Positions 1 through 43,953 of a DNA stretch of 43,953 nucleotides are shown here, in pieces. The position numbers were made by a program, and so were the translations under genes. The stretch is from an uncultured Campylobacter sp. (GTDB taxonomy: Bacteria; Campylobacterota; Campylobacteria; Campylobacterales; Campylobacteraceae): positions 1 to 43,953 of the forward strand of contig CAUQJW010000001.1 in assembly GCA_963518485.1 (NCBI GenBank), written 5' to 3'. Within the stretch, counting starts at the first letter, position 1. Every line of letters starts with the position of its first letter. The notes beneath the pieces were generated by a model that ran no database searches, was not told where the DNA came from, and saw nothing but the letters and a program-made list of their open reading frames with translations.

Positions 1-639
1 AGCCGGCGCTGCCGGTTTTGCGACCGTAGCTTCGCCGCCTGCCGCCTTTTGAGCGCGGCGAGCCTGATCTTCGGCCTTTCTTACTTTTAATAGCCTCTCT
101 ATCTCTGCTTCTACTTCGCTATCGCTTAAATTCGATAAATTGTCGTCGCTAACCGGTTCGGGTTCCGGTTCGGCTTGAACCGCCTGGGCAGGTTCAGGCT
201 CCGGAGCGGCAGCCGGGGTAGGCGCGGCAGCCGTAGGCTCCGGAGCGCCGCCCTCCGATATGGCCGTTAGTCTTTGACATATATCTTCGATATTAATTCC
301 GACGTCCGTATCGTTACCGTTATCTCTAATACCGTGCAATAACCCCTTCATCATATCGACGGATTCTAAAACTACGTCCATAATATCCGGAGTAATTTTT
401 AGTTCGTCGCGACGGGCTTTATTTAGCACGTCTTCCATATGGTGCGTTAGTTTAGTTAAAACGTCGAAATTTAAAAAGCTCGACGAGCCTTTTACGGTGT
501 GAGCGACGCGGAAAATTCTATTTAATAGTTCCAAGTCTTCCGGATTTGACTCAAGCTCTACCAAATCGTGATCTATCTGCTCTATAAGTTCAAAGGCTTC
601 CACAAGGAAGTCTTCCATAATTTCTTTCATATCGTCCAT
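1..639 (-). CDS. cheA: Chemotaxis histidine kinase CheA, N-terminal part (runs off window)
   Basis: Manual translation from ATG at 639: MDDMKEIMEDFLVEAFELIEQIDHDLVELE...IFRVAHTVKGSS (Hpt domain), then a Pro/Ala/Glu linker; lies downstream of cheV. Confidence 0.92.
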   Translation of the reverse strand, partial: MDDMKEIMEDFLVEAFELIEQIDHDLVELESNPEDLELLNRIFRVAHTVKGSSSFLNFDVLTKLTHHMEDVLNKARRDELKITPDIMDVVLESVDMMKGLLHGIRDNGNDTDVGINIEDICQRLTAISEGGAPEPTAAAPTPAAAPEPEPAQAVQAEPEPEPVSDDNLSNLSDSEVEAEIERLLKVRKAEDQARRAQKAAGGEATVAKPAAPA

Positions 640-648
640 TTTTAACCC

Positions 649-1602
649 CTATTTCGCAGATTTGTTGTACGACTCGATAACGCGAAGCACTTCGTTGTAA
701 AATAAAGTCGCATCGAATTTAGTAAGATATGCGGCAGCTCCGACCTCTTTACTTTGAGCTTCGCTATAATCGTTGCTAAGCGACGAATTAAAGATAATAG
801 GAATATCCGCATATCTCGGATCGTCTTTTAAGGTTGCGGCGAAGCGATAACCGTCCATCTGAGGCATCTCGATATCGCTTAGAATTATCTTTAGATACTG
901 ATTTAGCTTATCGCCGTACATTTCGTATAGATCTTGCATCTTTGCCAAGCCTTCGACGCCGTCTTTAGCTTCTACGACTTTTAAGCCCATTTTTTCTAGC
1001 GTATCTTTAACCAACTTTCTGGCGGTCGAGCTATCGTCTAGCACTAGTCCCAAGCCGTTTAGCTTTTTATTTTCATCCATATCCACTTCGATCTTAGGGC
1101 TATAAATTCCAAGTTCTTCTACTACGCTTTCAAGATCCAAAATGAGCAAAACTTCGTCGTTTTCTATACGCGTAACGCCGGTAATTTTTCCTTTATCTAA
1201 AGTACCCGAACTAGCGGTAAAAGAAGCCGCCTCTATATCGGCCCAACTTATTCTACGTATTCTTTTTGCTTCATGCACTATAAAGCCGATTAAAATTTCG
1301 CTAAATTCCGCAATAATAACCCGAGGTTTCATAGTAGCTTCTTCAGGCTCTTCTATATGCATCCATTTGGCTAAATTTATTACCGGAATCACGACCCCTC
1401 GAAGATCGAAAATCCCCTCTATATACTCCGGAACGCCCGGCAACTCGGTAAGATTAGGCATCTTGATAATTTCGCGAACCTTTGCTACGTTTACGCCGTA
1501 TATGCCTTCATATACTTTGTCGCCCGTTTTTTTCAGGATACGAAAATCGACAAGCTCCATCTCGTTTGAACCGGTTTTTAACATATCTCCACCATCAAAC
1601 AT
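649..1602 (-). CDS. cheV: Chemotaxis protein CheV (CheW + receiver domain)
   Basis: GSNEMELVDF, YGVNVAKVREII CheW domain; C-terminal receiver (LDDS, DIEMPQMDG, KF). Confidence 0.95.
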   Translation of the reverse strand: MFDGGDMLKTGSNEMELVDFRILKKTGDKVYEGIYGVNVAKVREIIKMPNLTELPGVPEYIEGIFDLRGVVIPVINLAKWMHIEEPEEATMKPRVIIAEFSEILIGFIVHEAKRIRRISWADIEAASFTASSGTLDKGKITGVTRIENDEVLLILDLESVVEELGIYSPKIEVDMDENKKLNGLGLVLDDSSTARKLVKDTLEKMGLKVVEAKDGVEGLAKMQDLYEMYGDKLNQYLKIILSDIEMPQMDGYRFAATLKDDPRYADIPIIFNSSLSNDYSEAQSKEVGAAAYLTKFDATLFYNEVLRVIESYNKSAK

Positions 1603-2338
1603 TTTGGCCCCTTACGTCCTTTCGGACAAACTTGATTTTTTGTTGCGCGTATTCTACAATAAAATAACTTTGCTCGCATGCAAAAGCCGATAAATTTACG
1701 TAAAGCTTAGGCGAAGGTCGGGCGAAATAGAATTCTTTCCCTTGGTGAAAATGCCCTTCGACCGCTACGTCGGCATCGTAGAAGATCATTCTGCGTCTTG
1801 CGACTTCTTCAAAATTAGCGATTTTATAATCCAGCTTTTTAGCAAACAGCCTTGATAAAATCTTTTTAGAAATTTTAAAGCCCAAAAGTTTATCTAAAAA
1901 ATTTATCGTTTTTAAAAATATATTAGTTCGCAAAAAAAGCAAAGCGTATTTTGTAATAAGCGGTAAAAATAAATCGCCGTGAGCTACGGCTACGCTTTGG
2001 TTAAATTCGGTTTTAAAAATGACCGGCTGAGTTCGCAAAGGATAAATTTTAACGTTTTTAAAAAGTCCGGTAAGCTCGTAATCGTGGTTTCCTTCGAAAT
2101 AATAAATTTCTATCTTTTGTCCGAGTTCATCGATAAGCCTAACGTACGGCGCAAAAAAATCGGCAAAATACTCCGTTTTAGCCGATAAAAAATCAAACAT
2201 ATCGCCGAGCAAAAAAAGTTGCGGCGCGCGAATTTCGTCCTTTCTAACTAAATTTAAAAAATCGAAAAACTCGTTGCGATCTTTATTTGCGTGCGCGTCG
2301 GCGATAAATATCGCTCCGGGCTTTATCGTGATTTGCAT
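1595..2338 (-). CDS. lpxH: Calcineurin-like metallophosphoesterase, probable UDP-2,3-diacylglucosamine hydrolase
   Basis: DAH, GDMFD, EGNHD, HGD and GHFH motifs; near lpxB. Confidence 0.75.
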   Translation of the reverse strand: MQITIKPGAIFIADAHANKDRNEFFDFLNLVRKDEIRAPQLFLLGDMFDFLSAKTEYFADFFAPYVRLIDELGQKIEIYYFEGNHDYELTGLFKNVKIYPLRTQPVIFKTEFNQSVAVAHGDLFLPLITKYALLFLRTNIFLKTINFLDKLLGFKISKKILSRLFAKKLDYKIANFEEVARRRMIFYDADVAVEGHFHQGKEFYFARPSPKLYVNLSAFACEQSYFIVEYAQQKIKFVRKDVRGQNV

Positions 2339-2341
2339 AAA

Positions 2342-2824
2342 TTAAAATTCTATCGGTTTGTAGCTAACCGATACGATTTCTACGTCGCTTCTGCCGTTTG
2401 GCAAATTTAGCGCGACCTCGTCGCCCTCGCTCTTGCCGATTAGCTGTTTGGCTAGAGGCGAGTTTATCGAGATGAGACCGCGCTCTAGGTTGCTCTCTGG
2501 CGTGCCCACTAGCGTGTAGGTCTTTTCTAACTCGGTTTCTACGTCCATGATGACGACCGTGGAGCCGAATTTCACCTTATCGTGCTCGTATTCTGCGGGG
2601 TCGATTACCTTAGCGCGGCTTACTATGTCGCTAAGCTCGGCGATACGGCTTTCTATAAACGCCTGCTTTTCTCTAGCGGCGTGGTATTCGGCGTTTTCTT
2701 TTAGGTCGCCGTGACTGCGCGCGATGTCGATCTCCTCGACGATATTGGGCCTTTCGACCGTCTTTAGGTTTTTTAGTTCATTCGTGATTTTTTCATATCC
2801 GAAAAGCGTCATCGGTTCGGTCAT
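2342..2824 (-). CDS. greA: Transcription elongation factor GreA
   Basis: [18 protein letters not shown] motif; [14 protein letters not shown]. Confidence 0.97.
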
Positions 2825-2827
2825 TTT

Positions 2828-3859
2828 TTATCCTTTACTTGTTATGATTTGCGCTACGTTAACTGCAGAGCCGTGTTTTAGGTATTTTCGCAGCTTCTCG
2901 CAGCCTTTGATAAATTTCTCTTTATCGCAGCTCTCGTAGGCTTTTATTAGATTGCCGGGCGTTACTTCCTCTTGCAGTAGCTCCTCGTGTAGCGCCTCTT
3001 CGCCCATAAAATCAAACATTATATTTGCAAGCCCGATGTGGCGTAGCTTCACAAACATACGCGCGATCATTATATCGATTGCTTTAGCTTTATAAGCTAG
3101 CACGAACGGCGTGCCCACGAGCGCGGCCTGCAGCGTCGCGGTGCCTGAGCAGATGAAGGCAAACTCGCTTTGCAAAAGCGTGCGCGGAGCGTCCGTAACC
3201 ACTCTAAAATCGCTAACGTCGCCGTAAATTTGCATTTCGTTTGCCAAAAAAGGCGGCACGACGAGCAGTTTTTCTTTGTCTTTTATCTGGCTTGCTACCT
3301 CGCGAAAAATCGGCATCAAGCGCGAAATTTCGGCGCGGCGGGATCCGGGCATAAAAGCGATTTTGCCGCTTTGCAAAAGCTCGTTTTTTCGCACTCGTAG
3401 CTCATCAAGCAACGGGTGTCCGACGTAGCGCGAGCGGTTAAAATACATCCCGTCAAAGGGCAAAATCGATGCCAAATGATCGCAGTACGCCTCAACCTTC
3501 GCCACGCGCCCAGCCTTCCACGCCCACACCTGCGGCAAGATATAGTAGGTCACGGGCGTTTTGATACCTGCTTCTTTGATCGCCTTAGCTAGCGGCAGGT
3601 TAAACGCGGGGCTGTCGATAAGTAGCACGGCGTCGCACTGCTCAGCTAGGTGAGTCATCTCTTTTACCGCGCGCTTTGCCTTAAAATAAAGCGGCAAAAC
3701 CTCCACGAAGCCCATCGCGGAAAACTCCGAGCTTGGCATAAAAGGTTCGCCGAATTTCTCGTCAAAAATGCCTTTTAATTCGCACTTTGGTAGGTACTCT
3801 AAAACCTGCTCGAAGTGCAAATTTGCAGAGGCCTCCAAACAAGAGACGAGTAGCTTCAC
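2828..3859 (-). CDS. lpxB: Lipid-A-disaccharide synthase
   Basis: IDSPAFN, PQVWAWK, YVGHPL, PGSR, SGTATL motifs. Confidence 0.95.
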   Translation of the reverse strand: MKLLVSCLEASANLHFEQVLEYLPKCELKGIFDEKFGEPFMPSSEFSAMGFVEVLPLYFKAKRAVKEMTHLAEQCDAVLLIDSPAFNLPLAKAIKEAGIKTPVTYYILPQVWAWKAGRVAKVEAYCDHLASILPFDGMYFNRSRYVGHPLLDELRVRKNELLQSGKIAFMPGSRRAEISRLMPIFREVASQIKDKEKLLVVPPFLANEMQIYGDVSDFRVVTDAPRTLLQSEFAFICSGTATLQAALVGTPFVLAYKAKAIDIMIARMFVKLRHIGLANIMFDFMGEEALHEELLQEEVTPGNLIKAYESCDKEKFIKGCEKLRKYLKHGSAVNVAQIITSKG

Positions 3860-4311
3860 TGATTGCCCTTAAATTCCTCGGCTACGTACGCAAGCTCAGC
3901 CGCGCGCTCCTTAGTCATCTGTAAATAGCAATCGGCCGCTATTACGAGATAAATCGTTCCTTGCGGAGGATAAAAAGCGCATTTGGCCTCTTTATAAGCG
4001 ACCCATTTACTCTGTATATCTTTTAGGATTTTTTTATTTTCGTCGTTTAGTGTACTCATAGTCTTTTTATAGTTTTCGTTTAAAATTTTATCTTGGACGG
4101 CAAATTCAGCATTTATGCACTCTACCATACCGGCGGTAGAGCTATCTTTTTGCATGCACTCGTCTACGCGCGCTCGCGATTCGCCCGATCCTTGCAAATT
4201 TATATCCGAATTTGGTCGCAAACTTGACGACGACTTCGTTTTTATAGCTAGTTCTTGCGCGCTAAAAACAAGGCTTACCGCAAACGCCGCAAAAATAATT
4301 TTTTTAAGCAT
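3856..4311 (-). CDS. Secreted lysozyme-inhibitor LprI-like protein
   Basis: Signal peptide; C...STAGMVEC, LNENYK, Q.KWVAYKEAKC, C.LQMTKERA pattern of the LprI family. Confidence 0.75.
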   Translation of the reverse strand: MLKKIIFAAFAVSLVFSAQELAIKTKSSSSLRPNSDINLQGSGESRARVDECMQKDSSTAGMVECINAEFAVQDKILNENYKKTMSTLNDENKKILKDIQSKWVAYKEAKCAFYPPQGTIYLVIAADCYLQMTKERAAELAYVAEEFKGNQ

Positions 4312-4397
4312 ATTTTACCCTTTAAATTTAACGGGAATTATCGCCTAAAACGGCTAAATAAACAATAAAAATTAATTGGATTTTAAATTTTAGAAAA

Positions 4398-4425
4398 CCC
4401 AAAGCCCACAGGCTCTGGGTTTGGG
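4398..4425 (-). terminator. Probable intrinsic terminator after nrfA
   Basis: CCCAAAGCCCA...TGGGTTTGGG stem (one bulge) just past the nrfA stop, followed by TTTT on the minus strand. Confidence 0.65.
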
Positions 4426-4428
4426 AAT

Positions 4429-6135
4429 TTACTTAAAGTTTAGATTTTTGACGTTTTCGTCGACTTTTTTCATATTCTCCGTCGGAAGCGCACCGATAGG
4501 CGGCTTATGTCCTAAAGACGCAGGAGCCGCAACTGGAGTAGCTTCTTGAGTTAGCTTAACGGTAATTCCGTAAGGGGCTAAATCGTTTACTAACTGAGTT
4601 TGTCCTTGGCGCGCAAATTCTTTACATTGGCCTAGGATTCTAGTCGCTTCTTCGTCTCCGTGGAATCCGTAACTATTTTCGCTAAATGCAAAGTCCCAAC
4701 GAATATGAGTTTTTCTGTGCAAGTAAAGAGTTTTTTCGAGAGCTTTACTGATAGCTTCTTTTTGCTCTTTTTCAGGCAAATTCGCAAATTGAGGCAATTT
4801 GGCTAATTCCGCTCTAGCTACTTTTACGTCTTGGATTAAAGAAAGTAGCGCATTTTCGCAGTTTCTTAGCTCATAAGCGTGACGATTTTGAATAAAGTCG
4901 ATTCTAGCTTTTAGCTCTTGTTCGCCTTGCGGGTGGCAAGTTTTGCAAGCGGCGTTAAGGTTATTGTAAGGAGTTAAAATATTATGCTCGCTTACTTTTT
5001 GAGCGCCTTCGCGTTTATAAGGCATGTGGCAATCCGCGCAAGTTACGCCGTTTCTACCGTGTATGCCGGTAGAGCTTAACTCTGCTTCAGGGTGTTGCAT
5101 CTTGATAATTTTAGCGCCGGTATCTTTATGGATGTAGTCAAATTTAAATCCGTCCTCTTTGGCTAACTGATCGTCATAGTATTGGTCGAAATTCTCGATC
5201 TTAAACGGCTCGTCTTTCTTCCAGAAATTCCAAGGGAAGGTTAAAACGGATTCTTTGCCTGCAGGATAGTATTCTACGTGGCACTGCATACAAACGTAGC
5301 TTCTCATCTCTTGTCTGGTGGCCTTTATACCGCTTTTTGCGTCGGCTTGGTAGCCTCTAGCGACCATTGCGTTTACGAATGCGGGTCTTGTTACTCTTAG
5401 GCTCATATCATCTGGCGAGTGGCAGTCTGCACAGGTGCTGCCTAGATGCGATCCGTGGATACTCTCGCCGTGTTTAGCCGCGATTTTTTTCATAACGTCG
5501 AAATACGGGATAGAGTTCATCTTCGTCCACGCGGCTTTTCTCTTTTCGCCTTCCTCTTTAGGCATTACGTCGAAAAACGGCATAGGCTTAGTTGCAGCAG
5601 GCGTAGGATCGGCAGTTAGGTTATAATCGCCATCAACTTGAAGCGCGGTTAAATATCCGGTGTGGCAATTGACGCAATATCCTGGCTGACCCTTAAATGC
5701 AGGAAGCCCGTGAGCGTTTAGATACTCTTTATCGTTTCTTTTGGTTTCGATCTGATCTATCTGAGAGTAGTAGTGAGTTCTAGGTTTGCTGTAATCTACG
5801 CCGAATGCATAGCCGTTCCAAAACACCGTAGCTGCAGGCCAGCGGATAATTTTACTATACGGAAAAGATCCGCCGAACGGAGTTTCGATTAGCTCGCTAC
5901 CGTTAGGATTAGCGTCGCTTTTATGTTCCATTTTTTTATAGTCGCCTAGTTGGCTAGGAAAATTCGCTCCCCATTTTTCAAAGTCCGGCTCAAGCTCGCT
6001 GACTTTGTTTAGCATTAGCGGATAGTATCGCTCTTGCGCTTTTTTATCGCCGATATCGGTGAAAAGCGCAAACATAGCCGCACCGAGTACTACAGCTACC
6101 AAAAAAGTAACTATATACAACACCTTATTTTTCAT
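4429..6135 (-). CDS. nrfA: Pentaheme cytochrome c nitrite reductase NrfA (CXXCH heme-1 type)
   Basis: Five CXXCH motifs (CVNCH, CADCH, CMQCH, CADCH, CKTCH); CHVEYY, KMQHPE, ENSYGFH motifs; adjacent to nrfH. Confidence 0.95.
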   Translation of the reverse strand: MKNKVLYIVTFLVAVVLGAAMFALFTDIGDKKAQERYYPLMLNKVSELEPDFEKWGANFPSQLGDYKKMEHKSDANPNGSELIETPFGGSFPYSKIIRWPAATVFWNGYAFGVDYSKPRTHYYSQIDQIETKRNDKEYLNAHGLPAFKGQPGYCVNCHTGYLTALQVDGDYNLTADPTPAATKPMPFFDVMPKEEGEKRKAAWTKMNSIPYFDVMKKIAAKHGESIHGSHLGSTCADCHSPDDMSLRVTRPAFVNAMVARGYQADAKSGIKATRQEMRSYVCMQCHVEYYPAGKESVLTFPWNFWKKDEPFKIENFDQYYDDQLAKEDGFKFDYIHKDTGAKIIKMQHPEAELSSTGIHGRNGVTCADCHMPYKREGAQKVSEHNILTPYNNLNAACKTCHPQGEQELKARIDFIQNRHAYELRNCENALLSLIQDVKVARAELAKLPQFANLPEKEQKEAISKALEKTLYLHRKTHIRWDFAFSENSYGFHGDEEATRILGQCKEFARQGQTQLVNDLAPYGITVKLTQEATPVAAPASLGHKPPIGALPTENMKKVDENVKNLNFK

Positions 6136-6156
6136 TGGTTTTCCTCCTGTTAAATT

Positions 6157-6678
6157 TTAAAAGTTATGCGCATGTCCGGCTTGTCTATGGCAGGATATGC
6201 AGTTTAACGGTTCGTTTGAATCGTTTTGATGCTCTTTGAGCTTTTTGTCAAACGGCTTAGCACTGCCTATGGCTCTAGCGTCGACTACGTTAGTAACGTA
6301 TTCTCTGTGGCAATCCATACAATTTTCTTGGACTACTTTTTTTGTTTTTTCGTTTGCGGTAAATGCATAAGGATTATCTTTAAAAGTAACGGCATACGCG
6401 TGTCCTAGGCCGCTTTGAGCCTTCATGATCCAGTATCCTATAAAATCATGCGGCAAATGGCAGTCGTTACAGGTCGCGACGTTTTGGTGTCCGCCCTTCA
6501 TCCAGCTCTCATAGACCTGGTTCATAACGTGGCAGTTTTTACAGGCTGCGGGATCCGGGCTAAAATACGAAAAACCCTTGGCGTAGTAAAACGTATAAAG
6601 ACCGTGCCCTATAACCAAACCAAAAGATACTAACAAAAGAATTATCCAAACGGACGCTTTTTTCTTTGCGTTTTCCAT
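6157..6678 (-). CDS. nrfH: Tetraheme quinol dehydrogenase NrfH
   Basis: N-terminal TM helix; four CXXCH motifs (CKNCH, CNDCH, CMDCH, CISCH). Confidence 0.95.
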   Translation of the reverse strand: MENAKKKASVWIILLLVSFGLVIGHGLYTFYYAKGFSYFSPDPAACKNCHVMNQVYESWMKGGHQNVATCNDCHLPHDFIGYWIMKAQSGLGHAYAVTFKDNPYAFTANEKTKKVVQENCMDCHREYVTNVVDARAIGSAKPFDKKLKEHQNDSNEPLNCISCHRQAGHAHNF

Positions 6679-6985
6679 AATCGGCTTTCTAACCTCCTTT
6701 ATAAATTTAAATAAAACTTAATTCTATTTATTGACCGAATTCTATTATTTTAATACTTAATATTTGTTGATTTTTATTAGTAATATAAACAATAAACGTA
6801 ACTAAAACTATACGTTTATTAAACAACTTGCGAATCATTATTAATGCAATATATGCCATTTTACGAGTATTTAGGCTTTTTATTTAAAATCGCTATTTTA
6901 AATTTTTATAAAATTCGTTAATTAAATTTAAAACGTAAAATAAATAGGATAAAAAAGGTTTTATTTATCGGTAAGGTGAAAACTA

Positions 6986-6994
6986 TGATAAAAT
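6986..6994 (+). promoter_or_regulatory. Extended -10 promoter element for surE
   Basis: TGATAAAAT (TGn-TAAAAT) ~30 nt before the surE ATG. Confidence 0.5.
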
Positions 6995-7022
6995 AGCGAT
7001 TAAATTTTTCGCAAGGCAAAAA

Positions 7023-7805
7023 ATGTACGAAATTTTAATAACCAATGACGACGGGTTCGAGGCTAGTGGCTTGCACGCTTTAGCTAGTGCGCTGCGCGAA
7101 CTACCGGACACGCGCGTCACGATAGTAGCCCCAAGTAGCGAAAAATCGGCTTGCGCGCACTCTCTTACGCTAACTAGGCCTCTTCGTTTCATCAAGCTTG
7201 ATGACGATTTTTACAAACTCGACGACGCTACGCCCGCTGATTGCGTCTATCTCGCGCTTCACGCGCTTTATAAAAGGCTGCCCGACCTAGTCGTAGGCGG
7301 CATAAACCACGGCGCCAACGTAGGCGAAGACATCACTTACTCGGGCACGTGCGGAGCGGCTATGGAGGGCGTTTTGCAAGGGATTCCAAGTATCGCGTTT
7401 TCGCAATTTTATAAGAGCGACGGTATCGAAAAAACGGGCTTTTCACTCGCCGAAGATGTCGTTAAATTTATCGTTTCTCGCGTACTAAACGGCGAGATAG
7501 CGCTGCCGCCGCGCCAGTTTTTAAACGTAAATATCCCCGCCGTCTCGCCCCGCGAATTTAGAGGCTACCGCGTTGTGCCTGCTGGCAAACGCAGCTACGC
7601 CACGCACGCGATGCTCCACCGCAACCCGCGAGGCGTCGAGTATTATTGGCTCGGACAAGCCTCGAGCCTAGACTACGAGCAAAACGGCGAGTCCGATATC
7701 AGTGCGCTTAGCGACGGTTTTGCCTCGCTTACTCCCATTATGCTAGATATGACGGCGCATGCGAGTCTAGCCGCGCTAAAAACCGCCCTAAAGGATCAAA
7801 TTTGA
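7023..7805 (+). CDS. surE: 5'/3'-nucleotidase SurE
   Basis: ILITNDDG, ATPADCV, GINHGAN, YSGT motifs. Confidence 0.96.
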   Translation: MYEILITNDDGFEASGLHALASALRELPDTRVTIVAPSSEKSACAHSLTLTRPLRFIKLDDDFYKLDDATPADCVYLALHALYKRLPDLVVGGINHGANVGEDITYSGTCGAAMEGVLQGIPSIAFSQFYKSDGIEKTGFSLAEDVVKFIVSRVLNGEIALPPRQFLNVNIPAVSPREFRGYRVVPAGKRSYATHAMLHRNPRGVEYYWLGQASSLDYEQNGESDISALSDGFASLTPIMLDMTAHASLAALKTALKDQI

Positions 7806-8464
7806 ACGAAGAAATTTTAGAAAAACCGGACCGCTTTACGAGGTCTCGATGGCTATTAGGCGATGATTTTAAAAAGCTTCAAAAAGCAAACGTCCTAATC
7901 TGCGGCGTAGGCGGCGTAGGCGGCGTCTGTGCGGATGCGCTGGCTAGAACCGGCGTAGGTAAAATCACCGTCATCGACAAGGATGTTTTTGATATAACCA
8001 ATCAAAACCGCCAAATTTACAGCGAAGCCGTCGGCGCGGTCAAAGTCGGCGAATTTGCCGCAAGATACGAGTGCGTGACGGCGCTACAAGAGCTAATGAC
8101 GCCGGAGTTTGTCGAGGATTTTGATTTTTCGCCGTTTGATCTTATTATCGACGCTATCGACGACGTGCCGGCTAAAGTCGCTCTCGCGCTAAAAACGCAC
8201 GAAAAGTTAATTAGCTCTATGGGCGGCGCAAAGCGCCTAGATCCGACGCAGATCAAAGTAGCATCCATCTGGCAGACTTGCAACGACCCGTTTGCCAAGA
8301 AAATACGAGCCGAGCTTAAAAAAGCGGGGTTTAAAGGCAAATTTGACGTCGTATTTTCGACCGAGCTGCCAAAATGCGTGAAACTGGGCAGTTTTATGGG
8401 CGTAACGGCGTGTTTTGGGTTAAATTTAGCGGCTTTAGCGGTAAATAAAATTATTAAAAGCTAG
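7802..8464 (+). CDS. tcdA: ThiF-family tRNA threonylcarbamoyladenosine dehydratase
   Basis: GVGGVG, TNQNRQ, DAIDD, SSMGGA..LDPT, DPFAKKIR, VFSTE. Confidence 0.8.
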   Translation: MNEEILEKPDRFTRSRWLLGDDFKKLQKANVLICGVGGVGGVCADALARTGVGKITVIDKDVFDITNQNRQIYSEAVGAVKVGEFAARYECVTALQELMTPEFVEDFDFSPFDLIIDAIDDVPAKVALALKTHEKLISSMGGAKRLDPTQIKVASIWQTCNDPFAKKIRAELKKAGFKGKFDVVFSTELPKCVKLGSFMGVTACFGLNLAALAVNKIIKS

Positions 8465-8480
8465 ATGCGGCCCATACAAA

Positions 8481-8903
8481 CTATCTCAGCCGTTTTAGGC
8501 TGGTTTTTGAAATTTTATATATTTTCGAGCTTGCGTTTTGGCTGAAATTTTGATCCACGACCTCGTCCGCCGCCGCTCTCGCCCACTCTTCGTCGAAGTT
8601 TTGTCCGTTTAAATTTGCGCTGCTAGAGTAGAGCCAGTCAAATTTACGTAAAAACTCCTCGTGAGCGCACTCTTTTACGACGCGCACGGCCTTAGCGTTC
8701 GGATACAAAAACGTCGTTTTCCTCGCGCGGCGCACTAAATTTTTAAATTTAGCGGGCACGCGAGCGAGATTTTTTAGCTCGCTAAGCTTCGCCGTCGTTA
8801 TGAGACAGGGTTTGTCCGCCGCTCGGCGTTTGAGCGCGTTTATCTCGCGAAAATCCTTACTCAAAAATCCCGCAGTCGTATCGGTCTGCGCCAAATAAAT
8901 CAT
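8481..8903 (-). CDS. Short Sua5/YrdC (TsaC-like) family protein
   Basis: Probable start at 8903: MIYLAQTDTTAG, KRR..DKP, SSSANL motifs. Confidence 0.8.
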   Translation of the reverse strand: MIYLAQTDTTAGFLSKDFREINALKRRAADKPCLITTAKLSELKNLARVPAKFKNLVRRARKTTFLYPNAKAVRVVKECAHEEFLRKFDWLYSSSANLNGQNFDEEWARAAADEVVDQNFSQNASSKIYKISKTSLKRLR

Positions 8904-9174
8904 ATTTTTCTCCAAATTTAATCTCTTAAACATCGCTCGCGCCCGGCTTACCGCAAATTTTACTACGATTTTTGCCCGAAACGAGCGCATAAAAACGTCG
9001 CAAATCAGCGCCTAATTTTATCTAAAACTTAGGCCAAGCCTAGTTTTAATCGCACCCGAGCCGACTTGCTTGCAAAAATTGCTTCTTCGAGCTTTTTAAA
9101 ACAAGCCTTTGCTTCTCGCAAAAAAGGACGCGCTTATGATTTGATTAAATTTGGCGCGATTACGCCTTGCCGCG

Positions 9175-10086
9175 TTAAATTTTACGCCTTTTATCGTCCC
9201 TGGCCAGCAAAAATATGCACGAGATAATGAGCGTAAAGCCTGCAAAATCAAGAAACACGAACTCCGTCCCCAGCCAAAAATAGGCAAACGCCGCCGCGCT
9301 CACCGGCTCTATGCACGCGATCATGCTCGCCCTGCTCGCGCCTATTATCTTTAGCCCCGTCATGTAAAAGCTAAACGCGCATATCGTGCCTAAAATCACC
9401 ACCGCGGCAAGCACCGCAAAGCCGTCCGCGTCGCTCACGCCGCCTAGCTGCCAAACCCGCGTGTAAAGCGCGAGCGCGCCGCCGCCGATGACCATGCCCC
9501 AGCCTAAATTTAACGCGACGGGGTATTTTTGATTTAGCTTCGCGGGGATGAGACTATAAATCACGACGCCAAGCGCGCTAATGAGGCACCAAACCAGCGC
9601 CTCTGCGCTGATAACGAGCGAGCCAAGATCGCCGTGAGTGGCGAGCAACACGACGCCCAGCACCGCGAAAATGAGCGCGATGAGCTCGACCTTTTTAGGC
9701 ACGCGTCGTTCTAAAAAGCAAACGACGGCAAGGATGAGCGCGGGCGCGGAGTACTGGATCACGGTCGCGACGGCGGCGTTTGAGAGCTCGACACCGCAAA
9801 AGTACGAATACTGTGTCATCATAAGCCCAAAAAACGCGTAGATGAGCAGCTGCGGCAAAAGCACGCGATCTTTTAGCGGAGCGAGGGCTAGGCGCGGCGA
9901 GCGAGCGATGTAATACGCTACCATCGCAAGCCCGGCGAGGCCTAGGCGGTAGGGCACGAGCCAGTCGGCGCTGACGCCTTTTTGCGTGAACAGATACTGC
10001 CCGCAAACACTGCTAAATCCCCATAATACGCCGCCAAGAAGCGTGATAAATACGCCAAAAAATTCGCTTTTTACTAGATTTTTCAT
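9175..10086 (-). CDS. DMT/EamA family transporter
   Basis: About ten hydrophobic segments; LWG, ATVIQYSAP, GASRASMIACIEPV motifs. Confidence 0.9.
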   Translation of the reverse strand: MKNLVKSEFFGVFITLLGGVLWGFSSVCGQYLFTQKGVSADWLVPYRLGLAGLAMVAYYIARSPRLALAPLKDRVLLPQLLIYAFFGLMMTQYSYFCGVELSNAAVATVIQYSAPALILAVVCFLERRVPKKVELIALIFAVLGVVLLATHGDLGSLVISAEALVWCLISALGVVIYSLIPAKLNQKYPVALNLGWGMVIGGGALALYTRVWQLGGVSDADGFAVLAAVVILGTICAFSFYMTGLKIIGASRASMIACIEPVSAAAFAYFWLGTEFVFLDFAGFTLIISCIFLLARDDKRRKI

Positions 10087-10117
10087 TGCGCGATTATAGC
10101 TAAAAATTTCGGCCTAA

Positions 10118-10915
10118 TCAATCTAACTTATTTATATCTAAAATCCTGCGCCTAAAAAGGTCAAAATTCGCGTCGAGTTCGCTTTTGCGGTTTATAGAAA
10201 TTTCTATAAATTCCCGCTCTTTTTCGATGCCGATGAATTTTCTCCCGAGTAAATTCGCCGCGATACCCGTCGTCGAAGAGCCGGCAAATGGATCGCAAAT
10301 CACGCTATTTTCGTTGCTCGCCATCAATATAAGCCTTATCAAAAGAGAAAGTGGCTTTTGTGTAGGGTGCTTACCGCAAGCCTTTTCCCACGGCGCTATC
10401 GCAGGAAAGCTCCAAACGTCTTTCATTTGCTTATCGTCGTTTAGCTTTTTCATCAGTTCGTAGTTGAAAATATGCTTAAATTTCTCGCTTTTTCTTGCCC
10501 AGATTATTTGCTCGGTGCTATGCGTGAGGTATCGGCAGCTGAAATTCGGCGGCGGGTTGGTCTTTTGCCAAGTGATGATGTTTAAAATTTTATAGTCTAA
10601 CTTTTGCAAAGCGCGCCCGATCGAAAAAATATTGTGATACGTTCCGCTTATCATTACGCTACCGTTGTCCGTGAGCGTATCTTTGGCAAGAGCGAGCCAT
10701 TTAATATTAAATTTATCTATCTCGTCAATACCGCAACCCTTATCCCAATCGCCTTTATTTACGCTTACTATTTTTCCGCTTTGGATGCTAAGCCCGTCGT
10801 TTGAGAGAAAATACGGCGGATCGGCAAAAATGAGGTCAAACTCTCCCTTAAATTTAGGCAAAATTTCAAAACAATCGCCTTTAAAAAGCTTAAAATCATC
10901 GGATAGCTTAAACAT
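10118..10915 (-). CDS. Beta-class N6-adenine/N4-cytosine DNA methyltransferase, DpnA-like (likely GATC)
   Basis: FADPPY (motif IV) N-terminal; HPTQKP and DPFAGSSTTG (motif I) C-terminal; SVNKGDWD and WQKTNPPPN typical of DpnA; overlaps the REase stop. Confidence 0.9.
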   Translation of the reverse strand: MFKLSDDFKLFKGDCFEILPKFKGEFDLIFADPPYFLSNDGLSIQSGKIVSVNKGDWDKGCGIDEIDKFNIKWLALAKDTLTDNGSVMISGTYHNIFSIGRALQKLDYKILNIITWQKTNPPPNFSCRYLTHSTEQIIWARKSEKFKHIFNYELMKKLNDDKQMKDVWSFPAIAPWEKACGKHPTQKPLSLLIRLILMASNENSVICDPFAGSSTTGIAANLLGRKFIGIEKEREFIEISINRKSELDANFDLFRRRILDINKLD

Positions 10916-11729
10916 TTTTAAGCTCTTTTACGAAATAATGAAGCGTGGCAAGATTATAAATTTTAACGCTTTTGTAGGCCTCTTCAATCTTGTTTTTAGC
11001 GGCACGCCAGCCCTGTCCGTCCGTTATCCAGACAAATTTATATCCGCTGCAAAGCGAGATTTTTTGCGCTATTTCGATGTAAGATCTTGCGACTTCATTT
11101 AGCTTCGAGCCGCCCGTGCTGTAAAAATTCGCCTCTATCAGATATGTTACGCCGCCCGCGGCTATAACGAAATCAAAAATCTTTTGATCGCTTCCTAAAT
11201 TTAGAGCGAATTTTTTGCTACTAACTTCGGTTTGAAAGCCGATATTTTCACTCTTTTTAAGCAAAATAAAGAGTGCTTTGATACGCTAAATTTGCTCATT
11301 GCCGTTCGCGATAAAAACACGGACGCAGTCGCGGCAAGCGGCGAACTAACGAGGCTGAAAGCGTATTTTGAAAGTCCAGAAAAAATTTATGAGTTTTGCA
11401 AAGAAACGGGACTGGATAAAATTTTTATGGATGCAAAGATAAAAAATTTACACGATTACGTGTTTGGCGTGGAAGTCGGACTCGATACGAATGCGCGGAA
11501 AAATCGCGGGGGCGTAAATTTCTCGCAGACGGTTTCAGAGTATTTTAAGAGTGAAAATATCGGTTTTCAAATCTTTTGAACCGAGTAAAAAATCAAGCGT
11601 ATGAAGCTTGATAGAAACGGCTTTTAGATTTTCGCCGCATTTGTCAAAGTCGGTAAAGTAGCTAAGGCTCGCGTTCGTCTTTCTAAGCGAGCGTAAGAAA
11701 TCGCTAAAATTCGTTAAATTCGGTTCCAT
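10908..11729 (-). CDS. DpnII/MboI-family type II restriction endonuclease, interrupted here by an internal inversion (273 aa when re-inverted)
   Basis: N-part on minus (11535-11729), middle on plus (11232-11579, with FGVEVGLDTNARKNRGG), C-part on minus (10908-11264, with FDF..IEANFY..GGSKLNEVARSY..FVWITDGQGW); N- and C-parts share one frame; span 822 bp. Confidence 0.9.
11231..11255 (+). repeat. Left inverted repeat of invertible segment
   Basis: TTTGAAAGCCGATATTTTCACTCTT; reverse complement matches 11547-11571 at 24/25. Confidence 0.97.
11547..11571 (-). repeat. Right inverted repeat of invertible segment
   Basis: Plus strand AAGAGTGAAAATATCGGTTTTCAAA; single mismatch with the left repeat (11238 vs 11564). 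Confidence 0.97.
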
Positions 11730-11736
11730 AAAATCC

Positions 11737-11928
11737 CTATAATTTAGTTTTCGGCTCGTCCGCGATCGTCGTTTTAAAGTCTGTACAAACAAAGTCCTCC
11801 GCACTCAAAACGATCTCGCTGTTTTCGTAAGCCGCCCGGGCGATCTTACACGCTTCTTCTTTATTTTTCGCTTTAATAACGACTCTTCTCGCCGAGGTTT
11901 CGACGATCTCTACTTCAAATTCTTTCAT
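11737..11928 (-). CDS. DpnD/PcfM-like small protein
   Basis: FEVEIVET..R.V.IKA...EEA......Y.NSEIVLSAEDF matches the DpnD/PcfM family pattern as recalled; TAATG overlap with the upstream gene. Confidence 0.75.
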   Translation of the reverse strand: MKEFEVEIVETSARRVVIKAKNKEEACKIARAAYENSEIVLSAEDFVCTDFKTTIADEPKTKL

Positions 11929-12638
11929 TAAATTCCCATAGGAATTTTACCGATTTCGCTCTCTTTTTCGTACTGCTTTACGATATCTTCATAGCAAGCA
12001 AACTTTACCTTTTTGCTTATACTTTCATAAATACTATCTTTTAAAACGCCGTCAAATTGCTTTTTTCTTTGCAAATCGGCTACTATAAACATTTTGGCGT
12101 TAAAGTCTTGAAGTTCGTAAAATTTATTTAGAGAGTTTTTAAAGTCGGTACTGTGTTCTACCTCATAAAACGCATCGGGCAAATTTCTGCGATTAAACCA
12201 TATTGCATCGACGTTTTTTGCTTTATTTACGATGTTTTCATAGCTGAAGTTATAAATTTCTTTTAAAGTCGTTAATTCGGTTAATTTTTTATTAAGATAA
12301 AGCTTGTTTTTATCTTGCACCGGTACATATGTCTGAAAATTCCTTAGATTCCCAATCTCTACGATAATACCTTGATAATATGCGTGAGTAAAACTCGGAT
12401 TTATTCCGCTTTTACCATCGCCGGTTTTGGCCGTATTTTGCGCCTCAAAATCCTTAAGCCCCCAAAGCCCAGATCTAATTTTATAAAATTCTTTATTAGT
12501 TTGCACTATACCTCTTATACTAGCAAACGGAGTTTTCGTCCCCCATTTGCTAGTATCGGTCTTAGCGTAAAGTTGCGAGAAAGTAGCCATACCGCCGAGA
12601 TTAGCTAAAGCCTCTATAACGCATTGCTTTTGCGTCAT
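11928..12638 (-). CDS. N-terminal winged-HTH (HARE-HTH-like) + PD-(D/E)xK-type nuclease, putative restriction enzyme
   Basis: N-terminal EAL..LGG.A....LY...KTP.ASIR....GLWGL; C-terminal VDAIW...[10 protein letters not shown]-richer than flanks; ATGA overlap with carB. Confidence 0.65.
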
Positions 12639-15600
12639 CCAAGATACTCCTGCAAGCTTTTTACTTCCAGCGCGCTGCCGTCTTGTACGCTTTTTAGCGA
12701 TTTAGCCGCCGCTAGAGCCGCCGACATCGTCGTGAAATACGGGATCTTAAACCGCATGATGTTTTGTCTAATTTTCTTGCCGTCCTCGCTGTTTGACTTG
12801 CTATCGCTGGTGTTGATGACAAGCGCGATATCACCGTTTTTGAGCTTGTCCTCGACGTTTGGTCGACCTTCGCTGATCTTATAGACAAACTCGCTCTCTA
12901 CGCCCGCTTCATTTAAAATTTTATACGTTCCGCCCGTGGCGATGATTTTAAAGCCGAGACTTATTAGCTCGCGCGCCAAATTTGCGGCGTATTTTTTGTC
13001 TGCGTCGGCAAGAGTCAAAAAGACTAATCCGCTTGTCGGCAGCGAGTTGCTCGCGGCGATCTGGCTTTTAGCAAAGCTCTTGGCAAAGCCCTCGGAGATA
13101 CCCATCACCTCGCCCGTACTTTTCATCTCAGGACCTAGGATCAGATCTGCGCCTGATAGCTTGTTAAACGGAAAGACCGCCTCTTTTACGCAGACGTGGT
13201 TTTTCACGCGAGGCTTGAGTATGCCGCGCTCCTCGTAAACTGCGCCGTAGTTGTCGTAAAATTTAAGCGCCTCGCGCAAATCGCCTTGCCACATCACGCG
13301 CGTGGCGACCTTTGCCATAGGCACGCCCGTCGCCTTGCTAACAAACGGTACCGTGCGGCTGGCGCGCGGGTTTACCTCGATCATGAAAAGTTCGTTCTCG
13401 TAGATGGCAAACTGGATATTCATAAGTCCAACGACGCCCAAATTTAGCGCGATGTCACGGGTTTGGTTTTCTACCTTTTCGATCATCTGCGCGGTCAAAT
13501 TTAACGGAGGCAGTATGCACGCGCTGTCGCCGCTGTGGATGCCCGCCTCCTCGATGTGCTGCATCACGGCGCCGATATAGACATCCTTGCCGTCGCTGAT
13601 CGCGTCTACGTCGAGCTCTACGGCGTCTTGTAAAAATTTATCGATTAGTACGGGCGAGTGGTTGCTGACCTTGACCGCCTCGCTCATATATAGGCGTAGT
13701 TCCTCGTCGCTGTGCACGCGTCTCATCGCGCGCCCGCCTAGCACGTAGCTAGGGCGCACGAGTACCGGATAGCCGATAGCGGAGGCCTTTTCTAGCGCCT
13801 CTTTTTCGCTTGTCGCAGTGTCGTTTCGCGGCTGTTTGACGCCTATTTTAGAGATAAATTCGCTAAATTTTTTGCGGTCCTCGGCGACGTCGATCGTGCG
13901 CGCGCTGGTGCCGATGATTTTCGCGCCGGCTATGCTTAGGCGTTTAGCGAATTTTAGCGGAGTCTGGCCGCCGAAATGCACGATCACGCCGTCTGGGTTC
14001 TCGTGCTCGATCACGGCTCTAACGTGCTCAAAATCAATCGGCTCAAAGTACAAAATATCGCTCGTATCGTAGTCGGTGCTGACGGTTTCTGGGTTGCAGT
14101 TGTACATTATGGTTTTGACGCCCATGTCGCGCAGCGCGTAGCTAGCGTGCACGCAACAGTAGTCAAACTCGATGCCTTGGCCTATGCGGTTTGGCCCGCC
14201 GCCGATGATCATCACTTTTTTCTCTTTTTGCGCCGAATTTGAGTTCAAATTTGACTCCGCAAAATTTGACGAAAGATGCGGTAGCTTGGTGATATTCGTC
14301 GTCGAGTAAAGATACGGCGTGAGCGCCTTAAACTCGCCCGCACAAGTATCTACTTCGTTGTATTCGAGGTTTATGCCCATTTTCTCGCGCGCGAAATATA
14401 TATCGTTTTGACCCAGGTCGAGATTGTCTTTTAAATTTATCAGATGCGCGATCATCTTGTCCGAAAAGCCCATCGTTTTGACCTCTCTTAGCAGCGGCTC
14501 GTCGTTTAGGATATCCATATCGATGCGCTCTTCAAATTTAACTATCTGCCAAATTTGATCCAAAAACCACGGATCGATCTTGCTCATCTCGTGCACCTCA
14601 GCCACGCTAAGCCCGTCTCGAAACGCCTGCGCGACATATAAAATGCGGCTTTCGTTCGCGTTTCTAAGCCCGTAAACAAGCGCGTTTTTCTCCAAATTTA
14701 CGAAGTTAAATCCGTAATAGTCCTTTTCCATAGAGCAAAGCGCCTTTTGGATACTTTCCTTAAACGTCCTACCGATCGCCATCACCTCGCCCACGCTCTT
14801 CATCGCGGTGCCTAGATACGGGTTCGCGCCCGGGAATTTCTCAAACGTAAAGCGCGGGATCTTGGTCACGATGTAGTCGATGACCGGCTCAAAGCTAGCA
14901 GGCGTGCCCGTGATATCGTTTTTGATCTCATCTAGACTAAAGCCCACGGCTAGTAGCGTCGCGACCTTGGCGATCGGGTAGCCCGTGGCCTTTGACGCCA
15001 GCGCCGAGCTGCGGCTCACGCGCGGGTTCATCTCGATCACGATCATACGGCCGGTTTTTGGATTTATAGCAAACTGCACGTTGCTACCGCCCGTATCCAC
15101 GCCGATCTCGCGTAAAATTTTAAAGCTAGCGTCTCGCATCGCCTGATACTCTTTGTCAGTTAGCGTAAGAGCGGGTGCAACCGTGATACTATCGCCCGTA
15201 TGCACGCCCATGGGATCAAAATTTTCGATCGAGCAGACGATGATACAGTTGTCGTTGCGGTCGCGGATGACCTCCATCTCGTACTCTTTCCAGCCTAGCA
15301 AGCTCTCCTCGACCAAAATTTCATGTATCGGGCTGGCGTCCAGGCCGGTTTGGGCTAGTTCTTTAAATTCGTCGATATTATACGCCACGCCGCTACCGGC
15401 GCCGCCAAGCGTATAGCTAGCGCGGATGATGAGCGGAAAGCCTATGTTTGCGGCTGCGGCTAGCGCCTCGTCCATGTCGTAGGCGTACTGGCTTTGCGGC
15501 AAGTCCATATCGATCTTTTGCATCGCCTTTTTAAACTCCTGCCTATCCTCGCCCTTTTTGATCGCTTGCGGGTTCGCACCTAAAAATTTGACGCCGCCGA

Positions 15601-15922
15601 GCATGTCCGCCTCATATAGCTGCATCGCGACGTTTAGCGCGACCTGACCGCCCATCGTAGGCAGTATGGCGTCGACTTTTTCCTTATCTATGATGCGTTT
15701 GATGCTCTCTTTGGTTATCGGTTCGACGTAGGTAGCATCGGCGAAATCGGGATCGGTCATGATGGTGGCCGGGTTTGAGTTAATGAGCACTACGCGGTAG
15801 CCCAGCTGCTTTAGCGTCTTTGCGGCTTGCGTGCCGCTGTAGTCAAATTCGCACGCTTGGCCTATGACGATAGGGCCGCTGCCGATGAGTAAAACGGTGT
15901 TGATGTCGGTTCTTTTTGGCAT
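12635..15922 (-). CDS. carB: Carbamoyl-phosphate synthase large subunit
   Basis: [24 protein letters not shown]; duplicated ATP-grasp domains; MGS domain. Confidence 0.99.
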
Positions 15923-16677
15923 TATTTTTCCTTTGTTACGACGTATAGATATGAGGGGATGCTAAGCTTCACGTAAGGCTCCACGACGACGCTTTTATAT
16001 AGGCTTTCTTCAAGGACTTCAGAGACTTTCCCGACGCCCACTCCGCCGAAAAATATCCCGTCGAGTCCGCTAGTAAAAACTTCGTCGCCTATTTTCGGAA
16101 ATAACCACTGCGGGATAAATTTTACTACTATTTTATCGTTATCGCCGTGAGCGACGCCCGGAATTTTTTCGCCTCCGATAGAAACGGCGAAAATACTTTT
16201 AGGGTCGCCTTGTAAGAGCGCAAGAGGACGGTCGTTTTTGGTTATTACGATACCGGCGGTTTTGCCTTGATGTATTAGGCCGTAAATTTTAGAGGTATTA
16301 AAATCGCTAAATTTATCTAGCCAGATTTTATTATAATCGCCTATGTCCGAGTAGTTTAAAGCTCTTACCATTTTAACTTCCGGCTCATAGGCGCTAGAGT
16401 TTTTATCGCTCGAAATTTGGTTTATCTCGTGAGCGAACGTGTCAAGTAGCACTGCCGATTTCTCAAGCTCGGTATTTTGCGCTCGCAACCTAGCTATCTC
16501 TTCTTTTTGAAACAAATGTTCGTTTATTTTATCTTTTATAAACCTTTCCGTATCATCGTAAGTCCCGACGATCCAAGCATTTAGGCCTATAAATTTAGCG
16601 CTTATCGACTCGCCTTTTTGAAGCGAGACGAAAGCCAAAAAAGCTATTACTAAGACGAATAAAATTTTACTCTTCAT
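15922..16677 (-). CDS. mreC: Rod shape-determining protein MreC
   Basis: TM helix + coiled coil; [13 protein letters not shown]; follows mreB. Confidence 0.9.
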
Positions 16678-17704
16678 TTGTTAGCTGCTGAAGAAGCGCG
16701 ATTTCCTCAAGCGCTTTGCCCGTACCGCGCGCTACCGCCATAAGCGGCTCGTCCGATACGAAAACAGGGAGTTTTACGATATCGCTTAGATATTTATCGA
16801 GCCCGCGAATAAGCGCTCCGCCTCCGGTTAGCACGATGCCGTTTTCCACGACGTCGCCCGCAAGATCCGGCGGCATCATCTCAAGGACTGTTTTTAGCGC
16901 GTCGGCGATCTCTTTTAGCGGTTCGCGCATAGCTTCGCGCACGTCTTCGCTAGTCAGTTCTATACGGCTCAAAAGCCCGCTTACTTGATCGCGTCCTTTA
17001 ACCGTTATAGTAAGCTCTTCGGGCAACTGGATAGCCGAACCTACCGAAATTTTAATATCCTCGCCAGCGCGCTCGCCGATTAGCAAGTTATATTTTTCCT
17101 TTACGTAATTAACGATGCTAACGTCAATCTTATCGCCTGCGGTGCGAATGGATTTACTAATGACTAGACCGCCCAAGGATACGACGCCGATCTCGGTCGT
17201 TCCGCCGCCGATATCTACTACTAAATTTCCTTGCGGTTCTTTAACCGGCAAATTAGCTCCGATCGCCGCAGCCATCGGCTCCTCGATCAAAAATACCTCT
17301 CGTGCGCCTGCGCTTAGAGCGCTCTCTCGTACGGCTTTTCGCTCGACTTGAGTTAGTCCGTAAGGCACGGAAATGATGATACGAGGACGTAGAAAGCTCT
17401 TTCTGCGGTGAGTTTTTTCGATGAAATAGCGGATCATCTTTTCCGTCATATCAAAATCCGCGATAACGCCGTCTCTCATCGGACGGATCGCCTCGATATC
17501 GCCCGGAGTTTTACCGACCATCTCTTTAGCGTCGTGTCCGACGGCTAGAATTTTTTGCTTGCCGTATCTTTCGCGCTGAACTGCGACGACGGAAGGCTCG
17601 TTGATTACTATACCTTTATTTTTAACTAAAACCAGCGTATTCGCCGTACCTAAGTCTATACCCATATCGCTTGAAAAAAGTCCGATAATCTGATCTAAAA
17701 TCAT
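16667..17704 (-). CDS. mreB: Rod shape-determining protein MreB
   Basis: GIDLGTANT, VDIGGGTTE, LTGGGAL. Confidence 0.98.
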   Translation of the reverse strand: MILDQIIGLFSSDMGIDLGTANTLVLVKNKGIVINEPSVVAVQRERYGKQKILAVGHDAKEMVGKTPGDIEAIRPMRDGVIADFDMTEKMIRYFIEKTHRRKSFLRPRIIISVPYGLTQVERKAVRESALSAGAREVFLIEEPMAAAIGANLPVKEPQGNLVVDIGGGTTEIGVVSLGGLVISKSIRTAGDKIDVSIVNYVKEKYNLLIGERAGEDIKISVGSAIQLPEELTITVKGRDQVSGLLSRIELTSEDVREAMREPLKEIADALKTVLEMMPPDLAGDVVENGIVLTGGGALIRGLDKYLSDIVKLPVFVSDEPLMAVARGTGKALEEIALLQQLTNEE

Positions 17705-17712
17705 CTATATCC

Positions 17713-18951
17713 TTATGCGCTTATTTTATTATTTTTTACGAAAATCGGCTTTTCTTTGCCGTTTACGACCTCTTTTGTTATCACCACGTCGTAGCCCGCA
17801 AGCTCCGGTAGCTCATACATTATGTCGGTCATCATCTCTTCCATTATGCTTCGCAGTCCCCTAGCTCCCGTTTTTCGCTCGATAGCTAGTCTCGCGACCT
17901 CTTTTAGAGCTTCGTCGTCAAATTTCAAATTTGCCCTATCTATCGCGAAAAGCTTTTGGTACTGCTTTAGTATCGCATTTTTAGGCTCGGTTAAAATTCT
18001 CACCATATCGTCCTGCGTGATTTTATTTAGCGTAGCGACCACGTGAAGTCTGCCGATTAGCTCCGGGATTAGTCCAAAATGCACCAAATCGTCGCTCTCA
18101 AGAGCGTCTAGCAAATTTTCCTTATCGTCTTTTGAGCGTTTATCTTGACCAAAGCCCAGCACGTTTTTGCCGATCCTGCGCTCGATGATATCGGCCAGGC
18201 CGTCAAACGCGCCGCCGCAGACGAAGAGGATATTTGATGTGTCTATCTGGATAAATTCCTGATTAGGGTGCTTTCTACCGCCTTTTGGAGGGATATTTAC
18301 GAGGCTACCCTCTATGATTTTTAAAAGCGCCTGCTGCACGCCCTCGCCGCTCACGTCGCGCGTGATCGAGCGGTTTTCGCTCATTCTGGCGATTTTATCT
18401 ATCTCATCGACGAAAACTATGCCCTGCTCGGCACGCTTTACGTCGCCGTCTGCAGCTTGTAAAAGGCGAGTTAGGATATTTTCCACATCTTCGCCGACGT
18501 AGCCGGCTTCCGTTAGACTCGTGGCGTCGCAGATAGCGATAGGCACGTCTAGAAATTTAGCCAGAGTCTGCGCCATCAGCGTCTTGCCGCTGCCGGTAGG
18601 GCCGACGAGTAAGATATTTGATTTTGAGATCTCCGTATCGTCCTCGATCTCGCCTTTTCTAAAAATCCTTTTGTAGTGGTTATAAACACCGACACTAAAG
18701 ACCTTTTTTGCTTTATCTTGACCGATGACGTAGTTATCTAGTACCGCCTTTAGCTCTTTTGGAGTTAAATTCGTATAGTCTTTGTCGGTTTTGTTTTCAG
18801 GACTTGATTCTTGCAGGCTCGTATCGCCGCAAATCATATTATAAGCGGCATTCACGCAGTATTCGCAGATGAAAGCCTTATTGTCCAAATCCGCAAAAAG
18901 GCGTCTATCGTTTGACTCCGTCTCGCCGCAAAAATTACATTTTCTCGCCAT
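17713..18951 (-). CDS. clpX: ATP-dependent Clp protease ATP-binding subunit ClpX
   Basis: Start at 18951 (MARKCNFCG zinc finger); [27 protein letters not shown]. Confidence 0.98.
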
Positions 18952-19739
18952 TATTCTCTTCCTTTTGCTAACGGGATACCGCGCTTGGTGCTTAATATAA
19001 ATTCGCACATTTTTCGTACCTGTTCGTTCGCTGCGCTCTTTAAAAGTTCGCTGGCCGCAGCCTTTAGATCCCCGCTTTTTCTAAATAAAAATTTATACGC
19101 CCTATTTATCTCTTCGACCGCGTCTTTATCGAACCTTCGCCTGATACCGACTAAATTTAAGCTTCTAATATAGGCTCGGTTGCCTTCAGCCAGGCAAAAC
19201 GGCACGACGTCCTGAGATAGCGCGCTAGCGCCCGCGATCATGCAGCTCTCGCCGACTCTCACGAACTGATGTATCGGCGTCATACCGCCAACGACGCTGT
19301 AGTCGCCTAGCTCCACGTGACCTGCCAGAGTCGCGTTGTTTGCCAGGATGACGTTATTTCCGACGGCACAGTCGTGCGCGACGTGGCAGTAGGCCATGAT
19401 AAACGCGTTATCGCCGATACGCGTGATCCCGTCGCCTTTGTGCGTGCCCGAGTTTATCGTGCAAAACTCGCGGATCGTCGCATTTTTACCGATGCGAACG
19501 CCCGTGTTTTCCTCGGCGCGGTAGCTCACGTCCTGCGGGATATCGCCCACGATAGCGTAGCTGTAAATTTTACCGCCCTCGCCGATATGCGTGTCGCCTA
19601 CGATCCTAGCGCCTTGTTTTACGAGTACGCCGTCGCCTAGCACAGCGTCTTTGCTGACGTAGGCATAGGCCTCGATCGTTACGTCCTCGCCGATCTTCGC
19701 GCCGTCCTCGACGACGGCTTGCGGATGGATATTTCTCAT
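18951..19739 (-). CDS. lpxA: UDP-N-acetylglucosamine O-acyltransferase
   Basis: Hexapeptide repeats; HVAHDC, LAGHV, HQF. Confidence 0.97.
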
Positions 19740-19749
19740 TTTAGCTCGC

Positions 19750-20196
19750 TTATTTATCTACGATCATAGCTTTTAGCTCGGCTTCGCACGCTAGCGTGCC
19801 GTCCACGTAGACTTCGCCTTTTAGTACCCAGATATTGCCTTTGTGTTTTAACACTTCGAGGCGGTACTCGAGCCTATCGCCCGGGCGTATCGGGTGGCGA
19901 AATTTCGCTCCGTCGATGCTCATAAAATAAACGACTTTATTTTCGATACCCGCTTGATGCTCGTCGCTCATGCTCTTAAAAGCGAGCACGCCGCCGGCCT
20001 GCGCCATACCTTCGATGATCATGACGCCCGGATATATCGGATGACCCGGAAAATGCCCCTGAAACACGGGCTCGCCGATCGTTACGTTTTTATACGCGAC
20101 GATGTGTTTAGCGGGCTCTAGCTCGGTCACTCGGTCGATGAGCAGGAACGGATATCTGTGCGGGAGTATTTTTTGGATTTCAACGATGTCGATCAC
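19750..20196 (-). CDS. fabZ: 3-hydroxyacyl-ACP dehydratase
   Basis: [29 protein letters not shown]. Confidence 0.98.
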
Positions 20197-20332
20197 TTTA
20201 AACCTTGTGAGTAAAATTTAAAGCCGATTTTAGCCAAATTTTGCTAAGAAAAAGATTATTGATTTGGCCGGGGCAAAATTTAGCGACTAAATTTCCGCGC
20301 CCGTTTTTTATCTCGAGCGCGTTAAATTTAGC

Positions 20333-21409
20333 TCAAATTTGTGCTACCAAAACCTCGCGGCTATCGTTATAAAGCTCGTCTTTAGCGTAGATCTCGTATC
20401 TGCCCGCGCAAATTTCATCCAGCACGATTATTGAATTTTGGCTAAATTCTCCGCACAGCTCGCGGCGGATTTCCAGCTCGCGAGATACCGCGATAGGGAG
20501 GCGGCAAAGCTCGTTTACGCTAGCGAATTTTTCGCCCGAGAGCTCGTTAAATTTAGCTAAATTTAATAGCGTCACGCCGTCTCGTAGCTCGTCGCAAATT
20601 TGAGCTGCCTCGCTCACGCTAAATTTGACGCTCTCGCGCTTAAAATGCGAGTAGAGCAAAAAATACGACGGTACGACCGAGCCGCCAAATTTGACGTAGG
20701 CGCGCAGCAAGCGGTAGTTTAAAAAATACTTACGCGATAGATGAAACGGCGCGCCCGCAGCCTCGCACTCTCGAACCTTTTCATAAAGCTCCAGACGCTC
20801 CTCGATTCCGCCCGGCATCACGCGCCCGCTAACCTCGCTCATAAGCTCGCTAAGCGGCAGTTTTTGCGCCTCGCGCTGTTTGCTGAGCCCGAAAATACAG
20901 CCGCAGTAGTTTTGATGATAGAGTTTATCTTTTTTAGCGAGCTCAAACTGCGCGTTCGTGCCGCCGCCAGCGCGGTAGTCCACGGCAAATGTTTCGAGGC
21001 CGTATTTGCCCGCAGCCTTATTTAGCGCGGATTCAAGCTGCGAGAAGTCCTTTTTCGGGCTCATCAGCAGCGTCGTGGTGATCGATTTTTCGCCTAGTTC
21101 GCGCGCCTTTTGGGCCGAATTTCCCACGCGAAAATCAAAGCAATAAGCACAGCGCTTGCCCTTTTCGGGCTCGTTCTCAAGCCCTTTTGCGCCCGCGAGC
21201 CACGCCTCGTATTCGTATTCGCCGCAGATGAGCTCGACGCCTAGCTTTTCGCAGCTCCTTTTTACGTCGCGAAACCTCATCAAAAACTCGCTGTACGGAT
21301 GGATGTTGGGGTCGTAAAAATAGCCGATGAGACGTTCGTGCGGGCGGTCGGCGCGCAGGCGTTGCAGAAAATAGTGGCTGTCGACCGAGCAGCAGATATG
21401 AACTAACAT
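20333..21409 (-). CDS. queH: Epoxyqueuosine reductase QueH (DUF208) with C-terminal extension
   Basis: HICCSVDS, PNIHP, EKGKRCAYCF, YHQNYCGC. Confidence 0.85.
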   Translation of the reverse strand: MLVHICCSVDSHYFLQRLRADRPHERLIGYFYDPNIHPYSEFLMRFRDVKRSCEKLGVELICGEYEYEAWLAGAKGLENEPEKGKRCAYCFDFRVGNSAQKARELGEKSITTTLLMSPKKDFSQLESALNKAAGKYGLETFAVDYRAGGGTNAQFELAKKDKLYHQNYCGCIFGLSKQREAQKLPLSELMSEVSGRVMPGGIEERLELYEKVRECEAAGAPFHLSRKYFLNYRLLRAYVKFGGSVVPSYFLLYSHFKRESVKFSVSEAAQICDELRDGVTLLNLAKFNELSGEKFASVNELCRLPIAVSRELEIRRELCGEFSQNSIIVLDEICAGRYEIYAKDELYNDSREVLVAQI

Positions 21410-21719
21410 TATAATTCCCCATAAACGACGGATTTTAGAATAAATTTTTCTATACCCGCCGCAGTCACGGACGACCGGCCCGCTCCTTTGCGGGCAAGAA
21501 AAATTTATTTAAACTACGCCTATTTCGTCTTGAATAATTTTTGCCGATTTTACTAAATTTAACTGCAAATTTCATTAAAGCTAGCAACTTAAATTTAAAA
21601 ATGTGCGGCGTGCTAGTTTCGAGCGATGTATCAAATTTGAAAACCAAATTTAGCGCCGTCAAGATGCGGGTCTCGGCGACTCAAATTTATAAATTTGAAA
21701 TTTGACTATAAAAAGTCAA

Positions 21720-21836
21720 GGCGAAGTATCGCTAGATGATTTTTCGAGTTTTGAAGCAAAATTGAGCGTGCGCTAGGCATATAGCCTGCGGAGCGAAATT
21801 TTGCGAAATCTCGGAAAAGCGCTCGCGAGACAAGCC
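21720..21836. repeat. Long imperfect hairpin (REP/MITE-like or structured RNA candidate)
   Basis: Nested complementary arms around a central AGGC-ATATA-GCCT (see findings). Confidence 0.5.
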
Positions 21837-21847
21837 GCAAATCAAAA

Positions 21848-22738
21848 TCAATCGCTCAAAAATTCTATTATTTTTATTTCACACTCTTTGACCGAACCGC
21901 TAAATTTACTCTCAAACTGCGATCTATTAAACGTCCGCTGACGCTTGGCCAGCTGCGCCGTGTGCGTGCAGATGAGCTCCTCTAGCTCAGCCTCGGTTTT
22001 GATCTCGCCTCGCAAAAACTCGCCGCACTCTTTTAGTCCGACCGAGTTTAGCGGCTTTGGTCGCTGCGGATATCTCTCAAAGAGCTCCCGCGCTTCGTCC
22101 AGTAAACCCTGCTCAAACATCGCCCTAGTGCGCTCTTTGATACGCCCTCTTAGCTCGCCCCTATCCCAGCTAAGCTCGAAAATCGCCAAATTTGACGCAA
22201 CGGGAGCTAGGGTATTTTCGCGCAGATACGCGCTCACGGCATCATCCCGCCCGCTAGAGCGCAAAAACGAGTAGATATCAAACCACTTTTGCAGGCGGTA
22301 GGTGTCGTTTGCGCTAAATTTGGCGGCAAATTCGGGATCGAGGCTTGAAACGAGCTCGTAAATTTGAGCGTTTGATAGGCCGCTTTCTACGCGCTCAAAT
22401 TTAGGCGTGAGACCCGACAGCAAGGCCTTTAGATAAAATCCGCTGCCGCCCGTTATAAATAAATTTTTACCGTTTTTTTGCGCAAATTCGCGAGCCGTTT
22501 TATAAACCTCAAAAAACATCCCGACGTCAAAATGCTCATCGGGCATGAGCAAATTTATCCCAAAATGCGGCACCGAAGCTAACTCGTCTGCACTCGGTTT
22601 AGCGCTTGCGATATCGATAAATTTATAAACGCAAAGCGAATCAAGACTCAGAATAACTCCGTTAAATTCGCTCGCAAGCTTTAGCGCGAGCGCCGTTTTT
22701 CCGCTGGCGGTGGTGCCGATAACGGCGAGTTCTTTCAA
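21848..22738 (-). CDS. miaA: tRNA dimethylallyltransferase
   Basis: GTTASGKT, DSLCVY..IDIASAKP, GGSGFY, LAKRQRT. Confidence 0.95.
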   Translation of the reverse strand: MKELAVIGTTASGKTALALKLASEFNGVILSLDSLCVYKFIDIASAKPSADELASVPHFGINLLMPDEHFDVGMFFEVYKTAREFAQKNGKNLFITGGSGFYLKALLSGLTPKFERVESGLSNAQIYELVSSLDPEFAAKFSANDTYRLQKWFDIYSFLRSSGRDDAVSAYLRENTLAPVASNLAIFELSWDRGELRGRIKERTRAMFEQGLLDEARELFERYPQRPKPLNSVGLKECGEFLRGEIKTEAELEELICTHTAQLAKRQRTFNRSQFESKFSGSVKECEIKIIEFLSD

Positions 22739-23898
22739 GCGTAAAGACCCGAAAAAAGTAAGACCTCGTCGCTTTGCGCATTACTTTTGCCGCCGACTAA
22801 AAGCTCGACTAAAATTTTAGCTAGGCTCGGCGCGAAAAGCATTTCGTTAACCCCGAATCCGGCGCTAAAGCAGAGATTTTCAAATCTCTCGCTCCTACCG
22901 AAAAGCGGATAAAGATGAGGCGTAATCGCTATTTTTCTAGCCTTAAAAGTAGGGTTTTTTAGCTCGAAATAGCGGCAAAAAGGCTTTATTTTAGCTAGCG
23001 CGGAATTGATTTGAATCATATTTACGGCATCGTCGTCGCTATTTAGCTGCGGCTTAGCTTGTATAACGACCTTACCGTCTTTAGCGCTTATTTGAGTTAA
23101 AAGTTCGTTAATCAAAATACCCTCTTTGGGCGCTGAAATCTCGTCCGCTTCAAAACTTACTTCGTAAATTTTAGCGGGAATCAGCTCTAAATTTATGCCT
23201 AACTTACCCGCCAGCCCTTTGTCGGCTCCTGCGGCTTGGATGAAATTTTTCGCCTCGTAAACGCCCCTTTTGCAAACGAGCCTGGTTACGTCGCTGCCGT
23301 TATTTTCGTAGTTTATAGCTTCATCGGTAAAAAATTCTACTCCGCTTTTTACTAAAAAATCTTTTAAATTTTTAACCAAAACCTTAGCATTTAGCCTTGC
23401 GTTTCGCTTTAGCCTAATTACGCCTTTTACGCCCTTGTTTAAAAACCCGCATCCGCTTACGTCCGCGCCTAAAATCTCAAGCTTGTCGTCGCCTACTTTT
23501 ATAGTTTCTACCGTTTTTTTATATTCCGCCGTATCGGTAAAAACTAGCAAATTTCCGCTACGCTCAAAACCGAAATCGCCGATATCGTTTTGCAGCTCAC
23601 TAAAAATCTCGTAGCTTTTTTGAGCGAATTTGTGATATAAAATTTGAAGCTTTTTATCCGTTTTATTGGCCTGATTTAGCCCGAATTTTACGAGCCACGA
23701 GAGCAAATTTTTATCTACCGAAGCCGGAGCGGATAGCTGCTTAAAGTCGTTTATAAGATGTGAATTTAATACGCCTATCTCGCTAAAATCCAAATCGTCG
23801 CTTTTTGAAACGATCGCGACGCTAAGAGCGTTTTTCATACATGCATACGCGCTAAAAAGTCCCGAAATGCCGCTGCCTACTACGATAACGTCTCTCAT
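22735..23898 (-). CDS. FAD-dependent oxidoreductase (DAO/DadA-like, divergent)
   Basis: DVIVVGSGISG Rossmann motif; C-terminal TP...P.FG.....NL..SAGFG. Confidence 0.7.
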   Translation of the reverse strand: MRDVIVVGSGISGLFSAYACMKNALSVAIVSKSDDLDFSEIGVLNSHLINDFKQLSAPASVDKNLLSWLVKFGLNQANKTDKKLQILYHKFAQKSYEIFSELQNDIGDFGFERSGNLLVFTDTAEYKKTVETIKVGDDKLEILGADVSGCGFLNKGVKGVIRLKRNARLNAKVLVKNLKDFLVKSGVEFFTDEAINYENNGSDVTRLVCKRGVYEAKNFIQAAGADKGLAGKLGINLELIPAKIYEVSFEADEISAPKEGILINELLTQISAKDGKVVIQAKPQLNSDDDAVNMIQINSALAKIKPFCRYFELKNPTFKARKIAITPHLYPLFGRSERFENLCFSAGFGVNEMLFAPSLAKILVELLVGGKSNAQSDEVLLFSGLYA

Positions 23899-23985
23899 TT
23901 TAAAAGCCCCTTGGATAAATTTTTGGCATATTTTAGCAAATTTTCGTAATTTAGGCTAAAATAACGCAAAAAATACGGGCTAAAT

Positions 23986-24852
23986 ATGCAAAAATTTATA
24001 AACATTTTAAAAGATATTAACGAACTAATCGTCTTTAAGCACTCGATTTTCGCGCTACCTTTTATATTTACCGCGATGATAACGGCGAGCGCGCAGGTAA
24101 ACGGCACGGCTTGGTTTGGCTGGAAGTTGCTTATTTTGGGCGTTCTTTGCGCGGTTTCGGCGCGAAATTTCGCGATGGCTTTTAACCGCTACAAGGACGA
24201 GGACATCGACAAACTAAACCCGCGTACGGCAAATCGCCCGAGCGTGGACGGGCGTATCGGCAGGACGAATTTGCAAATTTTTATCGCGGCAAACGCCGTC
24301 ATTTTCGTGCTCGTCGCCTATCTCGTAAACGAGCTTGCGTTTTGGCTAAGCTTTCCGATCCTAGCCGTGCTTGGAGGATATTCTCTTTTTAAGCGTTTTA
24401 GCGAGCTAGCGCACCTAGTCCTTGGCCTCTCGCTAGGTCTCGCGCCCATCGCCGGAGCCGTCGCGGTTACGGGCGAGATACCGCTTTTTAGCGTGCTGCT
24501 CTGCCTTGGCGTGATGTTTTGGGTGGCGGGATTTGACCTGCTTTATTCGCTTCAGGATATCAAATTTGACCGCGAGCAAGGGCTTTTTAGCATCCCTAGC
24601 GTTTACGGCGAAAAGGCTACGATGTTTATCTCGGCGATCTTTCACGCTACGGCCGTGATCTTTTGGCTGCTTTTTGCGTGGGCGGGAGGGCTTGGCGCGG
24701 CCGCGTATGTGGGCATTTTGCTTTGTGGGGGCATCCTGGCGGCCGAGCACCGCATCGTTAGGCGGGATTTTAGCAAGATCGACCGCGCGTTTTTTACGTT
24801 AAACGGATACCTCGGCATACTTTTTTTCGTTTTCGTTTGGGCTAGCTTATGA
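23986..24852 (+). CDS. mqnP: UbiA-family menaquinone (futalosine pathway) prenyltransferase MqnP
   Basis: HSIFALPF, FNRYKDEDIDKLNPRT..RP, GFDLLYSLQD. Confidence 0.85.
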   Translation: MQKFINILKDINELIVFKHSIFALPFIFTAMITASAQVNGTAWFGWKLLILGVLCAVSARNFAMAFNRYKDEDIDKLNPRTANRPSVDGRIGRTNLQIFIAANAVIFVLVAYLVNELAFWLSFPILAVLGGYSLFKRFSELAHLVLGLSLGLAPIAGAVAVTGEIPLFSVLLCLGVMFWVAGFDLLYSLQDIKFDREQGLFSIPSVYGEKATMFISAIFHATAVIFWLLFAWAGGLGAAAYVGILLCGGILAAEHRIVRRDFSKIDRAFFTLNGYLGILFFVFVWASL

Positions 24853-25364
24853 GACTGGTTCCGGCAAATTTAGACATAGTTTTTGAGGAAGTGGGCGAGC
24901 GAGAGAGGGAGTTTCTAGCCGAATTTAATAGACTTAACGCAAACGAAGAAGATCCGTTAGGAGCATGGTTTAAAAGAGCAAAGGCAAGAGGCGACACCAA
25001 AGAGAGCGATCAGGTGCTTTTAACGCTAGTAATGGAACTCCACCGAAAATTCGACGAATTAAACGCTTTGGTCAGAAACGAAACGACGACCAAGCTGGAG
25101 TTAAAAAACGGCTGTGCGCTAGAGAGTATAGGCTTTGACGGACTAGGTATAAGAGAGGACTTGCTATCGGTAGGAGAAATTTACTATGCCAGGATATCTA
25201 TGCCGGTCTTTCCGAAGCGAGATATCGGGCTGTTTTTCGAGGCCGTTACGCAAAAAACCGGCAAAATAATCAAAATGCACGAAAACGACGAGAGCGACTT
25301 TAACGGCTACGTTACCTCAAGAGAGCGAATTATGATAAGAGAGCTAAGGGGCAAAGATGAATGA
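24849..25364 (+). CDS. Conserved Campylobacterales hypothetical protein
   Basis: 171-aa ORF translationally coupled to both neighbours. Confidence 0.75.
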   Translation: MRLVPANLDIVFEEVGEREREFLAEFNRLNANEEDPLGAWFKRAKARGDTKESDQVLLTLVMELHRKFDELNALVRNETTTKLELKNGCALESIGFDGLGIREDLLSVGEIYYARISMPVFPKRDIGLFFEAVTQKTGKIIKMHENDESDFNGYVTSRERIMIRELRGKDE

Positions 25365-25872
25365 AATTTTAATTATCGGCGTTTTGGCGGCTATTTTGGC
25401 GCTAATTGCGGGCTACGTATACATAAAAGATAGCGATGCGAATAGAAAATTCGCCAGATACGAAAAGGTCATGGAAGCGCTCGTTCAAGAAAATCACGCA
25501 ATAAAAAAGCGCCTCGAACAAATAGCGACGCGCAATTTAAACGATGAAGAAAATATCGACGTAGAGGCCTTGGAAGAAAGAATTTTATCCAAAATAGATT
25601 CGCGCGTAAATTCCAAAATAATCCCCGTTTTTAATACGCTTCAAAGCCTAGAAAATTCTATCGACAACTTCCAAAGCGAACAGCAAGATAAACTCTTTAG
25701 TATAGAAGAACGAACAAAAAGTATCGGCAAAATAACCCCCGACGAAAATAACGACGAGAGCAGAATACTAGCTATGTATCAAAGCGGTAAAAGCAAAGAA
25801 ACCATAGCGAAAGACCTAAGAATGGGCGTCGGCAAGGTGGAATTCGTGCTTAAATTTCACGGCGTTTTATAG
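25357..25872 (+). CDS. Membrane-anchored coiled-coil protein with C-terminal HTH-like tail
   Basis: N-terminal TM helix, coiled coil, C-terminal YQSGKSKETIAKDLRMGVGKVEFVL. Confidence 0.75.
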   Translation: MNEILIIGVLAAILALIAGYVYIKDSDANRKFARYEKVMEALVQENHAIKKRLEQIATRNLNDEENIDVEALEERILSKIDSRVNSKIIPVFNTLQSLENSIDNFQSEQQDKLFSIEERTKSIGKITPDENNDESRILAMYQSGKSKETIAKDLRMGVGKVEFVLKFHGVL

Positions 25873-25995
25873 TCTAAAATATAAAAAAATAACATCGTTT
25901 TTATAAGCCTATTTTAAAAAAAATTAAAGCTTAACTTCTTATAATGATTAAAATTTTTTCATAAAAAAGCTTTTTTGATAATTTAAGGAAATAAC

Positions 25996-26961
25996 ATGTT
26001 AGTAGACGGATACGGTCGCGTCGTCGATTATCTGCGTATCTCTGTTACCCAAAGATGTAATTTTCGTTGTAAATACTGTATGCCCAAAACTCCGTTTAGT
26101 TGGGAACCGAAAGAGAATTTACTAAGCTTTGAAGAGCTATTTTTATTCGTAAAAGTTTGCCTAGACGAGGGCGTGAAAAAAATCCGAATAACCGGCGGCG
26201 AACCGCTGGTAAGAAAAGATCTGGATAAATTTATCCGCATGATAAGCGATTACGATCCAAGCGTCGATTTAGCTATCACCACCAACGGCTTTATGCTAAG
26301 AAATTACGCTAAATCACTAAAAGAAGCCGGGCTAAAACGTATAAATATGTCGCTTGATACCCTAGACAGCAAAAAAGCCGAATTTATAGCCCAAAAAAGC
26401 GTGTTACACGAAGTTCTAGCCGGCCTTGACGCGGCGCTTGAGGCCGGGCTAAAGGTCAAACTAAACACCGTCGCATTAAAAGGCGTAAATGACGACGAAA
26501 TCGTTCCTTTACTAGATTTCGCGCGCGAGGCGGGCTGCCAAATCCGCTTTATCGAATATATGGAAAACATACACGCTAACGATGAATTAAAAGGCCTTAA
26601 AGCAAACGAAATTTTAAACATCGTAGGGCAAAAATATAGCTTCAAACAAAGTGAAAAAGGAACGGGTCCGGCTAGTATATACGAGCTTAAAGACGGATAT
26701 AAGTTTGGAGTTATAGACCCGCACAAGCACGACTTTTGCGAGAGTTGCAACCGTATCCGCCTAACGGCCGAAGGGTATCTCATCCCGTGCCTATACTTCG
26801 AAGACGCGATGAGCATAAAAGACGCCGTAAGGAAGGGTGACATAGCGGGTGCTAGCGAAATATTGCGCAAAGTACTGCAAAACAAACCTAAAGAGAACAA
26901 ATGGGCGATCGGCGCGCAAAACGAAACTTCAAGCCGCGCCTTTTACCAAACGGGCGGATAA
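25996..26961 (+). CDS. moaA: GTP 3',8-cyclase MoaA
   Basis: [28 protein letters not shown]...PCL; C-terminal GG. Confidence 0.97.
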
Positions 26962-26996
26962 TTCGATATAATGGACTCAAATTTTAAAGGCGGAAT

Positions 26997-27758
26997 TTGA
27001 GTTTAAATTTAGTAGAGAGCTTTTTAAGTATCCAAGGAGAGGGCGCAAGCGCAGGCAGGCTCGCCGTTTTTATTAGACTCGCCGGATGCAATCTAAGCTG
27101 TAAAGGCTTCGGGGTGCGCGCCGTATCTCCAAAAACCGGCGAAACGCTGATAGGTTGCGATACTGCTAGAGCCGTCTTTACCGATCATTTTAAATACGAA
27201 AAAATCTCAAACGCAAAAGAGCTTTTATCGTTACTAAAAAAATACGAAAATTTACGCCGAAAGCCTATTTTGGTAATTACCGGCGGAGAACCGCTGCTGC
27301 ATCATAAAAACGAGATTTTACTCGAGTTTTTAAAAACGGCAGATTTGCAAAACTACGAAATTCACTTTGAAACCAACGGTACTATAAAAATCGATTTCGA
27401 GAAATTTCCGATTTATAAAAAATGCCGCTTTGCCGTAAGCGTCAAGCTTGAAAATAGCGGCGAGAACGAGGCCAAACGAATAAATGCCGCCGCGCTAAAC
27501 GCAATAAAATCAAATGCCGCAAGCAGCTTTTATAAATTCGTTATCGACGAAAATAGCGTAAAAAACGGCAACGCCATAACGCAAATAGAAAAAATTTTAG
27601 CCGTTTGCGACAACGAGGTCTTTTGTATGCCGCAAGGTTATGATAAAATAAGCCTCGAAGAAAACGCAAGCAGCGTAGCTCAATTTGCCGTTAGGCACGG
27701 TTTTTGCTACTCGGACAGGATACATATTAGGCTCTGGGGAGATAAAGAAGGTGTTTAA
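26997..27758 (+). CDS. queE: 7-carboxy-7-deazaguanine synthase QueE
   Basis: SIQGEG, FIRLAGCNLSC...CDT, ITGGEP, ETNG. Confidence 0.92.
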   Translation: MSLNLVESFLSIQGEGASAGRLAVFIRLAGCNLSCKGFGVRAVSPKTGETLIGCDTARAVFTDHFKYEKISNAKELLSLLKKYENLRRKPILVITGGEPLLHHKNEILLEFLKTADLQNYEIHFETNGTIKIDFEKFPIYKKCRFAVSVKLENSGENEAKRINAAALNAIKSNAASSFYKFVIDENSVKNGNAITQIEKILAVCDNEVFCMPQGYDKISLEENASSVAQFAVRHGFCYSDRIHIRLWGDKEGV

Positions 27759-28340
27759 ATGATTATAAGAAAAACGTTTAAATTCGAAAACGCTCATATC
27801 GTTAGATTTTGTAGTTCTACTCGATGTCGCACGAGCATACACGGACACTCTTATAAAGCGGAAATTTTGCTTAGCTCGAATTTTTTAGATAACGCGGGGA
27901 TGGTTTACGACTTCGGTCTAATGAAACAAAATATAGCGACCATTATAGACGGTTTCGACCACTCTACGACCATATTTAGCGGCGATAACGAGGAATATAA
28001 AAACGATCTTAAAAAGCACTCCGCGCGCTGGGTAGAAATACCTTTAAACCCCTCTGCGGAGCAGTTTTGCAGGATATTTTTCGTGATTATAGATAGACTC
28101 TTGCAGGCTACTAAAATGCAAAACGGCGAGCGAGAAGTAAAACTTCACAGCGTTATAGTTCACGAAACCGATACGGGCTACGCGCAGTGCTTTGCCGAAG
28201 ACGCTTATAATTTGCAAATGGGCGAAATAAATTTGGACGATATTATATTTTCTCCGGCCGTCGTCGCCGAGTGGGAAAACCCGCGGCTATTTAACGACAT
28301 AAGATTTTTTAACGAAATCGTCAATCCTAAGGAAGTTTAA
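27759..28340 (+). CDS. queD: 6-carboxytetrahydropterin synthase QueD
   Basis: FENAH, C..IHGHSY, GMVYDF, FDH, PSAE, ET motifs. Confidence 0.9.
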   Translation: MIIRKTFKFENAHIVRFCSSTRCRTSIHGHSYKAEILLSSNFLDNAGMVYDFGLMKQNIATIIDGFDHSTTIFSGDNEEYKNDLKKHSARWVEIPLNPSAEQFCRIFFVIIDRLLQATKMQNGEREVKLHSVIVHETDTGYAQCFAEDAYNLQMGEINLDDIIFSPAVVAEWENPRLFNDIRFFNEIVNPKEV

Positions 28341-28522
28341 TGAAAAAAAGTTTCATCGTTCTGGCGATTTTGGTTACGATTTTTACGGGGTGCGAAGACG
28401 CGGAAGAACCGACAAACTACGATACGAACGAAACCGTTCCTAGCGACGTACCGATAGCAGCTCCGGATGCGAACGTAAGCATAGACGAAAATCTACCGCC
28501 CGAACCGGCCGCGGAAGGCTAA
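28340..28522 (+). CDS. Small acidic lipoprotein
   Basis: MKK + hydrophobic stretch + FTGC lipobox; TAATG overlap with queD; AAGGA RBS. Confidence 0.75.
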   Translation: MKKSFIVLAILVTIFTGCEDAEEPTNYDTNETVPSDVPIAAPDANVSIDENLPPEPAAEG

Positions 28523-28523
28523 A

Positions 28524-28937
28524 ATGAGATTTAACGAAGACCTAGCCGAGCTTTTCGAACTAGCCAAATGTATTCACCTTTACGTAGTTTTTATAATCGC
28601 GGCGCTAATCCTAGTCCATTTTTGTTTGGTAAATTTTAACGTAAATTCGCCGAGCTACGCAAAAAAAATAAAACTATTTTTGCCGGCCTATTACTCCTTT
28701 TTAGCCGTCATAGCTCTTACGGGATTGCTTTTAATGAGCGTATTTTATTTTACCCCAAACATCCGCTCGACCACCATGATAGCAGCCTTTTTTCTTTTAA
28801 TCGGATTCGGAGCTATGGAATTTAAATGGCTAAAAAGAGCGATTACAAACAAAAATTTTACGTATTTCAGGAAAAAAGCCAGGATAAAAATCGCGGCGGA
28901 TTTCATTTTAATTTTAATCGCAAGCGGAATAAGATGA
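28524..28937 (+). CDS. Integral membrane hypothetical protein
   Basis: About four hydrophobic segments; coupled to rsmE. Confidence 0.75.
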   Translation: MRFNEDLAELFELAKCIHLYVVFIIAALILVHFCLVNFNVNSPSYAKKIKLFLPAYYSFLAVIALTGLLLMSVFYFTPNIRSTTMIAAFFLLIGFGAMEFKWLKRAITNKNFTYFRKKARIKIAADFILILIASGIR

Positions 28938-29587
28938 AATTTTTATATTCCAAAGAAGCAAAAAACGAGCATATTAGACTCGACGGCGAGCCGTTATTAC
29001 ATCTTAAAGCTAGGCGCGTCAAACCGGGCGACAGAATTGACGTTAGGAATCTTCAAGACGGAATGAACTATATTTACGAGATAGCGAGTATCGATAAAAA
29101 AAACGCCGATTTAAATTTGATTTTTACCCACGGCGTCGAAGCTCAAAAAAGCGAGCTTACCGTCGCTTGGGCCGTAATAGAGCCTAAAATAATCGAAAAA
29201 ATGCTGCCCAGCCTAAACGAAATGGGCGTCGGTGAAATTATCTTTTTCTACGGCGATTTTTCGCAGAGAAATTTTAAACTCGACTTTGAGCGTTTAAATA
29301 GAATTTTAATAAACTCGTGCGAACAATGCGGAAGAAACGATTTGATGAAATTTAAGCTATTTGCAAACCTGGACGAGCTTACAAAGACATATAAAAACCT
29401 TGCTTTGGTAGATTTTGACGGAGCTAGTTTGGATGGCTTCGGTAAAGAAATTTTAGTCGTAGGGGCCGAAGGCGGCTTTAGCGAAAACGAGAGACGAAAA
29501 GTAGCTAAAAAATACGGACTAAGGGCTAAAAATATTTTACGCTCTCAGACGGCGATTTTAGGAGTAACGGCAAAAATTCTAATATAA
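28934..29587 (+). CDS. rsmE: 16S rRNA m3U1498 methyltransferase RsmE
   Basis: Start MKFLY at 28934; HLKARR, EMGV, EQCGRN, VGAEGGFS..E, ILRSQTA. Confidence 0.92.
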   Translation: MKFLYSKEAKNEHIRLDGEPLLHLKARRVKPGDRIDVRNLQDGMNYIYEIASIDKKNADLNLIFTHGVEAQKSELTVAWAVIEPKIIEKMLPSLNEMGVGEIIFFYGDFSQRNFKLDFERLNRILINSCEQCGRNDLMKFKLFANLDELTKTYKNLALVDFDGASLDGFGKEILVVGAEGGFSENERRKVAKKYGLRAKNILRSQTAILGVTAKILI

Positions 29588-29671
29588 ATTTGCTTTTTTG
29601 AAAACTTTTTTGTATAATCACGCCTTATTTTAAAAGCATATAAAAATGAAAATAGCCAAAAGGATATAAAA

Positions 29672-29872
29672 ATGAAAAAAGAAATTCATCCGGAATTTGT
29701 TGAGTGCAAAGTAACTTGCGCTTGCGGCAACACCTTCACTACGAAGTCAAACAAAAGCGAGATCAGAGTGGATATCTGCTCGGAGTGCCATCCGTTTTTT
29801 ACGGGCAGCGAAAAGATCGTAGATAGCGCGGGCCGCGTCGATAAATTTAAGAAAAAATATAACTTAAAATAG
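29672..29872 (+). CDS. rpmE: 50S ribosomal protein L31 (Zn-binding type)
   Basis: [27 protein letters not shown]. Confidence 0.98.
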
Positions 29873-29876
29873 TCCT

Positions 29877-30689
29877 TTGCTATATTTCGTTCCTACGCCG
29901 ATAGGAAATTTAAGCGATATCTCGCTTCGCGCTTTGAGCGTTTTGCGCGAATGCGAGGTACTCTTTTGCGAAGATACCAGAGTCGCAAAATCCCTCATAA
30001 ATCTGCTAAATACGCGTTTTGACGCAAATATAAACATCCAAAATTTTATCCCGCTACATACGCATAACGAAGATGAAATTTTATCCAAAATAGAGCTTGA
30101 GATTTTTGATAAAAACGTCGCGTTTTTAAGCGATGCGGGCATGCCCGGCATCAGTGATCCGGGAGCTGCGCTCGTAAATTTTGCGATAAAAAACGACATC
30201 GCATACGAAGTGCTAAGCGGATCAAACGCCGCGCTCTTAGCCGTCGTCGCAAGCGGACTTTGCGAAAAAGAATTTTGCTTTCTAGGATTTTTACCCAATA
30301 ACGGCAAAGAGCGAGCCGCAGCTATTCAAAATGCGCTAAATTCGCCGTTTCCGGCAGTCATCTATGAAAGTCCGAAACGCATACTTTCGCTTGTTTTAGA
30401 TTTTGCCAAACTTGAGCCGGATAGAGAGATTTTTGCCATAAAAGAGGCGACGAAAAAATTTGAAACCAAATTTAGAGCCGCGGCAAGCAAGCTGGCAAAA
30501 AAGCTACAAGAGGCGAATTTAAGCGGCGAATGGTGCATCGTGGTACAAAAAAATCCAAATTTTACCTCAGAAAAAATCACTCAAAACGATATTTTAGAGC
30601 TTGAAATTTCGCCTAGAGCCAAGGCAAAACTCCTATCTAAAATCACGGGCAAAAACGCCAAAGAAATTTACTTCGAGCTAACGCGATAA
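29877..30689 (+). CDS. rsmI: 16S rRNA C1402 2'-O-methyltransferase RsmI
   Basis: PTPIGNL.DIS.RA, CEDTR, SDAGMPGISDPG, YESPKR. Confidence 0.95.
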   Translation: MLYFVPTPIGNLSDISLRALSVLRECEVLFCEDTRVAKSLINLLNTRFDANINIQNFIPLHTHNEDEILSKIELEIFDKNVAFLSDAGMPGISDPGAALVNFAIKNDIAYEVLSGSNAALLAVVASGLCEKEFCFLGFLPNNGKERAAAIQNALNSPFPAVIYESPKRILSLVLDFAKLEPDREIFAIKEATKKFETKFRAAASKLAKKLQEANLSGEWCIVVQKNPNFTSEKITQNDILELEISPRAKAKLLSKITGKNAKEIYFELTR

Positions 30690-30770
30690 AAACATACAGC
30701 AAACTTAAACAAATATCGATTTTATCCCGAATTTAGCTAAATTTTACCGATTTTTAGCTATTATCAGGCG

Positions 30771-31451
30771 ATGATAATATACGGTAAACAGCTATTTTTG
30801 CACATCATAAAAAACTATAAAAAAAACGTCAAAACGGTCTATCTCGCCAAAGAGTGCGACAAGACGCTATTTTCGCAGATCGTAGGCGTCGGTGCGCCGA
30901 TAAAACGCGTGGATAACCAAAAGGCTCAAGCTCTCGCGCGCGGCGGCAATCACCAAGGTTTTTTAGCCGAGGTCGAAGAGTTTGAGTTTAAGAGTATCGA
31001 CGAGATAAAAAAACAAAATTTTATAGCGGTTTTATACGGACTTAGCGACGTCGGAAATATCGGCGCCATCGTCAGAACAGCACATGCGCTCGGCTGCGGG
31101 GGTATCGTAGTCGTCGCTAAAAATTTGGCGATGGAAGGCGTGCTACGAGCTAGTAGCGCAGCGGCCTACGAGGCAAATATCGCTCTCGTAGAGGACGGAC
31201 TTAGCTTGCTAAACGAGCTAAAACAAGTCGGATTTAAAATTTACGCGGAGGCAAGCGGCGGCAAAAACGCCCACGAGGTTAAATTAGGCCAGAAAGTCGC
31301 GCTCGTGATGGGTAGCGAGGGCGAGGGTTTGCACAAAAAAGTCCTCGCCAAAAGCTACTAAATTTTAGTAATAAAAATGAAAAACGACTGGGACAGCCTA
31401 AACGTCTCGGCTGCGTTTGCCATACTTTGCAATAGGATTATAAATGAATAG
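30771..31451 (+). pseudogene. rlmB: 23S rRNA Gm2251 methyltransferase RlmB (SpoU family) with in-frame TAA at 31359-31361
   Basis: NHQG, GNIGAIVRTA, MGSEGEGL; the same frame continues past TAA as ILVIKMKNDWDSLNVSAAFAILCNRIINE* to 31451. Confidence 0.8.
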
Positions 31452-32358
31452 CATAGAATTTCTAAAGGGCATCGGATTAGCCGAAGTATCGAGAAAGACG
31501 CATATAGATGCAGATTATTTAAGTCATATAGTAAACAAGGATTATGAAAAATTAACGCGCCTTAACACAAAAGGCTTTATTAAAATTTTACAGCGCGAAT
31601 ATGATATAGATTTTGAAGAGTGGCTTAACGGTTACGAATCCTTTTTGAAAGAGCATGAGGCCGAAAAACACGAATCCCGTATAACCGTAGAGCCGTCGGT
31701 ATCATCTTATAAATCCGTATCTAAAAGTTCTTACGGCTTTCTTTGGACCGTTATTTTGCTGGCGATTTTGGCTATCGGAGCTTGGTTTTTCGAGCTTTAT
31801 AAATACTTCGACGAGTTCCCTAATCTATTCCGCGACGAAAATCAAAGCGTAAGCTACTCGAATACGACGACCGTGCAAGCCGCCAGACAAAATTTAATCA
31901 TCCTAAAAGAAGAAAACGGCTCCCTACTTTTACCGCCGCCGGAAGAAAATACGTCCATGGAGCCGATTCGAGACATACCGGCGTTAAGCGCCGAAGATAA
32001 CGCGACAGATCGACGTCAAATTAACTCCGAAGAGCAAAATTCCACGTCGCCTAACGAGGAGTTCGACTTGTACGGACTAAAAGAAATTCAAATTATCCCG
32101 GCTAAAAAGGTATGGATCGGTATAGTCGATTTAAGCGCCGACAAAAAACGTTCGCTTAATACCGATAGCAGCGTTAGCATAGAAACCGCTAAAAAGCAAC
32201 TAGTAGTCGTAGGACACGGCGAGATAACGCTAAAAATAGGCACGAATATCAAGAAATTCAGTTCCGATAATCCGATAAGATTTTTGCTAAGGAACGGTAA
32301 GTTAAAAACGATCGATTTAGACGAATTTACAGTCTTGAACAAGGGAAAAACTTGGTAA
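31444..32358 (+). CDS. RodZ-like membrane protein (N-terminal HTH, single TM, periplasmic domain)
   Basis: L.EVSRKTHI...YL HTH-like start, GFIKIL, TM helix, sequon-rich periplasmic linker. Confidence 0.7.
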   Translation: MNSIEFLKGIGLAEVSRKTHIDADYLSHIVNKDYEKLTRLNTKGFIKILQREYDIDFEEWLNGYESFLKEHEAEKHESRITVEPSVSSYKSVSKSSYGFLWTVILLAILAIGAWFFELYKYFDEFPNLFRDENQSVSYSNTTTVQAARQNLIILKEENGSLLLPPPEENTSMEPIRDIPALSAEDNATDRRQINSEEQNSTSPNEEFDLYGLKEIQIIPAKKVWIGIVDLSADKKRSLNTDSSVSIETAKKQLVVVGHGEITLKIGTNIKKFSSDNPIRFLLRNGKLKTIDLDEFTVLNKGKTW

Positions 32359-33140
32359 AAATTATAGCCGTTATCGCTATTGCGGCGGGCTGTTTTGCCG
32401 GACCTGCGGCGGATGCGGCGATTAAAATAGTCGGAAGCGCCGATTCGAAAATAGAAGAGCTTTTTAGCCGAGACGGCGATTATATCGATATCAACGGTAA
32501 TATAGATATCTCTAAAGTATCTGAAACTTTAAAAATAAATTCGTTGCTAAGGCTAAATTATCAAGGCGACGTAAAATTTTCGTTACGATTTAAATCCTCG
32601 AATGCGCCGCTATTACTCGTTAAAATAGTAAAAGATACGCTAAATAGGCTCGGTTATAACGATATTTCGGTAACAGATTTTTTAAACGGCGACGAAATTT
32701 TATTCGGCGTTAGCGTAAATAGTAAATTCGTTCTGGACCCTGGGTCTTTTTATACGGCGCTAAAACAAATCGATACGACTATAAAAGACGTTAGAAGACT
32801 GGATGAGTTTAGCTATTTTTACGAGCTTGACCTATCAAAAACTGCCGTTTCTAACGTCAAAATTACAAGCGGAGAAAATACGCTCTCAAAGCCGCTTGAG
32901 CCCTATCTCATCGACGTTAGCGGCGCAAAAACCGCAGTTATAGGCGCAGACGAGGAGGATCGCTGGTCGGCTATCGTAAGAATTTTGGATAAAAGTTTAA
33001 ATTTACTCGAGGAAAAACGAAGCGACAAAGCTATAAATAGCCTAAAGGTTTCCTTTCCGCAAAACGCAAAATATCTAATGATCGACGATGCGGTCAGTCT
33101 AGAAAATATCAAACGAGGGCTCAAAATCTACTTAGAATAA
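32352..33140 (+). CDS. Putative periplasmic protein
   Basis: Signal-peptide-like N-terminus; 262-aa ORF within the operon. Confidence 0.7.
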   Translation: MVKIIAVIAIAAGCFAGPAADAAIKIVGSADSKIEELFSRDGDYIDINGNIDISKVSETLKINSLLRLNYQGDVKFSLRFKSSNAPLLLVKIVKDTLNRLGYNDISVTDFLNGDEILFGVSVNSKFVLDPGSFYTALKQIDTTIKDVRRLDEFSYFYELDLSKTAVSNVKITSGENTLSKPLEPYLIDVSGAKTAVIGADEEDRWSAIVRILDKSLNLLEEKRSDKAINSLKVSFPQNAKYLMIDDAVSLENIKRGLKIYLE

Positions 33141-33150
33141 GGAAAAATTT

Positions 33151-34359
33151 ATGTTTGACGAGATTAGATTTAATACGATTGAAAGACTTCCAAACTACGT
33201 ATTTGCCGAGGTAAACGCCATAAAAATGGCCGCGCGCCGAGCGGGCGAGGATATCATCGACTTTTCCATGGGAAACCCGGAGGGTCGCACGCCTCAGCAC
33301 ATAGTCGATAAACTCTGCGAAAGCGCGCAAAAAGATAAAACTCACGGCTACTCGGCGAGCGCTGGCATCTACAAACTACGCCTAGCCATCTGCAACTGGT
33401 ATAAGCGCAAATACGGCGTAAATTTGGACCCAGATACCGAGGCCGTCGCCGTTATGGGCAGCAAGGAGGGCTTCGTGCATCTAGCTCAAGCGATAGTAAA
33501 TCCAGGCGACGTCGCCGTAGTGCCAGATCCCGCATACCCGATACACACGCAGGCGTTTTTGTTCGCGGGCGGTAGCGTGGCAAAGATGCCACTAAAGTAC
33601 AACGATAAATTCGAGCTTGACGAAAATAAATTTTTCGAAGACCTGCTTCACACGATCCGTTCAAGCTCGCCGAGACCTAAATACGTCGTCGTAAATTTCC
33701 CGCACAATCCGACGACCGTAACCGTGCAAAAGAGCTTCTACGAGCGGCTAGTGGCGATGAGTAAACAAGAGCGCTTTTACGTGATCTCGGACATCGCCTA
33801 CGCAGACCTTACTTTTGACGGCTACAAGACGCCGAGCATCCTTGAAGTAGAAGGCGCAAAAGACGTCGCAGTCGAGTGCTACACGCTATCAAAAAGCTAC
33901 AATATGGCCGGTTGGCGCGTCGGATTTTTATGCGGGAACAAGCGCCTTTGCGCCGCTCTTAAAAAGATAAAATCATGGGTCGATTACGGCATGTTTACTC
34001 CGATCCAAGTCTCCGCCACCGTCGCGCTAGACGGCGATCAAAGCTGCGTCGAGGATATCCGTCAAATTTACGAAAAACGCCGCGACGTGATGCTAGAAGC
34101 CTTTGCAAGTGCCGGCTGGCAGATGCATAAGCCAAGCTCGAGTATGTTTATCTGGGCAAAAATCCCGCCGCAAGTCGGAAACATCGGCAGTCTCGAGTTT
34201 TCTAAACAGCTGCTTACCAAAGCTAGCGTTGCGGTAAGCCCCGGTATCGGCTTTGGCGAGGGCGGCAACGACTACGTACGCCTCGCTCTTATCGAGAACG
34301 AAAATCGCATCCGCCAAGCGGCGCGAAACATCAAAAAATATCTGAAAGAATTTGCATGA
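33151..34359 (+). CDS. PLP-dependent class I/II aminotransferase (LL-DAP aminotransferase/AlaC-like)
   Basis: GSKEG, NFPHNPT, DIAY, SKSYNMAGWRVG. Confidence 0.9.
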   Translation: MFDEIRFNTIERLPNYVFAEVNAIKMAARRAGEDIIDFSMGNPEGRTPQHIVDKLCESAQKDKTHGYSASAGIYKLRLAICNWYKRKYGVNLDPDTEAVAVMGSKEGFVHLAQAIVNPGDVAVVPDPAYPIHTQAFLFAGGSVAKMPLKYNDKFELDENKFFEDLLHTIRSSSPRPKYVVVNFPHNPTTVTVQKSFYERLVAMSKQERFYVISDIAYADLTFDGYKTPSILEVEGAKDVAVECYTLSKSYNMAGWRVGFLCGNKRLCAALKKIKSWVDYGMFTPIQVSATVALDGDQSCVEDIRQIYEKRRDVMLEAFASAGWQMHKPSSSMFIWAKIPPQVGNIGSLEFSKQLLTKASVAVSPGIGFGEGGNDYVRLALIENENRIRQAARNIKKYLKEFA

Positions 34360-35618
34360 ATATAGCCATTTTAGGCGTCGGCACGGTCGGAGAAGCCGTT
34401 GCTAAAATTTTACTCCAAAACAAAAAACTAATCGCGGCAAGATGCGGCGAAGAGATAGTTCCTATTATCGGCGTCGTTAGAAATTTAAGTAAAAAAAGAG
34501 ACGTCGCCATCCCGCTCACGGACGATATGGATAGCGTCCTAGAGCGCGACGATATCGACGTTTTCGTCGAGCTTATGGGCGGCGTCGAGGAGCCTTTTAG
34601 GGTCGTTAGCAAAATTTTAGAGCGCAAAAAAGCCGTCGTAACGGCAAACAAAGCGCTACTCGCCTATCATCGCTACGCCTTGCAAAATTTGGCGCAAAAC
34701 ACGCCCTTTGGTTTCGAGGCTAGCGTCGCGGGCGGCATACCTATCATCAGAGCCCTTCGCGAGGGCCTTAGCGCCAACCACATCCTAAGTATCAACGGGG
34801 TTTTAAACGGCACCAGCAACTATATCCTAACCTCGATGATGAGCAAGGGTTCAAATTTCGCGGACGCTCTAAAAAAAGCCCAGGAGCTAGGCTACGCCGA
34901 GGCCGATCCGACCTTTGACGTCGGAGGCTTCGACGCGGCGCACAAGCTACTGATCCTAGCTAGCATCGCATACGGCGTGCACGGCAACCCCGAAGACATC
35001 CTGATAGAAGGCATCGAAGGCATCACGCCCGAGGATATATTTTTTGCCAACGATTTCGAGTACGTCATCAAGCTACTCGCCATCGCCAAAAAAACAGGCG
35101 ACAAGGTCGAGCTGCGCGTACATCCGGCGCTAGTACCCAAAGATAAAATGATAGCTAAAACAGACGGCGTGACAAACGCCGTGAGCGTAGTGGGCGACGC
35201 GGTCGGAGAGACGATGTTTTACGGTCCGGGCGCTGGCGGTCCGGCGACGGCAAGCTCAGTCATCAGCGACTTGATCGACATCGCCAGAGACGGCAAATCC
35301 CCGATGCTAGGCTACAAAGCACCGTTTGAGCTAAATGCGCTTGAGCTTTTAGATCCGAGCGAAATTTGCACGAAGTATTATTTTAGGCTTAGAGTCGAGG
35401 ACAAGGTCGGCGTGCTGGCTAAAATCACGAATTTGATGAGCGAAAACAACCTCTCCATCGATAGCCTGCTGCAAAAACCGAAGGACGAAAGTCCGTATGC
35501 GACGCTATTTTTCACGACGCACACGAGCGTGGAAAAGGACGTGAGGCGCACTATGGAAATTTTGCAAGAGCAAGAGTTCGTAAAAGAAAAACCTTTTATG
35601 ATGAGGATAGAAGAGTAA
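34356..35618 (+). CDS. hom: Homoserine dehydrogenase
   Basis: GVGTVG, VTANKA, EASVAGGIP, NGTSNYIL, GYAEADP; C-terminal ACT domain. Confidence 0.97.
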   Translation: MNIAILGVGTVGEAVAKILLQNKKLIAARCGEEIVPIIGVVRNLSKKRDVAIPLTDDMDSVLERDDIDVFVELMGGVEEPFRVVSKILERKKAVVTANKALLAYHRYALQNLAQNTPFGFEASVAGGIPIIRALREGLSANHILSINGVLNGTSNYILTSMMSKGSNFADALKKAQELGYAEADPTFDVGGFDAAHKLLILASIAYGVHGNPEDILIEGIEGITPEDIFFANDFEYVIKLLAIAKKTGDKVELRVHPALVPKDKMIAKTDGVTNAVSVVGDAVGETMFYGPGAGGPATASSVISDLIDIARDGKSPMLGYKAPFELNALELLDPSEICTKYYFRLRVEDKVGVLAKITNLMSENNLSIDSLLQKPKDESPYATLFFTTHTSVEKDVRRTMEILQEQEFVKEKPFMMRIEE

Positions 35619-35621
35619 AAT

Positions 35622-35960
35622 TTGGGGCTTAAGGCGTATCTTTTCGGCAAAAGCTCGGAGGATCTGGCTTGCGAGTTTTTGCTAAAAAACGGCTGCGAGA
35701 TACTCGCTAGAAATTTTAGCTCTAAATTCGGCGAGATCGACGTCATCGCTAAAAAAGACGGCATCTTGCGCTTCGTCGAAATCAAAGCTACGCAGGGCGA
35801 CTACGAGGCGGAGTATCGCCTCACGCCCGCTAAATTTAATAAAATTTTAAAAACTATCGACTTTTATCTGCTACAAAACGGCGCTAATGCCGATTTTCAG
35901 GTCGATTTGATCGCGATAAAAAAGGGCGAGATAAAGTGGATAGAAAATATTAGTTTGTAA
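35622..35960 (+). CDS. YraN family protein
   Basis: G...EDLA..FL...G..ILARNF...GEIDVIA......FVEIK. Confidence 0.9.
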   Translation: MGLKAYLFGKSSEDLACEFLLKNGCEILARNFSSKFGEIDVIAKKDGILRFVEIKATQGDYEAEYRLTPAKFNKILKTIDFYLLQNGANADFQVDLIAIKKGEIKWIENISL

Positions 35961-36030
35961 AAATTCTTATTTAGCTAAAATTTAAATACTTTCGTGTATA
36001 ATTACGACTATCTTTAAAAAGGAGAATAAA

Positions 36031-36345
36031 ATGGGAAAATACGTAGAACTAACGACTGCGAATTTCGACGTCGCTAAAGAGGGCGTCGCGCTAGTAGATT
36101 TTTGGGCGCCTTGGTGCGGACCTTGCCGTATGCTTGCTCCGGTCATCGACGAGCTTGCTGAGGAGTTTGAGGGCAAAGCTAAAATTTGCAAAGTAAACAC
36201 CGACGAGGTGCAAGATCTAGCCGTAGAATTCGGCATCCGCTCGATCCCTACGCTTCTATTTTTCAAAAACGGCGAAGTCGTAGAGCAGATGGTCGGCGCA
36301 CAATCAAAACAAGCCATAGCCGATAAGATAAATTCGCTTCTTTAA
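36031..36345 (+). CDS. trxA: Thioredoxin
   Basis: DFWAPWCGPC; TATAAT and AAGGAG upstream. Confidence 0.98.
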   Translation: MGKYVELTTANFDVAKEGVALVDFWAPWCGPCRMLAPVIDELAEEFEGKAKICKVNTDEVQDLAVEFGIRSIPTLLFFKNGEVVEQMVGAQSKQAIADKINSLL

Positions 36346-36794
36346 TGGTTTTTAGACGAGGAGGAAGCCTGCTTCCTCTCACCTCCGTTTTTGCGTCTTT
36401 TATCGGTGCAGCGCTGGTAGCAGGCGTATTTGCTTACAATAATTACAGATTTTCGCAGTATAAATTCGTAAATTTTAACGAGTTGGTTTTTTACGAGCAG
36501 GCTCAAATTTTCGCGCCGCAAGACGACGAATTTTTACTCGTGGTTTTTAGCTCCAACCAATCAAACTGGAGAGAAATTTTAAAAACTTCGACTAGGGATT
36601 TAAAAATCGTCGCCGTGGACTTGCTCCAAAAACGCGCTCCTAGCGAGGGAAATATAAATTTCGTCGCTTCGGATATAAATACGATTTTAAAGCTGATGCA
36701 CGTCCTAAATATCACGGCTTTGCCCGCAAGCGTGGAGCTAAAGGCGCAAAAGGGAGGCATTTATAAACAAGATTCAAAAATAAATAAAATTTAA
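36345..36794 (+). CDS. Membrane-anchored hypothetical protein
   Basis: N-terminal TM helix; TAATG overlap with trxA. Confidence 0.7.
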
Positions 36795-36804
36795 AGGAAA
36801 AAAT

Positions 36805-37743
36805 ATGTTAGATTTAGCGATCATCGGAGGCGGTCCCGCCGGACTTAGCGCGGGACTTTACGCCACTCGCGGCGGACTAAAAAACGTCGTAATGTTTGAA
36901 AAAGGAATGCCCGGCGGCCAGATTACGAGCAGCTCCGAGATAGAAAACTATCCTGGCCAAAAAGCGCCCGGCGAGAGCGGCATCGACTTCATGAGTACGT
37001 GGGTCGCGCAGTGCACGCATTTTGGCCTAAAGCACGAGATGGCGGGCGTCGAGCGCGTGGTAAAAAATTCAGACGGCAGCTTCATGGTCAAGCTTGAAGG
37101 CGGCAAAGAAGAGCAGGCCAAAGCAGTCATCGTAGCCACAGGCTCTACTCCGCGCCGCGCGGGCTTTACGGGCGAGGACGAGTTTTTCGGCAGAGGCGTG
37201 AGCACCTGCGCGACCTGCGACGGATTTTTCTATAAAAACAAAGAAGTCGCGGTTCTAGGCGGTGGCGACACGGCGATCGAGGAGGCCTTATATCTAGCCA
37301 ACATCTGCTCGCGCGTCTACGTCATCCACCGCAGAGACGAGTTTCGCGCCGCTCCGGTGACGCTAGAAAAGGCTCGCGCTAACGCCAAGATCGAGTTTAT
37401 CACTAGCGCCACGATCAAGCAAGCTTACGGCGACAAAGCAGGCCTCGCAGGTCTAATCATAAACACTAAAGATGGCGAGCGCGACCTAAAAGTGCCGGGC
37501 GTTTTCGTATTCGTCGGACTTAACGTAAACAACGACGTCCTTCGCCAAGAAAACGGCGAGTTTTTGTGCGATATGGAGGCAGGCGGCCAGGTTAGCGTCG
37601 ATCTAAAGATGCAAACTAGCGTGCCAGGGTTATTTGCCGCGGGCGATATCAGAAAAGACGCGCCAAAACAAGTCATCGTGGCCGCAGGAGACGGCGCAGT
37701 AGCGGCTCTTAGTGCGCTTAGCTATATCGAGAGCTTACACTAA
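36805..37743 (+). CDS. trxB: Thioredoxin reductase
   Basis: GGGPAG, CATCDG, GGGDTA.EEA, FAAGD. Confidence 0.97.
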
Positions 37744-37751
37744 GATTTATC

Positions 37752-37782
37752 AAATTTAGCCGAGCTTTTCGGCTAAATTTTT
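37752..37782 (+). terminator. Intrinsic terminator after trxB
   Basis: AAATTTAGCCGA-GCTTT-TCGGCTAAATTT, 12-bp perfect stem ending in a T run. Confidence 0.8.
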
Positions 37783-37887
37783 ACTCATCAAAACCGGAAC
37801 CGAAGATTACTTCTTTAAATTTTTACCTTCAATAACGTTTTTATTAGATTTTTTATGCTAAATTCACAAAAATTTTTAAGGATCAAA

Positions 37888-38655
37888 ATGATAAAAATAG
37901 GCATTCACGGCGCAAGCGGCAAAATGGGAAAAACGATAGCCCAATGCTTAGAGGATTCCGATGAAGCGGTTTTGTCTGCCCTCTACGATACGAATTTTAA
38001 AGGCGACTCTCCGAGTAGAGTTCTCATAGCAAAGAGCTTAGAAGAGCTTTTCGGCGCCTGCGACGTAGTTATAGATTTTACCGCCAAAGAGGGCGCGATA
38101 AACCTAATAAACTATGCGCGCACCGACCCCAAGCCGCTAGTCATAGGTACGACGGGCTTAGGCGAAGAAGGCGCGCAACTGCTAAAACTAGCAAGTTCGA
38201 CCATGCCGATACTTTACGCCACCAATATGAGCTTAGGAGTGGCGGTTCTAAAGCGCCTAGTGGCCGTAGCATCAAAAACGTTGGAAAAATTCGATATAGA
38301 AATAGTCGAACAACACCACAGACACAAAAAAGACGCTCCTAGCGGTACGGCGCTAACGCTAGGAGAGAGCGCGGCGACGGCCAGAGGGCTAAAATTAAAA
38401 GACGTTTTAGTAAGCGGGCGCGAAGGTATAGTCGGCGCCAGAAGCAAAGACGAAATAGCTATCCTAGCTATGCGCGGCGGCGACGTCGTAGGTAGACATA
38501 CGGTAGGCTTTTACGACGACGGCGAATTTATCGAGTTAAATCACACGGCGACTAGTCGCGCGACGTTTGCTAAAGGTGCGATAAAAGCGGCAGTCTGGGT
38601 GGTAAAGCAACAAAACGGTCTTTACGATATAGACGATTGCTTGGGATTTAATTAA
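37888..38655 (+). CDS. dapB: 4-hydroxy-tetrahydrodipicolinate reductase
   Basis: Start MIKIG at 37888 (AAGGA RBS); [26 protein letters not shown]. Confidence 0.96.
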
Positions 38656-38746
38656 TAAATTTTACTTCGTCGCATCAAAAGAGCAAAATAAAAAACGGCG
38701 AAGAAATTAGTCGAGATAAAAATAAAAAACAAAGAAAAGGGATAAA

Positions 38747-40084
38747 ATGTGTGCGATAGTCGGGATAATAAATTCAAAAGATGCGGCGAAAACCGCGTAT
38801 TACGCGCTATTTTCTATGCAGCATCGCGGACAAGAAGCTAGCGGTATCAGCGCCTGCGAAAACGGCGAGATACGAACGCTCAAAGGAAACGGCCTAGTGA
38901 CCGAAGTTTTTAACGAAGAAAACTTAAGAAGCCTAAAAGGCGATTCCGCTATCGGACACAACCGTTACGCTACGGCCGGTAAAAACTCCGGCAAAGACGC
39001 TCAGCCCATATCCGCAAATTACGCCCTAGGACAAATCTCGGTAGTTCATAACGGAAATTTAGTAAATAAAGACGAAGTCAGGCAAGCCTTAATCGACGAA
39101 GGCGCGATATTTCAGACGAATATGGATACGGAAAACATAATCCATCTAATAGCCAGAAATCACGGCAAAAAGCTGCAAGATCGCATAGAAGCGGCTCTAA
39201 AAAAGATACTGGGCGCTTATTGTTTACTTATACAATCGCGCAGTAAAATTTTCGCTATACGCGATAAATACGGCGTTAGACCTCTATCTATCGGTAAATT
39301 AAAAGACGGCGGATACATAGTAGCCAGCGAAACGTGCGCTTTTGATCTAGTCGAGGCGGAATTTATCCGAGACGTAGAACCCGGAGAGATGGTAATTTTC
39401 ACGCACGGCGAAAGCGAATTTAAAAGTGTGCGTATTTTTGAACCGGAACCTAGAATTTGCGCGTTCGAGTATATCTATTTCGCGCGTCCGGATAGCGTCA
39501 TAGAGGGTAAAAACGTATACGAAATAAGAAAAAAAATGGGTGCGGCGCTAGCGAAACAAAACCGAACGAAAGCCGATTTCGTAATCCCGGTACCCGATAG
39601 CGGCGTTCCCGCTTCGCTAGGCTTCGCAAACGAGAGCAAAATACCTTTTGAACTAGCTATAGTACGCAACCATTATGTCGGACGAACGTTTATAGAACCT
39701 AGCCAAGAAACTAGAAATTTAAAAGTAAAACTAAAGCTAAATCCGATGTCTAGCGTACTGAAAGGCAAAAGCGTAATCGTAATAGACGATAGTATAGTAC
39801 GCGGAACGACGTCTAAAAAAATAGTCGAGCTGCTCCGTCATGCCGGCGCAAAAGAGATACATTTTAAAGTGGCTTGTCCGGAGCTAAAATTCCCCGAAAG
39901 ATACGGCATAGATACGCCTAGTTTTGAAGAGCTGATCAGCGCGAACAAAAGCGTAGAGCAGGTGCGGGAATTTATCGGTGCGGATAGTTTGGAGTTTTTA
40001 GGCATAGAAGACCTCGTAGAAAGTATCGGAAACGAGAGAAAATACTCCCTAGTAAGCTTTGACGGAGATTACTTTATAAAATAA
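38747..40084 (+). CDS. purF: Amidophosphoribosyltransferase
   Basis: N-terminal Cys (MCAIVG), QHRGQE, GHNRY, VIDDSIVRGTT. Confidence 0.97.
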   Translation: MCAIVGIINSKDAAKTAYYALFSMQHRGQEASGISACENGEIRTLKGNGLVTEVFNEENLRSLKGDSAIGHNRYATAGKNSGKDAQPISANYALGQISVVHNGNLVNKDEVRQALIDEGAIFQTNMDTENIIHLIARNHGKKLQDRIEAALKKILGAYCLLIQSRSKIFAIRDKYGVRPLSIGKLKDGGYIVASETCAFDLVEAEFIRDVEPGEMVIFTHGESEFKSVRIFEPEPRICAFEYIYFARPDSVIEGKNVYEIRKKMGAALAKQNRTKADFVIPVPDSGVPASLGFANESKIPFELAIVRNHYVGRTFIEPSQETRNLKVKLKLNPMSSVLKGKSVIVIDDSIVRGTTSKKIVELLRHAGAKEIHFKVACPELKFPERYGIDTPSFEELISANKSVEQVREFIGADSLEFLGIEDLVESIGNERKYSLVSFDGDYFIK

Positions 40085-40091
40085 TCTCCGA

Positions 40092-40640
40092 TTAGTAGCA
40101 CTCGACCTTTGTAATCGAAGGCGTTTTAGTAAAGTACGGCGGATCAGGCATAGAGGCATAAAAGCTTTTGTACTCTCTGGGCTTTAAATTTTTAGCTATC
40201 GAAAATTTATATTCGACAGTATTTGGTCTATCGTCTTTTTTACTACCGTTTAACCAAGAAAAAAGCGACCAACCCGTCGGCTTAAAGACGTTTTCTCCGA
40301 CTAGGTCGTCTTTAGTAGTCGGGTTATTGATAAGCTTTATTACGAGATTGCAATTAGCCACGCTAGACAGTCCGGTGTTTCTAACGGTACCGCGAAATAC
40401 TATCGTTTCGTTTCTTAGTACTCTTTGGCTTTGGACGTTTTCGATAACGGCCGATTTCGTATATCTATCCACGACTATCATCGTCATAACTCCCGCTAGA
40501 ACGGTCGCGCATAAAATCACGATAACTATGCTCGCAAAAATTTTAGGACTTTCTCGTCTGGCTAAAAATATAAAAAGCCCTGCTAAAAGCGCTAAAATCG
40601 CCATAGCGATAAAATGAAACGTATTAAAATATCCTGCCAT
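40092..40640 (-). CDS. DUF2393-like membrane protein
   Basis: Two TM helices + beta-rich domain ending ECY; probable start at 40640 (TGATG overlap). Confidence 0.65.
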   Translation of the reverse strand: MAGYFNTFHFIAMAILALLAGLFIFLARRESPKIFASIVIVILCATVLAGVMTMIVVDRYTKSAVIENVQSQRVLRNETIVFRGTVRNTGLSSVANCNLVIKLINNPTTKDDLVGENVFKPTGWSLFSWLNGSKKDDRPNTVEYKFSIAKNLKPREYKSFYASMPDPPYFTKTPSITKVECY

Positions 40641-41167
40641 CAAAAACACTCCGAAGCGGTAGTTATATTATAATCCCTAGCAGCCCTAAAGCCTTCTATC
40701 GCGCCGCTTATACGTTTACTTTCTCCTGCGGCGATTTGCCCTTCAAAGATTATATTTTCTTTTAAGAACGGTTTAAATTTATTTATCGCATTTTTAAGTT
40801 TATTCTCCGAAGGATAATAAAATTTAAGTCTTATATTGCACCTTCTAAAAGGTTTTTTGGATAAGTTTTTTAGATTAAAATCGACGACCAAGGCATCGGT
40901 ATACGAAAGCCGTTTTTGCGAGATTAACTCTAGATTCCTAGCTCTCAAACGAGTATCTAAAAAATCCGATATAAAATAAACTCCGGCGGCTAAACCGAAA
41001 ATACTAAGAAACAGCATAAGGACGCCTAAAATTTGAGCCTTACTCATAACGTAAATGCTAACGACGAAAATAATCAAAAATAGCAAAAACGCCCACGAGT
41101 ACGAGACCCAGTCCATCCAGCTAAAATACTCGGCGTAAAATTTTAAACTATTTTGCAACTCAGCCAT
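40640..41167 (-). CDS. DUF2393-like membrane protein (tandem paralog)
   Basis: Same architecture as the neighbour, ending ECF. Confidence 0.65.
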   Translation of the reverse strand: MAELQNSLKFYAEYFSWMDWVSYSWAFLLFLIIFVVSIYVMSKAQILGVLMLFLSIFGLAAGVYFISDFLDTRLRARNLELISQKRLSYTDALVVDFNLKNLSKKPFRRCNIRLKFYYPSENKLKNAINKFKPFLKENIIFEGQIAAGESKRISGAIEGFRAARDYNITTASECF

Positions 41168-41912
41168 TGCGCGAGTTTTTCTCCTCTATACCGCTTAAAC
41201 CGAATCTAGACGCTAGCTCGGCTTTGATTTGATCGGGATGTATGCCGCGAGCCGCTAGAGCGATTAAGACGTGAAAGCACAAATCCGCCGCCTCGTAGAC
41301 AACGTCGCTTCTATGTGCGCTTGGATCTTTATCGGTTTTAAATTCGTCTTTGCCGGTTTTGGCGATTTTTTCTTCAAATGCGGCGTCTTTGCAGGCCGTT
41401 ATCAACTCGGCAGCCTCCTCGCCGATTTTTTTCAGGACGGTATTTTCGCCTTTTTTAAAAAGACCGGCGACGTAGGACTTTTGCGGATCGGCGTTTAGCT
41501 TTCTATCTAAAATAACGTGATAAATTTCGTCGATTATGCCGTATGCGGATTTTTTAGATTCTTTTGAGTCGTTTAGACTAGTATTCTTGCCGCCACGATC
41601 AATTTTTCTAAAAAAGCATGATTTTGCCCCAGTATGGCATGCCGAACCGCCGTTTTGAGTAACCTTTAAAAGCAACGTATCGTTATCGCAATCGAGAAAT
41701 ATTTCGTCTATAATCTGCGTATTGCCGCTTTCTTCGCCTTTTTTCCAAAGGCGATTTTTCGTACGAGAGAAATAATGAGCTAGACCGGTACTTAGACTTA
41801 AACTTAAAGCCTCTTCGTTCATATAAGCAAACATCAAAATTTCGCCGCTAGAGCTTTCTTGCACGATTACCGGAAGTAGCCCGTTCACCTTTCTCCAATC
41901 GACGCCTACCAT
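41160..41912 (-). CDS. hisIE: Bifunctional phosphoribosyl-AMP cyclohydrolase / phosphoribosyl-ATP pyrophosphatase
   Basis: Probable start at 41912; SRTKNRLWKKGEESG, DCDND, CHTGAKSCF, KKIGEEAAE, YEAADL. Confidence 0.95.
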   Translation of the reverse strand: MVGVDWRKVNGLLPVIVQESSSGEILMFAYMNEEALSLSLSTGLAHYFSRTKNRLWKKGEESGNTQIIDEIFLDCDNDTLLLKVTQNGGSACHTGAKSCFFRKIDRGGKNTSLNDSKESKKSAYGIIDEIYHVILDRKLNADPQKSYVAGLFKKGENTVLKKIGEEAAELITACKDAAFEEKIAKTGKDEFKTDKDPSAHRSDVVYEAADLCFHVLIALAARGIHPDQIKAELASRFGLSGIEEKNSRNG

Positions 41913-41999
41913 AAAAACTCCGAATTTAAAATATAATTTAATGCCTGCAAGCAAATTCTGAGCCAAATTCGGAAATTTATAAAAAATAAGAGGATAAAT

Positions 42000-42031
42000 T
42001 TTATCCGCGACGATTGCTAATCGCGGATAAA
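42000..42031 (-). terminator. Hairpin after the SPFH gene, probable terminator
   Basis: TTTATCCGCGA-N10-TCGCGGATAAA perfect 11-bp stem 5 nt past the stop. Confidence 0.6.
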
Positions 42032-42036
42032 TAGTG

Positions 42037-43137
42037 CTATTTCATAGAGGATTGATGCGCTTTATCTTTGGTATCCACCCAGATATTCGGCACCGCTCCG
42101 CCGGGCGTTAAAAATATCTTCGCGTCGTTGTTTTCGCGTAGCGCCTCGTTAAATTTACCCTGCGTCTCGATCTGTTTTAAATTTAGCAAATTTTGATCGA
42201 GGCTTTTTGCGACCTCTTTGTTTGCGTAGGCTTGCGCGTCGGCTTCGATCTTGGCCGCGTCCGCACGACCCTGAGCCTCGATGATGGCGGCTTTTGCCGT
42301 ACCTTCTGCGAGGGCTGCTTTTTTGAGCGCCTCTTGATTTGCGCGCTCTACTTCGTATTTGGTTCGCTCGGCCTCTTGTTTAGCGATTTGTACGCGCTCG
42401 ATCTGCTCTTTTACCTTTTCAGGCAGGATGATCTCGCGAAGTTGCACGGTTAGCAGCTCGACTGGTTTATTCGGCTGGGCGTCGATGTCCTTGCGGATAC
42501 CCTCGTCGATAGCCGTGGCTAGGTCGTTTCGCTTTGTCGGAAGCTCCTCGGCGGTGTATTTACCCGCGATACTGCGCACGACGTCGCGCACGACGGGATC
42601 AACGATCTTGTTTTCCCAGCTAAGCCCCCAAGACGCGATCGTTTGAGGCGCATTTTCCGGATTTAGGCGGTACTGCACGGTGATATCGATGCTGACGGGC
42701 AAGTTTCTCGCGTCCAAAACGGAGATCGAGTTTTTGCGGATGATACCCGCTTGAGCCTGCGCGCCGTACTTTTGCGCCGCCTCGCCCATATCTTCGCCCG
42801 AAGTGTAGTTGATGAGGCGTACGCGCGTATCGACTACGATGACTTTTTGCAAAAACGGGATAAAGAAGTGCAGACCCGGCTGCATCGGAGACGGGTCGTA
42901 TTTACCCAAATTTGACTTGATGCCCACTTCGCCCGAGTTTATCGTAACGAAAGGCTGCGTAAGCGCGATCACGGCCACGAGCGCGATGATGACGTAGGCA
43001 AAGGCCGAAATTTTGCCGAACCCTTTAAAATCAGGCGTTTTAAAATTTACTTTCGGCCCCTTGCTCTCGCCGCTGCTATCGTCTCCGCCGCCGGAGCCGC
43101 GTTTTTTATTAAAATAATCATTTAAATCTGCCGGCAT
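42037..43137 (-). CDS. SPFH/prohibitin (band 7) domain protein
   Basis: TM helix, GEVG, PGLHF.IP, coiled-coil AE/AQ-rich tail. Confidence 0.9.
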   Translation of the reverse strand: MPADLNDYFNKKRGSGGGDDSSGESKGPKVNFKTPDFKGFGKISAFAYVIIALVAVIALTQPFVTINSGEVGIKSNLGKYDPSPMQPGLHFFIPFLQKVIVVDTRVRLINYTSGEDMGEAAQKYGAQAQAGIIRKNSISVLDARNLPVSIDITVQYRLNPENAPQTIASWGLSWENKIVDPVVRDVVRSIAGKYTAEELPTKRNDLATAIDEGIRKDIDAQPNKPVELLTVQLREIILPEKVKEQIERVQIAKQEAERTKYEVERANQEALKKAALAEGTAKAAIIEAQGRADAAKIEADAQAYANKEVAKSLDQNLLNLKQIETQGKFNEALRENNDAKIFLTPGGAVPNIWVDTKDKAHQSSMK

Positions 43138-43145
43138 TTCGTTCC

Positions 43146-43953
43146 TTAAATGTAAGTTAGCATAGAAGCGTATTTTGGATTGCGTCCGTAAACTACGTCA
43201 AAATACGCGTCTTGTAGGCATTTAGTTACCGCTCCGCGCTCGCCCGCGCCGATCACGCGGTTGTCGATGTTGCTTATCGGAGTGACCTCGGCCGCCGTAC
43301 CCGTGAAAAACGCCTCGTCCGCAGTGTATGCACGGTCACGGGTAATGCGCTCTCTGCGCACTTCGATACCTAGATCGCGGGCGATTTTGATGACGGTGTC
43401 TTGCGTGATGCTAGCCAGGCTGCTGTCGTTTGGAGGAGTGATGAGCGCGCCGTCTTCCACGATAAAAAAGCACTCGCCCGGCCCCTCTGAGATATAGCCC
43501 TCGCTATCAAGTAGTAGCGCCTCGTCATAGCCCGCCTCTTTGGCCTCGTAGTTTGCCATTTGCGAGCAGAGGTAGTTCGAGCTTGATTTCGCGCGGCTCA
43601 TTTGACCGCCTACGTTTAGTTTGGCAAAGCTTGAAATTTTCACGCGGATGCCCTTTTTTAGCCCCTCTTCGCCTAGATACGCACCCCACTCCCATGCCGC
43701 GATTGCCGTATTTACGGGAGCTTTGGTGTGAGCTAGACCCATCACGCCGTAACCTAGATAAACGATCGGGCGCAGATATACGTTTGATTTAAAATTATTT
43801 GCGCGAAGTAGCTCGACCTGTGCGTCTTCGAGCTCTTTTTGCGTGTATTTGACGTTTAGGATCGTCATTTTGGCTGATTTTAGTAGGCGTGCGGTGTGGT
43901 CGCTAAGGCGAAATATAGCTAAGCCCTTATCCGTCATATAGGCTCTCGTGCCC
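43146..43953 (-). CDS. ilvE: Branched-chain amino acid aminotransferase (N-terminus outside window)
   Basis: IFRL.DH..RL, YLRP, AK...NY, EGPGEC, ITQDT, DEAFFTGTAAEVTP. Confidence 0.96.
   Translation of the reverse strand, partial: GTRAYMTDKGLAIFRLSDHTARLLKSAKMTILNVKYTQKELEDAQVELLRANNFKSNVYLRPIVYLGYGVMGLAHTKAPVNTAIAAWEWGAYLGEEGLKKGIRVKISSFAKLNVGGQMSRAKSSSNYLCSQMANYEAKEAGYDEALLLDSEGYISEGPGECFFIVEDGALITPPNDSSLASITQDTVIKIARDLGIEVRRERITRDRAYTADEAFFTGTAAEVTPISNIDNRVIGAGERGAVTKCLQDAYFDVVYGRNPKYASMLTYI

Follow-up and report, generated by a model that had tools for sequence, protein, structure and literature searches.

Slippage at poly-G tracts is the usual mechanism of phase variation in Campylobacterota. 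Such slippage in cj0031 is cited in the reference list of Milman et al. (PMC9881135). In design, the closest described systems to the locus reported here are the premature-stop intragenic invertons of Chanin et al. (PMC10028968), which, like our locus, have their repeats wholly within one ORF, give either a full or a truncated protein and are presented as a form of bet-hedging. The confirmed intragenic invertons described in the text of that account include no restriction endonuclease, no enzyme is named there for their inversion, and the main text mentions neither Campylobacter nor Xer. A second point of reference is difH, the site at which the recombinase XerH resolves chromosome dimers in Campylobacter and Helicobacter. 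According to Debowski et al. (PMC3325230), core positions 17-23 and 29-34 of difH are highly conserved. As described by Bebel et al. (PMC5241119), recognition by XerH is confined to the 5 inner bp in each arm, the central region being uncontacted; substitution of an outer thymine, T4, practically abolished difH recombination; a palindrome of difH right arms recombined at 1.3% compared to 9.9% for the wild type; and H. pylori XerH requires septal FtsK. Here we present a locus that we read as a programmed, reversible ON/OFF switch within the ORF of a DpnII-family Type II restriction endonuclease, operating at XerH-type sites with XerH as its putative enzyme, a reading to which we assign a probability of roughly 0.6.

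A Type II endonuclease gene with an inverted middle

The window, by which we mean the whole stretch of 43,953 nt analysed from an uncultured Campylobacter sp., carries a DpnII-family endonuclease gene at 10908-11729 (minus strand), the middle 341 bp of which are inverted between 25-nt inverted repeats. The two arms, at 11231-11255 and 11547-11571, match at 24 of 25 positions with 291 nt between them, while the remaining inverted repeats of at least 25 nt in the 1.7-kb region reach a complementarity of at most 72%. Piece A (11572-11729, minus strand), with the start codon at 11729 and 52 N-terminal codons, and piece C (10908-11230, minus strand), with 107 C-terminal codons and the stop, are fixed. 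Piece B, the inner 291 bp of the invertible segment (11256-11546), holds the conserved GLDTNARKNR block and lies on the plus strand in this OFF state; its counterpart in ON relatives shares the strand of the rest of the gene. Arm 1, on the A side, encodes (D)LKTDIFTL, and arm 2, on the C side, reads KSENIGFQ in the gene sense; the proposed recombination sites fall within the ORF at codons 53-60 and 160-167.

All three pieces matched Pfam DpnII (PF04556, profile length 278; E values 1e-11 to 5e-34), piece A at profile positions 1-54, the middle ORF (11232-11579, plus strand) at 49-162 and piece C at 170-273. Since A and C match on the minus strand and the middle on the plus strand, the pieces are collinear only with the middle flipped. 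The OFF frame from the ATG at 11729 terminates after 64 aa (...DIFTLKIL*) at a premature stop codon (11535-11537, minus strand), and flipping the middle in silico by script restored an uninterrupted open frame of 273 aa. The original prediction had claimed the DpnII-family identity, the inversion, the truncation at 64 aa and the intact frame upon flipping, and each of these was reproduced. It had also held that the single arm mismatch is tolerated in both directions; indeed, the mismatch reads ACC/GCC (Thr/Ala) one way and GGC/GGT (Gly/Gly) the other. With its repeats wholly inside one ORF and one orientation truncating the protein, the locus has the layout of an intragenic inverton.

A natural ON ortholog matched the PADLOC model REase_II PDLC03548 (E 3e-80, residues 6-271), and proteins of this kind carry the public names 'type-2 restriction enzyme MboI' and 'DpnII family'. 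The specificity of the endonuclease may accordingly be for GATC, going by the family name. A sequence search for relatives of the endonuclease with a solved structure found none, and an AlphaFold model of an ON ortholog (mean pLDDT 79, pTM 0.64) had its best Foldseek matches, with weak scores, to BstEII (E 2.9e-5, TM 0.41), the nuclease domains of Can2 and Card1, PspGI and Ecl18kI, a result that leans towards a PD-(D/E)XK nuclease fold. NCBIfam gave no family for the endonuclease or for its neighbours, a DpnD-like protein and ORF236. Two hexamers at the OFF junction (TTGAAA-17-TAAAAT, 11570-11542) resemble a promoter; they were rejected as a feature, since the scan gave 6 sites compared with 5.8 in shuffles and the second hexamer is missing in other clades.

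Downstream of the endonuclease, and outside the invertible segment, lies its partner DNA methyltransferase of the N6_N4 type (10118-10915, minus strand; 265 aa; Pfam PF01555, E 5e-58; PADLOC MTase_II, E 3e-100), the ATG of which overlaps the endonuclease stop. It is intact in the window, as originally predicted. Among relatives, it is without stops and at full length (best match) beside nearly every ON or OFF copy whose locus reaches it, the exceptions being L032, where it ends at residue 236 of 265, and L037, where it begins at residue 78. Directly upstream of the endonuclease is a small DpnD/PcfM-like gene of 63 aa (11737-11928, minus strand; Pfam PF14207, E 1.5e-13).

Both orientations among Campylobacter relatives

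The same repeats were found at the same codons in 54 genomes besides the window's, a recurrence greater than chance would give. In total, 55 species-level Campylobacter genomes including the window carry the repeats, 36 of them OFF, 11 ON and 8 broken or unresolved at the repeats, counts that are not independent because the carriers are related to one another. Piece A was found by tblastn in all loci, and all three pieces lay on one contig in 51: 38 with paired sites (30 OFF, 8 ON), 2 OFF loci with a damaged site, and 11 site-less loci, all ON. None of 19 repeat-less orthologs was split (11 of the 19 were fetched and checked). The sites are conserved across two GTDB genera, and in a gene tree the site-bearing clade forms one branch with a support of 98.

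The window's own genome (G000) is a draft of 177 contigs that is 91% complete, and the inversion might on that account be taken for an artefact of assembly. This is scarcely conceivable given that the same arrangement occurs in 35 further species-level genomes, including the one-contig genome G085, as well as in contigs of three sequencing runs and in 8 metagenome contigs, and that the closed genomes G164, G060 and G093 are ON. Among 11 metagenome contigs, 8 had OFF-type and 3 ON-type junctions. For sequencing runs, Logan contigs of relatives only (share at most 0.39) represent the locus; in three of the four runs (X1, X3, X6 and X17) they were independently collinear with the window, that is OFF, with no joints, where the uncovered parts of X17 do not count as evidence and contigs cannot show minority orientations. 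Contigs also break at the arms in G042, G096, G136, G034 and G087: in G042 three contigs are broken exactly at the arms and the 301-bp inner segment forms a separate contig, with a similar picture in G096. In G108, a genome with 8% contamination, one chimeric contig carries both junction types. These breaks and the chimera are only indirect signs of mixed orientations within a clone.

A single ancient or sporadic inversion could also have left a pseudogene, with the ON copies representing the ancestral state. The excess of OFF over ON (36 to 11) would suit such a dead gene, as would extra lesions in three OFF copies (L015, L018 and L027) and a damaged half-site in L021. It is nevertheless highly improbable and is already contradicted on several counts. 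The gene tree (36 rows) requires at least seven changes between ON and OFF; L069 (ON) and L073 (OFF) are identical once oriented, and the ON/OFF pairs L008/L016 and L025/L035 differ by no more than 0.005. When the 30 OFF copies were flipped in silico, 27 gave 272-274 aa, one reads through its stop and two have further lesions. Purifying selection acts on the OFF copies, for which dN/dS is about 0.13: the median was 0.12 over 276 OFF-OFF pairs, the value was 0.136 over the 121 such pairs with dS of 0.05-2, and pN/pS was 0.15 within two subclades known only in the OFF state. This constraint in OFF lineages covers all three pieces. Both orientations therefore exist in nature and have been interconverted repeatedly.

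Selection is visible on the arms as well as on the gene. Arm codons of invariant residues were themselves invariant in 6 of 9 cases, compared with 20 of 109 elsewhere (Fisher p 0.0036), and the residues encoded by the arms are variable in repeat-less orthologs. The arms are thus constrained at the DNA level, and the sites have shaped the protein sequence. The original prediction had proposed that orthologs be checked for both orientations and for repeats conserved at synonymous sites, and both were found; it had also allowed for the outcome that only the window's orientation ever occurs and that intact orthologs lack the repeats, which is not what the carriers display. Its central claim, that reversible inversion within the gene toggles the endonuclease and leaves the methylase intact, gains support from the identical and near-identical ON/OFF pairs, from purifying selection on OFF copies, from repeat-less orthologs that are never split and from a full-length methylase beside ON and OFF copies.

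dif-like sites and a candidate enzyme

Each repeat contains a dif-like core, TGAAA(A/G)-6 bp-TTTTCA, which agrees with published difH at the bases read by XerH, a likeness that is new in this analysis. The core of arm 1 (11552-11569, minus strand) is TGAAAA-CCGATA-TTTTCA and that of arm 2 (11233-11250, plus strand) is TGAAAG-CCGATA-TTTTCA, with the same spacer. With inverted half-sites of 6 bp, TGAAAA and TTTTCA, around an asymmetric 6-bp spacer, each site has the core layout of a tyrosine-recombinase site. Compared with Table 2 of PMC3325230, the palindromic inner arms are exact in arm 1 and have one change in arm 2, at the base adjoining the spacer. Arm 1 matches all 13 highly conserved core positions of difH, including the C at the first spacer position (position 23), and all five spacer variants begin with this C, which both arms of each of the 38 loci therefore carry (38 of 38). 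The A/G mismatch between the arms falls on the half-site base next to the spacer, outside the inner 5 bp read by XerH.

The resemblance to difH stops short of the outer arm. The outer thymine (T4 of Bebel et al., position 14 of Debowski et al.) is absent: in our alignment arm 1 has an A there, with the flank ..AAGATT before TGAAAA compared to ..GTATT in dif, and both half-sites of the arms resemble the weaker right arm of difH. Moreover, a distance of 0.57-0.79 Mb separates the inverton from dif in the near-complete genomes G085, G164, G060 and G093. With two copies, far from dif, this is therefore not a dif site but only built like one. Apart from the inverton, none of the 357 loose sites of G000 form an inverted pair that shares a spacer within 5 kb, and no further XerH-type invertons were seen by eye in 5 near-complete carrier genomes. 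In a subclade of 7 loci the inner half-site is weakened (TTTCCA in six, TTTCTA in one), and these loci are OFF only.

The spacer offers a view of where recombination takes place. It has five variants, and in 38 of 38 loci the two arms carry the same one; their consensus CNRATA differs from the dif spacer CTATAA. A comparison of ON and OFF sisters bounds the exchange by the A/G position on one side and by the inner differences on the other, an interval, C-N-R-A-T-A-T-T, that contains the spacer; the aligned copies thus map the crossovers to the spacer. Where the arms differ at the A/G base (34 of these 38 loci), that base stays with the outer flank, and the remaining four loci have A in both arms.

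A real, reversible switch could also arise if the arms were plain short homology, their likeness to dif being incidental, and the inversion resulted from RecA-dependent or template-switch recombination between repeats of 16-25 nt. We regard this as unlikely. The arms are true inverted repeats of that length, they lack T4, on which efficient action of XerH depends, the site is far from dif, and the subclade whose arms share just 9 contiguous identical bases is known only as OFF, as a need for homology length predicts. However, the likeness to dif is very specific, as exact TGAAAA-N6-TTTTCA occurs only twice in the 1.63-Mb genome, once in arm 1 and once in the genome's own dif (contig C116). What is conserved is the half-sites and the shared spacer rather than repeat length, and a clade with only 16 identical bases shows both states. 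That the A/G mismatch never moved with the segment would, under a uniform crossover over 24 bases and 7 flips, have a chance of about 0.08 by our own arithmetic.

For a site-specific switch, XerH is the candidate enzyme suggested by the sequence of the sites. In G000 five tyrosine-recombinase matches and no serine recombinase were found, and one of the five is XerH (E 2e-94 to PDB 5jjv). Across genomes there were 5-12 tyrosine-recombinase matches each, and the XerH cluster was the only tyrosine-recombinase cluster common to all six carriers compared, a comparison that took in 7 of 12 matches of G060, 6 of 7 of G016 and 7 of 8 of G042, with G000 being 91% complete. No recombinase gene was linked to the locus among the 33 ORFs scanned (window positions 652-31358). 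A 432-aa integrase of G000 was considered as the invertase and rejected because the carriers G016, G018 and G042 have no match to it.

An unrecognised invertase could act at the sites in place of XerH, or the DpnD-like gene or ORF236 could supply the enzyme or an essential cofactor. The DpnD-like gene does accompany every repeat-bearing copy with an upstream flank and is missing upstream of 11 of 11 repeat-less orthologs, and only part of the tyrosine-recombinase matches entered the comparison. Yet the DpnD-like protein, at 63 aa, has no recombinase domain in Pfam, ORF236 is absent beside the carriers L004, L006, L008 and L012, no recombinase family other than XerH was shared by the six carriers compared, the 432-aa integrase likewise fails, and the half-sites are those of difH. 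We therefore consider another enzyme quite improbable.

With XerH as the putative enzyme, we propose the following mechanism. Recombination between the two inverted sites would flip the 341-bp middle of the ORF; in the ON state the 273-aa enzyme would be made, and in the OFF state, that of the window, translation would be over at codon 64. XerH, a housekeeping protein, would cut at the spacer borders and exchange strands there. The spacer CNRATA, being unlike that of dif, would prevent recombination of the switch with dif, and flipping that is rare and stochastic would be in keeping with the missing outer thymine, to which difH owes its efficiency. In its fullest form, which we offer tentatively and at somewhat less than even odds, the essential chromosome-dimer resolvase XerH may have been co-opted to invert part of a phase-variable Type II enzyme gene through sites that mimic difH within the gene's own codons; the private 6-bp spacer would insulate them from dif and co-evolve in both arms, and the DpnD-like protein may license XerH to act away from the septum. 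Phage-borne Xer activators provide a parallel for such a licensing factor.

Meaning of the switch and comparison with known systems

If true, this would be a clear and evolutionarily conserved case of a classical Type II restriction endonuclease with an ON/OFF switch in its ORF. Inversion leaves the methyltransferase gene, outside the segment, untouched, and the genome can therefore stay protected; restriction could thus be dropped, with DNA uptake at lower cost, and safely regained. The rate of switching would be low, and its benefit may be a bet hedge between defence and DNA uptake. The dif-like, XerH-type core sites give the switch a candidate enzyme and suggest that, in Campylobacterota, phase variation can be the work of a housekeeping Xer recombinase. 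Intragenic invertons would thereby gain a testable enzyme and a grammar of sites, namely dif-like half-sites with a matched private spacer, which can be searched for in other genomes. There is a practical consequence as well: public annotation renders the OFF state as separate 'DpnII family' proteins of 64, 98, 115 and 118 aa, so that assemblies give a false picture of the restriction barriers in these oral and gut Campylobacter species.

In the open-access literature that was searched, mostly at the level of abstracts, no prior description of this switch was found. Several systems nevertheless share parts of its design. In Mollicutes, Xer1 (vpma, Mycoplasma agalactiae) and XerC (mba, Ureaplasma) are described as Xer-type tyrosine recombinases that invert DNA at short sites, as proposed here; those systems switch families of surface lipoproteins, whereas here the sites lie inside an enzyme ORF with no linked recombinase gene. 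The Mollicutes inversions move promoters or the 5' ends of genes, and Xer1 has a gene of its own next to the locus that it serves. The plasmid-borne pdif modules of Acinetobacter, as presented in PMC9947245, likewise let a host Xer system rearrange DNA through extra dif-like sites, but they involve resistance genes and XerC/D sites, with no switch within a coding sequence described. Inversions of Type I hsdS, and gene-pseudogene inversions of Type IIG, BREX and DISARM systems in the account of Milman et al. (PMC9881135), also vary defence stochastically by programmed DNA change. Those systems alter specificity or the methylase, and hence the methylome, whereas in this separate-subunit Type II system the toggle affects the nuclease alone; as the methyltransferase itself does not switch, the locus is not a phasevarion. 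Set against the invertons of Chanin et al. (PMC10028968), it is distinguished by recognisable dif-like cores, by the conservation of the sites across two GTDB genera and by a protein sequence shaped by them. With XerH/difH of Campylobacter and Helicobacter as described in PMC3325230 and PMC5241119, it shares the inner half-sites and a 6-bp centre starting with C, and XerH is present in every carrier examined. Unlike difH, a single site at the terminus that serves resolution, our locus has two inverted sites within a gene, a different spacer and outer arm bases, including the key thymine, that are unconserved, and its outcome is inversion.

A split endonuclease gene and its cassette

A DpnII-family endonuclease gene (10908-11729) is split between strands: both of its ends are on the minus strand and its middle is on the plus strand, bounded by 25-nt inverted repeats (arm 1, on the N-terminal side, 11547-11571; arm 2, on the C-terminal side, 11231-11255) that are identical at 24/25 positions. 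Pfam PF04556 matches all three pieces, at profile positions 1-54 (N-terminal, minus), 49-162 (middle ORF, 11232-11579, plus) and 170-273 (C-terminal, minus), bearing out the original prediction of this family and of an inversion between 25-bp repeats. In the assembled orientation, the reading frame that opens at ATG 11729 stops after 64 aa (the OFF state), and a scripted flip of the middle gives a 273-aa frame (the ON state), so that translation reproduced both of the expected lengths. A naturally ON ortholog was modelled with AlphaFold (pLDDT 79), and the model had Foldseek matches to BstEII, PspGI and Ecl18kI; model and matches fit a PD-(D/E)XK nuclease only weakly. In this model, arm 1 codes for the beginning of a long helix (residues 54-75) and arm 2 for the last part of helix 140-160 together with the turn preceding strand 166-170.

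The cassette, all on the minus strand, comprises ORF236, a DpnD-like gene, the endonuclease and an N6_N4 methyltransferase, with an EamA transporter gene and carB on either side, in a draft assembly of 177 contigs (completeness 91%). The stop codon of the endonuclease and the start codon of the methylase overlap. About 45 nt upstream of that start codon, within the endonuclease 3' end, lies a promoter-like pair (10960-10987, minus strand; TTGAAG-16-TAAAAT, 9/12), from which the methylase could be transcribed separately in the OFF state; the pair is recognised by consensus only, and such sites were no more frequent in the scanned sequence than in shuffles. Also within the C-terminal piece, 27 nt (11190-11216) have exact or 96% matches at unrelated sites in three further genomes (G089, G093, G088).

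ON and OFF states among relatives

A DNA search of 142 genomes of the genus located the gene in 41 relatives, and a protein search of 325 genomes of the family located it in 80. The three pieces were positioned on fetched loci by tblastn, and states were tabulated for the 51 loci (window included) whose three pieces all lie on a single contig, excluding one chimeric contig (L010) and loci cut by contig ends. Both orientations occur in arm-bearing relatives: 38 loci have paired arms (30 OFF, 8 ON), two have one damaged arm (a deletion in L015, a half-site change in L021) and are OFF, and all 11 without arms are ON. In total there are 55 carriers of the arms among species representatives of two GTDB genera (36 OFF, 11 ON, 8 unresolved), the OFF assignment of three from the second genus (G197, G205, G234) being by protein-search strand pattern only. 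For each of the 19 remoter orthologs (46-60% identity), the protein search gave a single collinear match with no stops; the 11 of these that were fetched are the arm-less loci counted above. Among closed or nearly closed genomes, one is OFF (G085) and three are ON (G164, G060, G093). Metagenome contigs gave 11 matches to the N-terminal-side junction, 8 OFF-type and 3 ON-type. Public databases name the 273-aa form 'type II restriction endonuclease [Campylobacter gracilis]' and 'MboI', and fragments of 64, 98, 115 and 118 aa 'DpnII family ... [Campylobacter showae / uncultured Campylobacter sp.]'.

Contigs from four sequencing runs of relatives were compared with the window; three were collinear and no joints were seen. 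One relative (G042) is assembled as three contigs (1.84 Mb, 54.9 kb and 301 bp) with breaks exactly at the arms, the smallest being the inner segment alone; G096 breaks likewise, with a 307-bp contig, and in G136, G034 and G087 the arms coincide with contig ends. The chimeric contig, C25 of G108 (contamination 8%), carries one ON-type and one OFF-type junction, with the C-terminal piece present twice, inverted, on either side of the middle, and looks like a fold-back assembly joining the two. Both the breaks and this contig are only indirect signs of mixed cultures.

For a tree of 47 coding sequences, OFF copies were put into the ON orientation in silico; L015, L018, L021 and L027 were omitted. 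In this tree the arm-bearing copies group together as a single clade (support 98) among arm-less copies, and at least seven ON/OFF changes are required across 36 arm-bearing rows. One ON copy is identical to an OFF copy (L069 and L073), and two further pairs are nearly identical (L008/L016, L025/L035). Selection on the endonuclease gene persists in OFF copies: median dN/dS was 0.12 for OFF-OFF pairs (n=276) and 0.136 (maximum 0.38) for the 121 with dS 0.05-2, pN/pS was 0.15 inside two subclades seen only OFF, and constraint extends to each of the three pieces (0.23-0.35 at saturated pS). When flipped, 27/30 arm-bearing OFF copies give 272-274 aa. Further lesions are present in L018 and L027, and in L023 the endonuclease stop is lost, so that the flipped frame continues to 537 aa into the methylase gene and may be a natural R-M fusion. 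The repeated state changes and the persisting selection contradict a dead gene; the locus is best read as a live switch, and the proposal of a reversible intragenic inverton is supported. The methylase, expected to stay intact, is full length and, judged by its best match, free of stops next to nearly every ON or OFF copy whose locus extends to it.

The DpnD/PcfM-like gene (63 aa; 11737-11928, minus) lies upstream of the endonuclease, with about 8 nt between its end and the endonuclease start. Homologs of 60-66 aa lie immediately upstream of every arm-bearing copy with upstream flank and are absent upstream of 11/11 arm-less orthologs; since carriers are a single clade, this association counts as one event. 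ORF236 (236 aa; 11928-12638, minus) matches PADLOC 'REase_II' weakly (PDLC03534, E 4e-9, residues 85-187) and has no Pfam or NCBIfam family. It lies beside most carriers, is missing beside several (L004, L006, L008, L012), and is replaced by other sequence from position 11929 in contigs from sequencing runs X1 and X3.

Dif-like arms and a candidate recombinase

Across genomes the arms share a core, TGAAA(A/G)-CNRATA-TTTTCA, in which two 6-bp inverted half-sites flank an asymmetric 6-bp spacer. Campylobacter sites for the chromosome-dimer recombinase XerH (difH) are reported as ..TATTGAAAAC-TATAA-TTTTCAAAC.., with positions 17-23 and 29-34 highly conserved and 17-22 always palindromic with 29-34 (PMC3325230). 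Arm 1 agrees at 13/13 of these highly conserved positions; the spacer is CCGATA in the window versus CTATAA in dif. Exact TGAAAA-N6-TTTTCA occurs only twice in the window's genome, in arm 1 and on contig C116, where the published dif context leads us to take the site as this genome's putative dif. Searched in five near-complete carriers, this pattern picks out one dif, both arms and a few singletons with unrelated spacers. A relaxed scan of the window's genome returned 357 loose sites, among which the inverton is the sole inverted same-spacer pair within 5 kb. The only direct same-spacer pair in that scan consists of 28-nt copies 1594 bp apart on contig C8 (18172 and 19766), with a loose dif-like core, TAAAAA-CTCAAA-TTTTAA.

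Five spacer variants were found (CCGATA, CAGATA, CTGATA, CGGATA, CAAATA), each the same in both arms (38/38 loci). The variable base is a silent Thr third position in arm 1 and residue-changing in arm 2 (Gly, Cys, Ser or Arg), so protein follows DNA here. Conservation at synonymous sites, proposed in the note as a check, was found: among codons for residues invariant within the clade, 6/9 in the arms versus 20/109 elsewhere are codon-invariant (p 0.0036), and several residues invariant in arms vary in arm-less orthologs. In comparisons of ON with OFF sisters, what moves is the inner half-site; the outer half-site together with the A/G base remains on the flank. This places the exchange within C-N-R-A-T-A-T-T, spacer included. 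From these alignments, the arms appear to behave as recombination sites. One broken assembly (G034, L048/L049) has G beside the spacer in both arms, the sole exception seen to A on the N-terminal and G on the C-terminal side; Ala would replace Thr in its N-terminal-side arm.

The window's genome has five tyrosine-recombinase matches, one of them XerH (355 aa, E 2e-94 to PDB 5jjv), and no serine recombinase. Its 432-aa integrase was rejected as the invertase, being absent from carriers G016, G018 and G042. Because the XerH cluster alone was common to all six carriers compared (the clustering covered 7 of 12 matches in G060, 6 of 7 in G016 and 7 of 8 in G042) and no recombinase gene was linked to the cassette among 33 ORFs scanned (652 to 31358), we rank XerH first as the candidate inverting enzyme, at about even odds. 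XerH is described as reading the inner 5 bp of each difH arm, with sparse backbone contacts in the central region (Bebel et al., PMC5241119); in our alignment to that site, the A/G mismatch is the half-site base adjoining the spacer, outside the 5 bp read. Of the two difH arms, it is the weaker, right one that both half-sites resemble, and a weak site would suit a low-rate switch. It also counts in favour that difH pairs at ectopic sites were observed to recombine in an XerH-dependent way (Debowski et al., PMC3325230). Against XerH count the outer left-arm thymine T4, reported as required for efficient recombination (PMC5241119) and not conserved in our alignment of the arms, the FtsK requirement reported in the same source, and the inverton's distance from dif, 0.57-0.79 Mb across four near-complete genomes.

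Comparison with known systems

Intragenic invertons with premature stops have been described (PMC10028968), as have inversions varying Type I, IIG, BREX and DISARM specificity genes (PMC9881135) and DNA inversion by Xer-family enzymes in Mollicutes. Neither ON/OFF inversion within a Type II endonuclease ORF nor difH-like sites serving inversion appeared in the open-access literature searched. The inverton described here lies within a Type II endonuclease ORF, and the mechanism proposed for it is specific and testable.

Follow-up and report, generated by a model that had tools for sequence, protein, structure and literature searches.

A conserved reversible switch in a Campylobacter DpnII-family endonuclease gene and its probable inversion by XerH at dif-like sites

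An endonuclease gene carrying an inverted segment

The DNA analysed here, hereafter the window, is a 43,953-nt stretch from an uncultured Campylobacter sp. At one locus it carries an endonuclease gene in three pieces, a methyltransferase gene and a pair of inverted repeats, as follows.

10118..10915, minus strand: N6_N4 (beta-type) DNA methyltransferase (PF01555, E 5e-58; PADLOC MTase_II, E 3e-100)
10908..11238, minus strand: 3′ piece of the endonuclease gene (Pfam DpnII positions 170-273, including the conserved FD...ExNFY...SKLNE stretch)
11231..11255, plus strand: left inverted repeat, site B (difH-like core at 11233-11250)
11239..11563, plus strand: invertible segment of 325 bp, both spacers included, lying in the OFF orientation in the window
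11547..11571, minus strand: right inverted repeat, site A (difH-like core at 11552-11569, both arms perfect)
11564..11729, minus strand: 5′ part of the DpnII-family endonuclease gene, with its ATG at 11729
11928..12638, minus strand: upstream 236-aa ORF, NmeDI_C-like putative nuclease (Atlas PF27126, score 0.98; weak PADLOC REase_II match)

Three ORFs match Pfam DpnII in order: the first (minus strand) covers positions 1-54, the second (plus strand) 49-162 and the third (minus strand) 170-273. The middle of the endonuclease is thus encoded by the invertible segment, whose strand is the reverse of that of the rest of the gene. In this OFF form, the endonuclease frame runs into a stop at 11535 and specifies a peptide of only 64 aa. 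When the segment is flipped back in silico, a single open frame of 273 codons extends from the ATG at 11729, which is the length of the intact endonuclease gene in the relative G007. The methyltransferase gene is intact, its start overlaps the last codons of the endonuclease gene, and it is probably the cognate methylase. The locus thus has a PF04556 endonuclease beside an adenine methyltransferase, the arrangement of Type II restriction-modification systems of the DpnII/MboI family, for which GATC would be the expected specificity. GATC occurs at 0.77 of its expected frequency in the 1.63-Mb genome that contains the window, the fifth lowest value among the 16 palindromic 4-mers, although this proves nothing about specificity.

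The 236-aa ORF is an exchangeable slot outside the switch: two of the four runs closest to the window (X3 and X5) carry other DNA in its place, and G005 carries a 211-aa ORF. In several genomes the restriction cassette lies directly downstream of carB (window positions 12635-15922; L025), and in G180 it follows lon; wherever this could be observed, it precedes the EamA gene.

The two repeats (11231-11255 and 11547-11571) are each 25 nt long and complementary at 24 of 25 bases, and the same genome has no other inverted pair reaching 24/25 whose arms are separated by 50-1000 bp. Each contains a dyad around a 6-bp centre. At site B, the outer arm TGAAAG and the inner arm TTTTCA flank the spacer CCGATA (11239-11244); at site A, the core reads TGAAAA-TATCGG-TTTTCA, with its spacer at 11558-11563. 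The two cores are 319 bp apart, lie in opposite orientation and are both within coding sequence. The dyads and the identical, oppositely oriented spacers described in the initial annotation are thus present in the DNA, and its remark that the window holds no recombinase gene was upheld: tblastn with 57 collected tyrosine recombinases gave no match in the window, and none of its 51 ORFs matched a recombinase family in Pfam.

Orientation of the segment among relatives

Of 325 genomes in the family, 86 have DpnII, and we listed 48 genomes of the clade that carries the element. Six were set aside: G024, G230, G133 and G146, in which contigs end at the locus; G158, in which it is decayed; and G148, a candidate ON genome whose contig repeats the 3′ flank at either end of the segment. 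That contig (L078, G148:C25) contains both an ON and an OFF junction, and is probably a chimera assembled from mixed forms or strains. In the remaining 42 genomes both sites are on one contig, and the segment is OFF in 34 and ON in eight. All carrier relatives that have names are Campylobacter, including a C. gracilis MAG.

The two orientations are scattered over the phylogeny. A tree of the middle segment requires seven orientation changes, as does a tree of the 3′ piece, and shuffled labels require a mean of 7.4-7.6; moreover, middle segments of identical sequence are found in both states. Near-complete genomes in the two states have exact reciprocal junctions. None of the 40 full-length rows contains an internal stop (G086 and G130, which have 1-2-base indels, were excluded from this count), and close pairs of OFF alleles have a pN/pS of 0.13-0.14; hence, OFF alleles are under purifying selection.

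Metagenome contigs and assembly breaks bear on the same question. Of 38 metagenome contigs, some of them from the same assemblies as the genome set, 18 are OFF, 10 are ON, five end at a site and five are unrelated. These calls were corrected by eye, since the 16 ON calls made by script included the five unrelated contigs and one OFF contig with an indel. The G097 assembly, broken at both sites, consists of 1.84-Mb and 55-kb contigs and a third of 301 bp that contains nothing but the segment; that of G137 is likewise broken at both sites, and contigs of G024, G090, G172, G229 and G235 stop at or close to a site. Such breaks may reflect the effect of mixed orientations on the assembler. In the four runs closest to the window, out of 21 listed, the contigs are OFF in every case with no joint at the sites; this is not evidence that the ON form is absent, because contigs drop rare variants.

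A supplementary table of Chanin et al. (PMC10028968, file 4) lists an intragenic inverton of C. gracilis that spans 341 bp (22-bp repeats separated by 297 bp), for which long-read orientation counts in two samples were 50:4 and 2:333. The element in a named C. gracilis record (L156) has the same dimensions (341/22/297), and the published inverton is apparently this element, the match being by species and geometry. A homologue of the gene occurs in 23 other genomes among 300 sampled from the order; none of the homologues examined outside the carrier clade has the sites, and the plasmid collection that we searched contains no match to the element. We conclude, with near certainty, that the element is a conserved reversible ON/OFF switch.

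The paired sites and their likeness to difH

The spacers of sites A and B are identical to each other in all 42 genomes, across five variants (CAGATA, CCGATA, CAAATA, CTGATA and CGGATA), and in all 22 metagenome contigs that have both sites in register. The varying spacer base is synonymous at site A and specifies Cys, Gly, Ser or Arg at site B. The arms are less uniform: the last base of the outer arm differs between the sites (A or G) in 37 of 41 genomes, and the inner arms are mismatched in some clades. The outer-arm difference remains with the flank and the inner-arm differences move with the segment; therefore, the exchange takes place within the spacer plus 2 bp. There is one exception, the assembly of G090, which has the site-B base on the outer arm of site A and would not be expected from strict crossover in the spacer. 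The clade that is most distant (71% identity) retains only a 19-bp core of the repeat.

Synonymous codons are invariant at 7 of 10 positions within the sites versus 15 of 86 elsewhere, a comparison that overstates the constraint because the genomes are kin and not independent. The base-read core (defined below) occurs in none of 38 distinct outgroup DpnII loci (42 rows, four of them duplicates). Constraint on the protein was considered as the source of the repeats and rejected: outgroup enzymes have other residues at both places, and since the outgroup genes lack the core and encode different residues, the needs of the protein do not explain it. We also rejected a promoter as their function. 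A sequence of the form TTGAAA-17-TAAAAT spans the OFF junction (11570-11542), but such sequences number five against 4.1 expected, and the −10 part is absent from the most distant clade. The sites behave as a tyrosine-recombinase substrate, and we consider it very likely that a tyrosine recombinase flips them.

The arms TGAAAA and TTTTCA are matched at 12 of 12 bases in site A and at 11 of 12 in site B. The genome containing the window has two copies of the exact 12-base dyad. One is site A and the other is the genome's own difH, an AT-rich sequence at C116:4779 with a core matching that of published Campylobacter difH; allowing at most one mismatch, the dyad occurs at 37 places. Since exact dyads occur one to nine times per genome in all 45 genomes searched, a single match is uncommon but not unique. 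The difH core TGAAAA-N6-TTTTCA given in the initial annotation agrees with the sequences in Table 2 of PMC2731167 and Table 2 of PMC3325230.

The crystal structure of XerH shows that the inner five bases of each arm, at positions 7-11 and 20-24, are read base-specifically (PMC5241119). By our numbering these bases are TGAAA and TTTCA, and they are kept at both sites in the window. All ten base-read positions are intact at seven places in this genome, among them the two switch sites and its own difH. The common A/G difference in the arms falls on position 12, which according to the structural description is not read by XerH (PMC5241119). Among the 42 relatives, 12 carry a change at a position read by XerH in one inner arm, and one clade with two such changes is still found in both states. 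The first spacer position is a conserved C at all sites of the 42 genomes; a C-to-G change at this position in H. pylori was reported to cut recombination from 9% to 1% (PMC3325230).

A scan with a difH matrix had been set in advance as a test on which the dif-like reading might fail. Using a matrix built from 12 distinct difH sites of relatives, we found that on the core site A ties with the genome's own difH at rank 1 and site B takes rank 3 of 3.24 million positions, and the reading was not refuted. Over 30 bp the likeness is much weaker: the switch sites score about 5 bits versus 46.4 for the own difH, with site B at rank 21 and site A at rank 28. The left-arm base T4 is absent from both sites, which have A or G instead, in whichever direction each is read, and with it the asymmetry between left and right arms that marks difH. 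In H. pylori, changes to T4 were reported to nearly abolish recombination, and sites with right arms only recombined at 1.3% versus 9.9%. Furthermore, whereas difH is a single intergenic copy at the replication terminus, the switch sites are paired, intragenic and located 0.57-0.79 Mb (568-785 kb) from dif in all five near-complete genomes. Because they depart from difH in T4, in position and in copy number, we do not regard them as difH proper.

The spacer of the switch differs from that of the own difH at four of six bases. Tyrosine recombinases generally require homology between spacers, a rule reported also for Acinetobacter pdif sites (PMC9947245), and a spacer so unlike that of difH would be expected to keep the switch from recombining with it. 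In G047, a mid-chromosome difH (L129, G047:C1:911090) has the unusual spacer CAAATA, and its 18-bp core is identical to the switch cores of G007, G063, G130 and G135.

The candidate recombinase and comparison with known systems

The genome containing the window encodes a XerH orthologue (E 2e-94 to PDB 5jjv), and XerH is the only tyrosine recombinase common to all 11 genomes that we clustered. This is weak evidence for its involvement, because these genomes all encode XerH, whether they carry the switch or not. No recombinase gene was found near the switch, either in the window or in five 20-kb neighbourhoods, and the locus therefore lacks a dedicated recombinase gene of the fim or hsdS type. 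A serine resolvase was rejected as the invertase, being present in only 9 of 30 genomes. There is precedent for action at a distance: in H. pylori, pairs of difH placed 525 and 647 kb from dif were reported to recombine in a XerH- and FtsK-dependent manner (PMC3325230). According to a review, C. jejuni XerH binds either half-site alike (PMC5357621). In the 11 orthologues shown, R or G occupies the position of K290, the residue with which H. pylori XerH contacts T4. This residue change and the half-site binding may soften the objection raised by the missing T4. Gly is found at this position in g19 genomes (L173, L174 and L197) and Arg in g1 genomes.

The initial annotation had proposed that XerH or a relative acts in trans on two dif-like sites. 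Recurrent inversion, tyrosine-recombinase behaviour, the difH core, its matrix rank and the presence of XerH in all carriers examined fit this reading; the absence of T4, the score of about 5 versus 46 bits over 30 bp and the inner-arm deviants (12 of 42) do not. Weighing these sequence comparisons together, we consider it likely that XerH, acting in trans, flips the switch.

The same switch might instead be operated by another tyrosine recombinase, a prophage or satellite integrase that recognises difH-like arms. We regard this as unlikely, although it would account for the missing T4, and genomes have between 2 and 17 tyrosine recombinase matches each. A case in point is a satellite-like element (L143, G006:C13:76000-88000), which encodes a 406-aa integrase, an antirepressor-like protein and small ORFs, and which at its far end (site 10659) has a full difH-like site with T4 and the spacer CTAAAC. 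It possibly uses or mimics XerH sites, and its difH-like core is also found near an integrase in G096, G023, G109 and G130. At 35% identity, one loose cluster of recombinases spans 8 of the 11 genomes. However, G097, G129 and G229 lack this cluster, and in two of these three genomes the assembly breaks at both sites; at 40% identity no cluster other than XerH is present in more than 4 of the 11. Moreover, the core does not vary across two GTDB genera that have different mobile integrases.

It is also improbable that flipping is independent of any recombinase, as in RecA-type exchange or template switching during replication, with the likeness to dif a by-product. With repeats of 25 bp here and of 22 bp in the C. 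gracilis group, such a process would have something to act on, and any repeated exchange could homogenise the spacer. However, perfect identity extends over at most 12 bp in the largest distant clade, and the mismatches that persist are confined to the arms, the spacer having none. Such a process would not require an internal dyad, yet the conserved unit is the exact difH core, which in its base-read form is missing from the outgroup loci described above. Very improbable, and largely refuted, is a single old gene-killing inversion or an assembly artefact: the excess of OFF alleles, the decay or errors at a few loci (G158, G086 and G130) and the four runs with OFF alone are in its favour, but it is contradicted by the seven changes on the tree with identical segments in both states, by purifying selection on OFF alleles, by exact reciprocal junctions in near-complete genomes and by the published long-read counts of both forms in single samples for what is apparently this element (PMC10028968).

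In the mechanism that we propose, XerH, the housekeeping chromosome-dimer resolvase, would bind both difH-like cores in trans and exchange strands within the identical 6-bp spacers, inverting 325 bp, the middle third of the gene. The ON orientation would yield the 273-aa endonuclease and the OFF orientation the 64-aa stub, with the methylase gene whole in both. A low rate of flipping by XerH would be expected because the sites keep the base-read core without the outer left-arm determinant, and such weak sites would fit a rare flip. We infer XerH catalysis, a low flip rate and dependence on FtsK. The switch may serve as bet-hedging, dividing cells into those that restrict and those that are permissive to DNA, or it may relieve the cost of the nuclease. 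We think it reasonably likely that XerH doubles as a chromosomal invertase at two sites that arose within coding sequence, with the rate of restriction switching set by weakened copies of dif and gated by FtsK at cell division; other orphan invertons of Xer-bearing bacteria may follow the same pattern.

If this is correct, a few point changes within coding sequence were enough to enlist a core recombinase of chromosome segregation for phase variation, and no gene had to be gained. What looks like a restriction pseudogene in most assemblies of these Campylobacter species would be a live switch, and subpopulations would present unequal barriers to phage and incoming DNA. Intragenic invertons are widespread and their invertases mostly unknown, according to the authors of PhaVa; the element described here names one candidate enzyme. 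In the literature that we searched, which covered few subscription journals, no paper links XerH to inversion or describes the switch, and a 21.7-kb supplementary file of Milman et al. contains no match.

The switch shares with XerH/difH of Campylobacter and Helicobacter, as far as the published sites and structure describe it, the core, a 6-bp asymmetric spacer and a C at its first position (PMC2731167, PMC3325230, PMC5241119). Its outer arms resemble difH's right arm, and its carriers have XerH. In contrast to difH, it consists of two inverted intragenic sites without T4, far from the terminus, and its product is an inversion rather than a resolved dimer. Ureaplasma mba provides a parallel for inversion of phase-variable loci by a distantly encoded, Xer-named tyrosine recombinase (‘XerC’), but the putative dif site there was reported to be bound by CodV instead, so that identity of invertase and dimer resolvase is unsupported in that system (PMC3599477). 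In invertible restriction-modification loci, such as hsdS invertons and Type IIG/BREX systems, programmed inversion likewise alters a restriction gene; those inversions are described as swapping specificity domains, usually with a recombinase gene nearby (PMC9881135), whereas the switch silences the endonuclease alone in an orthodox Type II system of two genes and has no recombinase nearby.

Pairs of pdif sites on Acinetobacter plasmids are similar in that paired sites of the host Xer system, with identical spacers, are reported to undergo reversible inversions (PMC9947245). Those inversions occur on plasmids, between modules, through the two recombinases XerC/D (PMC9947245), whereas the switch is chromosomal, lies within a gene, would use a single recombinase and has ON and OFF states. 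The switch also works like the premature-stop intragenic invertons of Chanin et al. (10.1101/2023.03.11.532203; PMC10028968), in which both repeats lie in one gene and one orientation truncates the product. The invertases of those intragenic invertons were not identified; the text of that report mentions neither Campylobacter nor Xer, and the C. gracilis row is without comment (PMC10028968). What is new beyond that work is the conservation of the switch across species and a candidate enzyme for its inversion.
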